DNA from: Gekko japonicus
Taxonomy: Eukaryota
Length of the DNA: 64,000 nt
Assembly: GCF_001447785.1 (NCBI RefSeq)
Contig: NW_015161420.1
Coordinates: 117,730 to 181,729 of the forward strand
Direction: 5' to 3'
Both the position numbers and the translations under genes were made by a program. How positions within the stretch are numbered: position 1 is the first letter of the stretch; every line of letters begins with the position of its first letter. Positions 1 to 64,000 of this stretch are shown here, one piece after another. The notes below the pieces were generated by a model, which made no database searches, was not told the origin of the DNA, and saw only the letters and a program-made list of their open reading frames with translations.

Positions 1-154
1 TGCTGCTATCGGGGTCAGCAGGGAGCGAAGCGGAGCCGGGAGCTGCGCGATGAGCGGTTGCCGGAGAGCTGGGATGCGAAGCGGCGCGGTTCCCGGAGGT
101 CTCGGCGTCGGGGCTCGGTGCGGTGCTCGTGTTGGCGTCCGGGTCTTTGTTCAT
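1..154 (-). mobile_element. Start of putative gag ORF of the Gypsy-like element (MNKDPDANTSTAPSPDAETSG..., open to window edge)
   Basis: ATG at 154 just downstream of the PBS; no stop before position 1; CpG-rich, low-complexity A/P/S N-terminus. Confidence 0.45.
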
Positions 155-183
155 GGGGTCGTGGATCCCATCTTCGTCGCCAG

Positions 184-413
184 TGAAAAGTATGCAGACG
201 GAGAGTGATTTCAGCTAAGCATACCTTTATTTAGTCAGGAACAAAAGACAAGAGACCAGCTCGCAGGCTGGTTTATATACGTTCAGGAAACCCGCCACCA
301 AGTACACCTAACACACACCCCCTACTCCCGATAGGCTATTTACAGTAACCGGGCGACCATTGGTCTCCCGGCTGAGAAGCTGGCCCTTTGATTTGGCCGG
401 CTAGGATCCTACG
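184..413 (-). mobile_element. 5' LTR of a Gypsy/Ty3-like LTR retrotransposon (element continues left, off the window)
   Basis: On the minus strand a ~230-bp segment starts (C/T)GTAGGATCC and ends ...TTTTCA. It contains TATATAAA (272-279) and AATAAA (226-231) in that order and is followed after 1 nt by the PBS-like TGGCGACGAAGATGGGAT (182-165). Confidence 0.7.
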
Positions 414-1284
414 GACCCATTGTCTTTGGACATGAAGCTATTGAAGAGTTGTGCCTGGCCAGCCCGGGCAAGTCCGGGCATGTCAGGCTGAATACATTAC
501 ACCGGGAATCCCCCGCTCCGGTGATTTTTTCACTTGGCAACCCTAGATGGGGCTTATAAAAGTAGATTGGCTGGTGGGTAGGAAGCAGGAAAAGAGGAGA
601 GGCTTCATAAGAAACTGCTTCAGAATGTGGCATTTTTAAAGGCAAAGTATAGCAACAACAAAAAATAATTTATGTTACAATATTTTCAGATTTCATGGTA
701 CATTGTATGGTAAGCAGATACTTTCCATCCAAAAACTTATTTAATAAACTTAACTGTATTTCATGCACACACATACGTTTTCTTTTATATGCTAATAAAC
801 AATCTCAGATGTCACATTGTAGAGAGTATCTGGAAACAGGCAAAAGGACAGGAAGCAACTGTAATTGAGGAGTAAAGGGCACTTGCCAGATCAGTGCTGG
901 GAAGATAAGCGGCAGAATCCGGTTTAGAGCAGGCAGGGCAAACAGAGGGAAACACAAGACTGGAAAGGAATTCAGGGCATGCAACAGGTGCAAGGAAGAA
1001 GTTCACAGCACAGAGAACAAGGAGAAACAAAGATTCAAAACAAGGTAGATCCATGAATGCCATGCCTTGGAGGATCAAACAACTGGGTGGACAGTTACCT
1101 TTCTGGGTTGCTGTTCCTAGGAAAGAAGCCAGGAGAGGCTAACCAATCAAATTCATTGTTAAAACTATAGGTCATCCCAAAAGTTTTTTTTTTAAAATTA
1201 CAGTTAGTATTCTGACGTTCCATTAAAAAGCATAAATAAAAGAACTTTGTTCTTAACCATCACTGAAGCAGATTTATTATAAAA

Positions 1285-1873
1285 TAGGGTTGCCAACAAT
1301 CCTGGAGAAAAATGTTATATCCCTTGTGCGGAGAAATACCATCGTGTGTGAGAGTTTAACTTTCTGTGGGCTGGATGGGAGGAGACTATCAAACTTTAGG
1401 TAGGCCTAATCTCCTCCTCATTCCCTCCCCCCCTCCTGTCTCCAACCATGAGGGCAACTCCCTAAGAGAGGGCAGGAAATTCATCAAGGTTATGAGGAGA
1501 TCTGCCCCAGAATGCTGCAGGAGGGACAGCCAGTTTCTGTTTGTAGTATTAAGTTTTTGGACAGGAAGTCAGTTGGTTGGTTGGAGTTGCAAGAGACAGA
1601 GGCAGGTATAGCCCTAGGCCAGAGATGGTGGCCATTTTGGGGGACATGTTTGTCCAGTTTACCCCAGAGTAACAAAGAGATGTACCTACCCTGCATACCA
1701 CCTAAATAGGGCATGAGTTCAGAGGAGGGAGAGAGATGAAGCATTTTTGTCGACATTATTTTATTTCTTCACTTCTGATGTGCCTGTATCTAGTTGTGAG
1801 TTTTAACTAAATCTTTTGATTGTTAAAGAAGTGAAGTCCCTCTGTATCCCCTTCCAGGCAGCAGGCAACCCTA
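1285..1873. mobile_element. Non-autonomous hAT-like DNA transposon (TAGGGTTGCC...GGCAACCCTA termini)
   Basis: 10-bp terminal inverted repeats; degenerate 8-bp flanks TTATAAAA/TAATCAAA. The same terminal motif recurs near 3600, 8991, 12272 and 13069. Confidence 0.55.
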
Positions 1874-2047
1874 TAATCAAAATAAGTCTGATGTGGTTTG
1901 GCTGTAAGCAATGAGAAGAAAGCTTCTGTTGCTTCTGGTCAGTAATAACTCAGTTCTCTCTGGAAATGAAAAGCGCTGAGATAAATACTTTAATTTTTTT
2001 ATAAGTATGGCATTTAGCTAGATGGGGGAAAGGCCTTCTGCACTGTA

Positions 2048-2130
2048 CAGTGCAATCCTAAACAGATTTTCACCTTTCTCAGTCCGTTGGAGTCAATGGG
2101 TTTAGAAGGCTGTTAGTCTATTTAGGATTG
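2048..2130. repeat. Short palindromic MITE (CAGTGCAATCCTA...TAGGATTG family)
   Basis: Imperfect inverted repeat; a related copy lies at 4831-4920. Confidence 0.55.
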
Positions 2131-2227
2131 AATTTTTAATTCCACAGGAAGTGGAAAAATCGAGTTCTCAAGAGAGCAACATCTACATCTCTCCGTCATC
2201 CGTTAGTTACTTGAACTTATATTATTC

Positions 2228-2640
2228 CAGGGCTATTTTTGGGCAGGAACACACAGGAACGGAGTTCCGGTTGGCTCCCAAATTGGCCACGCCCAGCAGG
2301 AACTTATTAGCATAATAGGCCACACCCAACAGCAGGAACTCATTCGGATTGGCTACATTAGGGGTGTGTGGCCTAACATGCAAAGGAGTCCCTGCTCCAA
2401 AAAAAGCCCTGGGTTTTGACAACAAACAAGGTAAACAGAATAAGAAGCAAAAGGTGGGTGTGGCTGAATGACCACACTTCTGGTAACATGAGGGTGTGGC
2501 CTAATATGCTAATGAGCTGTGCTGTCATGGGTGTGGCGTAATATGCTAATGAATTCCTGCTGTTGGGTGTGGCCTGCTGTTGGGTATGGCCTATTATGGT
2601 AATGAGTTCCTGCTGGGCTTTTTCTACAAAAAGAGCCCTG
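2228..2640. mobile_element. hAT-like MITE(s), CAGGGCTTTTTT/AAAAAAGCCCTG family, with tandem internal CAGGAACTCATTAGCATATTAGGCCACACCC units
   Basis: Terminal motifs at 2228, ~2400-2411 and ~2628-2640; the internal unit repeats in both orientations; related copies at ~12430-12500 and 15563-15872. Confidence 0.65.
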
Positions 2641-3294
2641 TTTATTCTATTGCCTCCCTGTAGACTTGGACTTTTGACTCAAGATAGTATGTTTCAACAA
2701 TTTTTGTATTATTAATTAAATAAATTATTCATCCATTGTTTTTCAATTTAATTTGTTTGTTTTTCTGATATAGCATAGTTCCACCTACTTCTGAATGGAT
2801 TATCTCATCCGCAGAGGGAGAAGTGCATGAAAAGAAGTAGAGGCAGGACTTATTTATTTCTTTATTTAAAATAAGTATGACGCATGCACTCAGTAAAAAT
2901 GTTTCCAAGGCTGTTTAGGACATCTATTAAAACAATTAAGTTAAAAGTAGGACTCAGCAGCATTTAAAGCACCAATAAAAACAGCAGCAAAGGCTTTGAT
3001 AATGTGGTAAAACAAAAGCTACATATAACCCCCCCCCAACAAAAACCCCCACAAAACTCCCAAACTAAAGCAGCAATACTGAATTTTAAACCAGCAGTAA
3101 AAATTGCAGGGGGGAATTAGAACAGTATTCTAATTCAAAAATAGTAATACATGTATTAATAAAACAGGGCAGGATAAAGAACTCAGAAAGTAAGCTTGGG
3201 AAAATTAAAACTGCCTTGCCTGATATCCAAAACCAAAGGGTGGGTGAATTTCTGAAGGGAAGGAGTTCCAAAGTGTCTCTACTGCAACAGAAAA

Positions 3295-3354
3295 GGCCAT
3301 ATCTATTGTTGCCAGCCAGCTGCTGGCCATATCTATTGTTGCCAGCCAGCTGCT
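3295..3354. repeat. Perfect 30-bp tandem duplication GGCCATATCTATTGTTGCCAGCCAGCTGCT x2
   Basis: Direct reading of the sequence. Confidence 0.95.
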
Positions 3355-3977
3355 GGCAACCATTGAGAGCTTTTGGGGTCTGTGCATGGTGATCTCATGG
3401 TACACAAGACCTAGGGTCTCCAGGTGTGGCCTGGCAACCAGTGAGAGACTGGGAGGCAGGGACATGGGGGGGGGGGCGACCATCAGCCTGATGACTTATG
3501 AGTTCCAAGAAAACCTGGGATGACATTGCCTGTTGATGCTCCAAATGGTAGTAAGAAATTAGAGGTGGTGGCAGGGGATCACCCACTAAGGGGCTGGCAA
3601 CCCTAAAAATGCCCCAATGTCACTTCTAGTTACATACCTAGAAGCATTGTTGGAAATGCTGTAGGAATCATAGAGAGTTGGGAAATTCCTGAAGGTTTGC
3701 TATGATGTCATAACATTTCTGGGTACATAACCAGAAGTGATATCCCTTCATTTTGCTTTCACTGCTCCATTGAGCAGCAGTAGGAATCCAGAGACAGGAG
3801 GTCTCGCTCTAGTGGGATACCTGGCTGTCCTAGCCCTATCAGATTTTCTACCAGAGTTCAAGGCTGGTAAGTAGGGATAAATGAAGTACTCTTGAGCAAA
3901 CACAGAAAATATTTCCCTCACCACTAAGATTAGATGAAAGGGCTTCCAGAACAAGGAGTAATGTTACTACTGCCAGA

Positions 3978-4195
3978 TTTATTTATTTATATCCCACTCC
4001 TCCCCCTAATGGGACCCAGAGTGGCTTACAACACTCTTCTCTCCTCCTCCATGTTATCCTCATAAGAGTAGCCTTGTGAGGTACTTTAGGCTAAGAGAGA
4101 GTAACTGGTCCAAGGTCACCCAGGGAACTTCCATGGCAGAGCCGGGATTCAAACCTGTAGTTCCTGTAGTTCAGCACTCTGAACACTATACTATT
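3978..4195 (-). mobile_element. tRNA-derived squamate SINE (Squam3-like), diverged
   Basis: (ATTT)n tail followed by ATCCCAC...GAGTGGCTTACAA...GTGAGGTA...CCAAGGTCACCCAG...GGGATTCAAACC (reverse B-box); same family as 16070-16347. Confidence 0.6.
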
Positions 4196-5057
4196 CTGAG
4201 TCTCCCTTTGAGCCCAGTGCTTCTTTTTTCTTGTTCTAGAAATTAAACAAAAGACTGGACCTGTCAGTAGTCCATAACTGAGAAGTGGTTGTGTATGTCC
4301 TGCCGCCACTGTTTTCCATCTCTGCTCAATGCAACAATGGGAAGTATGTACATAGTTGAAATTGCAGCAGTCAAGGGAAAATATCTTGGATCTGTTTCAC
4401 CAGCCCTCCCTATTTTTAGGTATTAGAACAATCTGGATTTGGCAGGCCATAATCCCAGTTTTGATAGGAAACGAATCATTCGGCATGATTTAAATTTTTT
4501 AGAAGTTGTGCTGAATGAATGAGTGCACAGGAACACAGCTTCTGAAATTTCAACTTTCAATCGTAGCGAAGTCTGTTCTTAAGGCACCCTAATGCAGATG
4601 CAGCAGCTGTGGATCTAGCTCCCTTTTCAAGTGGGGCCAAACAGGGTTTCAAATGACATAAGCAGACTAAAGTTTCAAAGTACCACATGCCTGGAAGGAC
4701 ATTTTATTCTACCTAGCTAATTCCTAAAATATGACCCACAATGAATGGCTAGTCAGATGGAGTCTCTCAAGTATGCTGTGTGTTTGAGCTGAACCATTGT
4801 TCATGTAAGACTTTCCAGTCAATAAGATTAACAGTGCAATCCTAGACAATGTTACACCCTTCTCAGTCCATTGAAGTCAACAGGATTAGAAGGGTGTAAC
4901 TCTTCAAAGGATTGCACAGCTAGTAACACTCTGTGATACATTTGCTTGGAAGCAAGGTCCCTTTCAGTAAATATTTTTAGGCTCAACTTGGGTGTAAAGG
5001 ATACATTCAATACACTTACAAATCTAAGATAATGCAATCTACTTTACTAACATATAG

Positions 5058-5260
5058 TGGGGGGCTGGGACTCAGTGGAAGAGCATCTGCTTTGCACATA
5101 GAAGCCCCCAATTCAATTCCTAGCACCCCCACTTAAAAGAACCAGGCAGTAGGTGATGTGAAAGACCTCTTCCTGATACCTTGGAGAGCTGCTGCCAGTC
5201 TGAGTAGACACTGACCATGATGGACCACTGGTTTGATTAAGTATAAAGCAGCTTCATATA
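5058..5260 (+). mobile_element. tRNA-derived SINE (Squam2-like)
   Basis: A-box-like GGACTCAGTGG, B-box-like ATTCAATTCC; body GGCAGTAGGTGATGTGAAAGACC...GGAGAGCTGCTGCCAGTCTGAGTAGAC shared with the copies at 9884 and 27420. Confidence 0.65.
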
Positions 5261-6789
5261 TGCATATGTAGTGGGCACAGAATGGCACGCTGATTAATAT
5301 CTAGCTTGTAACATAGAAAAGTTTCATTTGGTTTGCACTGGAATTCAGTAAAAAAAATTGTAATTCCCTGGGTGTGAACTGCAACTTGTTTTCTGCAGCC
5401 AATATGTTATTTATAAGAAGCTAATTTCTAGAAGGAAGAAGACTTCATGATCTGGACATAAGCAGTATAAAAAAGGAGTTTTAAAGGCATGTACACAATG
5501 TATTTTTGCCAGATTGAACTTTATCCCTATAATCTCTTTACTTGTATGTTTCTGGGACTCCCAAATGGAAGGGAACTTCTGTATTCCTGATAATGTCCTG
5601 GACAGAATTGGGTACTCTTGGTTAAGAATATGCTACAGTTGTCTGTTTCATTTCTGGTTGCTTTTAAAACTTGTTTATTTGTTATTCATTACTGAAACTT
5701 AATTCAATTCTGAAAATATATAAAAATAAATTTAAAAAAACCAGATACACTAAATTTTAAAGGATTGTATTACTAATTAGCCCATAGCTGTTAGCCAGTG
5801 GACTGAACATTCATATATAATAATTCGTAACAAATCTGTTGTTTTGTTCTAATAGAGTTTTTAATTGGCATGGACACCCTCAAGACAGATGTTTTTACTA
5901 TAAATATTGTATATTATTTTTCATTATTGATTCACATACCAGTGAGCAATTTTGATACGGCAAATGCATCGTGAGGCATAATTATGCCCTGTAATTTTGC
6001 CATGTATCTTGGATGTGTCCCAGTCATGGAAGAAAACTGTAGCAGTTTTTCCCTTAGAAATGTCTTATGAAATGGGCCCCTGCTACCTATCCAGGAATGC
6101 TCATGTTCTTTCAAAAAACATCCTTTCACAACATTTAAAGATATAATTCTTCTAGATACGGAATACTGCAAATCACTCAAAATGAGAAGGAGCGTTATGG
6201 TACCTTAAAAGGCTGGCTGAAAATGCACAGCTGCCCCAGCAGAAGCATGGTGAGGGAGTTTGGTGGGAACAGCATCCACACACACCATTCCTGCGCTGCT
6301 CACTCCCTAATGGATTACAATTAAATATATTTTAACATTATTTGGATTACAAAATAAAGACAGAAGTTCTTTTTTTGCCTTGGAAAAGAAGAGAAGAAGA
6401 AGGAAAAAAAATTGGTAAACTATCTGGAACTCAGTTTTACTTTCCAAACGTCACTTCCTGTATGGTGTAAATTTTAACCTGGTATTGTTATGTCTTTATA
6501 TGCTGTATCTATCAAAATACACTCTGGTCTAACAGTACTGTAAACAGGTGATAGCTTTGTCTGAATAAGCTGGCAAGAAGTTTAACTTCTGATTGTGGGT
6601 TTTTAATAATAACAGTTGTTTTGAAAACATATAAAACTGTTTGCTTTTAAAGGTATTGGGAGGGAAGGTATTTTGAGAGATTCTCTGGTCTTAATATAGA
6701 AACTGACCATGTATAGTGGAATGGGGGGGGGCTTCCTGGGGCTCCATCTCCAGGGCAAGGTAAAGCTGTAGCTGCCAATTTAGCATAAA

Positions 6790-7225
6790 TTTCAGTAAAA
6801 GGTCTATAAACTTAATTCAAGAGGCAGTAACTTCAGCTGTAACCACAGCAGTAGCAACAGCAGTTGATCCTATACAAAATAAAATAGATTCTCTTGTACA
6901 AGAAATGACAGACCAGGTGGAAGAAGTCCAGGAACAACTTAAAACAAATAATCAAGAAATTTCAGATTTGACTAAACTAACAAAGTGGAAAACAAATCAG
7001 AAGAAATGGAACTCAAACTAGAAACTGTAAAATCTAAGCATACCTCCATGGAAGAAACTCTGATGAAATTGGAACTTGATAAGGCAGCCTATATTTTGAG
7101 ATTTCAAAACATTCCAGAGAAAGATAATGAAAATTTAAAAAGTGAAATGGCGCAAACACTTGCAAAGTACGTGGATACAGAAGATATTGAGGAAGTTCAT
7201 AATGAGATTGATGTGGCTCATTCTA
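6790..7225 (+). mobile_element. L1 ORF1 fragment (coiled coil plus start of RRM)
   Basis: ORF 6985.. reads ...LELDKAAYILRFQNIPEKDNENLKSEMAQTLA...EIDVAH, matching the vertebrate L1 ORF1p pattern LRFxxIPE...IDxAH. Confidence 0.65.
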
Positions 7226-9044
7226 GAACTCGGCATATGCAAGAAGAAATAAACTTCCTGCGCTGCTCACTATTACCCCAACCTCTGTTCCTCTCTTCTT
7301 TCATTTCCTGCCTATACAAATGCACAGATCTGATAGAAATTTCACTAGATACCCCCATGCCCTGGAATTCCGGTGTGTGTGGGGGAATGGTGCATGGCAG
7401 TGAGCTGCTCTGTGCCATTTTGAAAGGACAGCCATGCCCCTTCCCCAATCAGAGGCAGACTTACTGAATTTGGGTCCATTTAAACAGCTGAGCAGCAAGG
7501 AGAAGAAAGCATGCTCCAAACCATTCAAACCCCTGCTTTCTGCTCCCTGCTGCTCAGCTGTTTGGTTTAAATGGCTCCGAGCCATTTAAACCTCTGCTTT
7601 CTGATCCCTGCGAAAAGCAGAGGGGAGCAGAAAGCAGGGTCATGAACCAATGCAAACTGGTTCTGTTTGCGAACCAACATATCAGTTTGTGGTTCAGGTT
7701 GTGGTTCAGCCATGGACCCTGAACTGAACTGCAAAAATGAGGTTCGTGGCCATCCATGTCCTTTTAAAGTTATCTAAGCTTGCGGCCATCACTACTGTGA
7801 GGACACTTTTCCACTGGTAGTTAATTCCATGATCCAATTACTCATTGAGTTTAAAAATATTTCTTTTTGTTGGTTCTGTACTTATTTCTCATCAGCTATA
7901 TTGGTTGCCCCTTAGTGCTAGTAATATGGGAGAGAGAGAGAAAAAGTTATCTCTGTCTAATCGCTGTGATCCACACTACAAATTGCATAAATGGGTGCCA
8001 CAATACTGGTGTATCATGCACATGTGGACAGTGACCCTCCCCACCCCTAGGTTTTATTTCCTGTAAAGACATGTCTACAAGAACCACTGTTCAAGCATGG
8101 ATTATGTATTACAAACTCCCTACAAGTGCATGATGAATACCTTTATTATTTCCAGCAATTTCATTCCAAAGCTAACAACAAAATGGCAGCAGTTGCTTGC
8201 TATTGCAAAAGTTTATTTATGTGCAATTGTGCTTTAATGCATTAATAACAAAAAAATGCTGCACTACTGTGCTCCTCTGCAAGAAATGACATTAAAACAT
8301 GGCAGATGCTAATAGAAGAAGGCTGCATTCAAGGCAGACTGTGGGGAAAAACTGCATAGCCAACCTCATCACTGCCCATGGAAAGGAATACTTCCTGAAG
8401 AAGGAACAATCATGACACACATATACAAGAACTGCACTGCAATTCTATCTGAAGCTGAAGAGAATCACCCCACATTGAAAAACAATGGGAGGACAAAGGG
8501 GAGAACATGAGAATTGTTTGGATTCTTCTCAGTGTGAGCAAATGGTGTCAATTCTGGAGAAAGTGGCTTAGAGTGTAAAGACCTTGAGCCTGGAAGAAAA
8601 GCCAAATGAGTATGCAGCCAAAAAGTGGCTAACGTTGAGTGTGTATCCAGCTTTAATGTGCAGCAACATGAAAAGTTCCAATAAAATTTACAGCAACCAG
8701 AGGGTGTTTCATGTCGTTACTTAATAAATTGTCCTGCATGAAATTATTCAGTTTAAAAAGATGTTTGTCTAGCTGCCAGTTGGCAGCTAACAACACGCTG
8801 AGTTTTTGCCTTCTGCAAATCAGATTATGCAATCACCTTACACTTGTACAACCTCACAGTAAGTAATTGAAAACAAGTAACTGTTGTTGTTGTTTTTTAA
8901 ATTCCATCCTGACCCATGAAGAAAGTGATGTGGAATTACTGAGCACAGTGGGCAACATGAACAAAATATGCAGAGGAATTATGGGGTAGCTAGGGTTGCC
9001 AACTCTTTGCTCAAATATCATATTGGTTTCTTTAAAAGTAAGAA

Positions 9045-9585
9045 ACATAAAACAGAGCTGGAAGGTACCCCATGAGTCATCTAGTCCAGCCCCCTGCACA
9101 ATGCAGAAAATTCACAACTCCCTCCCTCCTAACTCCCCAGTGACCACTGTTGTATGCCCAGAGGAAGGCAAAAACCCTTCAGGATCCCTGGGCCCATCTG
9201 GCCTGGAGGAAATTTCCTTCCTGACTCCACACTGGTGATCAGGATTATCCTGGGCATATAAGAAAGGGCCACAATATCATCCCTTCCTGCCCTCTTTCTC
9301 CCAATCTGCCTAAATTTATAGTAGTAGAAACAGCATTGATGTCAGATGGCCATCCAGGCTCTGCTTAAAAACTTACAAAGAAAGCTCAAGTGCTCTAACT
9401 GTCAAGGAAGTTCTCCCTAATGTTTAGCCCAAACCTTTTTTGATTTAATTTCAGCTCTGGTTCTGGTCTGATCTTCTGAGGCAACAGAAAACAACTCCAT
9501 TCCATCCTCTATATGGCAGCTCTTCAAATACTTGATGATGGCTACCGTATCATCTCTCAGTCATCTCCTCTCCTGGCTAAACATA
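9045..9585 (-). mobile_element. CR1 LINE 3' fragment
   Basis: GAGCTGGAAGG...GTCATCTAGTCCAGCCCCCTGCACAATGCAG is the reverse complement of the CR1 3' end seen at 39045-39180. Confidence 0.65.
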
Positions 9586-9883
9586 CTGCACACACTCCTA
9601 CTTACTACAGCAGTTGAGTGAAGCTGGAGCAGAGGGCGGGAAGCCCTACATCCTCCAGGACAAGCAGAGGCTACAAGTTATCAGCTGGCAGTTGTTTTGG
9701 TTGTCTTTTCTCAATAGGCCCTGAGTAGATACGCATCATTTTTTTTTTTGCCTGATTACAAACCAGGAAAGAAAGAACAAGGGTAAAATAGCTGAAAATT
9801 GAATCTTCCCCCCCCAGTAAGCTGTCACTTAACAACTCAATATTTTCCAAAGGCTTATGTATTGTGTTACACACAACAATGCC

Positions 9884-10580
9884 CATGGCTCAGTGGTAGA
9901 ACCTCTGATTCACATGCAGAACGTCTCAGGTTCAGTCCCTTGCATCTCCAGTTAAAATCATCAAGTGGCAGGTGATATGAAAGCACTGTCCCTGCCCTGA
10001 GACCCTGGAGAGCTGCTGCTGGTCTGAGGGCCAAACTACATGATATTACTTCTTAACAAGTCAGCTCTGGGCTCCCTGGACCGACTCATTTTCATCTGCA
10101 CAGCAGCTGCATAGAATGTTGTTTAAAAAATTTAGAAGTCTGCAGGGGCCCGATTTGGCTCAGGACTGCCATATGGGAAAGTGGTTCTTGTCCTCCTCCC
10201 ATGCTGTTTTCCCAACCGGAAATGGCAATGGCGGGAGGAGTTGTTTGCCGCATTTTGGAGGTGTATATGCACTGAATATTGCACATGCACCTCCTAAACA
10301 GGGCAAATAGCTCCACCTCAAGGCCATTTCAGCTCAGGAAAATGGTGCGGGTGGGGGGGTAAGGTATGAGGCCCTCCCCCACACAGCAGTCTTGAGGCAA
10401 CTTGGATACCTAGTGACTTTTAAACTTTGAAAAATGACATTCCTTGCAAACTGTTGTGTGGTCACAAGGAAAGTGAGTTGGGTCTAGAGAACCTGGACCC
10501 AGCTTGCTAAAAATCATATCATGTAGTTTGGCCTTGAGTAGATAATACTGACAATGATGGACCAAGGGTCTGATTTTGTA
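9884..10580 (+). mobile_element. Squam2-like SINE interrupted by the MITE at 10028-10534
   Basis: Head TGGCTCAGTGGTAGA...GGTTCAGTCCC; body continues across the MITE as ...GGTC-TGA-GTAGATAATACTGAC...GATGGACC. Confidence 0.7.
10028..10534. mobile_element. PIF/Harbinger-like MITE
   Basis: TIRs GGGCCAAACTACATGATA / TATCATGTAGTTTGGCCT; 3-bp TSD TGA (10025-10027, 10535-10537). Confidence 0.8.
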
Positions 10581-11285
10581 TTTATTTATTTAATTTATAG
10601 ACCACCCTCTCCTATGCATAGGTCTTAGGGCTGTGAACAACATTCCAATGATACATTTAAATAAATACTATGCAATCAAAACAGTTAACACAATAAACAA
10701 CTCACGAACTTCTCAGATGGCGTTTAAAGACCAGTTTTCATCCTTACCCCATGGGGGAGAGAGGAACGATGGGGGGGGCAGGCTTGATGACAGACCATTA
10801 CTGCCCTCAATCGTAGGCCCTGCGGAACTGCTTAAATTAGGTCCCACAAGGTGCAGATGCCATTAGGCAGAGAGTTCCACCAGGCCGGCGCCAGGGCAGA
10901 AAAGGCCCTGGCTCTGGTCAAGGACAGCTGGGTATATTTTGGGCCAGGGACCACCAGGAGGTTCTTCTCTCCAGAGGGTAATGCTCTTCAGGGGATATAA
11001 CCAGGAGAGGCGGTCCCATAGATACGTTGGTCCCAGTCTGTGTAGGGCCTTGAAGGTCAGTACCAAAACCTTTAATCGGATCCAGTACTCAATCTGGAGC
11101 CAGTGCATCTGGCAAAGCACTGGTTGGATATATGCTGTCAGTGGGGTTTCAGTAAGGAACTGATCTGCTGCATTCTGGACCAGTTGTAATTTCCGGGTCA
11201 GTTTCAAGGGTAGCCCTGTGTAGAGCGAGTCACAGTAGTCTAACCTGGAGGTGACCGTTGCATGGATTACTGTGGCAAGGCAGCT
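10581..11285 (-). mobile_element. L2-clade LINE, 3' part of ORF2 plus tail
   Basis: ORF 10863-11300 contains LATVIHATVTSRLDYCDSLYTGLPLKLTRKLQLVQNAA...HWLQIEYWIRLKVLVLTFKALH, typical of the L2/CR1-group region after the RT domain; (TAAA)n tail at ~10580. Confidence 0.85.
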
Positions 11286-14200
11286 TCCTCCTGTGTCCAC
11301 AATTAATGAGATAGGTCACTATTACTCTTATGTTGAAGTCATGGAACATCATTAAAGTGACAGTTCTGTTGCTGATCTAGCTTTGCTACCCTGTTCGTTC
11401 CATCCTCTTCTTCCCTATCTGAAAACAGTATCATAGTATCACTTGCCCTGTATCCACAGGTCAGGAAGGAAATAGATGCACACTGACACACATCTGATCT
11501 GTCTGGTGACCTGCTTCCATGTTAAAGCAGAATTGTCAAGGTTTGTTTGCAGATGTGCTGGCCCACAGATACAATTAAGGCACAAATGTATGTGCAGAGA
11601 TAAACTTTCCCTTGACAATATTGCTAAGGACTGAAAGAGATATGGAGATCCATGATCAGATTGCTCAGGGTTTTTTTAACTTAACAGCAGCAGCAGGTTT
11701 GGATTGAAGCACCCACTCTGAGCAAGGGAGTGTTTAATCCCCCCCACACACACACTGTTTTCCCAACCTAAATTGCTGTCCCAAAGCTGCTCACAGTTAC
11801 CGAGTGCCCTTTCCACACAGGTTATCTGTCCCAGATTCAACACTTCTGGGAAGTCCTCCCCTGCATTCCCACTGCATCATAGTGCATCTACGCATCTCCC
11901 AGGTTTTCCCTAGCTTCTCCCCAATATCTTCCAAACCTGCTTTGCTTTGGGAAAGGTTGCAACAAAGCCTGGATGGCTGCCATGTAGATGGGGAAGTTTA
12001 GATTTTTCCAGGCTGCCCACATGGCAGCTGTTTCCCCTGTCCCTCTGACAGCCTCCTCCCTCTGCCCCACGCCACAGGGTAAGCTTTTTAAAAAACAGGC
12101 AACTGCATATCATTGTGCTGTCACAACATTAGGTATGTTTTGTCCTTAGTAATAGTAAAATAATAAATGGAAGAAATCCTGCATCACGTCTATTTTGCAC
12201 TTTTTATTCATTATGAATAAGGGGCTAGATACAACCAGCTTTTCCCAGGCTCCCCCCCCCCCCAATATCTCGGGTTGCCAATTTTGGCTTGGAAATCCTA
12301 CTGAAAATCTGGGGGCTGTGCTTAGGGAGGCCTGAGTTTGGGGAGGGAGCTCAGCAGAGATGTGATGCCACAGAATCCATCCTCCACAGCTGCCATTTCT
12401 GTAGTCTGGAGATCAGTTATAATTCCAGGGGTAATTTCGTAGAAAAAGAGCTAGGGGAACTCATTAGCATAACTCATTAGCATATGCCACACCCCCTGAC
12501 ATCAGGGGCCCGGCAGTGGACCTGCAAGGCCAGCGGGAGTGCGAGGAAGCCCCGCGAAGGCCCTCCCTGGCCCCAGGCAGGCAGGGGTGGGGAGAGGCAG
12601 GGAGGAAGCAACTTACCCTCCCTCTTCTCCGGCCTCCTCCTGGCTGAATGAGGGCTGGAAGCGGGGCGGCCGGAAGCAGGGGGCGGGGCTTTGTCATGTG
12701 CCCCGCCCCTCTGCACCTCACCCGGGGGAACTTCGTTCCCCCGCGTTCCCCCCCGAAATGACCTCTATAATTCTAACAGCTGTCATCATATATGTACGAC
12801 TTTTGTCCACGCAGGCCTCACGATCCCTCATATGGTCTTTTGGGGTGGTCAAAGAGGACCCCTGCTGGTTTTTTTACCAGCAGCAAACCAGGTTCGATCC
12901 AACCCGAGTACTTGACAGAAAGAATATCATTTCAGTCACTGTGGTCCCAATCCTACATCCTGACATTAGAAGTCCATTATTCAAATGTCACTATATATAA
13001 CTTCAGGTCAGCTATAATTTATGTAAACTTTGAGACTGTCCATCAAATAAAGGCCGAGAGACAGTGTAGTAGGGTTGCCAACCTCAAGGTAGGGGCTGGA
13101 GATCTTCTGCTATTATAACTGATCTCCAGGTGAGAGAGATCAGTTCACCTGGAGAAAAAGGCCGCTTTGGAGGGTAGACTCTATCAGACTATATCCCATT
13201 GAAGCCCTCCCCTCCCCACACCCCTCCCTCTTTAGGCTCCAATCTCAAAATCTCCAGGTATTTCCCAACCCAGAGCTTGCAATCCCACAATATAGGAATA
13301 TTTTGATGAACACTGTCCTACTGCTAGCTGACAATAAAGCATTACTGTTTCTACAATAATATGTTTAAGGTATCATATTTTTTCTAATTTGATAAGAATG
13401 TTTGGCTTTATACTGGGGAAAAGCATTTACAATACAACTTGAAATAATTTGCAATTTGTCTTGGTTTAACAGCAGATTTGCTAAAGGCAGGAAAATAAGT
13501 TAATGCTTTAAAAAGAATGATGCTTTTGTAGTAAGTAATCCAGCATGTCAGCTGAATAAATAGTAGAACTAAAGCTTCTTCATAGTTGGCTCTTCCTAAA
13601 TTCATTTATAATCAGAAGAAGGCCTTTCAAATCCAAACATCTACAACGTTTCTAGAAATGTATTACTTCAAAAGTACCTCTGAGAATTTGATTTTCGAGA
13701 CTGGTGTTGAGGAAGACACAGGTTAATTGTTAATGTTATAAGGATTTCACCAAGCTCTTGTGAACTGTGATCATAGCTTGGGCAGTAATTTTGGTTCACA
13801 AGATAGTGGTGATGGTAAGCTTGATTTTGCCCCCTCCTGTCTTACTTTATAGCAGATGGAACAAAGAGTACCAGTTTTGGTTTATATGCCTACATATTTC
13901 CTGTTTTGAAGTTAATTTCAGTTCTGGAATTTATGGAACAATCTTAATTTCACAGTTACTTGCAACTCAAGATGGGTGTTTTGTAATCATGTGTCTAGTA
14001 ATTCCCACCCTGTGCATTATATAAATATGCATCCTCCATTGTAAAAATTAAGCCAGTGTAAACACCAGTCTTAGAATTTTGTTCTGATCTTGCATTCATT
14101 ACGTAAGAGTTTCACTGTGGGATGTTTAATACAGTTCAGAGTGTACCAGTGTATTCTGTGTGTTGTACCAAGATGACCCACAGCTACCACTGGGAGGTCA

Positions 14201-15562
14201 GAACACTTGTTTGTGCTTGTTGTCTTTCTCTCCTACTGTCAGTTCTGTAAACACTGGCAAGAGTTTAGAATGCGGTCAGTCAATAAGACATGCTTGCTTG
14301 CATAACTGTTTTTTAATAACGTTATGATCTCCCCATCAACACACAGAGAAAAAAAGCACACGAAGAAATATACTGCTTGCTACACTGAAGAGCAAAAACC
14401 AGAATGGAAGTAACATGGTAGCTGCAAGAACAGTCTCCTGATTATTATTTTTTTCCAGATTAAAAAAAAAAAAACCAGCTGATAGAGGCTGAGAAGAGAA
14501 ATAGTGTGTCTGTGTGGGGCAAAGGGACCGGTTGCTTAATCCCTTCTCTTTGCACAATTTGTCTCCTGAAAATTCTCCCTTCCTTCGGATACTTTTCTTT
14601 CCACAAGAGAAAAGATGAAATGATATAGGGTCCCTGTACATTTTCCCACATACAGAAACAGATTGTTCCATGATTTTGATCAGATAAATGGCAGGAAGGA
14701 AAAAAGCCAAAACCATCACACCATACCACGCCCCCCCCTCCCCCGAGTTCTTCATGTCTTGACTGCAGCCTCTGAGGCTACTTTCCATTTTTTTAAAAAA
14801 CAACTGTTGTGTGGCCTTCAGGCTCTTGTTGAACCTGGAAGAAAACACCCTGAATGCCTAAGTGTGAGGTTCCTTTGACAGAAAAAGATCAAAAGCAGAT
14901 AAATATCAAAACTGCAGCATTTCTAATTACAGAAGGATACTTATTTTATTTCATTCTTTTTATACTTTGGCATACATTCCTGCCAGGTGTGGCATACTTG
15001 TCTTCGCCTGTGGTACTTCCATTTTTCCTGTTGAAGTACTCCGCCAGGAGCAGGTAGGTGTAATGTGGACATGTTGTGTTTCCTGCATCACACACTGATA
15101 ACGAGAACTTAAGTCATATGACAAATCCCAGATCTCACCTTTGGGTTACTTGTGCTGAAAGAGCAATTTTATCTGAGTTCATCCTCAACAGTTTCTGTGA
15201 GAAAGAACAGAAAATATAAAAGAAGCTGGCTGGTGCAATTGCTACACAAGGATAAGCAATTGTGCAATTCTAGCCATAGATTAAAAGGTGGTGAGGAAGT
15301 ACTTGGCAGGATGACTAAAACCAGTCTTGGATCCTTGCAGGCAGCCCAGTTGCTCCAGAACTTTATTTGTTTAGTTCATTTACATGTCCACCTTTCTGTC
15401 TAATAGCAGAATCCAAGGGTGTCTACAAAAAAAGTAATTAAAAATAGAGCAAAAATACTAACACAAACAAAGCTTTAAAGTAGCAGCCCAGTCATATCAG
15501 CTAGAGAAGTAAACAGCCCTTAAAACAGGGGGTGAAAACACCTATAATAAATATCAGTAACA

Positions 15563-15872
15563 CCAGGGCTTTTTTTTGTAGAAAAAGCCCAGCAGAAACT
15601 CATTAGCATATTAGACCACACCCCTGACAACACAGCTCATTATCATATTAAGCCACACCCCCATGCCTTCCCTTGGGGAGCCCCCCCTTGATGGGAAGGC
15701 AGTTTAAATGCCTCCCCTGGCCTGCCCGCCTTGGAGTCGCCGGGTGTGTGTATCACTCTCCAGGTCTTCCCTCTGTAGCCACGCACGCAGAGGTTTTGGC
15801 TGTAGTGGGCGTGGCCAACTCTGAAGCCAGCCGGAAATCTTCCTGTGTGTTCCTGCCCAAAAATAGCTCTGA
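15563..15872. mobile_element. hAT-like MITE, CAGGGCTTTTTT family
   Basis: CCAGGGCTTTTTTTTGTAGAAAAAGCCCAGCAG...TGTGTTCCTGCCCAAAAATAGCTCTG; homologous to 2228-2640. Confidence 0.7.
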
Positions 15873-16069
15873 GTAACACAATAAAGACCTGAGGACAGCT
15901 GCTAACGACAGAACATTTTGGAGAATGTTAATTCATCGGATGCAACTTGATGACACTTAACACACACAACAACAACCCAGTGAGGTAGGCTGAGTCTCTG
16001 TAATTGGCTCAAGGTTACCCAGCAAGCTTCCATGGCAGAGTGGGGATTCAAACCCTCCAAGAAACGTTA

Positions 16070-16347
16070 AGAAGAAGAGGAAGAGATTGGATTTATATCC
16101 CACCCTTCACTCAGAGTCTCAGAGTGGCTTACAAACTCCTTTCCCTTCCCCTCCCCACAACAGACACCCTGTGAGGTAGGTGGGGCTGAGAGAGCTCTTT
16201 CCAGAACTGCCCTTTCAAGGACAGCTCTTGTCAGAACTACGGCTTGCCCAAGGTCATCCAGCAGCTGCAAGTGGAGGAGTGGGGAATCAAACTTGGTTCT
16301 CCCAGATTAGAGTCCGTGCACTTAACCACAACACCAAACTGGCTCTC
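16070..16347 (-). mobile_element. Gecko-type tRNA-derived SINE (Squam3C-like)
   Basis: (GAA)n tail, GGATTTATATCCCACCC...CAGACACCCTGTGAGGTAGGTGGGGCTGAGAG...GGGGAATCAAAC...TTAACCACAACACCAAACTGGCTCTC (reverse A/B boxes). Confidence 0.8.
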
Positions 16348-17569
16348 TGGTTAAAACCAATCCAAGCCCATTCCACCATCCAGACCCATTCCTGCAGCCC
16401 AGAAGGATACCACAATTGAAGGTACTAAAGGCCCCAGAAAGAATCCGGAGAACCAACAAGGACACATCCCCCGTCAGTAGCCTGGTGTAGTTCATCTCAC
16501 AGGGCAAGCAATGTGTTATCTGCACCATGATCAAGCCTGAAGCCATATTGAAAGGGATCCAGACAATCAGTGTCAACCAAGAAGACCTGGACAGCTCCAT
16601 GTGAATTCAGTGATGATGGAAAAGCACAGTTTCTTAATTTCCATCACTACCACAGAGCGGGATCTAAAACAGACCTCTAGCTTGTCGGTCGGTTGGCCGC
16701 AGACCAAGTCTTCCACTGTTGCCGCTCTAAATAACATATGTAAGTGCTTCAGTATCTTCAGGTCTTCAAAGAACCAAGGGGCTAAATGAGAATCAGCATG
16801 CAAGAATGGCTACTTAGGAGCAGTTGTATGTATTGTACCTGCAGTCTCCTGATTCCAGAGGCCTACCAGCTCCCCAGAAAAACTATCTGCAGTGCAGCAG
16901 GAAACTTCCCCAGAGCTGCCTGGCAGCCTTAAAGATCCAAGGTAGGGGGGACATTTGAATTGCCCACCCCAATGTGGGAGCTCTGAATCACCAGAGGTCT
17001 AAACCCCCATCAGTAAGGATCTGCCCATGACGGTTATCTTAATCTCCTTCATCACCCGGATTAGATGAGTCACACCTGCACAGAGCACCAAATCCAGGGT
17101 ATCAGCAGTCAACTATACGCATGGGACCAGATATTACCCGACACAGCTCCATCACTGTGACAGTAGCTATGAAGTTCTAAGCAGTTTTACTTATTTATTA
17201 AAACATTTATATCCCACGTTTGGTTTGAGGTGGGTTATAATAGATGTTGTAGAGGCTGTAGCCTCAGCATGGATATTAATACTCAAACAAAACAAAGAGC
17301 CAGAAAGCAACCAAGAGCAAGACTAGACCACTCAGTTCAGGGAAAGAGAGTGTTACATAAAAAACAACAACAACAGGGATCTTGTGGCACTTTAAAGACT
17401 AATAACTTCTATTCCAGCAGAAATATTTGGGCTGGAGCCCAGTTCTTCACATGCCATGAGTGGATCCTCAACTCTGCAGTCATTTGAGGTAGGGGGGATT
17501 AAAAATAAACAGCAGGATCAAGAGGCCTTAAAAAGCATGCAATACAGCAGAGTTCCCCAGTGTGGAAGA

Positions 17570-17652
17570 GAGGAGATTGGAAACTGAGATGAGCACCGCA
17601 ACCCTAGAGTCGGACTCAACTGGCTTTCGAGCAAGGGAACCTTTACCTATAC
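17570..17652 (+). mobile_element. Sauria SINE 3' fragment
   Basis: Reverse complement of the tail end of the full copies at 18544 and 26094, ending ACCTTTACC. Confidence 0.8.
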
Positions 17653-18543
17653 CTATATGGGGTCAAAGCTGGACAGGTTTGTGGCAGGATGTTGTCCCTG
17701 GATTTGTGTGTTAGGTAGCCCAAGGAAAGAGATGAAGAAAAAACAATGGTGCAGTGGGAAGACATTTTCACATAAAGCTTCCTCAGGGGGGTTTACATAT
17801 GTAAAGGAATGAAAGGGAAAACAAAAAAAGGGGTGACAAACATCTTTTCACTGTTTCTCCTAATTATTTGCTAAAATATATTATTTATTTATTTATCAAA
17901 TATCAAACCAATAATAAAAATGTGTTAAAAAAGATAGAACTTCTAAGCATGTACATTAATTATCAAGAGCCACCAAAACACTACTAGGAACTTAGAATAA
18001 TGTTACAACGATTATTGCAGACACATAAAAATAAGAGAGCTCCTAAGCTATTAATTTCAAAAATTATTTCATAGAATAAATAAACCCTTTTTAAACCAAA
18101 ATCAGTACTGACCTGTAGAATATAAATGCAACAGCACTCCCACTAAACCAGCTTTGAAGAAAAATGCACTGTTCTCATCCTGTATTTATCTGAGTCAATG
18201 CCAGCCAGGAAATGTTTTCAGAATCAAGCTTGGTACCACATGGGTTGAATGCATTGTGTGATATGATCAGGGTGGTAGTTGGAAGTATGTTGAACTGTGT
18301 AATGGTTGATGGTCTTCAGTATAAGGTAGAGCTTATTTCTATCACTCTGAGGATACCGCTGTACAGTGGTATCCAGAAAATCGACCTTAGATTCTGGTTG
18401 ATTGTGGGACAGAAGCTGCTTAAGCTTAAATTATCCATATCTAGAAAAGCTTATTTTTGTTTTCCTATGTTTATGTGTGCAGAAATTGAGGTACCTAACT
18501 CAGTCATACCTTTTATTGGCATACTCAGACATAGTACAAGATA

Positions 18544-18891
18544 AAGGTAAAGGTTCCTTTGCTCGAAAGCCAGTTGAATCTGACTCTAGGGTTGCAGTGC
18601 TCATCTCCGTTTCAAAGCCGAAGAGCCAGCGCTGTCCAAAGATGTTTCCGTGGTCATGTGGCCGGCATGACTAAACACCAAGGCACACGGAATGCTGTTA
18701 CCTTCCCACCAAAGTGGTACCTATTTATCTACTTGCAATTTCTTGCTTTCGAACTGCTAGGTTGGCAGGAGCTGGAACTAGAGATGGGAGCTCACTCCAT
18801 CATGCGACACCCGGGTCTCGAACTGCTGAACTACTGACCTTCCAACAGCCTGCAGTTCAGCGTCTTAACCACTTGAGCCAGCGCAGCTCCT
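18544..18891 (-). mobile_element. Full-length Sauria SINE
   Basis: (AAAGGT)n tail; body GTGGTCATGTGGCCGGCATGACT...GTTACCTTCCCACC...GGTACCTATTTATCTACTTGC; 13-bp TSD ATAGTACAAGATA (18531-18543, 18892-18904). Confidence 0.9.
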
Positions 18892-19739
18892 ATAGTACAA
18901 GATAGGAACAAACAAAATATAGAGTTCAAGATTAAGAACAAATATATATAAAATTCATAAATTTTAATAGACTCCTCCAGGAATTTACTAGCAGCCTTGT
19001 CATTTCTATTAGGTACCTAACTATAAACTGAGCTGCTAGCCTTCTCCTCTTAGTAGTTGTATATGAGAAGGCAGCTGTCTTGCAAGAAAGCCCTATTCTT
19101 TCCTGCAGGCTTAACCTTAATTTTATGTATTTATTTATAAATTTGACTTATAGACTGCCTTCCCTTGCATACAAGGCCGAGGACTCCTTAGGAAAGACTC
19201 ACAGACGTATGCCACAGAGGAGAGCTGGTACATATATGCCAACACCCCAGAACCACAGTCTGGTATTTGATCTAGTTCAGATTTTATTGGCCCTGCAGGG
19301 GAACCTTGCCTTTGTATTTAAATTCGAAAGAGAAATGCTTCAGGCTCAGATCAACCTGGAACTTCTCTGTACAGAGCGCACACCAGAACTGTCTGCAATA
19401 TTTCAAGCACTTGTTTTGAAAGGAAAACAGTATCTTTATGCAAACAGCATCTTCGAAGCAGTCTTGTGCACAAGGCAGAAATCCAATGGGTATAGCATTT
19501 TACTGCACAGAGAAACCACTCTGAGGAAAACCCGTACCTACTGTGTTTCAACTTTCAGCTTGTCCTGCGGCTCTTATGGGCACAAACCCTCAATAAGATA
19601 AACAGAAGTCTCAAGGCATCTTCAATACTAACCAACTTTGGTTCTAGCAAACCTTAGTTCACTTCGTCGGGCACAAATAAAAAGAACATGTAGAAAAGTT
19701 AAATCAAAGCAAGCAGCAGCCTTCATTAAACAATTACAT

Positions 19740-19915
19740 ATGCCGTTAAGTCGCAATTGACAGCCACCGCAGGAACATGGGGTTTTCTAGGCAAGAGATA
19801 AGCCGAGGGGGTTGTCTTCCTCCTTCTTTGGTGGTCTCCCATCCAAGTACTAACCGTAGTCTGACCCTGCTTACACTTCACAGCTCTGACAAGATCAGCC
19901 TAGTCAGGGCTACAT
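19740..19915 (-). mobile_element. 5S rRNA-derived SINE (SINE3-type), diverged
   Basis: Reverse strand reads ...GATCTTGTCAGAG...AAGCAGGGTC...GGTTAGTACTTGGATGGGAGACCACC (5S internal control region); related copies at 53705-53915 and 57500-57587. Confidence 0.7.
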
Positions 19916-20321
19916 GGTCCGCTTCCAGCTACACATCGGCGAGGAGGGAAACATTCTGTCCCTGTTCTCAGAGCCACTCTTTTCCTTATTACTTCATGCA
20001 TTCGAGGCGCGAGCTGAGTCATGAATTTCTGAACACATTCCCGTGAGGAAACGGCCGCTAGCCTTCCCTCTCGCCCCCGAACAAATTTGGGGAAAGGGAA
20101 GCCCAGCTTCGGCTCGTTTCCCTAAACCCGAGCGAGCAGTTCTCGCTCATGCGCAGTCCACGCTTAGCCCCGAGGAATTTACACGCGCGTTGCGAAGGAA
20201 GCGAGTGCGCAAGGAGAGGGCGCCTTTGGTCTCTCGCTGCGAGCAAACGGCCAACCAAGCGCCTCCTTCCTTGCACGCTTGTGACGCGTGGCGCCGAGCC
20301 CCTCCTTTGGCCGAGCCCGTC

Positions 20322-20368
20322 TATAAATAGAGGGCCAGCCGCCCTTCTTCCTCTTCTTTTGCCATTTT
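20322..20368 (+). promoter_or_regulatory. AZIN1: Core promoter: TATA box, pyrimidine-rich initiator and YY1-like GCCATTTT
   Basis: TATAAATA at 20322-20329; CTCTTCTTTT ~30 nt downstream (20351-20360); GCCATTTT at 20361-20368; NRF1-like CATGCGCA (~20148) and TGACG (20282) upstream. Confidence 0.7.
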
Positions 20369-20544
20369 CTCTCGCCCTCTCGCTGCGTCTGTTCCTGTCG
20401 CCGCCTCTCTGGCCACCCGGCTGCTGCTTCTTTCCCTCCCGGCTTTTTGCGCTCTTCTTCCACGCGGTTCTTCTTCTTTTTCGTGCTTGAGTACCGCAAC
20501 TGCAGCGCAAGGTTGCGCTCTTTCCCCGGTCCAGCCCGCAGCCT

Positions 20545-20607
20545 ATGGCCCTGGAAGGCGCCGCTGCCTCCTGTATTTCTGCTGTAGGTTCCCACATCCC
20601 TCTTTAA
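20545..20607 (+). CDS. AUG uORF1, 20 codons (MALEGAAASCISAVGSHIPL*)
   Basis: Only ATG in exon 1 (cctATGg); TAA at 20605-20607, 2 nt before the uCC AUU. Translation not shown. Confidence 0.45.
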   Translation: MALEGAAASCISAVGSHIPL

Positions 20608-20609
20608 AA

Positions 20610-20663
20610 ATTCCGCCTAAAAAGAGAAGACGATTTACCAAATCTTTCGGGCCGTTGTCCCAC
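20610..20663 (+). CDS. AZIN1: AZIN1 uCC (AUU-initiated uORF), part 1: IPPKKRRRFTKSFGPLSH
   Basis: AAA-ATT-C start context; phase-0 splice to 34191 keeps the frame; matches the vertebrate AZIN1 uCC as I recall it. Confidence 0.9.
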
Positions 20664-21169
20664 GTGAGTACCCTTTTCATTATTTTTTTTTAAAAGATTG
20701 ATTGATTTCTGTTGGTGAGGATCTAATTGGGAAGGGGGCAAAGATCCCACCATTCAGCGCCGTGGATCGCCTCAGTCGCTCTAGAGGCCCCTTCCCAGAC
20801 ATTCAAAAGGAGCCCTTCGGCGCCGTTTGGAGTGGGTGATGGAAGGTGCAGGTGCCCTGGCCGTCTCCAGGCGCCGACATCAGGGCGGCGGGTACTGGGA
20901 GAGACGCCGTCTCAAAGCCGTGGGGCAACGCCGTGGAGAGTAGGAGCGCCACAAAGCTGTGCTTCGAGGAGCGCTCGATCCAGTTTGAAGGAGTTCAGAA
21001 GGTCTAGATCTACCGGATTCCTTTACACCCCCCTCTGGATATCGGGCGGGTAATGTGGGGAAGATGCTCATTGACAGAAACACCCCCCCCCCCAGGAGGT
21101 GTCTGTCGTTCTCCCGAGGGAGGAAAGCAGAAATGCCGACCTGGTGAAAGGCTGAGGGAGTCTCCAGGG

Positions 21170-21196
21170 CAGCAGCAGCAGCAGCAGCAGCAGCAG
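21170..21196 (+). repeat. (CAG)9 microsatellite in intron 1
   Basis: Direct count. Confidence 0.95.
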
Positions 21197-21430
21197 CCCT
21201 TCCGCCCGGTCCCTACAGCGGCGCTGCGGAACGCAGAATGGTGGCGCGGCGTGTGCTCGGCGGTGTCAGGCTCCCCTCAGCACCCATGGCCGCGGGTCCC
21301 TCCTCTCCTCTGAGCGGCCAAGGACGGGTCCTGAGCCTCCTCCCGAGCAGGTCCATGGGGGCGTGTGTGTGTGTGTCTGCGGGTGAGGCAAGAAAAAGGG
21401 GCAGGAGGGGGGGGTAGGCGCTTCGGTTCT

Positions 21431-21622
21431 AACATGGCGGACGCTCGCGTGTGCGAGGAAAGGGGGCTGCCGTGACGAGAGGCCGGCGCTTCTGCCCCTT
21501 CGTGTGTTTGATACATTGGGGGGGGGGACGGATATATGGGTGGGGGGATGGAGGGGGGAAGAGCCAAGCGCTTCCCAGGGAGAGCATGGCGGAGGGGCTC
21601 GGCGTCTGCTCCAACATGGCGG
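21431..21622 (+). promoter_or_regulatory. Cluster of three YY1-type motifs (A[A/G]CATGGCGG)
   Basis: At 21431-21440, 21583-21592 and 21613-21622, all in the same orientation inside the CpG island. Confidence 0.55.
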
Positions 21623-22374
21623 ATTCCTGAGGAGGGGAGTGGGAGGCCGCCGCCGCCGCCGCCTGGGTGGCTGTCTCAGAACTGGGTCAGTTAGCAGCGA
21701 TAAGCCGTGAGAAGCCGCGGCAGTTAACGCGCAGTCGTTGAGAGCGGCGAGGGAGGGAGGGAGGGAGATGTGTGGCGAGCGGAAGGGCGGCAGTTTGTGG
21801 GGGAGGTGGGGAAAGCCCCCTTGACCTGTCTGGGGAGGAGCGTAGGTGGGGTGGGGTGGGGGATCTCCTTTTGATCCCATGGGGGAAATAGTCCTCCTCC
21901 CTACTGGAAGCCATCTCAGTGTCCCCCCTGACACTTGTCAGTCGCCAGCCTCGAGGGGGAAGGGCGTGTGGCAGCCGGGTCTTCCCTGGTTTCTCTTCAC
22001 CCCAGTAAGGGAAGTCTCCCTAGAGTTTGGGGAGACATGGCTCTGGGCACAGCCAGGCCTAGGATTCTGGCTGTGAGAGAGAGGAGGAGTATGGGTGACA
22101 TGTCAGAGAAGGCAGCGGCTCTCTTCCCAGGCTCCCCTCCCCTTGAGTGTGGGTGGGGTGGGGGGTAGAATTGTGTTGCCTGGTGCTCTCAAAGGGCTGT
22201 CCCTTCCCAAGAGGATTGGAGGCCTCTGAAGCTTATGTTTTGTATGTTGGGGAGGGGGGCAATGGCTCCAGCCAGGAATGGGTGATGGCTGTGCCATTTC
22301 CGTTTCCAGGTAACTCCTGTACTGAAACTGACTGGTATTGTAAAAACAACCACACACACATTCTGCTAAAAAAA

Positions 22375-22480
22375 AGGTCCAGTGGCACTTTAAAGACTAA
22401 AACACTTGTTTCAGTATAGGTTTTTGAGGGTCATACTGAAATAAATATTGTTTTTAAGGTGCCACTGGGCTTTTATTTTG
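22375..22480. mobile_element. Penelope-like terminal inverted-repeat remnant
   Basis: CCAGTGGCACTTTAAAGAC...TTTTTAAGGTGCCACTGG palindrome; same family as 48760-48917 and 52672-52800. Confidence 0.6.
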
Positions 22481-23082
22481 CTACAAAAGACTTGGCCGGT
22501 TTCAGGTTTTGCCAAGTAACATAGGAGGGACAGATGGCATCAGCAGAGGGAGTGGAAATGTGGGCCCAGGTTGCTTCACTTAGGAGAAACATGCCTGTCA
22601 TGGCTAACCGTGAAGATCCCGTACACGTTGGTTGTGCCAGAGAGTTCTTGATGATGAGGCTTGGCTACCTAAAGTGACAGCAGCTCAGCTCCCCCCCCCC
22701 CCCCAATCAAGTATATCATAAAAATTCATGCTTCTTTTCCCCTGATGTTTGGACTACACTTTAATAGTGTCATGTCAAGGAATGTAGTAAAGCAAGACCT
22801 CCTCTCCCTGTTTAATTACTTCAGTCTGCCTGGAGTGAGAAATCTATCTCCTTCCTGGTTGTGGGACACTTTCACAATATACACAATTTTAACTAACCAA
22901 AGTAAATACAGTCCCCTGGCTTGGTACAGGCAATCACCAGTGTAAGTCAGAATCTCTGCTTAGTTCCTAACCATGCTTCAAAGACTAAAGAAAATCCACC
23001 CTGATTGTGAATGACAGACTGGAGTAGGGGTCTAAAGCACGAAGCAACCAATCTGTTTTGGGATCTGAGTATGTGCTTGTGT

Positions 23083-23124
23083 ATCACTTCTCAGACTTTT
23101 GGCTAAGATTACGTGCAATATCTG
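23083..23124 (+). pseudogene. 3'-truncated (tailless) U2 snRNA retrocopy, U2 nt 1-42
   Basis: 35/42 identity to ATCGCTTCTCGGCCTTTTGGCTAAGATCAAGTGTAGTATCTG; 18-bp direct repeat ATCTGAGTATGTGCTTGT at 23063-23080 and 23120-23137. Confidence 0.85.
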
Positions 23125-25659
23125 AGTATGTGCTTGTAGACTAGTTTGTCTCCTCTTATCTGTTGCCAGGTTTGGGCCGCTCCTTATGTCAAGCCCCTCT
23201 GGATTGCCAGTCTTGAGAAGGAATTTTATGGTAACTTGATTGCTTTAGTCACAGTGGTGACACTTAGAAAGTATAAGAAGTATTTGTGTGAGAGAGCTCA
23301 GGGGTTTGGTTAGAGGTGTGACATTTGTGGAGCCAGCTGGATTTCTGGTGGATAGTGTGGTTGTAGATCAAAGGGTAGCATATGGGGCAATGCAAATTCA
23401 AGTCCCCAGTTAGTGATGACATTCACTCATAGGCGTTAGAAAGTCCTTATTTCTCTAACCATGCCTACCTTAAAGGATTCAAAGAAGATAAAATGGGGGG
23501 GGGGAGCCCATGTTGCTTTGGGTAGGATACAAATGTGGGAAGAATGATAGAAGAGATAAAAGCAACAGTTTGGCTGTCAGATGCCACATATAAAAGATCA
23601 CACCCTTGACCATGTTACTGTGGAACAGTTGCCACCCCTTAGCTGAGTATTCATAATAATGTGGTTTAGAAACCCTGTTTCCCTCCAGCATTAATTAAGT
23701 TGATGGGAAATGCCACCTTTAGACATTCTTGGATCTCCTTGGTTGTGAATAGGACAGGTGTTTAAGGAATATTAGTTTAAAAAATATTGAGTATGTTTTG
23801 ATCTTATTTTATTCCCAAGTGAAATCACAAAGTAGCTTTTAACCCTCTTTAAGTACTTCTTGAGGGGGATGTACAGAGAAATCAGGGTTTAAGGAGGAGA
23901 CTGATGTAATCTTGAAGCAGAGAAGACTTTTAAAGATTGAATATGTGACTATTGTGTCTTCAAGACATCTATGTTGCATAGTGGTTTATTTAGATGACTG
24001 GGTAAGGCTTTGAGTCAGGTTGCATAACAGGAAGGAAAGGGGTTTTTTGAACTGTTGGTCTTCAATATTTTGGCGCCAGTAAGAAACTGAAGGAAGTACA
24101 ATTCTCCCCCCATTGGGCCTGACTCTAGCGCTCTTCAGGGTCCCGGATGGAGAAGAAATGCAGATTATGCTGTCATTTGTGAGATCAGGTTTGCTGAGGC
24201 ACGGACACTTGGCCCTATCATGACGCCCTGTTCCGAGTGAAAACAGAGACTGGTGGTTTCCAAGCGTATTGTCATGGTGGCAGCCGAAATTGAGCTTATG
24301 TTCCGATCATCCCCAATGCCCCTATATGTGTGTGCAGGTCACCAGCTGCTGTTCTTGCCTGGGGCAGAGAAAAGAGCTCCCCTTCACTTCAGCCCTGTGG
24401 GTGGCAGCATCTTAATGGAGTTTTGTATTGAATAATGGTGGTGGAAGAGGAGGGAGGGAGGGTCTGTTCCAGTCTGGACTGGTCCTGTCTAGTTCTTTCC
24501 TTCCTGCCACGGTGTGAACAATGCTGCTGTTGCTGCCGCGGCTTGCGACAGGCATCCCCCACCCCATGCGTCTCTCTGAGTGTGGCGAGCGCATGCAACG
24601 CCAGCCTCCCTTCCCCTCCCCTGTCTGCCCGGTTACAGTGTGGTAAAAAAGTGCTACTCTCTCATCCACAGCAGGCGCTTGTCTCCTCTGCCTTTTGGGC
24701 AGCCGGTAGTGCTGAGCTGCTCTTAACAGCCGCCAGCAGAATTGGTGTGCGTGTGTGTGAAAGATGGGGGAAGGCAGGAGAGAGCTGAGACTGCTCCTTA
24801 AATGAGCTAGGGGGGCCTTGTTAGTGGCACACAATGGATACATTTCTATTCTTTGAGATTCAGGTCTGCTGTTCAAAGAAGCTGCACAAATGATTGGCTC
24901 CTCTGCTTGGTTGGTGTCTGATCCAAAGGGAATGTTGAATTCTAAGCGCTTTCAATCCCTAAAGGTTATTTTTGATGGCTAGTAAGAAACTGCCATGTTA
25001 AACATGGCTTGAGATGAAGGAGTTTACATTTGTATTTTCTCCCTTCCCCCTCTTCTTATGAAATCAGTTTAATTGCATATAAAGTAACCTTGGTGTTAGC
25101 AACAATGGCTTCTGGAGCTGAAAGGAGGAAAGCTTTAACTAGGAGAGCAGACAGTGTCTGGGATAAAGGGATAGTGTTTTTTGTGTGATTTTTTTTTTAC
25201 ACATGTTCTGGAATTTGACATGGTTGGTAGGTGGGTTAAACCTACTGCCACTCCGCCTGTCTGTTTCATGACACAATAAAGTTTCAGATACTTTGCTCAC
25301 AAATTATAGATTAATTAATGTTTATTTTCTTCAACTTGTTGAGACTTTGCCATAAAAATAGAACACCTGAGCTGTTCTGCCTGCACAAGAGGATGTTGTA
25401 ATTTAATTTGTGGACTGTGATGAATTTGTGTCAAACGGCAATCATACTTGAACAGCTGGAATGTAGATCTTATGGTGCACTTTGAAGTGTGCATTTATTT
25501 AAGTGGTACATACTGGGTCAAAAGACTACTATTTCCATTACATTTCCTTCTCTGGCATGAAAAGGAAGGTTTCTTGAAAAATGTTTACTTAAGTTACAGA
25601 ACTACAGTGGGAGCTCATGTTTTAGTTGATTACTTTCTGTACAGAGGACGGCGGAAAAC

Positions 25660-25733
25660 AGGAGGGCCTGGCAAGATATTCTCCATGGGGTCGCAAAGAG
25701 TCGGACTCGACTGTGCGACTGAACAACAACAAC
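25660..25733 (+). mobile_element. RTE/Bov-B LINE 3' end
   Basis: GGAGGGCCTGGC...CCATGGGGTCGCAAAGAGTCGGACTCGACTGTGCGACTGAAC(AAC)n; a second copy lies on the minus strand at 61647-61716. Confidence 0.8.
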
Positions 25734-26093
25734 ATATATGTACAATCTGTCTTTGAATGCTTATTCAGGAGTCCAAATTTTATTGAGTTAATTGGGGCTT
25801 ATTCCCAGTCAAGTATAAACAGTATATTCTTGGTGAATATAGTTCTGCAAGACAGAAGTTTTGGCTACATAATAAAAATATTTACCTGTTGTATTATGTT
25901 AAAAGAGTTGAGTTTTCCACTGGCTCCTACTCTTCTTTGTGTCCTAGTGGGGTGTGCATGCGTGCAAAGAATGGCCTTTCATCTGTGAATTTAGAAAATG
26001 TAATGTTTTCTTGATAACAAAATGGCATAGAGTCTTCTAAACTCTTCTAAAATGTTACTGTCAGTTGTTAAGCATTGTTTTTAATACATTAAG

Positions 26094-26442
26094 GTAAAAG
26101 GTAAAGGTTCCCTTGCTCGAAAGCCAGTCGAATCCAACTCTAGGGTTGCGGTGCTCATCTCCGTTTCAAAGCCGAAGAGCCAGCGCTGTCCGAAGACGTT
26201 TCTGTGGTCATGTGGCCGGCATGACTAAACACCAAGGCGCACAGAACGCTGTTACCTTCCCACCGAAGTGGTACCTATTTATCTACTTGCAATTTCTTGC
26301 TTTCGAACTGCTAGGTTGGCAGGAGCTGGAACTAGAGACAGGAGCTCACCCTGTCTTGCGGCACCCGGGTCTTGAACCGCTGAACTACTGACCTTCCACA
26401 GCCTGCAGTTCAGCGTCTTAACCACTTGAGCCACCGCAGCTC
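26094..26442 (-). mobile_element. Full-length Sauria SINE in AZIN1 intron 1
   Basis: Closely similar to 18544-18891; 15-bp TSD TTTTAATACATTAAG (26079-26093, 26443-26457). Confidence 0.9.
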
Positions 26443-27419
26443 TTTTAATACATTAAGAACTAATAAAATTTTATTTTACTTCACTTGGTATTTGTATATT
26501 TGCATGATAGTGCCAGTTCAATAAATGGCTAGTAATCTAGAATTCAAGTACTATTTGAATATGAAAATGATGGCTATTTATGTATGATATAGCTCCTACA
26601 AATAAGAGGCACTTATTAAAAATAAAAAGTCCTTGCCCAAAGCACATATAGGTTGGATGGGGACTATATATTAATAATTCCAAGAAATATTAGTGTTGCA
26701 GTTGCCCTCTGCCCCTATAGATGTGAAATTTTTGAACATTTTGAAGACATGGAAAAATTGATTCTTTGAGATTCAGAAATTTTAGAAAAATGGAAATACA
26801 TGTTATATTTAACAAGGCTACTGCTTCTTTACTTCTTTAATTACCTACTGCTTCTTTACTGCTTTAACTACATAAATGCATAGTATATAACTTGGCCAAT
26901 AAATATGCCAAATAGTACAATTTTATGGAACGTAAAAGTATACATGAGTTGCAGTCCAGTCTTAACCAAGACTGCAACCTTTTAAAACTATGGATTTATA
27001 GTGGTGTAATTACACTGTTTTCTATAGGCAAAGCTGCAAATATATCCTGTGCGAGGGGGAAAAATAGAAAATACAGATTTTGTAGTAAAGAAAAAATTAC
27101 TTGGACAGAAATAGTTTCATATAGTCAAATAGGGCTAGCAGCATATTTGGATATAGTTCTACTTTATAATTTAGAAAATGCTGAACTATTCAGTAGTGTG
27201 TTATAATCTAAAGTTTATTAATTGTGGAAAGAATGCTTGAAAATTATTATGCTTGTCTGCAGCATACACTGGAGTTACCATTATCTAATGTTTATTCTTA
27301 CACCAAAAATCACACATTTTGACTAAAACATTACCTTAAACCTTTTGCTCATTACAAAAGGGAAAGTATTCCACAGGGTTTTTTGTTTTACTGGACCTTT
27401 GCATCATCATCATCTTCCC

Positions 27420-27615
27420 CCAGTAGCACATACTTTGCATGCAGAAGGTCCCAGGTATAATTTTTGGCATCTGCAGTGAATAATATCCTTGGCAACAGGT
27501 GCTGGGAAAGCCATCCTCCTGAGGTTTTGGAGACCAGTTGCCAGGAAGAGTAGGGAGTACTATTAGGTAAGATGGACCATTGGTCTGACTTGGTTTATAC
27601 CAAACAGCATCACAT
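27420..27615 (+). mobile_element. Squam2-like SINE, diverged
   Basis: CTTTGCATGCAGAAGGTCCCAGG...GATGGACCATTGGTCTGAC, similar to the 5058 and 9884 copies. Confidence 0.55.
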
Positions 27616-27999
27616 AGTGGTTGCAGCTGTCTGCACCTTGTTCTCACACAGTCCAAGTGGGTGTGGCAGAAGCAAGATAAGAGACAGCAAGAGGTGAAGT
27701 GCTAAACTCTGAGATTAGCACACACACACACCCACCTGCACTCCCTTTATATAGCTTTGGATCTTTCCAGATCCACTTACAGGTCTTAAAGGCACTGTTT
27801 TACAAAAAATCCCCAAAAACTTTAAAGGAAAACTCCAGTGTAAAAGTGCTGAATTACAATTTGTCGACTTTTGACATAGCTCTCTGTAACTCAGCCCCAT
27901 GAGAGGCTGGAAGCTTTAATCTCTCTCATCATTAGGTATAAAAAACGCTTCTGTTCCAATCCTTTATACATGAATTAATTTGGAATAGTTTACTATGAA

Positions 28000-30400
28000 G
28001 ACGTTAGGTTTGACTCAGGAAAACTTATGGTGAAATAAACTGGGTAGGTCTTCAAGGTGCCACTTGATTTCTGGTTTATTTGGCCACCCAGCCATTGCAT
28101 AGCCGTAAAGCCCAGGCATCTAAAGCCAAGGTTAAGTCTTGCCTAAGGCCATCCTGAGAGCAGGAAACCCAACACCCACTAGGTGCAGAGCCAGTAGGAA
28201 CAGTTCAGTTTCACTATCATAGTTGGAAGTTTCTGATTTGGGCTTGGTAAAGATTTAGAGGAATCACCACAGGTGTAATCCCAGTCTAAACCCAATGGGA
28301 CCAAACAAGTGTTCCTCACACTGAAAGCTATGGAGAAGATAGTTCCATTCCCTGAGTTCTCTTAATCCCTAATGAAAGAGGAATGGACAAAGCCTTTATC
28401 AAATTATTTAGGGCTAGGCTTCTGTGCTTTACCTAAGGCTGTCCTTGGTCAGATGCCAGTTGTGGATGCTCTAGTAGTATCTTGGTCTCAGGGCAGTGAT
28501 GCCTAAGGATTGGGTCTAGAGCAGTCTGCACTCATGAACCAAAATCAGTTTTCCCAAGGGAAGATTTTTTTTGGCTGATTCTCAAGTTCTGGTGATCAGA
28601 GATGTGAGCCTTGTAGGCTGCAGTGCCCATTGCCAAAGGAGTCTCTTCATGGAGTCTATAGTCTGCAAAAGAAAGCAGCACTCGTCAGGTTGTCTGTAAT
28701 ACACTTAATTCCTGGTTTATGGCATCTACAGATTTTGTGAAGGACAGACATACTGTTGCAAAGGCTCAAGTCAATTAACAGGGCAGATCTAGGTGCAGGT
28801 CTGTACAGCTGCCAATCTGATAGAATGGGTGAAAACATCTGTACTAAAATGACTGGAAACACATCTGTACAGTGTGCACAACATTCAAATGGAACTGGTT
28901 GAGTCACAACCATGTTAACTAAGTGGAATGATCTCTGAAATGGCTATCTACCTGCTGACCAGAAATACCAGAGATGGACACCTCCATACAAGATCACAGT
29001 GGACAGATTTTTTCACTAGGTACATGTGCTCAGGAATGGAGCAAGTAGATGCCCTGATGCTCCTTGGCCACAGGGACTTCTTTCTACTTTCCATCCAGTT
29101 CCACTTATTCCTCATTCAGTCAGGAAACTTGAACTGGAAAGAGCTTGTGTAGTTTGTGTGGCCTTTTATTATGGCTAGGATGTGATTCTACTCAGCTGGC
29201 ATCCCCCACAAAGTGTTCTTGGAGGTGGGTTTCCCTGTTATGCCCGTCTGCTGTCCAGATTTCCAATACAGCAAACTGAAGTGGTACTCCAGGGATTCAC
29301 TTCCTCTTTGAGTCACTGTGGGAAGTACTTTTGATGAGTCTGATGTTGAAAATGCTTTCTGTGGTGGCATAATCGGGCCCTACAGCAGTGATACACAATG
29401 GCTCAAGAGCTGTATGTGGCTCTTTGGCATGTTACCTGTGGCTCTTCCCCATAGGATACCCATCCTATGTTCTAGGAAAGTGAGCAAGGTCATTTCCACC
29501 TAGGCAATCTCACTCTGTTGCCTGACCTATTATGTCTCATGCTGAGGGAAGGCAGAGAGGGAAGGTTCAAGGGTGGTAGAAAGAGACAACCCTACGTGTG
29601 CACTGTGCAGAGGTATTCCAGTAACTTAAAATGTTAGTTACATATATTAATAACTATCTTGTGTGTGTTTGGTGGGGTGGCACACAAGAGCATGAAATAG
29701 TTTTATGGTAGCAGGTAACTGCAAATGTGGTTCTCTACGAGTTGCAGAGCGAGTACCATTGCCCTAGAGAGTCAGATCTGGAGCTTTTCCCAAACATCCT
29801 GGGCTGCGCATATTTCACAGAAATGAAGTGGCCCTCCAAAACTTTCTCATCCCACCCAAATGGACAGTGGGTGTTTCATTCCAGACAGGAACTTTCCTGT
29901 CCTTCTTTTGTCCTAAGCCTCTACATCCTCTGGAGAAGGAGTGGCATATTGTTGTGTGCTCATAGATTTCTTAAAATTCATACCAGCAGAACTGCAGCCA
30001 TCAGAATATTTTTATGCTCTTCTGTCTGATGAACTGAGGCAAGAAGGGCTCTAAGTCATAATTGATTAGGTGCTTAAAGAATTGTATGTCATTAACCTGC
30101 TCTGTGCAAGGTAAGCAAACATCCATGTGCATTGCAGCACAGTCTGTTAGATGTGAAGTTATTTCAGCAGCCTTCAGCGCTTGCACTCCTATTGAAGAGG
30201 TATGTAAGGCAATGACATCACCTTGAATGTTAAAAAGTGTCACAAAGTGGATACTCTCAGCTTGGCTAATATGGTGGTCAGGTGTAGGTTGCTCAAGGAG
30301 GTCAATTAACAAAACATTCCGGCATGTGGGTATAGCTAGGGAGTCCCATTCAGATGAGATGTCCAGTAACAATATCTAGCGATCAGGATGCTGTTCTACT
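28000..30400. mobile_element. Highly decayed DIRS-like remnant(s)
   Basis: Minus-strand ...KCITDNLTSAAFF resembles the DIRS RNase H TDNxxA motif; ...HTSSIGVQALKAA loosely resembles the YR HSxR box; diverged inverted similarity between ~29636-29740 and ~31940-32060. Confidence 0.3.
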
Positions 30401-30854
30401 CTGAGTGAGAGAACACTAAACATACGTTAGTGTTCCCTCTACTTAGAAGTAATGAGAATATCCTGCCCTTCCATGCCCTACCCCTCTGTTCTTTAGCACC
30501 ATGTTAAACAACCAATGTCAGTCTCTCAGGTTTCAGAAAGGCATATGGCTTGCTGATAAAAGTAGATTTACCAAGCAGCTTTAAACCCCTCTGCAGCACA
30601 GTAAATTTTAAAAAGTATAAATGAATCAAACTCAAAGCATTTATGGTTGTATTTACCAGAATATAATGTCTTTCCTTTGAGTCAGTATTTCTTGAAGGTA
30701 GTTCATTTCCAACAGCCAGAAGTTGGAAATGGAGAGGTTCATACTCTCTGCATTCTTCCTAGCCCCCATACTGGAATGGTTTTATGTAGCTTAGCTTAAC
30801 ATCTTCTCATTTGGAACTTAACACCAGGTCTCTTGGGAAATATTACACCATGTA

Positions 30855-31790
30855 CATTTTATTTTAGATTTCAGAACAGAAAAGGAAGATGTCAATAATA
30901 CATAAAACCATTCTTACAAACAAAACACTATTTAGGTGAGACACACTCTGATGAAAAAATAAAAGAAAATGAGATACAAGAATTCTGTGAACCTAAAAGG
31001 GAATACACGTAAATGTAACACTCAAAACAATAGATTTATAGAAGTCTAAAGGAACTATTATAAATCCAAACAAGTGAAAACTCCCCACAAAGTTGATTAA
31101 AATATAGAAATAAATTTATACTGGTCTGGAATAGGTAAATATGAAGCATTTTCACTCATCGTGTACACTAAAAAGGTAACAATTTTTCCATAATAGTAGT
31201 TTAATGGTAACACGTATCAAAGGAAGAGATTTGCTAAGAAATATTATCCATTATAGTCCCAGATTTTCCTGTGCCAAAGCGTTATAGTTGGCGGATTTTT
31301 ATTCTTTCAGTGAGAAGCTATTAATGCCTTTGCCACTACAAGTAAGATTGCAATTAAATTCTTCCGCACCGGTAGAATCTCCCAATCTTCCAATTTTTTT
31401 TAGAAGTATTGCTTCTGGACTTGAGGGTGGTTTATAGCCTGTGATTAATTCAATATGGCCTAAAATGTTATCCCAATAAGTTGCTATTAAGGGACACTTC
31501 CACCAACAGTGAATAAAACTACCAGGTTTTCTGCACCCTTTCTAGCAAAGTATTACTGTTCTGAAGCTTTAATGTAGTATAGCTTTAACAGCATTAGGTA
31601 CCATCGTGTCAAAATTTTGAGAGAGTAATTTAAAATTAATAACATTTGACTGAAGTATATAAAATTGCCAAATTTCTCCCCAATTTTTCCCCAATGTTGT
31701 GGGGTAGAGATAGAACTAAGTCTAGATCTCCATTTTTAATAATTATGTCTAACTCATTAATTTTAATCTAAACTTGTTCCTGATAAACTT
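30855..31790 (-). mobile_element. L1 ORF2 3' fragment
   Basis: Minus strand encodes a degenerate C-terminal zinc knuckle (C*KGCRKPGSFIHCWWKCP) followed by an A-rich tail. Confidence 0.7.
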
Positions 31791-33689
31791 GAGATAGTAA
31801 ACATTAAGTATGTTCTACAGTTTTCACATCCTAGCTTTCTTTTTGGTAGTATCTGGTTTGCAGAATGCTGGGCTTACTGAACTTCTCTATCACTCATGCA
31901 GTCAGTCCCCCTAGAACACACCAGAACAGTAGCATTCACTGTGTAGCTCATTAGCAATCACCTGCCGCTAAAAGAGCCACATGCCTGTTGTATGCCCAGT
32001 GTGCCACCCCAAACACACACACAGTGATGTAACTATTAGTATTAAACATGTAGCTGTAACTATGTATCTGGAATGAGGGGAAGGGCTTCTTTTTCTACCT
32101 CCTTACTCTCCAGCATGAGGCACAGCAGCCCAGGCAAAATAATGTGGTTGCCATGTCACAGGGAGGAGGGCTAGCTGGCTGTGGAAAATGGGGAAGCAAC
32201 ATCCCACCCCCCATGTCCAGTTTCCTATCCTCCTGACAGTTGTAGAGAAGAGTGGGGCAACTGAAGAGGATGGACCCTTTACTTCCTACCAAGGCCTCCT
32301 ACTTAAGGAGGAGGAGTCTCACATCTTACTTTTCCTCTGATCTCTGTGGTGGTGACTGTTTAAAGTTGTGAACCACCTGTTTACCACAAGCTCTAGCAGG
32401 CAGTAGCCTTGCCCAGTTTCCTGAAACATGGGTTGAGTGCCACCTTGGGGAATGGTGCTCAGAAGAGCCCACAGGTGGCTCTTGAGCCATTGAGTGACTA
32501 TCACTGCATCAAACTTTTCCATGTAGTGGCACATTGCAGGATGGTCCCCAAGTCTTTCAGAAAAGCTTGTCTTCCATTTCTGTCTTCTCACTGAAGAGTC
32601 CTAGGTCTGTCTTGAACAGTAGTTCTCAAGCAGTAGTGTGTGTACCACTGGTGCAATGCAGAAGTAGTCCAGGACCTAAAACAGGGGGTTTCATAACAAT
32701 GACCAAGAATTGATTTCCCCCTCTATTGACATGTCTGTTAGCAAGGGTGACACGCCATCTCCAGCTGACCTTGCCTGCCATGGACTATCCATCTGTGATT
32801 TTTGGCATTCTAGTAGTAACCTAAGACACCTGGTGCTTCTCCTAGTTCCCCTGCCCATCAGCAAGTGTCTTTGATGCACTGCTTCCTGTCAGCCCTGTCT
32901 GCGAAGGATTATCCTTTAATGCAAGAACATAAAAATTACTCCCAGCAATACTATTGCAATTCTTTTATGTCCTTGAAACTTACCATATATGATAAATAAA
33001 CAGAATCACTGAAAGCATGTGTACATCCTTCTAGGGAAAAGTGGGCTTTTTGTTTCTATCATGGTGGGACCCAGGTTTTTTTATAGGGTGGTTGGTGGGA
33101 CATTAGATAAGGAAAGGTTGAGAACCACTGGTCTAGAACATGGTTTGAAAATAACTTACTTTGGCTAATACTTGATAATGTAAAGGTCTTGCCCTTAAAA
33201 CTTGGTTGCTCAAGTCTTTCAAGCACAGCTTTTTCCAGACTGTGTTAATACTGAAACAGCTATTGCTTGGGATGCAACCATGATGATCTACTGTACATGG
33301 AATATGTGACATTTGCGTAGGTCTTGCTTGGTGCATTTTGAACTGGCTCCCTCTTCAAAATGTCTTCGAATACGAAGTATCTTTTTCTTGTATTCCCTGA
33401 ATCAACATTCTCAAAGTTTAAAGAGTTTTTTTAATGTGCATAGTTTCTGAAAATTGTACTTGTCTTGTTACAAAAATTCGCTTGTTAACATGAATACTGA
33501 ACACTATAACATTCAAGAGCATATTGTGATGTGGATAATCTTGTTCTTGTGAACATGGAAGTGAGCTTTGAATTGTCTCCAACACCCATGCCCTCATAGC
33601 AGCCTGCATATCCCATGGAAGATGCTTTCTTCAGAAATGTGCATTGGGGCAGAAAAGATTGCTGCTAGGAGAACAAGAAATTGTATGTG

Positions 33690-33945
33690 CTACGAGACCA
33701 GAGGTCCATCAGTGGCTATTAGCCACAAGGTATAGATAGGAACTCTCAGTCTGGGGCAAGTGATGCACTGTATTCTTGGTGCTTGGGGGGGCTACAGTGG
33801 GAGGGCTTCTAGTATTCTGGCCCCACTGATTGACCTCTTGATGACACCTGGTATTTTTGGCCACTGTGACAGAGTGTTGGACTGGATAGGCAATTGACCT
33901 CATCCAACATTGGTTTCTCTTATGTTCTTATGTTTGTTCTTATGA
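33690..33945 (+). mobile_element. CR1-related 3' fragment with (TTCTTATG)n tail
   Basis: GGCCACTGTGACAGAGTGTTGGACTGGAT...CTCTTATGTTCTTATG; a similar piece lies at ~40245-40316. Confidence 0.6.
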
Positions 33946-34190
33946 GAGTGACTATAAACTGAATAAGGAATATGGCTAAATTTCAGTTCAGTGAACTAAA
34001 TGTATCTTTTGCTGAAGGACAGGTCTTGGGCAACTGATGTTGAGTGTTTGTAGCTTGTAAATGTACAGCCCCCCTTTAAAACCTGAATTTATGTACCATG
34101 GTGCACATATTTGGAGGCAACGTTATGTGGGCTGGATTTTCTTCCAGCTGTTGCATGCACTAAATAGTTGCATATGTATTTTCTCTGCAG

Positions 34191-34295
34191 GGCAAACTCT
34201 CTGACCAGGTTTACAACTATCCAGAGGGTTTAGGAGAAGTGCTTTATCGAGAACAGTTCGACTTCAACGCTGAGCCACCTTGGGAACCTAGCTGA
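34191..34295 (+). CDS. AZIN1: AZIN1 uCC, part 2: GKLSDQVYNYPEGLGEVLYREQFDFNAEPPWEPS* (52 aa in total)
   Basis: In frame with the exon 1 part; PPW at 34275-34283; PS-stop at 34287-34295. Confidence 0.92.
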   Translation, partial: GKLSDQVYNYPEGLGEVLYREQFDFNAEPPWEPS

Positions 34296-34328
34296 TGATA
34301 GTAGGGTTCCATCTCCTAACTTGTCCAT
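34191..34328 (+). other. AZIN1: AZIN1 exon 2 (5' leader)
   Basis: Acceptor TTTTCTCTGCAG|G, donor CAT|GTAAGT. Confidence 0.9.
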
Positions 34329-37300
34329 GTAAGTATCTCTCTCTCCTTTTTTTCTCTAGTGTTATAGCTGTGTACTAGAGAGATCTAGCTGCCTAAACGA
34401 AAAGTGAGTCATCATATCCAAGAGCTCTTTCTTGTCAGTTGTTTCAAATGAAAGTAGGAGCCTGCCCTGGTGGGGAAGGCAGGATACAAATTAATTAATT
34501 AATTAAATATATGTGAAGTCTGCCTCCAAAAGCCAAGTGATATTTCTGGTATTAGAGAAAAATGGAATTAAAAATACAGAGCAAGATAGAAATTGAAAGG
34601 TGTTATACCATTATTTTTAATTTAGAGCCATGCTACTTTGTTTAAATTAAGGCTATATAAAAATGCGGAACTTTTGTGTCCTCCTTAAGTTGGCGCTGTT
34701 TCCATAAAGAACCATTTGAATTCTTAAAAAAAAAAAATCTAATTAATGCAGTAACAAACCACAATATATGGAAAAAGGAAAACACACAATCCATATAAAT
34801 TTAAATTTACCAATGTATCCCACCATAAACAGCATTTTGTATAAAATGCTCTAGAACGTCTTAAGGTTCAATATGTCCTAGATTGTTAAAAGTGAAGGGT
34901 GATAACAAATACAGACCATTTTTCTGTGAATCTGTCCAATTGGGCTTGAGTGTTATAACTTCTACATTCCTGTGTCAATTTAGTCATTTATTGTAGGGAC
35001 CTTCTTGGATTTCCATCATTGCCTAGCAGATGTAATTAAACAAGATGTCATTTCTAAATCTGTATTGTTCACTACACCTTTTAAATGCCACAGCAACCAA
35101 ATTGGGAGATCCAGGACAAGTTTATATGCTGTCAGTTCCAAAATAACCAGAGCAGCTTTTACCTGGTATTGATAAATATTTGTGTGTGAAGAAAAAAAAA
35201 GGTGAAACAAGCCCACATCCTACAGGAACAGCACCAACAACAGACTCGAGAATACATTGGGTACATATGGACCAGTTTGTGAGGCATAAGATACCAATTG
35301 TACAACGTAATAAAGTTTTCTGTTTGAGTCACTGAGATTACTCAAGGATGAATATTACACCAAATCCATTTCACGTATTAGTGGAACCCCCCCAAACATC
35401 TTATTCCAACTTTTGATAGGTTTAAAATATAATTTTCGTTGTCAGTGCAAAATAGGAACTAATGATGCTATTCTTTAACACTCTTTTAGAGAATAGGACT
35501 TCAGTGAGTTTCTAAATTGACCATATTTATGAGATGAGTGCAAGATATAGGAAATTTGAAAAAACTGAAAAAAGGATGGTTTATATCCCCCATAAATGAA
35601 TATAACTCCCTGTTTTATTAAATTATTAATTCTAAAAGTGGTGAATGAGCCACATCTGTATATTTCCTAGCCTTGAAATTGCGTAATAGTTATTAAAGAA
35701 CAAGGTCAAAGGCGATAGACCAGATCTCATCTGATATTTAAATTAATACCAAATGTATAAGTCTGTTTTAAGGGGAAGGGTATCACATTGCTAGTTGCTT
35801 TCTTAATAACAAGGTAAATCTGACCACTCTTAATGATGCTAACCGAATAGCTTTATAATGAAGTTTAATATGGGGGACTCCCAGTTCACCTTCCACTGGT
35901 TTCCTGTACATTAACTTGGAAGCAACCCAAGAGAGTTTTTCTTGCCATATGAATTTAAAAATCAAATTCTGCCATTGCTCTAGGCAGCCATTATCTACTG
36001 CAAAATGAATATACCTTAACAAAAAGAATGTTAAATGAAGCACTCATGTTAATAATTGCTATGACAATGGAACAGCTGACCAGAAATAACGGTCAGTAGT
36101 TAGATCAGCTTGTAGCTTAATGATTTATTCTGACCAAGGAATCAAGATCCACAGTAGTCCACATTTCTAAATACCTGATCAGACTGGAATTTTCTTTTAC
36201 ATCCAACACCCCAGCAGATTCTTCCTTTTCTGCTTATTGTATATTTATTTCTAACAGTTCTGATTTTGAAAATAATTTGAGTTCTTAGCTTGAAGACTTT
36301 GAGTAGATTCAGATGTAATGGCAAATTAGACTATGGTTTGCTTTTACTTCTGATCCTAGTCTCTGTTTTTACTATACACTTGACATGTTGCAAGTCATAT
36401 TTCACTTGCATACAGAAAGGGAAGCGTTTCAAAGCGGTGGGAAGCATGGGGCATGACTCTGCTGCATTACACTGGCACTTCATACCAGGGTAGGTAGCAG
36501 AGCCCTAGCATACCTGACATATTTGGCATTTGGAATTCTGTGTGGCCCAGCAGCTGTGCAACCACTGGAGCTGATATGACTGACTGAAGCAGTTGACATT
36601 TGGAAGCCATTGTAAATGTTTTCACTGCTTTCGCTGACCCCAGAAGCCTGATCGCACAGCCACGTGATAGCCTGGAGTTGTTGGGACTTGCTTGAGCTTA
36701 GCTGCTTGCGCTAGTACTGGGGGACATGGTGTTAGTACAGCAGCCTTTGTGATTTCCATCTGTGGTTGTGAAAAGAGACATCCTGCCTTTCAGACGAGAC
36801 ACATTTGAACTGTATTCAGATACCATGAACGAACTCCAGTTTTTGTGACAAGAGTGAGTATAGTATATTCTGAGGCTTGTGCACTCCCTTCCTCCTCCCC
36901 TTGTGGGTGGAACAAAGACTAAAGGCTGTGACTTTGCCTTGCGCTCCAAAGCATGGCTGGCTGGAGAGAAGGGAGAAAAGGTCTGGGTTTGCTCGTTAGC
37001 CAAGCACACAGGGGCACATGGTTTTGAAAGGCTTTGATCTCATTAGTTAGTTGAGATATTCAAATCTGAATGCTTCAACAAGCTGTGGTTTGCTTTGTTG
37101 CCCACCAATCAGGATTCCAAAACAGAGCTAAACAGTTAACAAGAAAGAAACCCCAATTTGTTGCTCAAATTTGGATGTCACAACAAACTCAGGTTAGATC
37201 AAAGTCTTCCTAAATCAGGAAGGCTTCAGTCTCTGCCCCACCCATGAGGAGAAGAAATGTACGAGCCTGAGAATAAAAACAAGCTGATTGTCATCATGAA

Positions 37301-40300
37301 CAAACCAGAGTCTTATTTGTCATCGGACTACAGCCCTAGAGTACTTTGATACACCTTTGAAGTTTTTATCTGGCAGTGTTCCTTACCTGAGTTCACACTG
37401 AGAAGAATCCAAGTTTACCTGAATCTCTTAAACAGTACAAAGAACTTATTCAAAAGAAGAGAGATCAGTTTCTGCTACTGTGTGACACTTTTTCCTCACA
37501 ATTCTTTGTCCTTGTTCTTGCCTAACCTTTCTTGTTTTAAATCAGTCTGTTGTGCTGGGGCCATATCCCACTGCCTAGAAGTAATTGGTACTTGTACTGG
37601 ATTTTAAGTACTATTTGTTATTTTGAGAGCCAAGTTTTGGCTGGCAAGTAGAGGGATTGAAATAAATACAACTGCTTGTGCTGCTAGCTGCTCACAGGAT
37701 CAGTTTGTTTGCTGCCTTCACATTGTCAGAGATGGTCTCTTATCTGAACAAAGCTGACTTCAAAGCAAAACTTTGGCGGTTGAGGCAAGTTTGAGAATCT
37801 ACTCAACTGTAAGAACTGCCTTTAGAATGGCAGGCAACCAGAAAGTTTATTTGTAATGGATGGCACAGCCTTTCTCATGTTTGTAGAGTGGCTAGGCATT
37901 TGGGCTTTTCTTTCATGGCAAGATCCGTCCTCCCAAGAACTGAGCACAGATATTTTTGATTAGTCATTCTCTATAAATTGAGCCTTAAGCCACTTCATAC
38001 TACCATTCATGAACAAATAATGGGTGTGCCTAAGCTCAGAAGAACCTTAACAACGCCCAGGTCGTGTGTGTGTGTGAGTTAAGAAGTGCCCTAATGTTCT
38101 GTTATAAAATGATTTATTGAGGAAAATGTCAATTAAACATAATGAGAGTGTATGGAACAGTGTTAATTAAATTGGCTTGTCTGGGTGTGTGTTTAAGTTC
38201 CCATTAAATCTGTTTCTGGCTCCTCTTTCCAGCTTCAGCTGCTGGCTATGAAACCAGCTACTTCAGCGGTTCTCCTATGGGCTCCCTGTTATGGGCGGGT
38301 GGTGCTCACGTGTTCTGTTTCGGAGGACAGGCTTAGATAGTTCTGCCTTTTGTTTTGATTTTAAGAATTTCTTTCCTTTAAGTAAAAACAACCGAGGCAG
38401 TTTACAGTGGAAGACGTTTAAAAGAGCAGTGTAACAATAAATGCACATGAGGTTTAACCACAAAATAAATTGAGTTTCATAACATTTATTTATATTTATT
38501 TATTTATATCTTCGATTTCTACCCCGCTCTAACCCCGAAGGGTCTCTGAGTGGCTTACAAGTTCCAAATTTATCCCTAGCTAAGGCCACATGTCTACAGG
38601 GGTTAGGGCAGCACTTCAGCCGGCAGATTAGGAACACAGTGGTTGAGGGCTCAGGGGGTCCCCCCTTTTCTTCTGGTTAGTGGACTCTAAAGGTTTAAGC
38701 TAGATATTTTTTTACACAAAGAAATCAATTAACTTAAGTAATAACTAACTAAATATATTTTCATTATATTTAACAGTAAGATTAATTTTGTATTAAATAC
38801 AGTAAAAGCTGAGTTAACAGGCATTCTAAACTGCTGATCCTGGAGGAGTGGGCACCTTCCACTGACTTGGACAGCTGTTGAGTGAGTGATGCCCTGGCTG
38901 AGAGCTGGCCAGGAAGCGCTCCCTGTTCCTCCGTTGCTTGTTCTTTCATGATGAGAGGAAGCAGAGGAAAGGCAGGGAATGCTTCTCAGCCATGGGCAAG
39001 CCCTGTTTTTGCTGCCGGCCTCCCTGTTCTTCTCTCCGCCACCTGCTTTCATGTAAGAGTGGGCAGTAGAGTCACTGCGAGTGTGGAGGGGGTGGTATTA
39101 GTGAATTTCCTGCATTGTGCAGGGGGTTGGACTAGATGACCCTGGAGGTCCCTTCCAACTCTTATGATTCTATGATTCTAGAGAGCAGGCAAGACTTCCA
39201 GAGGGCCATCTGAATTTCCAAGGAGAGGGTGTTCTAGAGCTTGGGGGGGGGGTACTGCTGTCAGCATGTTGAGAAGGCCAACCCCAGGTTCTTAAACTTT
39301 AGGCAGGTTCTCATGGGTAGAGGTGTTCCCTTGGATAACCTAGTCCAAGGCCATTAAGGACTTCAAAGGATAGCACAAGAGTTTTGAATTGGGACCCTGG
39401 AACATATTGGAAGCAAATTCTTATGAAGTGCTTGAGCAGTGAAAGTGCTGAATGAATGGTTAATAATAAAATACAAGTATGTTTCTTGTACTTATTTCTG
39501 TTATGTGATTGTAGTATAGGAAGTATTTGAAATATAAATAGCTAATCTTAAGGTAATAGGTCTGAAAAATGAACATTCTGAAGGAATGCTTCCAAAATAA
39601 CACTGGGCCAGCAAGCCATGGTGTGGGTGGGGGGGTGGGGTGGGGGAGCATATTTGGTCTTATTTCAGAACTTTTCATTGAGGAAGATTGGAAGGTGCCT
39701 TATAGGGCCACCCTGAGGAGAGTTACACCCTCCTGAGTGCACTTACATTAGTGGACTTAGAAAGGTGCACCTCTCCTTGGGATGGCACTGTAACAGCTTT
39801 ATACAAAAGGTCAGTAGCGAAAATACCGTAGTCACATAAGATTGTGATGACAAATCTTGTATCTAGAATATTCAATACAAAGCAAAACCTGTAGGGAGTT
39901 AGAACAATTCCAAAGTAGGGCCTGGTCTTAAGGTTTGCTTTGTCAATAGCCAAGCCGTTTCTGCTGGAATTTAAAGACTGCTCTATATGTTGATCATAGT
40001 TACGTAAAAGTCCTTCTGGGACTGGATCACTGCAGACTACACATTTTGAATATTCTCTCATAACAAAAAAACTTGTATCAGTAGGAGAAAAGTCAGTATA
40101 TTATGGGAATACTAAGTAAGAACTTGTGTCCCTGCTGTGCTAGTTGCTGCATCCAGTAGTGATCCATCTGTAATCCAACATGGTGTAGTCCCAGAAGACA
40201 GACTGATAATGTGGAACGTGTAGCTTGGCTCTAAATTTCAAGTCTTGGTTGGCCATTGTGTGAGACAGGGTACTGGCCTAGCTGGTCTGATCCAACAGGG

Positions 40301-40493
40301 CTCTTCTTCTGTTCTTAAGCCTGTTTTACCACATCTGCTGGCAAAATAACACTGCTAGTTTATCTGTACTTTTGGTAGGCTTCTGCGTTGTGGGTGACTG
40401 AGAAAAACTTCTTGGCCAATGCTCTTCTGCAGTGTTTATAGCAACTGAGGTTTTAATTATCTCTTCTGTCAAACAGTTTGTTGCATAATTTAA
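34295..40493 (+). CDS. Spliced AUG uORF2, 16 codons (MIVGFHLLTCPFCCII*), exon 2 34295-34328 + exon 3 40477-40493
   Basis: ATG overlaps the uCC stop (TGATG); TAA at 40491-40493. Confidence 0.55.
34720..36330 (-). mobile_element. L1/Tx1-type ORF2 fragment, decayed
   Basis: ORF 35783-36043 contains IFKFIWQEKLSWVASKLMYRKPVEGELGVPHIKLHYKA, matching the FIWxxKxxRI...GGLGxP..YY motif; poly-A (read as T on the minus strand)/A-rich end near 34727. Confidence 0.7.
39045..39180 (+). mobile_element. CR1 LINE 3' end
   Basis: GCAGGGGGTTGGACTAGATGACCCTGGAGGTCCCTTCCAACTC followed by (ATGATTCT)n. Confidence 0.85.
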
Positions 40494-40541
40494 GGACCCG
40501 GCTCTAAGGCTTTGCAGCCCGTCCCTTGTGTTTCTTGGTTT

Positions 40542-40571
40542 ATGACTGTCGGCTTTGCGGAATACGGCTGA
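40542..40571 (+). CDS. AUG uORF3, 9 codons (MTVGFAEYG*)
   Basis: tttATGa (weak context); TGA at 40569-40571, 1 nt before the main ATG. Confidence 0.55.
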
Positions 40572-40572
40572 G

Positions 40573-40674
40573 ATGAAAGGATTTCTTGAGGATGCAAACT
40601 ACTCCATTGGCTTATTGGATGAAGGAGTGAATCTTGGAGATGTCATTGACAACTGCATTTATGAGCATACTCTT
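40573..40674 (+). CDS. AZIN1: AZIN1 coding exon 1 (exon 3 starts at 40477)
   Basis: [34 protein letters not shown]; donor GTAAGT; acceptor AAACAG at 40476. Confidence 0.95.
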
Positions 40675-43600
40675 GTAAGTATTCAGTTTTCAGTACCTAC
40701 TTTCACAGTTCATTTAATATTTATAAATGATATGTGTGTGTATATCTCATAACTGGGTTAAAATTATAACTGTATTGTTATGAAAATGGATATCAGTATT
40801 GGGGATACCAGTGGCCAAAGTGAGAAATATGTCCCCTGTAATTGTCAACTACTCATCATACTTCTTTTTGGAAAAAAGTTCAACTATATATAATTTCGTG
40901 TTTTGTAGACTGGCAAAAATACCTTTTTTGTTGGTGATCTGGGGAAGTTGACCAAGCAGCACATCCATTGGCAGAATGTTATGGCACGAGTAAAACCATT
41001 TTACAATGTAAAATGTAACTCTACTCCAGGTGTACTTGAGATTCTGGCAGCTCTTGGAACTGGGTTTGCATGTTCAAGTAAAGTGAGTATTTACTTTGTT
41101 TCTGCTTAGGATCTGAACTTCTCCAGTAAATAATATCTTTATGGAACATGTGTTGATGATAACAATTGCCATACAGAAGCATCTTAATTCCTGAAGTGTG
41201 ATATTTTGTGCCATATGTTATACCTAGTGGTCCAGTGTTTAAACTGGCTTACAGTTGTCCTTCTGACACCATTTAAGAAGCTTGTATCTGACTTTGAAGC
41301 TCTTATACTAGAAGACTTGAACTATCATACTTAAAGAGACTAGTATTCCACAGTGATCTCTAAGGTTGGCTAAGAATGCCCTTTTGCTAATACAGTTTGT
41401 ATTCTTTATTTATACATTAAATTATGTAAAAGTTGTTCTCAGTTTTTATTCCAATACTGTGCCCCCCTCCCAAAAAAAAAAGCTTTGGCATCTTTCAGTA
41501 ACCATTGGAAGCCCCCACTTTTGTGTTTAATTGGGTTTTTTACCTAAGGTGGAGATGTTAGCATTTTAAAAGTCCTGTATATGTTTAAAAAACAAACAGG
41601 TTTACAAAATGAAACTGTCTTAAATTGCTTTTGGTATTATAAGCTATATTTGGAAAACTACAATTTCTCACTGTCTTAGCACAATTTCTAAGTTTTTTTT
41701 AAAGCTTTAACTGTTTTTGTAAATAGTTTACTTTTGTGTATTTCAGACAGAAATGGCATTGATTCAAGATTTGGGCATTTCTTCTAAAAATATCATATTC
41801 ACTAATCCTTGCAAGCAAGCTTCTCAGATAAAATATGCAGCAAAAATTGGAGTAAACATTTTGTCATGTGACAGTGAATTGGAACTAAAGAAAATCGCTA
41901 GGAATAATTCAAATGCGAAGTAAGTAAAAATGAATGTATTTGTTTCACTTACTGCTCTGGGAATTTAATTTTGGCTACAGTTATATAACGGACTGCAAAC
42001 TATGAAGGGATACTTTTCTGGAGTACTTTTGTATGCAGTATTCTCATTTAGATGTTTTAACGTTGTTCTTTAAAACCTGAGAATTTGTACTTTAATGTGG
42101 AAACACCAATTTTTTCAGGTGTGCTCTGGCATCATAACTCTAGTCTGTTACATTTGAAGGTTCTGTTAACTTTCATCAGTATTATTTTATCAAAAGAGCT
42201 TAAAACTTATTTGACTGGGAGACTGTTACTGCCAAGGTCATGTGAGCAAGACAGCATTAATTCCTTAACAAATAATGCTCCATTTTCTGCCTGGGATTCT
42301 GGCATCATGATGGGATGTATGACATAACTTGTTCGGCTCACCATCTCTGAAAATTGCCTTAAAAGTCTATTAAGCTGGTCCAGACTGTTTCAGCGAGAAC
42401 AAACCCCAGTATATGTCTGTAACACGTGCCAGTATACTGCATGGCAGTCTAGTAGTGCTATACACCAGCAGGGCATGTCAAACTTCTAAATTACTGGGGT
42501 AGATTCAGCGTGGAAAGAGAAGTAAGAGTGTGGTGATGGGTTACCTGGAATCCATCTGGTTATTTGTAAGTACGTGCTCCTTTGAACTAGTGCAATACAA
42601 AGGGTATGTTTTGACCCCTGGTTTGCTTAGTTGCTCACAGTGCTGGCAAGGTTTTGAGAGCAGTTGTTCCTCTAGGAATTAGTGTTGAAGTTCCACATTC
42701 AACTCCTCTGTATTTGTGTGGAAGGGTGGCACTCCTTTCCTGGGTGGATGGCCAAGAAAATGCAGCTCTTTCCTATCTTCTCCCACACTAGTGATATTTA
42801 CTGCAATCCAAAGCTTTACGAGCTTTTGTAAAAGGAAATTGTAGACAAGTTCTTGTGTGTCAGCATGACTGTCACCTATCTATAGTAGTATGAACTTGGA
42901 AATGTAGGTAGTAGCTTTGGAAAAGATAAAATTTCTCTCTTCTCTTCCCCCTATTCAAAAATCTTTACACTGTGGGAAAGTCATTCTTAACTGTGTGCAT
43001 AAGACTGTTGGTGGTCTGTGGAATCCAGTAGTTTTGTGAGTGTTACCACTCTCCAAAGTAAGTTTACCCTAAATGTTATGCAGGTGTTTTGAAGTTTGAG
43101 TGAAGGAATATTATTCATGAAGAACAATATTGGCAATTGATGGAGGCACAAGGTTGAAATAAATGATCTAGAATGAGGCCAAAGACCTGTCATGCTTTCA
43201 CTCAGCTATTCCTGTTAAATGTTGTTACCTTCTGGTAAGACTTTTTATCCTCTAAAGAATCCACCAGACAAGCTGTAGTTACTAGAGGAAGAAACGTGAT
43301 CCACAAGTCCTATCACATTGAAACTAATTGTTAGGATGAATGCTTGAAAAAAAATACTTGCTTGTAAGAAGGACTAAATACTTTCTCTGGCAAATAGTTA
43401 TATTTTAAGCTCCCCAATCATATTTGAACAAGGTTTTTAAAAAGCTGAATGTCACTCAAGGAACTTATGACCATGACTTCATCTTAGGTAATGTATTTTT
43501 ATTACAGCATTCAACAGACTTTCTGCTACCACAGAGTCTTTAGCTGCTGCATTTCCAAACCTCTTTTCCTTTTTTTCCCCTGACTCCATGTTTTAGGCCC

Positions 43601-46600
43601 TAATTGCTAGTTTTCTCTCTGTACAGGATTGTTTTTATTAGGTTCACTTGACTCAGCCACCGACGGAGTTGGAGTGTTGGCAACATAATCAACATGCTTC
43701 TGACAGTCTTCAGGCTTCACATGTGCTGATGCTGGTGTAAACCAACTGTGCCCCAATCATCTTCCCCTTCTCTTAGGCTCTTACTCCATATTGCCACAGA
43801 AGACAATGGAGGTGAAGAGATGAACATGAAGTTTGGCACCACCCTGAAGAACTGTCGGCATCTCATGGAATGTGCTAAGGAGCTGAATGTCCAAATAGTT
43901 GGTGTTAAGTGAGTAACCTTGTCACCTCTCCTTTGCCTTCCCTTCTGTTGTGCTCACCTGATGGATATGAAATATGAAATAGGAAGGCTATGTGATGTTG
44001 CAATGTTCATGCTATAAAAGTGCTAGTTTAATGGACCATCAAAATAGCTGTTCTTCATAAGTCATATTTCATGCATGTTTTTGAAACGGTGTTAAATACT
44101 TTGCCTTATGGTTGTCCAAATGTTACATCCAAGTAAAACAGGCAGAGAGTATAGGATACTAATCTAGGCTGAACTATTTGTGGGTACCTCACCAATTAGA
44201 TAATTCTTATTAAATGTTTATTCCGTAGACCATATAAAAGACTGCAGATTTAAGAAAAAAGTCATGTTGTTTCATTGCCCCATAAAATGGACCCTTTAAA
44301 GTTATTATCTGATTGGACTTCAAGTTCAGCTGATATAACAATTTTTCCAAATAAAAAATAAGCAATGAACTTATAGAAATATGCTAATAAAATATGGCAG
44401 GTTACTTTTTCAGAGTATAGCCATCTGTTTTATTTATAGCTTTTCCTAATACCACCTATTTAATTCCCTTCTGCAATAATTTAGATTTGTCGACTTCCTG
44501 TGATTTAGGTCCTGTAATCTTGGAAGTATGAATCTAGGCAAAGAACTAGGACCTCTTGTCTGGACATGGGTCCTTTAACAGGCAGTTTCTTGGCAAAAAC
44601 TATATTCAGTGGGAACTGGAGCATTCAACTGAATTACTTTTCATTTCTGATGCATCATTTCTATAAAACACATTTCTGTTAACTTTTTACCTATCCTGTT
44701 CCTCAGGAAAAGGAGGCATTTATGCCCTGCTCTTCTCCCTATCTAGAAACTCACAGCCTACTGCAGAAATACAACTCAGACAAAAAAAAAAGAAACAAAC
44801 ATCTGCAATATGATGTTCCATCAACCTGGGAAGCTGCTGGTTTCAGTTGTATTGCTCCTGCAGGGACTCTGGCAGCCAAGCACAGTATAAGAGGAAAGAG
44901 GGCCATGAGCCTTTTGGCTTGCACTTCTAGCTACACTCCTGCAATAGGGGGACGACAGGAGATCCAGCCAGATCTCCTTCAGTTGGCAAAAATAGCCAAC
45001 ATTCCTCTCCTGATTTGAATTTTTGGGGAGAGGCTTTTGAGCGTAGGAATCTACATGGGCTATTCTAGCACATGGATGATCTTTGGAGTAAAATCATAAG
45101 TTTTTGAAGTATCATCTGTCTGCTTTATTTTTCAGCCATTCACATGCCTACCACAGCTTGCTTTTGTTAACTAGTAGCTAGCATAACTTTTAGTTACATA
45201 TGCATGGTTGAGAAAAAAAGGAAACAAATGGTTTCTTGTGACACTGACATACAGTGATGTGTTCTTCAAAAACGTCTGCTTGGAAAAGCAGTATTGCCTT
45301 GAGTCTCTCCATCTTCTCCAGGTTTCCTGTTAACTTAACTAGAATAATTATCTTGGTAGCACTAAAACTGTTTGTTTGTTTTTCAGATTTCATGTTTCAA
45401 ACTACTGCAAGGAACCTCAGATATACAAACATGCTATTTCTGATGCTCGCTGTGTGTTTGACATGGCTGTAAGTAAATTATTGCACATGTATATACTTCA
45501 GTGCTCATGTTAACTGTTACAGTGCCGAGAAATATTTTGATCTTGATGGCTTGCTACTGTGTACTAATCTGCATCCCTGTACAAATTCACCCTGAAAGTA
45601 AAATGGATACTTTTTTGTGTATGTGCTGAATTTAGCTATGATTCAGTTGTAATTTAATGTTTAAGATTCCTTCAGGTAACTTTTTACCAGATCATTGCTT
45701 AAATTGGAATGCTTACCAGATCATTGCTTAAATTCAGTGTTTAAGTGCATACTTCTATGGAAAACAAATCAGGCATCAGATACATTCTAAACTTTTTGCA
45801 CTTCTATTTTAGGAAGAATTTGGCTTTACTATGAATATGTTGAACATTGGTGGGGGCTTCACAGATAATGAACGTGATCTGGAAGAGGTATAAAAGCTTT
45901 TTCTGAATTTTTCTGTTGACCTGGTATGCTTGGCCTGTCACTTTCAATAAGTATGTAAGGGTTGTGTGTACAGTACATATATAAAAGTTGAAGATGTTGC
46001 CTGCTGTAGTACAAATAAATGGTGCCACAGAGCCTTTCAGTAAAACAAGTATATTTGAAATTGACTCTGTCCTAAATTGTAGTTCAGCTAGGAAGACTTG
46101 AATGTTCACTATTGTACTTGAGTGTAGCTTGTAGGGCCACAGACTGTATTAAAATCCAGTGTATTGGATTTCAGTATTAATTTAAAATATTAATATGCTG
46201 CTGCTTCAGAGACCTGCGTGAAGCAGCTCACAAAGTAAAAAAAAGATAAAATCATAATATAAAATCAAACCATTAAAAACCAGCCAATAAAATCCTAGGG
46301 TATAAAACATCTAGCACTGAAAAGAGGCTCATGACTGTTGTTCAGCCAGAAGCAGATTGTAAAAAATTAAAAGTATCAAATCCCTACTTAAAAGCCTGGG
46401 TAAAAAGAAATGTTCTGATTTTGTGCCTAAAAGAGAGTAGGACAGGCATAAGACAGGATTACACAGGCGAGGGGCCAGCACTGAAAAAGCCTTGTCCCTG
46501 GCTGTTTCATGGCGAAGGTGGGGATACAGAGAGCTGGGCCTGTGGAGAGGATCTCAACTGGTGAGTTGAAGAATACAGGAAGTAGTCCTTTAAGTACCCT

Positions 46601-49600
46601 GGCCCCAAAACTATTTTGGACCTTAAAGGTAAAAGTCTAGAAACAGCCAGCCAGTGCATATCTTGCAGCATGGAGGTGGTACAATCTGTCTAACAGACAG
46701 TAGCCACATTTTGAACTAGCTGAAGTTTCTGGACAGTTTTCAAAGGCAACCACATATAGAGTGCATTGTAGTAACCTAGTATGGATCACCACGACCAGAT
46801 CATGCTTTTCAAGGAATGGCTGTTGCTGCTGTATCAGCTGAAGCTTCATAAAAGGTCCTAGCATGCCATGAAGAAGGCCTGAGCCTCTAGCTATAGAAAG
46901 AATGCGACTCCCTCCAGAACAAGCTGGCTCCTCAGTCCCTGAATAGCTTTGTCATTGACTAACATTCCGTAGGATTTTAGGTTTTCCTAACTCTATCTTA
47001 TTTTTCTCATTGTGCGGAGTTAGGTGCCCATCTTATTGAATCGGGCGTGGATCACCACTATTAAATATTAGTTACATTTGCACTTTAGTTCTCCCCCCAA
47101 CAGCCTTATTGCCCAACTTCTTGCACATATATCTCTACTTGGTCACAAACTATAGTGCAGAAAATTAAAACCATGGGATTTGATTTGGCCTCTCTGTACA
47201 ATTGTGGTGAAACAGCTATTTTGCAGGTGGTGTGGAGGAGGATTTGGGATATGGAAGCCCAAACTATTAATGCTGGGAGTTATGGAGTCTGTTCCCCACG
47301 CTTCCTTGACCTTTCCCCGCCCCCAAGCCTCTATGGCTTTGTACATCTCTAATCTAACAATCCCACTTTATCGGCGGGTTTTTATGCTAACTAGATTCAA
47401 TCTTTTCCCCTTAGCCGTTGTTTTAGGCAGATATAGGGGTATACCCTATAGGGACAGAACGTGCAATTGCCTCTATAGTGAACCTGATTCAGTTGCTCAT
47501 ATCCTTCTACGCTGTCCTCATTATTCTACTATGCGTAGCTATCTGATTAGTCCCCACTTACCAACCACAAGGAATCCAACTGACAACGACCTTAAAATTT
47601 TATTGTCTGGTAAGTTCTCGGCAACTACTTTGTCTGTTGCTGAATTCTTAGCCTATGTTTGGAGGCTTAGGGTAAGGGCGTACAAATCTTAACCCCCTTG
47701 TATTTTTTAGAATTGTTATATTCTCAACTGAGTTTATTATTTCTGAGAAGTTTAAAAAAATGATCCCTTGTTGGTGCACCTTGGTGTAATTTCGTTCTAT
47801 TTTTATTTGTTTCATTGTTCTCCTTGTTGCTGTGTTATGCCAATAAAGGTTTATGCGAGAGAGAGAGAGAGACTAACATGGTACCTCAGCCTTGTCTTGA
47901 CTGAGCTTCAGTTTATTGGCTCTCATCCATCTCATTACCTTCTCCAGGCATCTGTTTAGGACTTCCACAGCTCTCTGATACATTAGTAAAAATAGTGCTT
48001 AACCATTCAGTGTTCTTTACTCATTCCTGTAGGAACGTCCTAATTCCTTATTAATGCAGTCCCAAACCCCCACGTGGGGGTCTCTGCAGAGTCAAGATAT
48101 CACCCTTCCATAGTTGTATCCATGTATTATCAACAGCCTTTAATACAACTTCATACTTCTAAACACCTGAGTAATTGTCGAATGCATTTCATATTTTAAA
48201 TTATTATTTAAAACTAAGACATAATTGTGGTTTGTCTGATTGCTGTAATTTTTTAAAACAAGTATAGGAGGAGTATGAATGGTTACTCAGTTTAACTCTC
48301 AAGCATTTCCAGCTGTAAGTGACTTTAAAAATGTCAAAAACAAGAACAGTATTTTGAAAAGTTAAGTGTTGCCGTATGGATTGCACATGCCCATGAATCT
48401 GACTGGTACCCATCAAGGAGTTGCTATTTATACTGGCCTCCCAATAAGGGCACAAAGCATTCTCATGTTATCTTTGGCACACTAGAAATTATTTACCTTT
48501 TCTGGACTCAAATTCAAAACACACAAAGGAGGGAGTCTCAATTGTACTACTAGTAAAGATGAAAGAGCCATAAAGACTGTACCTTAAAAACATCATCAGT
48601 ATGTTGTATTTATCATTTGAAGTTATTCAGACTTTGAGTGGCTCCTTTGACCAGGTTAGTTCAAGAGCCCCATGCTGAGATCTTAATCTTGTGTAGAATA
48701 GGAGGTTAAATTATTTTAAAGTTGTGTTCAGGTGGGTAGACATGTTGGTCTGGAGCAGCAGAACAAAGTTTGAATCCAGTGGCACCTTTAAGACCAACAA
48801 AGTTTTATTCAAGGTGTGAGCTTTTGTGTCTGAGGAAGTGCGCATGCACACGAAAGCTTATACCTTGAATAAAACTTTGCTGGTCTCAAAGGTGCTACTG
48901 GACTCAAACTTTGTTCTGTTAACCAAAGTTGTGGCATCTCTAAAACTTCTAGTCATGTAGGTGACTGTTAGGGTGTTTAAGCAGCCCCTCTGCACCTTCT
49001 GCATGTTCTGGTATTTACCTTACCAAATATATTGCTTGCTTCATCAGTGTGTTGCTCACTAGTGTCCATATGTAAGCTACAGGAGGGGTCTGCACTTGAT
49101 CCAGCTTTGTTGTCTGATTTGGGATTAAGCCTGTGCAAAATATACTGGCTATTTTAGGATACAAGAAGCTGATACTTAGATACTGGTACAGATTCAGTTA
49201 AGTTCCTCATGATAAAAGTACTGGTCTCCATTATTCTTGCTAGAAGACTAGTACCTCCTGCTAGGAGAGATTAAACAGCAGCGAAGGCCCAGCATGGTCA
49301 GGATGGCTTGGAATTACTTATTAGCACATTGATAAAATACGTAATCTCCTTTACTGAACTCATACTAAATCCTGGAAATTAGAGGCTGCCACTCCCTCAG
49401 TGCCCTCGTAGCTCTTTAGGAAGCTGACAGCTTTGGAAATACCATGATGTTTGTCAAATGCTCAAAGAGAAGGTTTGGCTGTTCCAGATATTTCAGTATG
49501 GGCTCTCGGATGACAGGGCTTCAGAATCATGGCTTCTGAAAATGCCCTATTTATTAGATTCTAAATAGGTTTATGTCTGGGATACTGAGAAACAGGCTGT

Positions 49601-52600
49601 CTCAAAGGGGGAGGACTTCTTCTAGAGAAGCTGTGCTGCAGTTTCCAAAACATGCTTGCATTTATTTGATGTCTTCTGAAAGACATCTTAAAGTAAGTTA
49701 CTGCTTACCTAATGTTTGACAGTTTTAAATTTTTTATAAGTAAGATATTACTTGGGTAAAATTGAAACTGTGTTAGGGAATGTCCCCACTTTTCCCTTCA
49801 TTTACTGCCTTGGCAAGGATTAAGACATTTATGTGGAGGAAACCATTTACATTGCAAAGAGAGGTTTGATTCAGCAAATAGCCAGGATGAAAATTTAGAA
49901 ATTAATTTTTAAGCTGTAAATTGCTAGTTCTGGATTTGACAGAGGAATTGTGAAGACAGGCATCCCGCTAAAATGTCTCTTTTCTGTTTTCTAGGTTAAT
50001 CACATTGTCAGTCCACTGCTCGATATCTACTTTCCTGAAGAATCTGGAATAAATGTGGTTGCAGAGCCTGGATGCTATTACGTGTCATCTGCGTTTACTC
50101 TTGCAGTTAATGTTATTGCCAAGAAAGCTGCTCAGTGTGATAAACATCTTCTCTCTGAAAGTAAGCAAGACATTTTTGTACATTTAAGTCTGTACAGATA
50201 CAGAACAGTACCTTGGATCCTGGCAGAAACAAATCCTTTTATCAAATAGCTTGGGTATTTCTTAGTGAGACTCGTGTCTTATACTTCATCGTTGGTTAGA
50301 AAACTATGGATCCTGTTACATGTTCTGCCCTTCGTGTAATTGTGGGCTTGCTGAATCATTTGCAAACTGACTTATCTATGGAAGGATCTGTGGAAGTGAT
50401 GCCCAGAGGGTGGGTGGTTCCTGGAGCCAGCCTGGTGCTCAGAAGCTTGTGTGTGTTGGCTTCACTGTTGTTGTTGTTGTTGTTGTTTTGCATTTTGTTT
50501 TATTGAAGAACTGAATTACAAATAAAGATTACAATTTTAGCTAGTAATATGTACATAATTTTTTATAGATGTACATATACATTTTTGATTGCTTTAATAA
50601 TCTACAATAAAAGCTTTCCCCCCCTTTCTTCTATCTCTTCAGTTCTGTCTTCTCAGTATTAACCTGTGCTGCATTTTAAGTATTTTAAGCAACACTTTTC
50701 AACACAACCACAAAATTGAAACAAAATACACAGGCTCAAAACCAATCATAGTACTTCTTCCTCTATTCTTCTTTGAACCTGAGTTCAGTCCAAGGGAGGC
50801 CCGTGGGCCGAAAGGACTTAACCTTTCACCCAAGGACTGTTGAAGGGAGGGCACATACCCACGCTCGCTGCTACCCGGTCGCCCTGTTTCAGGTATAACA
50901 AGGGCAGTCCTCAGAGAAAAACATGAATGCTTGACGTTTAAAACGAGTCTATATGTTTATCCGGCTCTTCTCGGTCTTCAGAGCAACAGATTCTGGTTGT
51001 TTTAAACAGAGTGGGAGGTGATCTTGCGTTCCTTTTGTTGTCTGTCTTCTCCAGTAGTTCACCTGGTGATTTATTTAAAGCAGCCAGCAACTGCTCTCCA
51101 GATGCCTGGTCAAAAGCTGTATAAATCACCTGCTTATATTCCACACAGAGATTGCCTGTGTTCAGCCAATGATACTTGATGCCTAACTCCTGGAGTTTTG
51201 TTGTAATTGGTTTCAACTCCCTTCTTATCTTGAGGAATTCTGGTGGCAGATCAGGGAACACCTGTATCTTTACGTCTTGATATTCCAAACCATTTTTTTC
51301 TCTTGCCTGTGTTAATATCCGTTGTCTGGTTCTGAAGTCCTTGAAAACTACAACAATGTCTCTATAATAAACTGAAGCATCTTCTGTTTCCTCTCGTTGT
51401 CTGTCCACCCGATAAGCCTTTTGAATGAAAGTAACCATAATTTTTTTAGCTCTGTTCCTTCTTCAACATTTGGTTTAAATCCTCTGAATTTCAGATGCAA
51501 CTCACGGGAACGATAATCCAAAGAAAGAATGCGTTCTCTAGCCCATAAATCAGGGGAGCTGCAGGCAGTTTGTTTCTCCAACGCCGATACCTTCTTTAAA
51601 GCATTATCAGCAGTTTGCTTAAACTTTTCTTCTAATTCATCCATACGCTGGAATGCTGGTTTTAGCATTTCCACAATGTCCATTCTTAACTCTTGTCATT
51701 GTTTAGCTAAGGCTTCTAAAAGAAAAGTTGTTGTAAGAGTAGTCCCTTCCTTATCAGTATTTCCTAAGTCCATTGTGGAGGAGGTTCCAGCTTCAGCTTG
51801 AGCAAAAAAAACTCTGTCAAAGAAGGTATATTATCCATTTTTTGCTTTGCCTTCTGCTTGCCCTTCTTATCTTACCTTGGAGGCATGTTTTCAGAATCTC
51901 AAATAAATTCAAAAGGGTTGAAAATAATAAATTAAGAGCGAACAGACGGCGAGCTGCGGGTAATGGCCACCAACCACCACTGGTCGTAGCCCCGCTCCCC
52001 GGCTTCACTGTTTGAACGGTCTACTTGAATAGTCTTTGCTGTTCTGAACTGGTGAGGAGGCAGAAGGGAAATGTCTTGACTCCTCTGGGGTTCAGGGACC
52101 ATATGTTGGTTTTCCCAGAAACATGCTGCTTCAAGGTGAAAAGTTTGCTTGTGGGCTTATACACTGAATGTTTAACCTCCGAGGAAGCTGGATTTGCTCT
52201 TACTCAGTGTTGGAAGTGTACTTTCACTGTGCCTGTTTTAAGATGATATTAAATGAGAAAATGTTTGTCTGTTTCTTATTAGGTGCATTGTGTCTGTTGT
52301 TCATGTGTGTGTTTTCACATGCTTCTGAAAAAATTGATCTTTCTTTTAAATGGAAATCTACTGTGAAACTGTTATTAATATATATATATGTTTTTTAACA
52401 GTGGAACAAAGGAGCAAGGATCCAGTCTTCATGTATTACATGAATGATGGTGTCTATGGTTCTTTTGCAAGCAAATTATCTGAGAATCTGAATGCTATTC
52501 CAGAGGTTCACAAGGTGAGAGTCCCTTAGTATATTGTGCAGCAGTTAAGGGCACACTTCCAAAATAGCTGACTTTGTAGTACTTTGTGTTTGGGCTACAT

Positions 52601-54804
52601 GTGAAGCAAGCAATTCAGGATTTTTTCAGGTGGGTAGATGTGTTGGTCTGAAGTAACAGAGCGAGATTTTTGAGTCCATTAGCACCTTAAAGACTTCTAG
52701 AGTATAAGCTTTTCTGAGTTAAAACTTATCTGAATTTTTATTCTGGAAAACATATACCCTGGCAGTCTTGTTAGTCTCTAAGGTGCTAGTGGACTGGAAT
52801 CTTCCAGTTCATAAATTGTGGCTTAAAGTAAATAATTTTTCATTTCTCTAGTAGCACTCCTAAACCTAAATCTAATCGCTAGAACTGTTCTTTATGCAGA
52901 AATACAAGGAAGATGAGCCTCTGTTTGCAAGCAGCCTTTGGGGTCCATCCTGTGATGAGCTTGATCAAATTGTAGAAAACTGTCTTCTCCCTGAGCTGAA
53001 TATTGGAGATTGGCTACTCTTTGACAATATGGGATCTGGTACCTTGGGTGAACAGTCTGCTTTCAATGACTTACAAAGGCCACCAGTTTATTACATAATG
53101 TCATTCGGTGACTGGTAAGTTTGCATTATTTTGTACTTGGGCATGTCTTAAAGCACATGAGCAGGCTGTCTACTAAGTTGCTTTCAGCAGGCTGCCCCAC
53201 AGTCAGAACATAATTTTAATGAGCCTTGTAAGTCTATATTTAAAATATATTTGGCGTAAGCTTAGGCTATGGGGAGTTGTCCACGTGCCAGAAGGAGGAG
53301 TGCTGGCAATGCATCAGTTCTTTTCTCTTTCGCTTGGGCAGAATTCTAAACTTTGCCCGGAAGGCCAGTATGCGCAGATGTCTAAATCTAGAGGCTGGCT
53401 TGCTCCGGGCAGTCCTGTCATAAAAAGCGGCAGTACTTGGTTGCACATGCTGCTTTCCTGACCTTTAACAACTCGTGCACAAGACCACAATAGTGGAAGA
53501 ATTACTGGTCACTTTGCTTGAACCAAGTTGTCACTTGGCCAGGGCATATAACTACTTGCTATGTAAAACTGTTCATAAAATTAATGAGCATGTGGATCTT
53601 TGCTGTTTAGTGGGAAAACCACACTGATCTGAATGTGTAGATTGGTCACTGCTGAGTGGTGCCTCAGCATAAGTCTGTATTATTATTATTATTAGTAGTA
53701 GTAGGTGTGTGTGTGTGTCTGGAGGGTCATGGTTGACTTCAGGCAATCCCTAATGGGTTGGACATTCAGAGAGTTCACTTGCTATTGCCTGCCCCTGCGT
53801 CCTGACCCTAGTATTCCTTGGAGGTCTCCCTTCCAATTACTTGCCAGGGTTGGCCCTGCTTAGCTTCCCAGATCTGACAAGATCGGGCTTCTCTGGGCTA
53901 TCCAGGTCAGGGCCCTCAGCATATGTCTGGTAATGAATAGATGCTTGCGTTGCTGACTAGAAGTGTGTGTCTGTGCACACGCTCTCCCAAGTAATCATTG
54001 TTTTCTTACTTTCCAAATCTTGTTTGGATTTTTTATTGCATCAGTTACTTGGTTTAAGTGGGAAATGCTTCTTGGCTGTAATATTTTCACCCCATTGAAC
54101 GTACAGTGAAATCCTCTGTGACTGCATCCCTTGCTCAAGGAAATTCCAGATAAGAGGAGGTTATCTCTGTTTTAACACCATACAGTTTTCGACTTGCAGA
54201 GCAGGTTTATATAGAAAAGCTGAACCTTGCCCTCCTCCCCCCACTTTTCCTAGTGCTTGAAGCACTTTAATGCAGAAGTGAACGTGGGAGGAAAATCCAC
54301 AAGGGTAAGGGGCAAGAAAGGAATAGGTTTTAGCTCCCTTTGTTCACAAGATTCAGCTCCTGTTTAATAATGGCCTCCTGTCTATTAGGGTGTTTAAAAC
54401 TTCTTATGGAAGTTAACAAAACTTCCAACTTCTTGCAAAATCCCTACCCTGTATTCCAGGCTTCCTTTGGACTGTAATAGAAGAGCTATATGGAACCTGT
54501 ATTTAATTAAATGTGGCTAACACAGATTTGATTGCAGGAATTGGGTTGCAAATTTCAGATTAGCATGGGAAGGCATGAATGACTGCATTTGCTTGAACAT
54601 CAGGAAATACGATTAAATGTTAAAATGTTTTATTATTCTGCTGTATTCTGGTGTGTGGCTAAACTGTTGTGCGTTTTGTTTTTTCCACTCAGGTGTGAGA
54701 TGCAAGATGCTGGCTTTACCTCTGACACACTGATGAAGAATTTCTTCTTTGTGCCTTCTTGCATTCAGCTGAGCCCTGAAGACAGATTTTCTATTGAAGC
54801 TTAA
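40573..54804 (+). CDS. AZIN1: Antizyme inhibitor 1, 447 aa, 10 coding exons
   Basis: join(40573-40674,40909-41082,41747-41919,43777-43908,45387-45468,45813-45887,49995-50160,52402-52514,52900-53114,54693-54804) = 1344 nt, all GT-AG, frame open. [18 protein letters not shown]...PFYNVKCN...WGPSCDELD...EDRFSIEA* is an ODC fold with AZIN1-type substitutions. Confidence 0.97.
40909..41082 (+). CDS. AZIN1: AZIN1 coding exon 2
   Basis: [13 protein letters not shown]...[30 protein letters not shown]; TTGTAG / GTGAGT. Confidence 0.95.
41747..41919 (+). CDS. AZIN1: AZIN1 coding exon 3
   Basis: [10 protein letters not shown]...[17 protein letters not shown]...[12 protein letters not shown]; TTTCAG / GTAAGT. 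Confidence 0.95.
43777..43908 (+). CDS. AZIN1: AZIN1 coding exon 4
   Basis: [43 protein letters not shown]; TCTTAG / GTGAGT. Confidence 0.95.
45387..45468 (+). CDS. AZIN1: AZIN1 coding exon 5
   Basis: [27 protein letters not shown]; TTTCAG / GTAAGT. Confidence 0.95.
45813..45887 (+). CDS. AZIN1: AZIN1 coding exon 6
   Basis: [25 protein letters not shown]; TTTTAG / GTATAA. Confidence 0.93.
46180..46960 (-). mobile_element. Decayed L2-type LINE (resumes after 47880)
   Basis: ORF 46637-46864 contains ...[13 protein letters not shown]..., a degenerate SRLDYC region; similar to 10581-11285. Confidence 0.55.
46966..47870 (+). mobile_element. 5'-truncated LINE (ORF2 C-terminus with CCHC zinc knuckle; RTE-X-like, clade uncertain) nested in the L2 copy
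   Basis: ORF 47180-47692 ...[26 protein letters not shown]...HILLRCPHY; AATAAA at ~47842; (GA)n tail; 9-bp TSD GACTAACAT (46957-46965, 47871-47879). Confidence 0.8.
48727..48917. mobile_element. Penelope-like terminal inverted-repeat remnant forming a ~70-bp stem
   Basis: AGAACAAAGTTTGAATCCAGTGGCACCTTTAAGACCAACAAAGTTTTATTCAAGGT... pairs with ...ACCTTGAATAAAACTTTGCTGGTCTCAAAGGTGCTACTGGACTCAAACTTTGTTCT. Confidence 0.75.
49995..50160 (+). CDS. AZIN1: AZIN1 coding exon 7
   Basis: [44 protein letters not shown]...; TTCTAG / GTAAGC. Confidence 0.95.
50470..52000 (-). mobile_element. ORF1-only L1-derived element (HAL1-like), 1531 bp, TSD-flanked
   Basis: Starts GGGGAGCGGGGC; disrupted ORF1 51886->50938 (...LHLKFRGF..., [32 protein letters not shown]); AATAAA at 50504-50499; (CAA)n tail; 12-bp TSD GGCTTCACTGTT (50458-50469, 52001-52012). 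Confidence 0.85.
52402..52514 (+). CDS. AZIN1: AZIN1 coding exon 8
   Basis: [37 protein letters not shown]; TAACAG / GTGAGA. Confidence 0.95.
52625..52800. mobile_element. Penelope-like inverted-repeat remnant, diverged
   Basis: TTCAGGTGGGTAGA start shared with 48727; arms AGTCCATTAGCACCTTAAAGACT / AGTCTCTAAGGTGCTAGTGGACT. Confidence 0.65.
52900..53114 (+). CDS. AZIN1: AZIN1 coding exon 9 (exon 11)
   Basis: [45 protein letters not shown]...; ATGCAG / GTAAGT. Confidence 0.96.
53705..53915 (-). mobile_element. 5S rRNA-derived SINE
   Basis: GGAGGTCTCCCTTCCAATTACT...CCCTGCTTAGCTTCCCAGATCTGACAAGATCGGGC is the reverse of a 5S-like head; (TG)n tail. Confidence 0.7.
54693..54804 (+). CDS. AZIN1: AZIN1 last coding exon (exon 12)
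   Basis: [36 protein letters not shown]; acceptor TTTTCCACTCAG. Confidence 0.96.
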
Positions 54805-55347
54805 ACAGGCATTAATGCTTCATTTAGCCTTGCAGTTGCATGTCTGTAGTCTTGTCTGGTCACAACATTCCAGTTTGGAAGAAAAAAATGGAACAATCTT
54901 GAATGAATTATTTAACACTTGAAATCAATTGGGACCAGGCAAAACCAGCTACAACTACAATTCACTGGGGGAGTGAGGGTTAAATAATAATAATAATAAT
55001 ATTAAGATTTAAACTCATCAAATAATTCAGTCCCTCAGCATTTAAATAAAATATGCAACAAAATGGATGACTTAGTCGAGATGGAAACCCATCACTTGGG
55101 TTCTGTTAAACAGTTTACATACAAGTACAGTTTTTATACTAAGGATTTCTGTTAAAAAGTCTTGTAAAGTTGTCTTTCCCCCAGATATATGAAATGTCAG
55201 TGGGAAACAAGTGTGACTTCATTAGCTATGTTTAGTGTTTTTAGAATGTGTAAATTTGTGCTTTGAACTGTAGTTTAATAAATGTAAAATTGCATCATAG
55301 TATTTGTTGTATTTCACCCTTGCTGTACCTACCCCCTGTATGATTGC

Positions 55348-55353
55348 AATAAA
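55348..55353 (+). terminator. AZIN1: Candidate proximal polyadenylation signal of AZIN1
   Basis: AATAAA with upstream TGTA motifs (55324, 55337) and a downstream GT/T-rich tract; other AATAAA at 55045 and 55277. Confidence 0.55.
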
Positions 55354-57981
55354 ATTTTGTGTAGGTTTTCTTTTTTTGTTTTCAGGCTAACACAGGGAAG
55401 AGGGGCTAGGCAGCAAAGATAGTTTAAGTACAAGAAGGTACAAAAAACTGTTCAAAGACTTCAGAATTTGGGCAGAACACTAAATCATGAATAAAATTAA
55501 AAATTACTGGACTAAAAATCAGTGCAACTTGTACTTCAACATCTGCTTTAACAATTCTAATTCCAAATTGTTGAATTTGTGAGCTGGTAGATACCAAAAG
55601 AGACAGCAGAGGATGTAAAATATGTACAGGACTCGAAAGAAAAACTGCAAGAACAGTTTCTCAAGTGCTGTATGCATTTTATGTTCTGTGTGCTCTTAGC
55701 TGCTAACACAGGCTTAACCTGTGCATTAAATCTCTACTTTTCTTTAAAAGTTACTGAATTATAAGTGGTTCTGTACAGCATTCAATCTTTGGCAGAAGGG
55801 CTACATCCATCTTCAGTATTCAGATTTGGTTTTTGTCTGAATACACTGAGAATGTGCACTTAAACTATCGGAACTGCATCAACTAGACTTAGCAAGGGAA
55901 ATATTGAAGCTTTTACTCATTGTTAGACTCCTCCTACCCTTTGATTCTCATTTTAATTTATTTTACTAACCTTTCTAGCCTTGGAAGCGCTTCTTTGAAA
56001 TGCACCAAGCAAGAGTTAATTTGAAAATGGCGATAGTATTCTGAACTAATTTGGTGACATGGAATGGGGCTGTCCAAGTGCAAATGCATCTTGTGCTAGT
56101 ACCTACTGGCGGGAAGTTCTTTCTGTTCATGGGGCTAAATATGCATTGCTAGAGGAAGGGGCCAGGGAATAATAATCCCTTCAACCTAATTGTTCTGAAA
56201 TAACAGGTACTAATTTTTTGGGGAGGGGCTTTCACTTATGTGAATGGTTTCTATAATTAAATCTAATGATCCTGAGTGCAGAGTACAGCTGTGAGCATTA
56301 AAGCACAAAATATACATGGAAAAAAACCCACAAACAGACCCAGTTTTCCGCAGTCAGAAGAATCTGTTAAATTTCAAACATTTTTGCTGTGGGATTTGTT
56401 AGGGTTTTGTCATGCAAGAAAAGGAGGGGGGGGGAAACAGCTGTCATATCCACCCCCACCCCTCTCTGAAGGTGCCCAGGACTCTGCTATAAGGTTTTTA
56501 GAACTGTTGTGAGTTTAACCAACTCTGTTGTCAATGGTACAGTCAACTTGGAAATGTCTGTATTGTATTTGACAGTTTGCCATAAAAACTGAAGTTTGAA
56601 CTTGGTATGTATTTGAATTTATATGCTAAAACCTATCTTTTCTGTTTACAATATTGTAATATCAGTTTTGGAATAATTCAAATATAAAACTGAATGATTT
56701 CTATATAGCAACTTAACTGTAATGGAGCTGCGTCTTGTGTACACTTCTGTACTTAGCCGCCGGCATGACAATCCACAGCCATGCATGATAGAGTGCTGTG
56801 CAATTACCAAGCAGTGTTGGCTGCATCTAAACTGCTGCATCTTGATGAACACCCAGAAGCAGTGGAAAAGCAGAACGATTAGGGGTTGAAGAGAGAACTG
56901 TAGAAATTTCATGTCTCTTGCATTTAACAATTCTTTGTTTTTTAGGATTGTTGCTTATCAGGGAGCAAGTACCATTGAACACACTGAGTTTTCTGAGTGG
57001 ACATGCTTAGATCATGCTGGCCAGCACAAACTGTCATATGATTATTTCTGTCATGCATTTTATTTATGGGACACTATACAGTAAACAAGTACCCGTTAAA
57101 CTTACAGAAGCACACGTGACATATGTTGGAAGGGAAGAAAGTGACAAGGGTTGGGTTTGTTTTTTTTTAGAACACTGCAGGTTGGATCCAGATTGCTAGT
57201 TTCTCTGAGTGCAAGGACTTCCACACACAGGTCCTGATTTTCCTGCCTCATTCCTTCCACAGCAGTCTCAAATCCCTACCACTAATTCTGCTTCTAGTAG
57301 TTTGGCAGTATTTTAGATTGCTAGAGGGGGGCAGCTTCACAAGTGGAAATCTTTGGATTGGTAAATGTTACGCGCCTCTAAGCTAGTGTATTAAAATTCA
57401 GCTGTCAGCATAAAGTTATTGGGTAGTATTATTGTCAGTTTAGCAAACTTTCAGAGGTGCAATTGTCTGCACCTGCATAGCAACCCTGGTATTTCTTTAT
57501 GGTCTTATCCAAGTACTAACTGGGGCTAGCTTAGTTTCTGAGATCTGATGAGATCAGGCTAGCCTCGGCTGTCTGGGTCAGGGCTAGTCCGTTCAAGTTG
57601 CTGTTAACCATTGTATGCTTGGGAAAGTATAATTTACACACCCCCCCAATAAAACTCATAGTACTGCACTAGGGGTTGGACAATCTGCCCCCCCCCCGCT
57701 ATTTTCAACCAGCATGTAATAACAGCCACACCAACCAGGAGGCTGCAGAGAGGAGGGAACAAAATTGCTCTTCTCAGCAGAGCTAGGCTGATGGGAGAGG
57801 GAAATTTGTCATGTTTCTAACCCACATAGCTATTTTGTGACCCTCTGAATCAACTTCCCTGGAAATGTCTGCTGGGAGGAGGGGAAAGTATAATATCCAT
57901 TACATCATCATCTGCTGATAGATCCAGTGCATCTTGTTCCTGTCACTTCCTGCAGTGAGATGGTGTTTGTAAGCAGCTGCT

Positions 57982-60411
57982 TTCTCCCTCTGAGGTGGAG
58001 GATATCTTGTGGGTGATTCCCATCCATCACTTAGGGAGGCAGTCCTAATTTCAATTACTTCCTGTTTCCTGTAGTGGGAGTCACCCTAGGCTCAGTTCTT
58101 TTCCTGCCTCAGAAGGTTTTGGAGGTTGAGGATTGCCGGGCTGGTTGCTCTCTTAATGGGAGGGGGATCTCACAGACCGCCTTCCATGTCATTAAGAGAG
58201 GATACCAATGGATTTCTCTCCACTCCAGAGATAGAGGCTGTGGTGGTGGCCGATGCTCAACCAGCAGAGCAGCATTTACAGAGCCCGTGGCAGCCTCACC
58301 GGCCATTTTGGAGTCCACTGGCCACTCTATGCTTTAAAACAGGAATAGCGAGCAGAGCCTAATCCTGCACATGGCACACACCGAGACCTATGGTTCAAGG
58401 TGGTTCATCGAGCTAGGCATGATTGTGCCGATAATGCTCAAGGGGACGAGGAAGATGACGAGTTGCAGAGCGGTAATGTTAGCAGTCCCCGGTCTGTCCC
58501 CTTATTTCCAAATGTAATGGTCGCCTTTATAAGAGGCATGGGGGAGGAAATAGTGCATTTCTGCAGATCATGGGGCTACTGTGTCCTTCCAACTGGACAG
58601 ATTTTACATCAGATATTTTCATCCCCAGGCGGAGGCCACGGATGCCCTTCTGTTCCCTTGGCCCGAGGGGCTCCTCTATACGTTTCCTCCTCTTCCTGTA
58701 CTTCCCAAGCTTCTCCGGAGGATACAAGTTCTAAGGGCAGAGATCATAGTGATGGCACCATACTGGCATCATCATCCTTGGTTCACGCCACTACCGAGGA
58801 ATGGTGATGACTCTAGCCATTCCTGTCTCAGAAGACATGCTGCTTCATGGTTCAGTTTGGCATCCCAGGCCCAGGTGGTTCTGCTTACCCGCATGGAGAT
58901 TGAAAGGGACAAGCTATCAAAACTAGGCTACAAAGAGCCAGTCATCAATATGATCATGGCCTCTAGAAGGCTGTCTACCCCAAGGATCTACAATACTACT
59001 TGGAAGGCCTTTGTCTGATGGGCTCAGTGGAAGGCTGACCCATTGCATCCAGAAATTAGATCACTACTGGAGTTCCTACAAGGACGGTCTTGTAAGCGGT
59101 CTCAGGGCAGTGACCCAAGAAACAGATGGTGGCCCTGGCTTTAGTCCTGCCCCGGTACAACTGTCTTAACATCCCTCAGCACTCTCACATTCACCATTTC
59201 CTCAGAGGGGCATTATTCAAGGATTCTCCACAGAGACATAGGTTTACAACTTGGAAGCTTAATACTGTTCTCACAGCTCTTACGAAGGAACCCTTTGAGC
59301 CGATGTAGCCATTCTGCTCAAATTCCCAAGGATGAAAACTTTGTTCCTGCTGGCCATTACTTCAGCCAGGAGGATTTCGGAACTAGGCACTCTGTCAATT
59401 CAGTTGGAGCTGTGTTTTTCACAAAGACAAGGTAGTTCTGAGAACAGATTCCACCTTTTTTGCCCAAAGGTCAATACTAAGTTTCACAGATCACAACAGA
59501 TTTGTTTGCCATCTTTTTCTCCAAATTCAACCTATCTGGAGGAAAAGGTTTGGCATACACTGGATGTGAGGAGAGTGCTCAAATGCTATATTCTCAGAAT
59601 AGCCTGCTTCAGACGGACAGAAAATATGTTTGTTAACATTTTTCCTCTTCACACAGGGAGAAAGATGTCTAACTCTGCCATAAGCAACACTATGAGGTCC
59701 TGCATTACTGTAGCCTACAGGAGTAGGAAACGAGTTCCTGCAGGTATCACGGCCCACTCTCTTCGCAGTGCTGCAACGAATATGGCCTTTGCCAACAGGG
59801 CATCGGTGGAGGAAGTCTGTAGGGCTGCTACGTGGTCTTTGTTATCCACATTCATCAGGCATTACAAGATATGTATGACTCTGCTGATGCAGCATTTGGA
59901 CGGAGAGTGCTGCAGTCTGTTCTGACTTTAGATGACGACCACCCCCCAAAAAATTAGGGACACTGCTCTGGGAGGTCCCACAAGATGTCCTCCACCTCAG
60001 AGGGAGAACGACCATTGGTTACTCACCATGAAGGGTCCTTCTCCTCTGAGGCTTGAAGGACATCTTGGCCCTCCCGGGTCATCATTTCCTCTATCTACTA
60101 TGCTGTTCTTTCACACTCTATTTAAAAATAATAATAAGATTATATGAGAGAGAGGACTCACCTTTTTCTTCCTGTTCCAATGTTTGTGATTTGGCTCTTG
60201 TTGATGTTCAAGTTCTCTTTTTTACAGTGGTTAAGTTAGTGTATTGCTTTTGGAGCACCAGAACTGAGCCTAGGGTGACTCCCACTACAGGAAACAGGAA
60301 GTAATTGAAATTAGTCCCGCCTCCCTAAGTGATGGATGGGAATGACCCACAAAATGTCCTCCAAGCCTCAGAGGAGAAGGACCCTTCACGGTGAGTAACC
60401 AATGGTCGTTC
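57982..60411 (+). mobile_element. DIRS1-type tyrosine-recombinase retrotransposon, internally deleted (2.43 kb)
   Basis: Inverted terminal repeats ~57985-58099 / 60260-60372; ICR 59977-60067; methyltransferase-like domain (PWPEGLLYTFPPLP...APYW...PWF); YR motifs AITSARRISEL, AHSLRS, AATWS..TFIRHY. Confidence 0.92.
58890..59925 (+). pseudogene. Disrupted tyrosine recombinase ORF of the DIRS element
   Basis: Catalytic R, HxxR, W and Y motifs in ORF 59332-59925; upstream part broken by stops and frameshifts (59018, 59308). Confidence 0.8.
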
Positions 60412-60869
60412 ACACCAGCTGGTGTCCCCCCCCAATAGTTTTCACCCTCCTTTGCAAACCGTCTGCTTTATCCCCCCAAATCTCAGTCTTTTAGGAAAGA
60501 GAATTGTCAGAGATGTCTACAAATACATGGGAGGTTTTTCTATTAAAAAAAAAAGTTTTAAAACTATTGTTTAATTTCTATGCAATCGCTTACACTCCTC
60601 AAAAATAAAACGGTGGGTGGGTGGTGCTGAGGGTCGCTTGAAAACACAGTTGCAGGAGGGGATCTATGCACAGCTCACAATTGAGAGGGAACATATTACC
60701 CTGGGCTGTCTGGAATCTCCGTTGCAAGGGTGATTTCACACAGAATTGCATCAGCAACCACACTACCATGGAAAATCACCGTGCCCAAGAAGTGCCTTTG
60801 CTGTATGCTGTTCATTCTTGAACTCAACTGTGAAAGGATTACCAGCATCATAGAGCAGCAAGAGGCCAA

Positions 60870-60921
60870 NNNNNNNNNNNNNNNNNNNNNNNNNNNNNNN
60901 NNNNNNNNNNNNNNNNNNNNN
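60870..60921. other. Assembly gap (52 N)
   Basis: Run of N. Confidence 1.
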
Positions 60922-61646
60922 CTGTTATTGTGTGTGGTAAGACATCTCACATGGATACATATCCTTACACATATAACACCAATAGAAAATAGTGCACTCT
61001 CTTCTAGTCACCGGTGTGATGGACTGCACTTTTAAAAGCTTAGAAGTGCTGTGTAAACTGATAGGGACTATGAAGGGTTAATTTTTCAGAGAGGCTTGAG
61101 TGACAGACTGCTCCTGTCTGATTGGTTAGCATCAGCTGAGCAGAGAAAGACTTGTGAACTGGATGCTGAGGAGGATGGAGTCTGATTTCAGCCTTAGCTG
61201 AGAGCAATTTAACACAAACAGAAAACAAATTTTAGGACGTATGTAAGTATGCCAACCCCCGTCTAGCAGGAGGGGTCATTTCTACCAGCAATGGACCCCA
61301 TGGGGTACTCCAGGAGTCCATATACCTGGCATCTTGACATCAGTGGAAACAAAGATGGAAGCCAGGACTGGCAGGCCATACATTTATGCCTAGGATGTGA
61401 CTCTGGAAAGCAGGAGACCTTGCTCTGACAGCTACAGCCCCCCCCCCCCAACACCCTACTGATATCTGCATACTCAAGACAATGGACTCACCTTGCCCCA
61501 GAGTTACTTCTTTCAATCTCAATCGCTAATCCTATATATCTGATCTCATCTTCCCTTCTCACATTTCCTTCATAATAGGAAGCCCTGGCTTCTACCACTT
61601 TCCCACACCCTAAGCCCAGTTAGTTTCCATTTTGATTAGTTTAAAT

Positions 61647-61716
61647 TGTTGTTCAGTCGCACAGTCTAGTCCGACTCTTCGCGACCCCATGGACCAGATC
61701 ACACCAAGCCTTCCCT
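61647..61716 (-). mobile_element. RTE/Bov-B LINE 3' end
   Basis: TTGTTGTTCAGTCGCACAGTCTAGTCCGACTCTTCGCGACCCCATGG is the reverse complement of the 25660 copy. Confidence 0.8.
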
Positions 61717-62422
61717 GAGGAAGGGAAATGGACAGGGCCATCATAACTGGCTCAATATGATGTAGAATGTCAGTTCTCGAAAGAAAATAGAATTTGTATT
61801 GGGTTTTGAAGATACTCCCCATCTACATGGAGTCCTGTTCCATAATAAGTCTTGAGGTGGTTCTGTGAAATTTCTAGTTTTGATAGTCTTAAGTTTGAGA
61901 TATCCTTGTGAAGAGGGTCATATATTTAGTTACACTGGGGTCCCAGCAAAGTTTCCTCGCCAAGTAGTGTTCTCCAGCTCATTGGTGTCCTAGTTAATGC
62001 AGCACATAATCTGCATTTCCCTTGGCTTTGGCAGTTCCATACCCATCCTGTGCCACTGAAAAATCTGTTTCACTAATAGTTCAGTCTTGAGCATGTCATA
62101 CCATGAAAAAGACGTTTGTGTTAGATTCCTGGAATTATTTTCATCCCAACCTCCTGTAGCTATGTGATCCTTTGAAGTGTATTGGATATTAACATTTTAT
62201 AAAAGAGACATGATTTGGTTTGAATAACTTGTATAATTAGGAAGGGAACAAAGTACAATTTAAAGTATTTAGAAAATTTATAGCCCCCCTTTCTGGCTGA
62301 TCAGGGCCACCAAGGCAGCTGACCAAAAAAGCATTATAAAAAGTGCATAATAAAATACATACCTAAAAACACAAAAACATCCATTAGAACTTATAGCAGG
62401 AAGGAGAGATCACTGAGGCAAC

Positions 62423-63387
62423 GAGGAATTTCACATTACCCTTTTTAACCCGTTTTGAAGCCATTTTTGATCCGTCATGGAGTAAACCGGTATAGGGCTG
62501 CCATTTCACACATGGTTTTCCCCTTCCGGTAAAGAGCTGGATCTGAAGTGGTTTGCCATTTCAGATTGCACCGCTTTTTCCCACTTCCCCCCCGCTGTTT
62601 TTTGCCCATGCGGGCGATCTTCAGCTTTTTTGGGGGGGAACATTCGCTTTATTTTATTTATTTATTTATTTTTGGGATTTATATCCCGCCCCATCCCGTA
62701 TTCAGCTCGGGGCGGCTTACAAAGTTAAAATGTCAATACAAAACAACAGCATAATAAAAATATATCCAATATAAAATTTGGTGCTCAATTAATTTATATA
62801 AAAACCAAGATGGACGACGTCCCACACTGGCGGCCAAGTTCTTCACTGCAGGAGCACCAGGAAGAATATTTCTCAGCACTATTGGGCGACATCTACCTCA
62901 TTCATGGGGTAGGTGGTTGGAATATCATTGATGGAACAGTGGCGGCGGCGGCTCCCCCTCAAAGGCCTGGCGGAAGAGCTCCGTCTTACAGACGGCTTTA
63001 GAGCGCTATAGCGCTATAGCACTATAACAAAACACTCCAGGCATTTCAATGGGGTTGGTATAATGCTGTTGCGTTATAACGTTATACTGTTATAGCGCTA
63101 TAAAGCGAAAGTTAAAAAAAAAAAGCCGGAGATCGCCCACGCGGGCGAAAAACGGCGGGGAAAAGCGCATCAGAACCGGGAAAGGAAACTGAAGACTACT
63201 TGGAAGCAGTTGACAGGTAAAACGCTTCAGCCCCGTTTCCTAAATGGGACAGAAGCATTTGTGTCTGAAATTACAAATATATTCTGGTAGGGAACCGGTT
63301 CTAAAACGGTTCTGTCTGAAATTACAGACTAGAAACCGTTTGGGAACCGTTCCTCTTCCAGATTATATCGTCTGTCTGAAATTCCTC
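62423..63387. mobile_element. Harbinger-like non-autonomous transposon containing an L2 3' fragment (~62650-62990)
   Basis: TIRs GAGGAATTTCA / TGAAATTCCTC; 3-bp TSD AAC (62420-62422, 63388-63390); subterminal TTTCA[C/G]A / TCTGAAAT repeats. Confidence 0.7.
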
Positions 63388-63390
63388 AAC

Positions 63391-64000
63391 ATCAGACGAA
63401 ACAAAAATGCATTTGCCCACTGGTGGAAGACAGTGGTAGAAGGGCCAGATGCATATCCCTGGGGATGGAAGTCCATAATACTGCTATCAAAACTGAAAAG
63501 GCCCTCTCTCAGGTTGCTACATGCCTAGCTTCAAAAAGCATAGACACCTAAAGCAGGGCCTCGTAATATGACTGTAGTGGGTAGGTAGGCTTAAGGTATG
63601 CTGGTCTCAAGCCATATAGGGTTTTAAAGGTCAGCACCAGTACCCTGAATTGGGCCCAGAAACAAATTGGGAACCAGGGCAGATGGGCCGAGTCTGGAGT
63701 GATATGGTTCCCACAGTCCACCCCACAGTCAACATCCTCGCTGCAATATTCTGTATCACTTGAAATTTCTGAACACGTTTCAAGGGCAGCCCCAGGCAGA
63801 GCACACTGCAGCAGTCCAATCTAGATGATACCAGGACATGAACCACAGTGGCCAGATAGTTTCTGCCCAGGAAACATCGCAGCTTATTTACCAGTTGATG
63901 CTGGTAAAAGGCATTTCACCACTGACACCTGCTTATCCAGCAGTAGACCTAGGTCCAGCAACACCCCCAAACTGCAGACCTGTTCCTTCTGGGGGAGTAC
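63391..64000 (-). mobile_element. L2-clade LINE ORF2 fragment (its 3' end lies at ~62275-62419, left of the inserted transposon)
   Basis: ORF 63631-63846 VHVLVSSRLDCCSVLCLGLPLKRVQKFQVIQNIAARML. Confidence 0.8.

What the first reader, a model, noticed from the sequence alone, without database searches (positions are those of the whole stretch)
20610..34295. Hidden AUU-initiated 52-codon uORF split by a 13.5-kb intron, ending in PPW-EPS-stop: a polyamine/eIF5A translational sensor
Seen: ATT at 20610 (A at -3) reads IPPKKRRRFTKSFGPLSH to a GT donor at 20664. It continues in phase from the AG acceptor at 34190 as GKLSDQVYNYPEGLGEVLYREQFDFNAEPPWEPS*. The ORF track cannot show it because it is non-AUG and spliced. 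Established in mammals: high polyamines inhibit eIF5A, ribosomes pause at the uCC PPW motif, queued scanning subunits boost initiation at the weak AUU, and main-ORF translation is repressed. Inference: the full circuit is intact in this reptile. This is the central regulatory system of the window. It is known in mammals, and standard pipelines would likely miss it here.
Basis: partly seen in the sequence, partly recalled or inferred. Interest (0 to 1): 0.85.

Follow-up and report, generated by a model that had tools for sequence, protein, structure and literature searches.

The report
Known AZIN1 polyamine-sensing upstream ORF
The split, AUU-started 52-codon upstream reading frame is real and is this gecko-like reptile's copy of the polyamine-sensing "uCC" already described in the antizyme inhibitor 1 (AZIN1) mRNA of all vertebrates, so it is a correct call of a known element, not a discovery.

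Summary
ATT at 20610 has A at -3. Eighteen codons run to a GTGAGT donor at 20664. The frame resumes in phase 0 after the AG at 34189-34190 for 34 codons, ending PPW-EPS-TGA at 34295.

The gene downstream is AZIN1: main ATG 40573, stop 54801, with gecko AZIN1 proteins as the closest relatives.

The peptide is orthologous to the known vertebrate AZIN1 uCC:
- 51 of 52 residues match a spliced gene model of a crane.
- The last 28 residues are identical in two rodents.
- Eel models keep the frame despite two single-codon indels.
- GP at residues 14-15 and PPW at 47-49 match the published mouse numbering.

Against an unidentified amniote contig, exon 2 differs at 5 bases: 4 synonymous, 1 Leu-to-Ile.

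Support for the junction is indirect: orthologous spliced models, canonical sites, and 20 mostly RNA-sized runs that hold 20500-20663 in full.

The polyamine/eIF5A queuing mechanism is inferred from mouse work.

Verdict: interpretation supported, already known, low interest. Apart from notes on this same window, the scan had not recorded it elsewhere.

The parts
20610..20663 (+). uCC part 1: AUU start codon (20610-20612) plus 17 codons, at the end of 5' leader exon 1
   Evidence: It is 18/18 identical to the crane (P0280) and wall-lizard (P0279) spliced models and 13/18 to the eel models.
20664..34190 (+). Intron of 13,527 nt that splits the uCC in phase 0 (GTGAGT donor, pyrimidine tract plus CAG acceptor)
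   Evidence: The same ...PLSH|G... junction appears in spliced gene models P0279-P0282. It was not shown by reads in this species.
34191..34295 (+). uCC part 2: 34 codons plus the TGA stop
   Evidence: The last 28 residues are identical in two rodents, a crane and several unnamed vertebrate ORF calls. Against L001 there are 4 synonymous differences and 1 Leu-to-Ile difference.
34275..34283 (+). Pro-Pro-Trp codons (uCC residues 47-49), the pause site mapped in mouse
   Evidence: PMC7397865 places the mouse PPW at uCC residues 47-49. These residues are invariant in alignment A2.
34293..34304 (+). Four in-frame stop codons in a row (TGA TGA TAG TAG)
   Evidence: They are identical in L001.
34191..34328 (+). 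5' leader exon 2 (138 nt)
   Evidence: Alignment A3. Identity to L001 starts about 15 nt before the acceptor and ends about 10 nt after the donor; the flanks are at random level. The 34328^40477 junction is implied by the ...TCP|FCCI... read-through in models P0279 and P0281.
40477..40674 (+). Exon 3: 96 nt of leader, then the main AZIN1 ATG at 40573 and 34 codons
40573..54801 (+). AZIN1 coding region (10 tblastn-mapped coding pieces), the ORF that the uCC regulates
   Evidence: AZIN1 structures 4zgz/3btn score 132 bits against 89 for ODC. Pfam PF02784 and PF00278; 87.6% identity to Paroedura picta AZIN1.
20545..20607 (+). AUG uORF of 20 codons in another frame. Its TAA ends 2 nt before the AUU and supplies the A at -3.
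   Evidence: Read. This agrees with scan note s1-830980. Whether it lies inside the mRNA is only suggested.

Best explanation
This is the orthologue of the vertebrate AZIN1 upstream conserved coding region (uCC). It lies in the 5' leader of the AZIN1 mRNA of a gecko-like squamate and is split between leader exons 1 and 2.

The mechanism is inferred from mouse and human work:
- Most scanning 43S complexes pass the weak AUU and translate AZIN1.
- When polyamines are high they interfere with eIF5A, and the few ribosomes translating the uCC stall at Pro-Pro-Trp near its end.
- Scanning and elongating ribosomes queue behind the stall, back to the AUU 46 codons upstream.
- The queue raises initiation at the AUU, and AZIN1 synthesis falls.
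- Less AZIN1 frees antizyme, which lowers ODC activity and polyamine uptake and so closes the feedback loop.

Shown here: the sequence anatomy, the AZIN1 identity, the peptide orthology and a coding-type substitution pattern. Inferred: the splice in this species, AUU initiation, the pause and the polyamine response.
For: - Anatomy is exact.
- The gene is AZIN1.
- ORF calls and spliced gene models from other vertebrates carry the same peptide. The crane matches 51/52, the lizard exon-1 part 18/18, and rodents the last 28/28. Eels keep the frame from IPPKK to PPWDPS with two one-codon indels.
- In genomic ORF calls, similarity stops exactly at the codon read from the CAG acceptor.
- Exon 2 is sharply delimited by conservation against L001. 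Its 5 differences are 4 synonymous and 1 conservative (binomial P 0.0075).
- GP14-15 and PPW47-49 match the mouse numbering (PMC7397865).
- The literature states that all available vertebrate AZIN1 mRNAs have a uCC of about 50 codons. It has no in-frame AUG, a conserved AUU in Kozak context and a Pro-Ser end. AUU-to-UUU changes, or changes to the last 10 codons, abolish polyamine repression (PMC4458265, PMC2811004). The queuing model is described in PMC11058473 and PMC9082881.
- Window 20500-20663 is held in full (14/14 words) by 20 runs from 8 studies. One run is on record as RNA and most have RNA-sized contig sets.
Against:
- The runs are mostly only guessed to be RNA.
- The +4 base of the AUU is C, not G.
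- 31 of 34 third codon positions and all 33 post-stop bases of exon 2 are identical to L001. Part of the conservation is therefore at nucleotide level and is not explained by the peptide.
- The comparison gene models are pipeline predictions that select for open frames.
- Neither primary paper (PNAS 2008, Mol Cell 2018) was held, so the mechanism is cited from secondary sources.
Confidence: 0.87

Rival explanations
1. The conservation is a nucleotide-level property of a non-coding 5' leader exon, such as a splicing signal, an RNA structure or a protein or miRNA site. On this reading the open frame is incidental in this species.
For: Against L001, exon 2 is 133/138 identical. That includes 31/34 third positions, four tandem stops and all 33 post-stop bases. 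Bases just upstream of the AUU also read as conserved in frame (FPHPSLK in crane and lizard), with non-conservative changes in eels (P to H/Y, F to Y/H).
Against: - All differences inside the invariant 28-codon block are synonymous.
- Fish versions change E to D and EV to AA and carry whole-codon indels while keeping the frame and the same stop.
- The exon 2 fold is not better than shuffles (z -1.36), nor is the hairpin over the stops (z -0.36).
- There is no Rfam match above noise.
- In mouse, shifting the frame of the last 10 codons abolishes regulation (PMC2811004).
Confidence: 0.05
2. The uCC tail in exon 2 is real, but in this species the main transcripts start at another first exon or splice differently. 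The ATT at 20610 would then not be the operative start and the 52-codon frame would not be assembled.
For: - The junction is unverified here.
- The GC-richest part of the CpG island (21-22 kb, GC 0.65) lies downstream of exon 1.
- Alternative start sites and 5' splice forms of Azin1 are reported in mice (PMC6313458, citing Murakami et al.).
- Two gene models (P0279, P0281) splice out most of the uCC tail.
Against: - The exon-1 peptide is 18/18 identical to crane and lizard, where it is modelled as joined to exon 2 at the same codon.
- The donor is a consensus GTGAGT in phase 0.
- 20 runs hold 20500-20663 in full.
- Conservation of an AUU with no in-frame AUG would be unexplained if the exon were unused.
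Confidence: 0.06

Closest known systems
Mouse/human AZIN1 uCC (Ivanov, Loughran and Atkins 2008, PNAS; Ivanov et al. 2018, Mol Cell; read here through PMC2811004, PMC4458265, PMC7397865, PMC11058473, PMC9082881)
   Same: - Same gene and same place in the 5' leader.
- About 50 codons (52 here).
- AUU start with a purine at -3 and no in-frame AUG.
- Gly-Pro at residues 14-15 and Pro-Pro-Trp at 47-49.
- Pro-Ser before the stop.
- The last 28 residues are identical to the rodent ORF calls P0275 and P0276.
   Different: Nothing structural was found. There are a few substitutions in residues 19-24: GKLSDQ here against GELSDR in rodents. Function is untested in any reptile. In this species an AUG uORF abuts the AUU; I could not check whether mammals share it.
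uCCs of ODC homologues in invertebrates and fungi (PMC2811004)
   Same: An upstream conserved coding region with a non-AUG start (AUU, UUG or ACG). It has adjacent prolines near the C-terminus and, in animals, a Pro-Ser end. It gives polyamine-responsive repression of the main ORF.
   Different: These sit on ODC mRNAs, not AZIN1. Lengths range from 22 to 100 codons, there is little peptide similarity, and the review judges them to have arisen independently in several groups.
AMD1 (AdoMetDC) MAGDIS uORF and the antizyme +1 frameshift site
   Same: These are also cis-acting polyamine sensors within mRNAs of the same pathway, and they act through ribosome behaviour at a specific peptide or codon context. 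This rests on general knowledge and PMC2811004.
   Different: The AMD1 uORF is AUG-started, six codons long, and stalls at termination. Antizyme uses frameshifting, not start-site selection through queuing.

Membership tests
Vertebrate AZIN1 uCC | Lies in the 5' leader of an AZIN1 mRNA, upstream of and separate from the main ORF | tested here: met
   AZIN1 is identified. The uCC stop is at 34295 and the main ATG at 40573. They are 129 nt apart in the inferred mature leader (33 nt of exon 2 plus 96 nt of exon 3).
Vertebrate AZIN1 uCC | About 50 codons with no in-frame AUG | tested here: met
   There are 52 sense codons. The frame has no Met from 20331 to the stop.
Vertebrate AZIN1 uCC | [quoted passage not shown] | tested here: met
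   ATT is at 20610 with A at -3; the +4 base is C. The Ile codon heads the conserved peptide in the crane, lizard and eel models. Actual initiation was not tested.
Vertebrate AZIN1 uCC | Conserved C-terminal block with Pro-Pro-Trp and a Pro-Ser-stop ending | tested here: met
   PPW is at 34275-34283 and PS-stop at 34287-34295. 26 of the 34 exon-2 columns are invariant across 11 sequences.
Vertebrate AZIN1 uCC | Coding-type conservation: synonymous changes, whole-codon indels and a preserved stop | tested here: met
   There are 4 synonymous differences and 1 Leu-to-Ile difference against L001 (P 0.0075). Fish versions carry two one-codon indels and keep the frame. This rests on one DNA comparison and a few peptides, not on a full dN/dS test.
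Vertebrate AZIN1 uCC | The two halves are joined in the mature mRNA of this species | tested here: inconclusive
Indirect support comes from the same junction in models P0279-P0282, consensus splice sites in phase 0, and exon-1 words held by 20 runs.
Vertebrate AZIN1 uCC | Polyamine-dependent, eIF5A-linked pausing at PPW that raises AUU initiation and represses the main ORF | not testable with these tools
   This is known only from mouse and human experiments (PMC11058473, PMC9082881, PMC4458265).

The most novel reading that the evidence does not exclude
Leader exon 2 carries a second, nucleotide-level function laid over the uCC. Its synonymous sites, four tandem stops and 33-nt post-stop tail are almost frozen between a gecko and a distant amniote. 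Gene models in a lizard and a moray eel splice out an 83-nt intra-exonic piece (34209-34291 here) that removes the PPW sensor while keeping the AUU. If that splice were real and regulated, it would switch polyamine sensing off at the RNA-processing level.
Probability: 0.1. Interest if true: 0.45.

Novelty: already known. Interest (0 to 1): 0.15.

Why it matters
It confirms that every sequence element needed for the AZIN1 polyamine feedback sensor is intact in a squamate reptile. These are the AUU start, the 46-codon spacing, PPW and the Pro-Ser-stop ending. It also shows the element split by a 13.5-kb intron, which explains why ORF finders and standard annotation miss it.

The practical value is for annotation. 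The uCC should be marked on AZIN1 leaders, and the 'hypothetical proteins' in several deposited genomes (crane, wall lizard, eels, voles) are mis-modelled uCCs. It adds no new biology beyond what was described for vertebrates in 2008-2018.

Tried and rejected
No transcript contigs or orthologous DNA could be fetched for the AZIN1 proteins found.
- The joined (spliced) uCC or AZIN1 sequence was never built or searched. Each exon was searched by reference on its own.

**Searches that found nothing useful**
- The primary papers were not held.
- The search for related loci needed three attempts before an alignment query was accepted. It then returned one locus only.
- Pfam has no family for the uCC piece. 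Rfam gave only a noise hit (E 0.42).
- An RNA-structure explanation was rejected. The exon 2 fold has z -1.36 and the hairpin over the stops z -0.36.

**Handling of possibly human sequence**
- L001 is host DNA in a JGI metagenome contig from an unknown species. I do not take it for human. Its peptide variant (GKISDQ) is the crane's, whereas the rodent versions read GELSD, and no Alu core was found.
- The mammal-type ORF call P0272 is of unknown origin and could be human. I left it out of all alignments.
Full report
**Observation.**
- ATT is at 20610, with A at -3 (20607) and C at +4.
- Eighteen codons run to 20663 and are followed by GTGAGT.
- A pyrimidine tract and CAG end at 34190.
- From 34191 there are 34 codons ending Pro-Pro-Trp (34275-34283), Glu-Pro-Ser and TGA (34293-34295).
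- The first piece is 54 nt, so the intron (20664-34190, 13,527 nt) sits in phase 0. That let me handle the two pieces apart; the joined sequence was never built or searched.
- The frame has no ATG for 93 codons upstream of the ATT.
- An open 52-codon frame alone is not remarkable (about 0.08 per frame). The case rests on comparison with other species.

**What gene this is.** Stop-to-stop frames downstream on the + strand contain a full set of ODC-like exons.
- One exon scores 132 bits against the solved antizyme inhibitor 1 structures (4zgz, 3btn), against 89 bits for ornithine decarboxylase.
- Pfam gives PF02784 and PF00278.
- tblastn of reptile AZIN1 proteins against the window maps ten coding pieces from the ATG at 40573 to the stop at 54801.
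- The best identities are to geckos: Paroedura picta 87.6% and Eublepharis macularius 86.3%. The window therefore comes from a gecko-like squamate.
- A CpG island covers 20-22 kb, as expected for the promoter and first exon.

**Comparison with other species.** The exon-2 frame, searched alone, found nine short ORF calls.
- All end in the same 28 residues as the window (VYNYPEG...PPWEPS). Two are deposited as hypothetical proteins of rodents (Alexandromys fortis, Scotinomys teguina).
- Fish-like versions end PPWDPS.
- In the genomic ORF calls, similarity stops exactly at the Gln read from the CAG acceptor, which marks the exon boundary.

- The crane Grus japonensis carries the whole uCC contiguously and matches 51 of 52 residues.
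- Podarcis lilfordi matches 18 of 18 in the exon-1 part, with the same ...PLSH|G... junction.
- Two eels match 13 of 18 in exon 1. In Anguilla the frame is kept through to PPWDPS despite two one-codon insertions.
- In alignment A2, 26 of the 34 exon-2 columns are invariant.

**DNA-level check.** One metagenome contig holding host DNA (L001) carries exon 2 of an unidentified amniote.
- Its peptide variant is the crane's. No Alu core was found, and I do not take it for human.
- MAFFT shows identity switching on about 15 nt before the acceptor and off about 10 nt after the donor. The flanks are at random level (32%).
- This fixes exon 2 at 34191-34328.
- There are five differences, all in the coding part: four synonymous and one Leu-to-Ile. 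Only 21% of possible single changes would be synonymous (binomial P 0.0075).
- That is a coding-type pattern, though from one comparison only.

**Fit to the published element.**
- PMC4458265 summarises Ivanov et al. 2008. All available vertebrate AZIN1 mRNAs have a uCC of about 50 codons, with no in-frame AUG and a conserved AUU. Changing AUU to UUU, or changing the last ten codons, abolishes polyamine repression.
- PMC2811004 adds that the AUU is absolutely conserved in a Kozak context and that animal uCCs end Pro-Ser.
- PMC7397865 places the mouse PPW at uCC residues 47-49 and a strong disome site at Gly-Pro 14-15. The window has the same residues at the same numbers.
- PMC11058473 and PMC9082881 describe the mechanism. 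High polyamines interfere with eIF5A, ribosomes stall at PPW, a queue reaches back to the AUU and raises initiation there, and AZIN1 synthesis falls.
- The two primary papers were not held, so these points are cited second hand.

**What was not shown.** The 20663^34191 junction in this species' RNA was not shown.
- The remaining expression evidence is. All 14 sampled words of 20500-20663 are held by 20 runs from 8 studies. One run is on record as RNA, and most have contig sets of RNA-like size (29-182 million letters).
- This suggests, but does not prove, that the AUU and the stretch upstream of it are transcribed.

**Remaining oddities.** Exon 2 is more conserved than the peptide requires.
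- 31 of 34 third positions are identical to L001, as are the four tandem stops (TGA TGA TAG TAG, 34293-34304) and the 33-nt tail after the stop.
- Folding does not explain this: z is -1.36 for the exon and -0.36 for a hairpin over the stops. Rfam has nothing.
- Two gene models (Podarcis, Gymnothorax) splice out what would be 34209-34291 here. They read on through the exon-2 tail into exon 3 (LMIVGFHLLTCP, then FCCI).
- That read-through conveniently confirms the 34328^40477 junction.
- The 83-nt intron itself has weak signals and looks like a predictor's way round the stop codons. It was not tested.

**Verdict.** The element is the known vertebrate AZIN1 uCC, so it is already known and of low interest (0.15). 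It has some annotation value, because several genomes have deposited it as a 'hypothetical protein'. Apart from notes on this same window, the scan had no earlier record of it.

Noticed in passing
window 20545-20607: An AUG uORF of 20 codons in a different frame ends with TAA 2 nt before the AUU of the uCC; the last A of its stop is the -3 base of the AUU. The ATG seems to be kept in Podarcis lilfordi, because the in-frame reading AYGPG of model P0279 contains it. It may modulate how many subunits reach the AUU.
   Followed up: partly
window 40542-40571: A second AUG uORF of 9 codons (MTVGFAEYG, then a stop) lies in leader exon 3. It ends 1 nt before the main AZIN1 ATG at 40573.
   Followed up: no
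window 34293-34328: Four in-frame stops in a row, plus the rest of exon 2 after the stop, are base-for-base identical to an unrelated amniote contig (L001). The peptide does not explain this constraint, and no significant RNA structure was found.
   Followed up: partly
window 34209-34291: Deposited gene models of Podarcis lilfordi (P0279) and Gymnothorax javanicus (P0281) remove the equivalent 83 nt, from CAG|GTTTAC to CCTAG|C. That deletes the PPW block. It is probably a prediction artefact, but an alternative splice was not excluded.
   Followed up: no
P0275, P0276, P0279-P0282 (public protein records): The AZIN1 uCC, or mis-spliced versions of it, is deposited as a 'hypothetical protein' with an invented upstream ATG in a vole, a singing mouse, a crane, a wall lizard and two eels.
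   Followed up: partly
window 21000-22000: The GC-richest part of the CpG island (GC 0.65) lies inside the 13.5-kb intron, downstream of exon 1. It could hold an alternative first exon of the kind reported for mouse Azin1.
   Followed up: no
window 59299-59922: A 208-codon open frame downstream of AZIN1 reads like a tyrosine-recombinase or integrase fragment of a DIRS- or Crypton-like mobile element (seen only in the frame listing). A run of 52 N near 60.9 kb is an assembly gap and was left alone.
   Followed up: no

Follow-up and report, generated by a model that had tools for sequence, protein, structure and literature searches.

The AZIN1 gene of Gekko japonicus carries a strong spare 3′ splice site (AG at 43626) ahead of its coding exon 4, together with an intron end that matches gene models from a bird and a frog, and this combination makes it likely that the gene contains a reptile version of the polyamine-controlled splice switch of mouse. 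More specifically, we propose that the acceptor at 43626 and the conserved block at 43707–43776 may form an unproductive-splicing switch that acts through nonsense-mediated decay (NMD) and is favoured by high polyamines as in the mouse Azin1-X isoform, a reading to which we give about even weight for and against. Use of the site, its action through NMD and its steering by polyamines are what we infer from the DNA sequence. All features lie on the forward strand, and positions are those of the window, the whole stretch of 64,000 nucleotides that was analysed.

The gene extends from an AUU-initiated upstream ORF, present and intact, through to the stop codon (20610–54804), with an open frame and GT-AG boundaries at all introns. 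Its ten coding exons (40573–40674, 40909–41082, 41747–41919, 43777–43908, 45387–45468, 45813–45887, 49995–50160, 52402–52514, 52900–53114 and 54693–54804) encode a product of 447 aa with domains PF02784 and PF00278, whose top PDB matches are antizyme inhibitor 1 (126 bits, vs 87 bits for ODC) and which matches the AZIN1 proteins of Paroedura picta and Eublepharis at 95% and 93% respectively. On these sequence grounds the host gene is an AZIN1 orthologue, bearing out the name given to it in an earlier sequence-only reading. Mouse exon 2, cassette exon 3 and the ATG-containing exon 4 measure 138, 161 and 198 nt (PMC13078869, supplement); gecko exons of 138 and 197 nt correspond to the first and last of these, and this agreement in length makes coding exon 4 (43777–43908, normal acceptor 43776) the equivalent of mouse exon 7. 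Skipping of coding exon 4 is in frame and leaves 403 aa. The exon is absent from AZIN1 models of a bat and a deer (P0034 and P0035).

The candidate upstream 3′ splice site (43598–43626) comprises the branch heptamer CCCTAAT at 43598–43604, with its putative branch A at 43603 lying 23 nt ahead of the AG, a pyrimidine tract at 43611–43620 and CAG at 43624–43626, and it precedes the normal acceptor by 150 nt; the second strong acceptor that the sequence-only reading had described, with CCCTAAT, tract and CAG|G, was thus recovered motif by motif. In order to rank it, all 2221 intronic AGs in the 32.6 kb of AZIN1 introns were scored with an approximate 3′ splice-site matrix, its frequencies not being those of a dedicated tool. 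AG 43626 scored 7.38 and ranked fifth, a value reached by five of the 2221 AGs including itself (0.15 per kb), it exceeded seven of the ten real AZIN1 acceptors, and among the five top-scoring AGs it alone has a YTRAY motif 15–45 nt upstream. Of the nine other acceptors, one likewise has a decoy of at least this strength less than 250 nt away (45321, lacking a branch motif, 65 nt before 45386). Use of 43626 is predicted to add a 150-nt poison 5′ extension (43627–43776) to coding exon 4, and within that segment there is no donor-like site matching at least 6 of the 9 consensus positions, the real donors of the gene scoring 5–8.

Joining the phase-2 donor of coding exon 3 (41747–41919), which is common to all isoforms considered, to 43627 gives K-I-V-F-I-R-F-T-TGA, the stop lying at 43649–43651, upstream of six junctions and 908 nt before the last of them, so that 157 of 447 aa (35%) of AZIN1 would be kept; on this point the sequence-only reading was exact. 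Its use of the stop codon as support for a poison site adds nothing, because a premature stop also arises from all 15 upstream AGs at coding exon 4 and from 119 of 120 across eight coding acceptors, the null expectation, and this line of evidence was therefore rejected. A third AG proposed in the same reading (43595–43596) would give a 180-nt extension and does lead to an immediate stop (K-P-TAA, 43601–43603, 151 aa), but as an acceptor it is ordinary: its score of 2.08 is equalled or exceeded by 107 of the 2221 intronic AGs, no branch motif lies 15–45 nt upstream, and the CCTGAC noted nearby sits 3′ of the pyrimidine run rather than before it, just 13 nt from the AG. It was rejected as a genuine splice site and is probably not used.

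Conservation was assessed at the protein level, through two mis-predicted gene models that read through the intron end. The songbird model P0072 is identical to the gecko translation of 43707–43777 at 21 of 22 residues and the bullfrog model P0073 to that of 43719–43777 at 17 of 18, the matched stretch being the last 58–70 bases of the intron, ending at acceptor 43776. When the last ten residues were used as an anchor, only 43776 among the 9081 AGs of the window reached 9 or 10 matches, with runners-up at 6 (bird) and 5 (frog). The proteins compared were the 74 named ones of 95 matches, the 21 unnamed being left out (13 of them from a search for short truncated isoforms); when 61 divergent segments in 45 of these 74 proteins were set against 18 gecko intron ends, the bird and frog models were the only clear winners over shuffles (54 vs 43 and 43 vs 34). 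Most of the remaining divergent segments represent a variable loop rather than read-through, and two mink models enter coding exon 4 by other splices and are uninformative on this intron end. Indels between species in the block are not multiples of three, which argues against coding constraint and suggests instead that tetrapods share a conserved non-coding element here. Tandem repeats were absent from 41900–45400.

The sequence-only reading had called for a check of intronic conservation over 43575–43776, and such conservation was found for the 3′ part, whereas upstream of 43707 no significant match was obtained. The similarity of the frog model to 43620–43690 was reached by 120 of 1000 shuffles, and a bird similarity at about 43586–43660 (17 of 1000 shuffles) was discarded: its opening residue derives from exon 2 of the bird gene, and without that residue the figure rose to 303 of 2000. 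Stops upstream of 43707 are impassable for gene models, which limits any test of conservation at 43598–43626.

The same switch could instead operate through another acceptor, the conserved poison site being the weak AG at 43712–43713 and 43626 a gecko-specific extra or silent decoy. Its 63-nt extension would read K-L-H-M-C-TGA (43727–43729), giving a product of 154 aa with the stop 830 nt before the last junction, and no further AG lies between 43713 and 43776. The bird match spans this AG and its stop falls within the part of the block common to bird and frog, but the start of the bird match at 43707 was probably fixed by the in-frame stop just upstream, the frog match begins only at 43719, and the bird residues force neither the AG nor the stop (present in 1/6 and 1/4 of synonymous encodings respectively). 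The site also scores poorly (1.46, reached by 133 of the 2221 intronic AGs) and has a poor branch context. A mouse NMD isoform is reportedly 154 aa long, equal to the product from 43713; but a single additional T downstream of 43626 would bring the other product to 154 aa as well, so that this length does not discriminate between the two sites. We consider this version unlikely.

We regard it as more improbable still that the block serves the normal acceptor alone, through a distant branch point and the inclusion of the exon vs its in-frame skipping or intron detention, with 43626 an unused chance decoy. The best branch-point candidate for acceptor 43776, A 43729 in the motif at 43724–43730, does lie inside the block, 47 nt upstream, and we infer that this acceptor uses it; the in-frame skip, the bat and deer models and the frequency of comparably strong decoys, one of which precedes 45386, would also fit. 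However, near-identity over some 55 nt between frog and gecko is more than a constitutive branch point with its tract usually needs, and the supposed decoy at 43626 has a well-placed branch point and lies in the intron implicated in mouse. It is very improbable that the block owes its conservation to a function outside splicing, be it as an enhancer, as part of an internal promoter, or as a structured or small RNA. Putative alternative transcription start sites are mentioned for mouse Azin1 in the part of PMC6313458 consulted, but a comparison of 41900–45400 with Rfam yielded nothing up to E = 1, the block is no more stably folded than its shuffled versions (z 0.88 and 0.52), eight shuffled blocks form long-range duplexes of −51.4 to −63.9 that bracket its own best one (−60.1), and it stops exactly at the acceptor.

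Under the proposed switch at 43626, choice of the upstream acceptor would lengthen the mRNA by 150 nt that include a stop codon, and the stop-bearing AZIN1 transcript would be degraded by NMD. High polyamines would probably shift splicing towards 43626, as in mouse Azin1-X, most likely because U2 snRNP would be contested by two branch points, the good one at 43603 and that of the normal acceptor, far off at 43729, and the conserved block would serve as the cis-element. Lowered AZIN1 would free antizyme and thereby reduce ODC and polyamine uptake, a negative feedback additional to that of the AUU upstream ORF. The frog–amniote split dates to about 350 million years ago. A bolder version, in which the block would be a polyamine-responsive element of that age and a compact two-branch-point switch by which the shielding of SF3a/b by polyamines would lead to AZIN1 mRNA decay in all tetrapods, is tentative and, in our estimation, somewhat unlikely.

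Azin1-X, said to have been described by Murakami and colleagues in 2014, is reportedly a 5′ extension of mouse exon 7. On that label the gecko candidate affects the same gene and, by numbering, the same exon, and in both a premature stop removes about two-thirds of the protein (157 or 154 of 447 aa kept in gecko). For mouse, isoform and polyamine response have been measured, whereas the gecko counterpart is known from sequence alone. Gene, exon number and truncation length thus fit the suggestion that this is the reptile equivalent, whilst the ordinary AG at 43596 and the uninformative stop lend it nothing and significant matches did not extend as far upstream as 43626. The mechanism itself is already described in mouse and hence is not new. 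SSAT-X is a cassette exon, favoured when polyamines are low. The gecko candidate, by contrast, takes the form of an alternative 3′ splice site whose added segment lacks a donor, and it would be favoured when they are high, although both concern polyamine-pathway genes under alternative splicing coupled to NMD (predicted in gecko). The accessible portions of the sources describe polyamine-regulated unproductive splicing of SAT1/SSAT-X (Hyvonen et al., 2006, via PMC7846877 and PMC12999471) and, in mouse, a premature-stop variant that loses nearly two-thirds of the protein and is raised by polyamines and lowered by DFMO (PMC4458265). The latter source, in the same portion, also describes the AUU-initiated upstream conserved coding region of AZIN1 (Ivanov et al., 2008), whose feedback has the same direction but works at translation initiation, whereas the candidate switch would work at splicing. 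From what is accessible of PMC7347940, conserved poison elements and NMD-inducing alternative 3′ splice sites, such as that of SYNGAP1, likewise combine an upstream acceptor, a stop-bearing segment and conserved non-coding sequence; the gecko candidate differs in its presumed metabolite signal and in conservation limited to the 3′ 58–70 nt.

The human catalogue of non-productive events in PMC7347940 (NMD-active tissues, at least 3% usage), as far as accessible, has a row for AZIN1-AS1 only and none for AZIN1. AZIN1 was likewise not matched in the part of the PMC12999471 supplements covered, which excludes the splicing tables, or in the supplements of PMC6547761 and PMC7726792 (minus one scanned file), and among the rows listed in the PMC13078869 supplement it appears only with a 5′UTR cassette event. 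The portions consulted of PMC9105363, PMC11364396, PMC11202255, PMC10762828, PMC5009743 and PMC4511134 contain nothing on this splicing event, and no paper outside the subscription literature was found to deal with Azin1-X beyond mammals or with how far this intron is conserved. The match of the gecko intron end to bird and frog goes unmentioned in the accessible text on Azin1-X (PMC4458265, PMC6313458 and PMC7846877).

Evidence for the mouse isoform comes mostly from a single paper, and that accessible text gives no account of the isoform's cis-element; the 58–70 nt shared by frog, gecko and bird point to sequence worth mutating. Polyamines affect splicing via the SF3a/b branch-point machinery of U2 snRNP, according to the part of a 2026 study available to us (PMC12999471), and gecko AZIN1 offers a concrete test case for that finding. 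If the bolder version of the proposal is true, the block would give metabolite-controlled 3′ splice-site choice a cis-element that is both defined and portable, and antisense agents could be aimed at it to tune AZIN1. The match across frog, gecko and bird suggests that splicing feedback on AZIN1 is of ancient origin and no mere peculiarity of rodents.

Ten GT-AG exons between 40573 and 54804 joined into an open frame of 447 aa, ornithine decarboxylase (ODC)-family domains were present in all four exons tested, the nearest solved structures were of antizyme inhibitor 1 (126 bits vs. 87 for ODC) and the nearest named proteins, compared over exon 3, were AZIN1 of the geckos Paroedura (95%) and Eublepharis (93%). 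Given these matches and an intact AUU-initiated upstream ORF (+ strand, 20610–20663 and 34191–34304; 52 codons, ending in a P-P-W motif region and terminated by four tandem stop codons), the gene is gecko AZIN1. Translation of 5'UTR exon 1 (20358–20582, +) matched the read-through at the N terminus of an AZIN1-like gene model from a whale (P0047, E 1.6e-7), which suggests, at the level of sequence, that the leader upstream of this ORF is conserved. The top-scoring non-annotated acceptor in the gene opens 38233–38381 (+), with a weak donor 149 nt on and three ATGs inside; this may be the counterpart of the 147–168 nt 5'UTR cassette exon that mouse and human, according to the available portion of PMC13078869, carry after exon 2 and before the ATG exon. 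By eye, ~50600–52010 (probably minus strand), in the intron after coding exon 7, resembled a decayed LINE-type retrotransposon fragment, and a 52-N assembly gap (60870–60921) lies outside AZIN1.

The supplement of PMC13078869, in its available part, gives mouse Azin1 exon 2, the 5'UTR cassette and the ATG exon as 138, 161 and 198 nt. The gecko counterparts of exon 2 and the ATG exon measure 138 and 197 nt, so coding exon 4 (43777–43908, +) corresponds to mouse exon 7. This is the exon which we take to be extended in Azin1-X, the polyamine-regulated NMD isoform of mouse. Gecko coding exon 4 is 132 nt, one codon less than in most orthologues and the same in two other geckos; skipping it would keep the frame (403 aa), and the AZIN1 models of a bat (P0034) and a deer (P0035) are without it. 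Where A-to-I editing recodes the human protein (S367G), the gecko encodes Asn (AAC, 52978–52980, +). Of 36 named orthologues in which the motif was readable, 29 likewise have Asn, four Ser, two His and one Lys, so this recoding cannot be general.

The sequence-only reading had proposed that coding exon 4 can be extended upstream of its normal acceptor, 43776, from acceptors at 43626 or 43596, and its splice motifs were all present at the positions it gave. Spliced from the phase-2 donor 41919, acceptor 43626 gives 157 aa and the predicted stop (TGA, 43649–43651), which precedes the last of the six downstream junctions by 908 nt; acceptor 43596 gives 151 aa. The stop itself is uninformative, since 119 of 120 upstream AGs at eight coding acceptors also yield one, and 43596 proved ordinary (107 of 2221 intronic AGs score as high). 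On an approximate splice-site matrix, 43626 ranked fifth of the 2221, above seven of the ten real acceptors, and alone among the five top-scoring AGs had a branch motif. Its elements follow one another in canonical order: the branch A at −23, then, 7 nt on, an AG too close to it, the tract and CAG. Sites this strong occur at 0.15 per kb, a chance of a few percent, on score alone, within ~250 nt of a given acceptor. One other intron held a comparable chance decoy, lacking a branch motif (45297–45321, +; 65 nt upstream of the coding exon 5 acceptor, scoring 8.07 vs. 4.43 for the real one). No internal donor matched at least 6 of 9 consensus positions in the 150-nt extension, which would therefore be a 5' exon extension and not a cassette.

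Conservation was sought at the protein level, with a query of 16 in-frame intron codons followed by coding exon 4, which gave 64 matches, 55 of them named (unnamed matches, 21 of 95, were excluded from every count). In six named models coding exon 4 is not preceded by the usual end of exon 3: four reach it by other splices (a marmot duplication, a tree shrew and two mink) and two, from the songbird Oxylabes (P0072) and the bullfrog Aquarana (P0073), were mis-predictions running through the intron end. Allowing for a frame change, P0072 agreed with the gecko translation of 43707–43777 in 21 of 22 residues; P0073 agreed with that of 43719–43777 in 17 of 18. Because the query favoured read-through matches and pyrimidine tracts translate alike, controls were run. 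With the last ten residues as anchor, 43776 was the only AG of 9081 on both strands with 9 or 10 identities, the runner-up having 6 or 5, also among ~300 pyrimidine-rich AGs; of 61 divergent segments (45 of 74 named proteins) compared with gecko intron ends, only P0072 and P0073 clearly exceeded shuffles. From 43719 the block spans 58 nt in gecko; counted in residues, it comes to 53 nt in P0072 and P0073. These non-triplet indels argue that the constraint is on nucleotides, not protein.

The expected intronic conservation thus held for 43707–43776, in a comparison of one bird and one frog model with no mammal intron end among the models, but neither matched gecko beyond chance upstream of 43707, so that 43626 is only a candidate for the conserved acceptor. 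The lack of match may have no other cause than stop codons, at which a gene model has to break off. We regard the predicted splice feature as real and probably functional, and the intron end as probably the gecko counterpart of Azin1-X by one acceptor or the other; for 43626 as that acceptor the case is evenly balanced. Use of the weak AG 43713 within the block (63-nt extension, TGA 43727–43729) is rather unlikely. It would give 154 aa, presumably the length of a mouse NMD isoform, which would fit this site; one T more after 43626, however, would produce that length too. That the block, which includes the best branch candidate of 43776 (A 43729), serves the normal acceptor only is less probable again. 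A non-splicing role is improbable. The region of the extension does not fold unusually, and it yielded neither an Rfam match nor a repeat nor a long-range pairing partner.

Azin1-X carries a premature stop, loses almost two-thirds of the protein and is raised by polyamines (Murakami et al., 2014, as cited in PMC4458265); the available portions of PMC6313458 and PMC7846877 accord, in less detail. No account of a counterpart outside mammals, or of this intron being conserved, appeared in the literature searched. The accessible part of the human non-productive splicing catalogue PMC7347940 has no AZIN1 event, which counts only weakly against the Azin1-X reading since the catalogue covers NMD-active tissues at a 3% threshold. 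Polyamine depletion shifts splicing via SF3a/b of U2 snRNP, according to the available portion of PMC12999471, where AZIN1 is absent from the main text. While sites, stops and the conserved block are established on sequence, we infer that U2 snRNP would have two branch points to choose from, 43603 and the distant 43729, and that the upstream site would be favoured when polyamines are high; NMD would then degrade the extended mRNA, AZIN1 would drop, and freed antizyme would decrease ODC and uptake. A product escaping decay would retain the antizyme-binding region (residues 117–140 in the available part of PMC10762828). The proposal of a reptile equivalent of Azin1-X thus survives as a likely further case of a mechanism already known from mouse, with 43626 as its candidate acceptor; what the gecko adds is the frog–bird–gecko match, which pinpoints a candidate cis-element.
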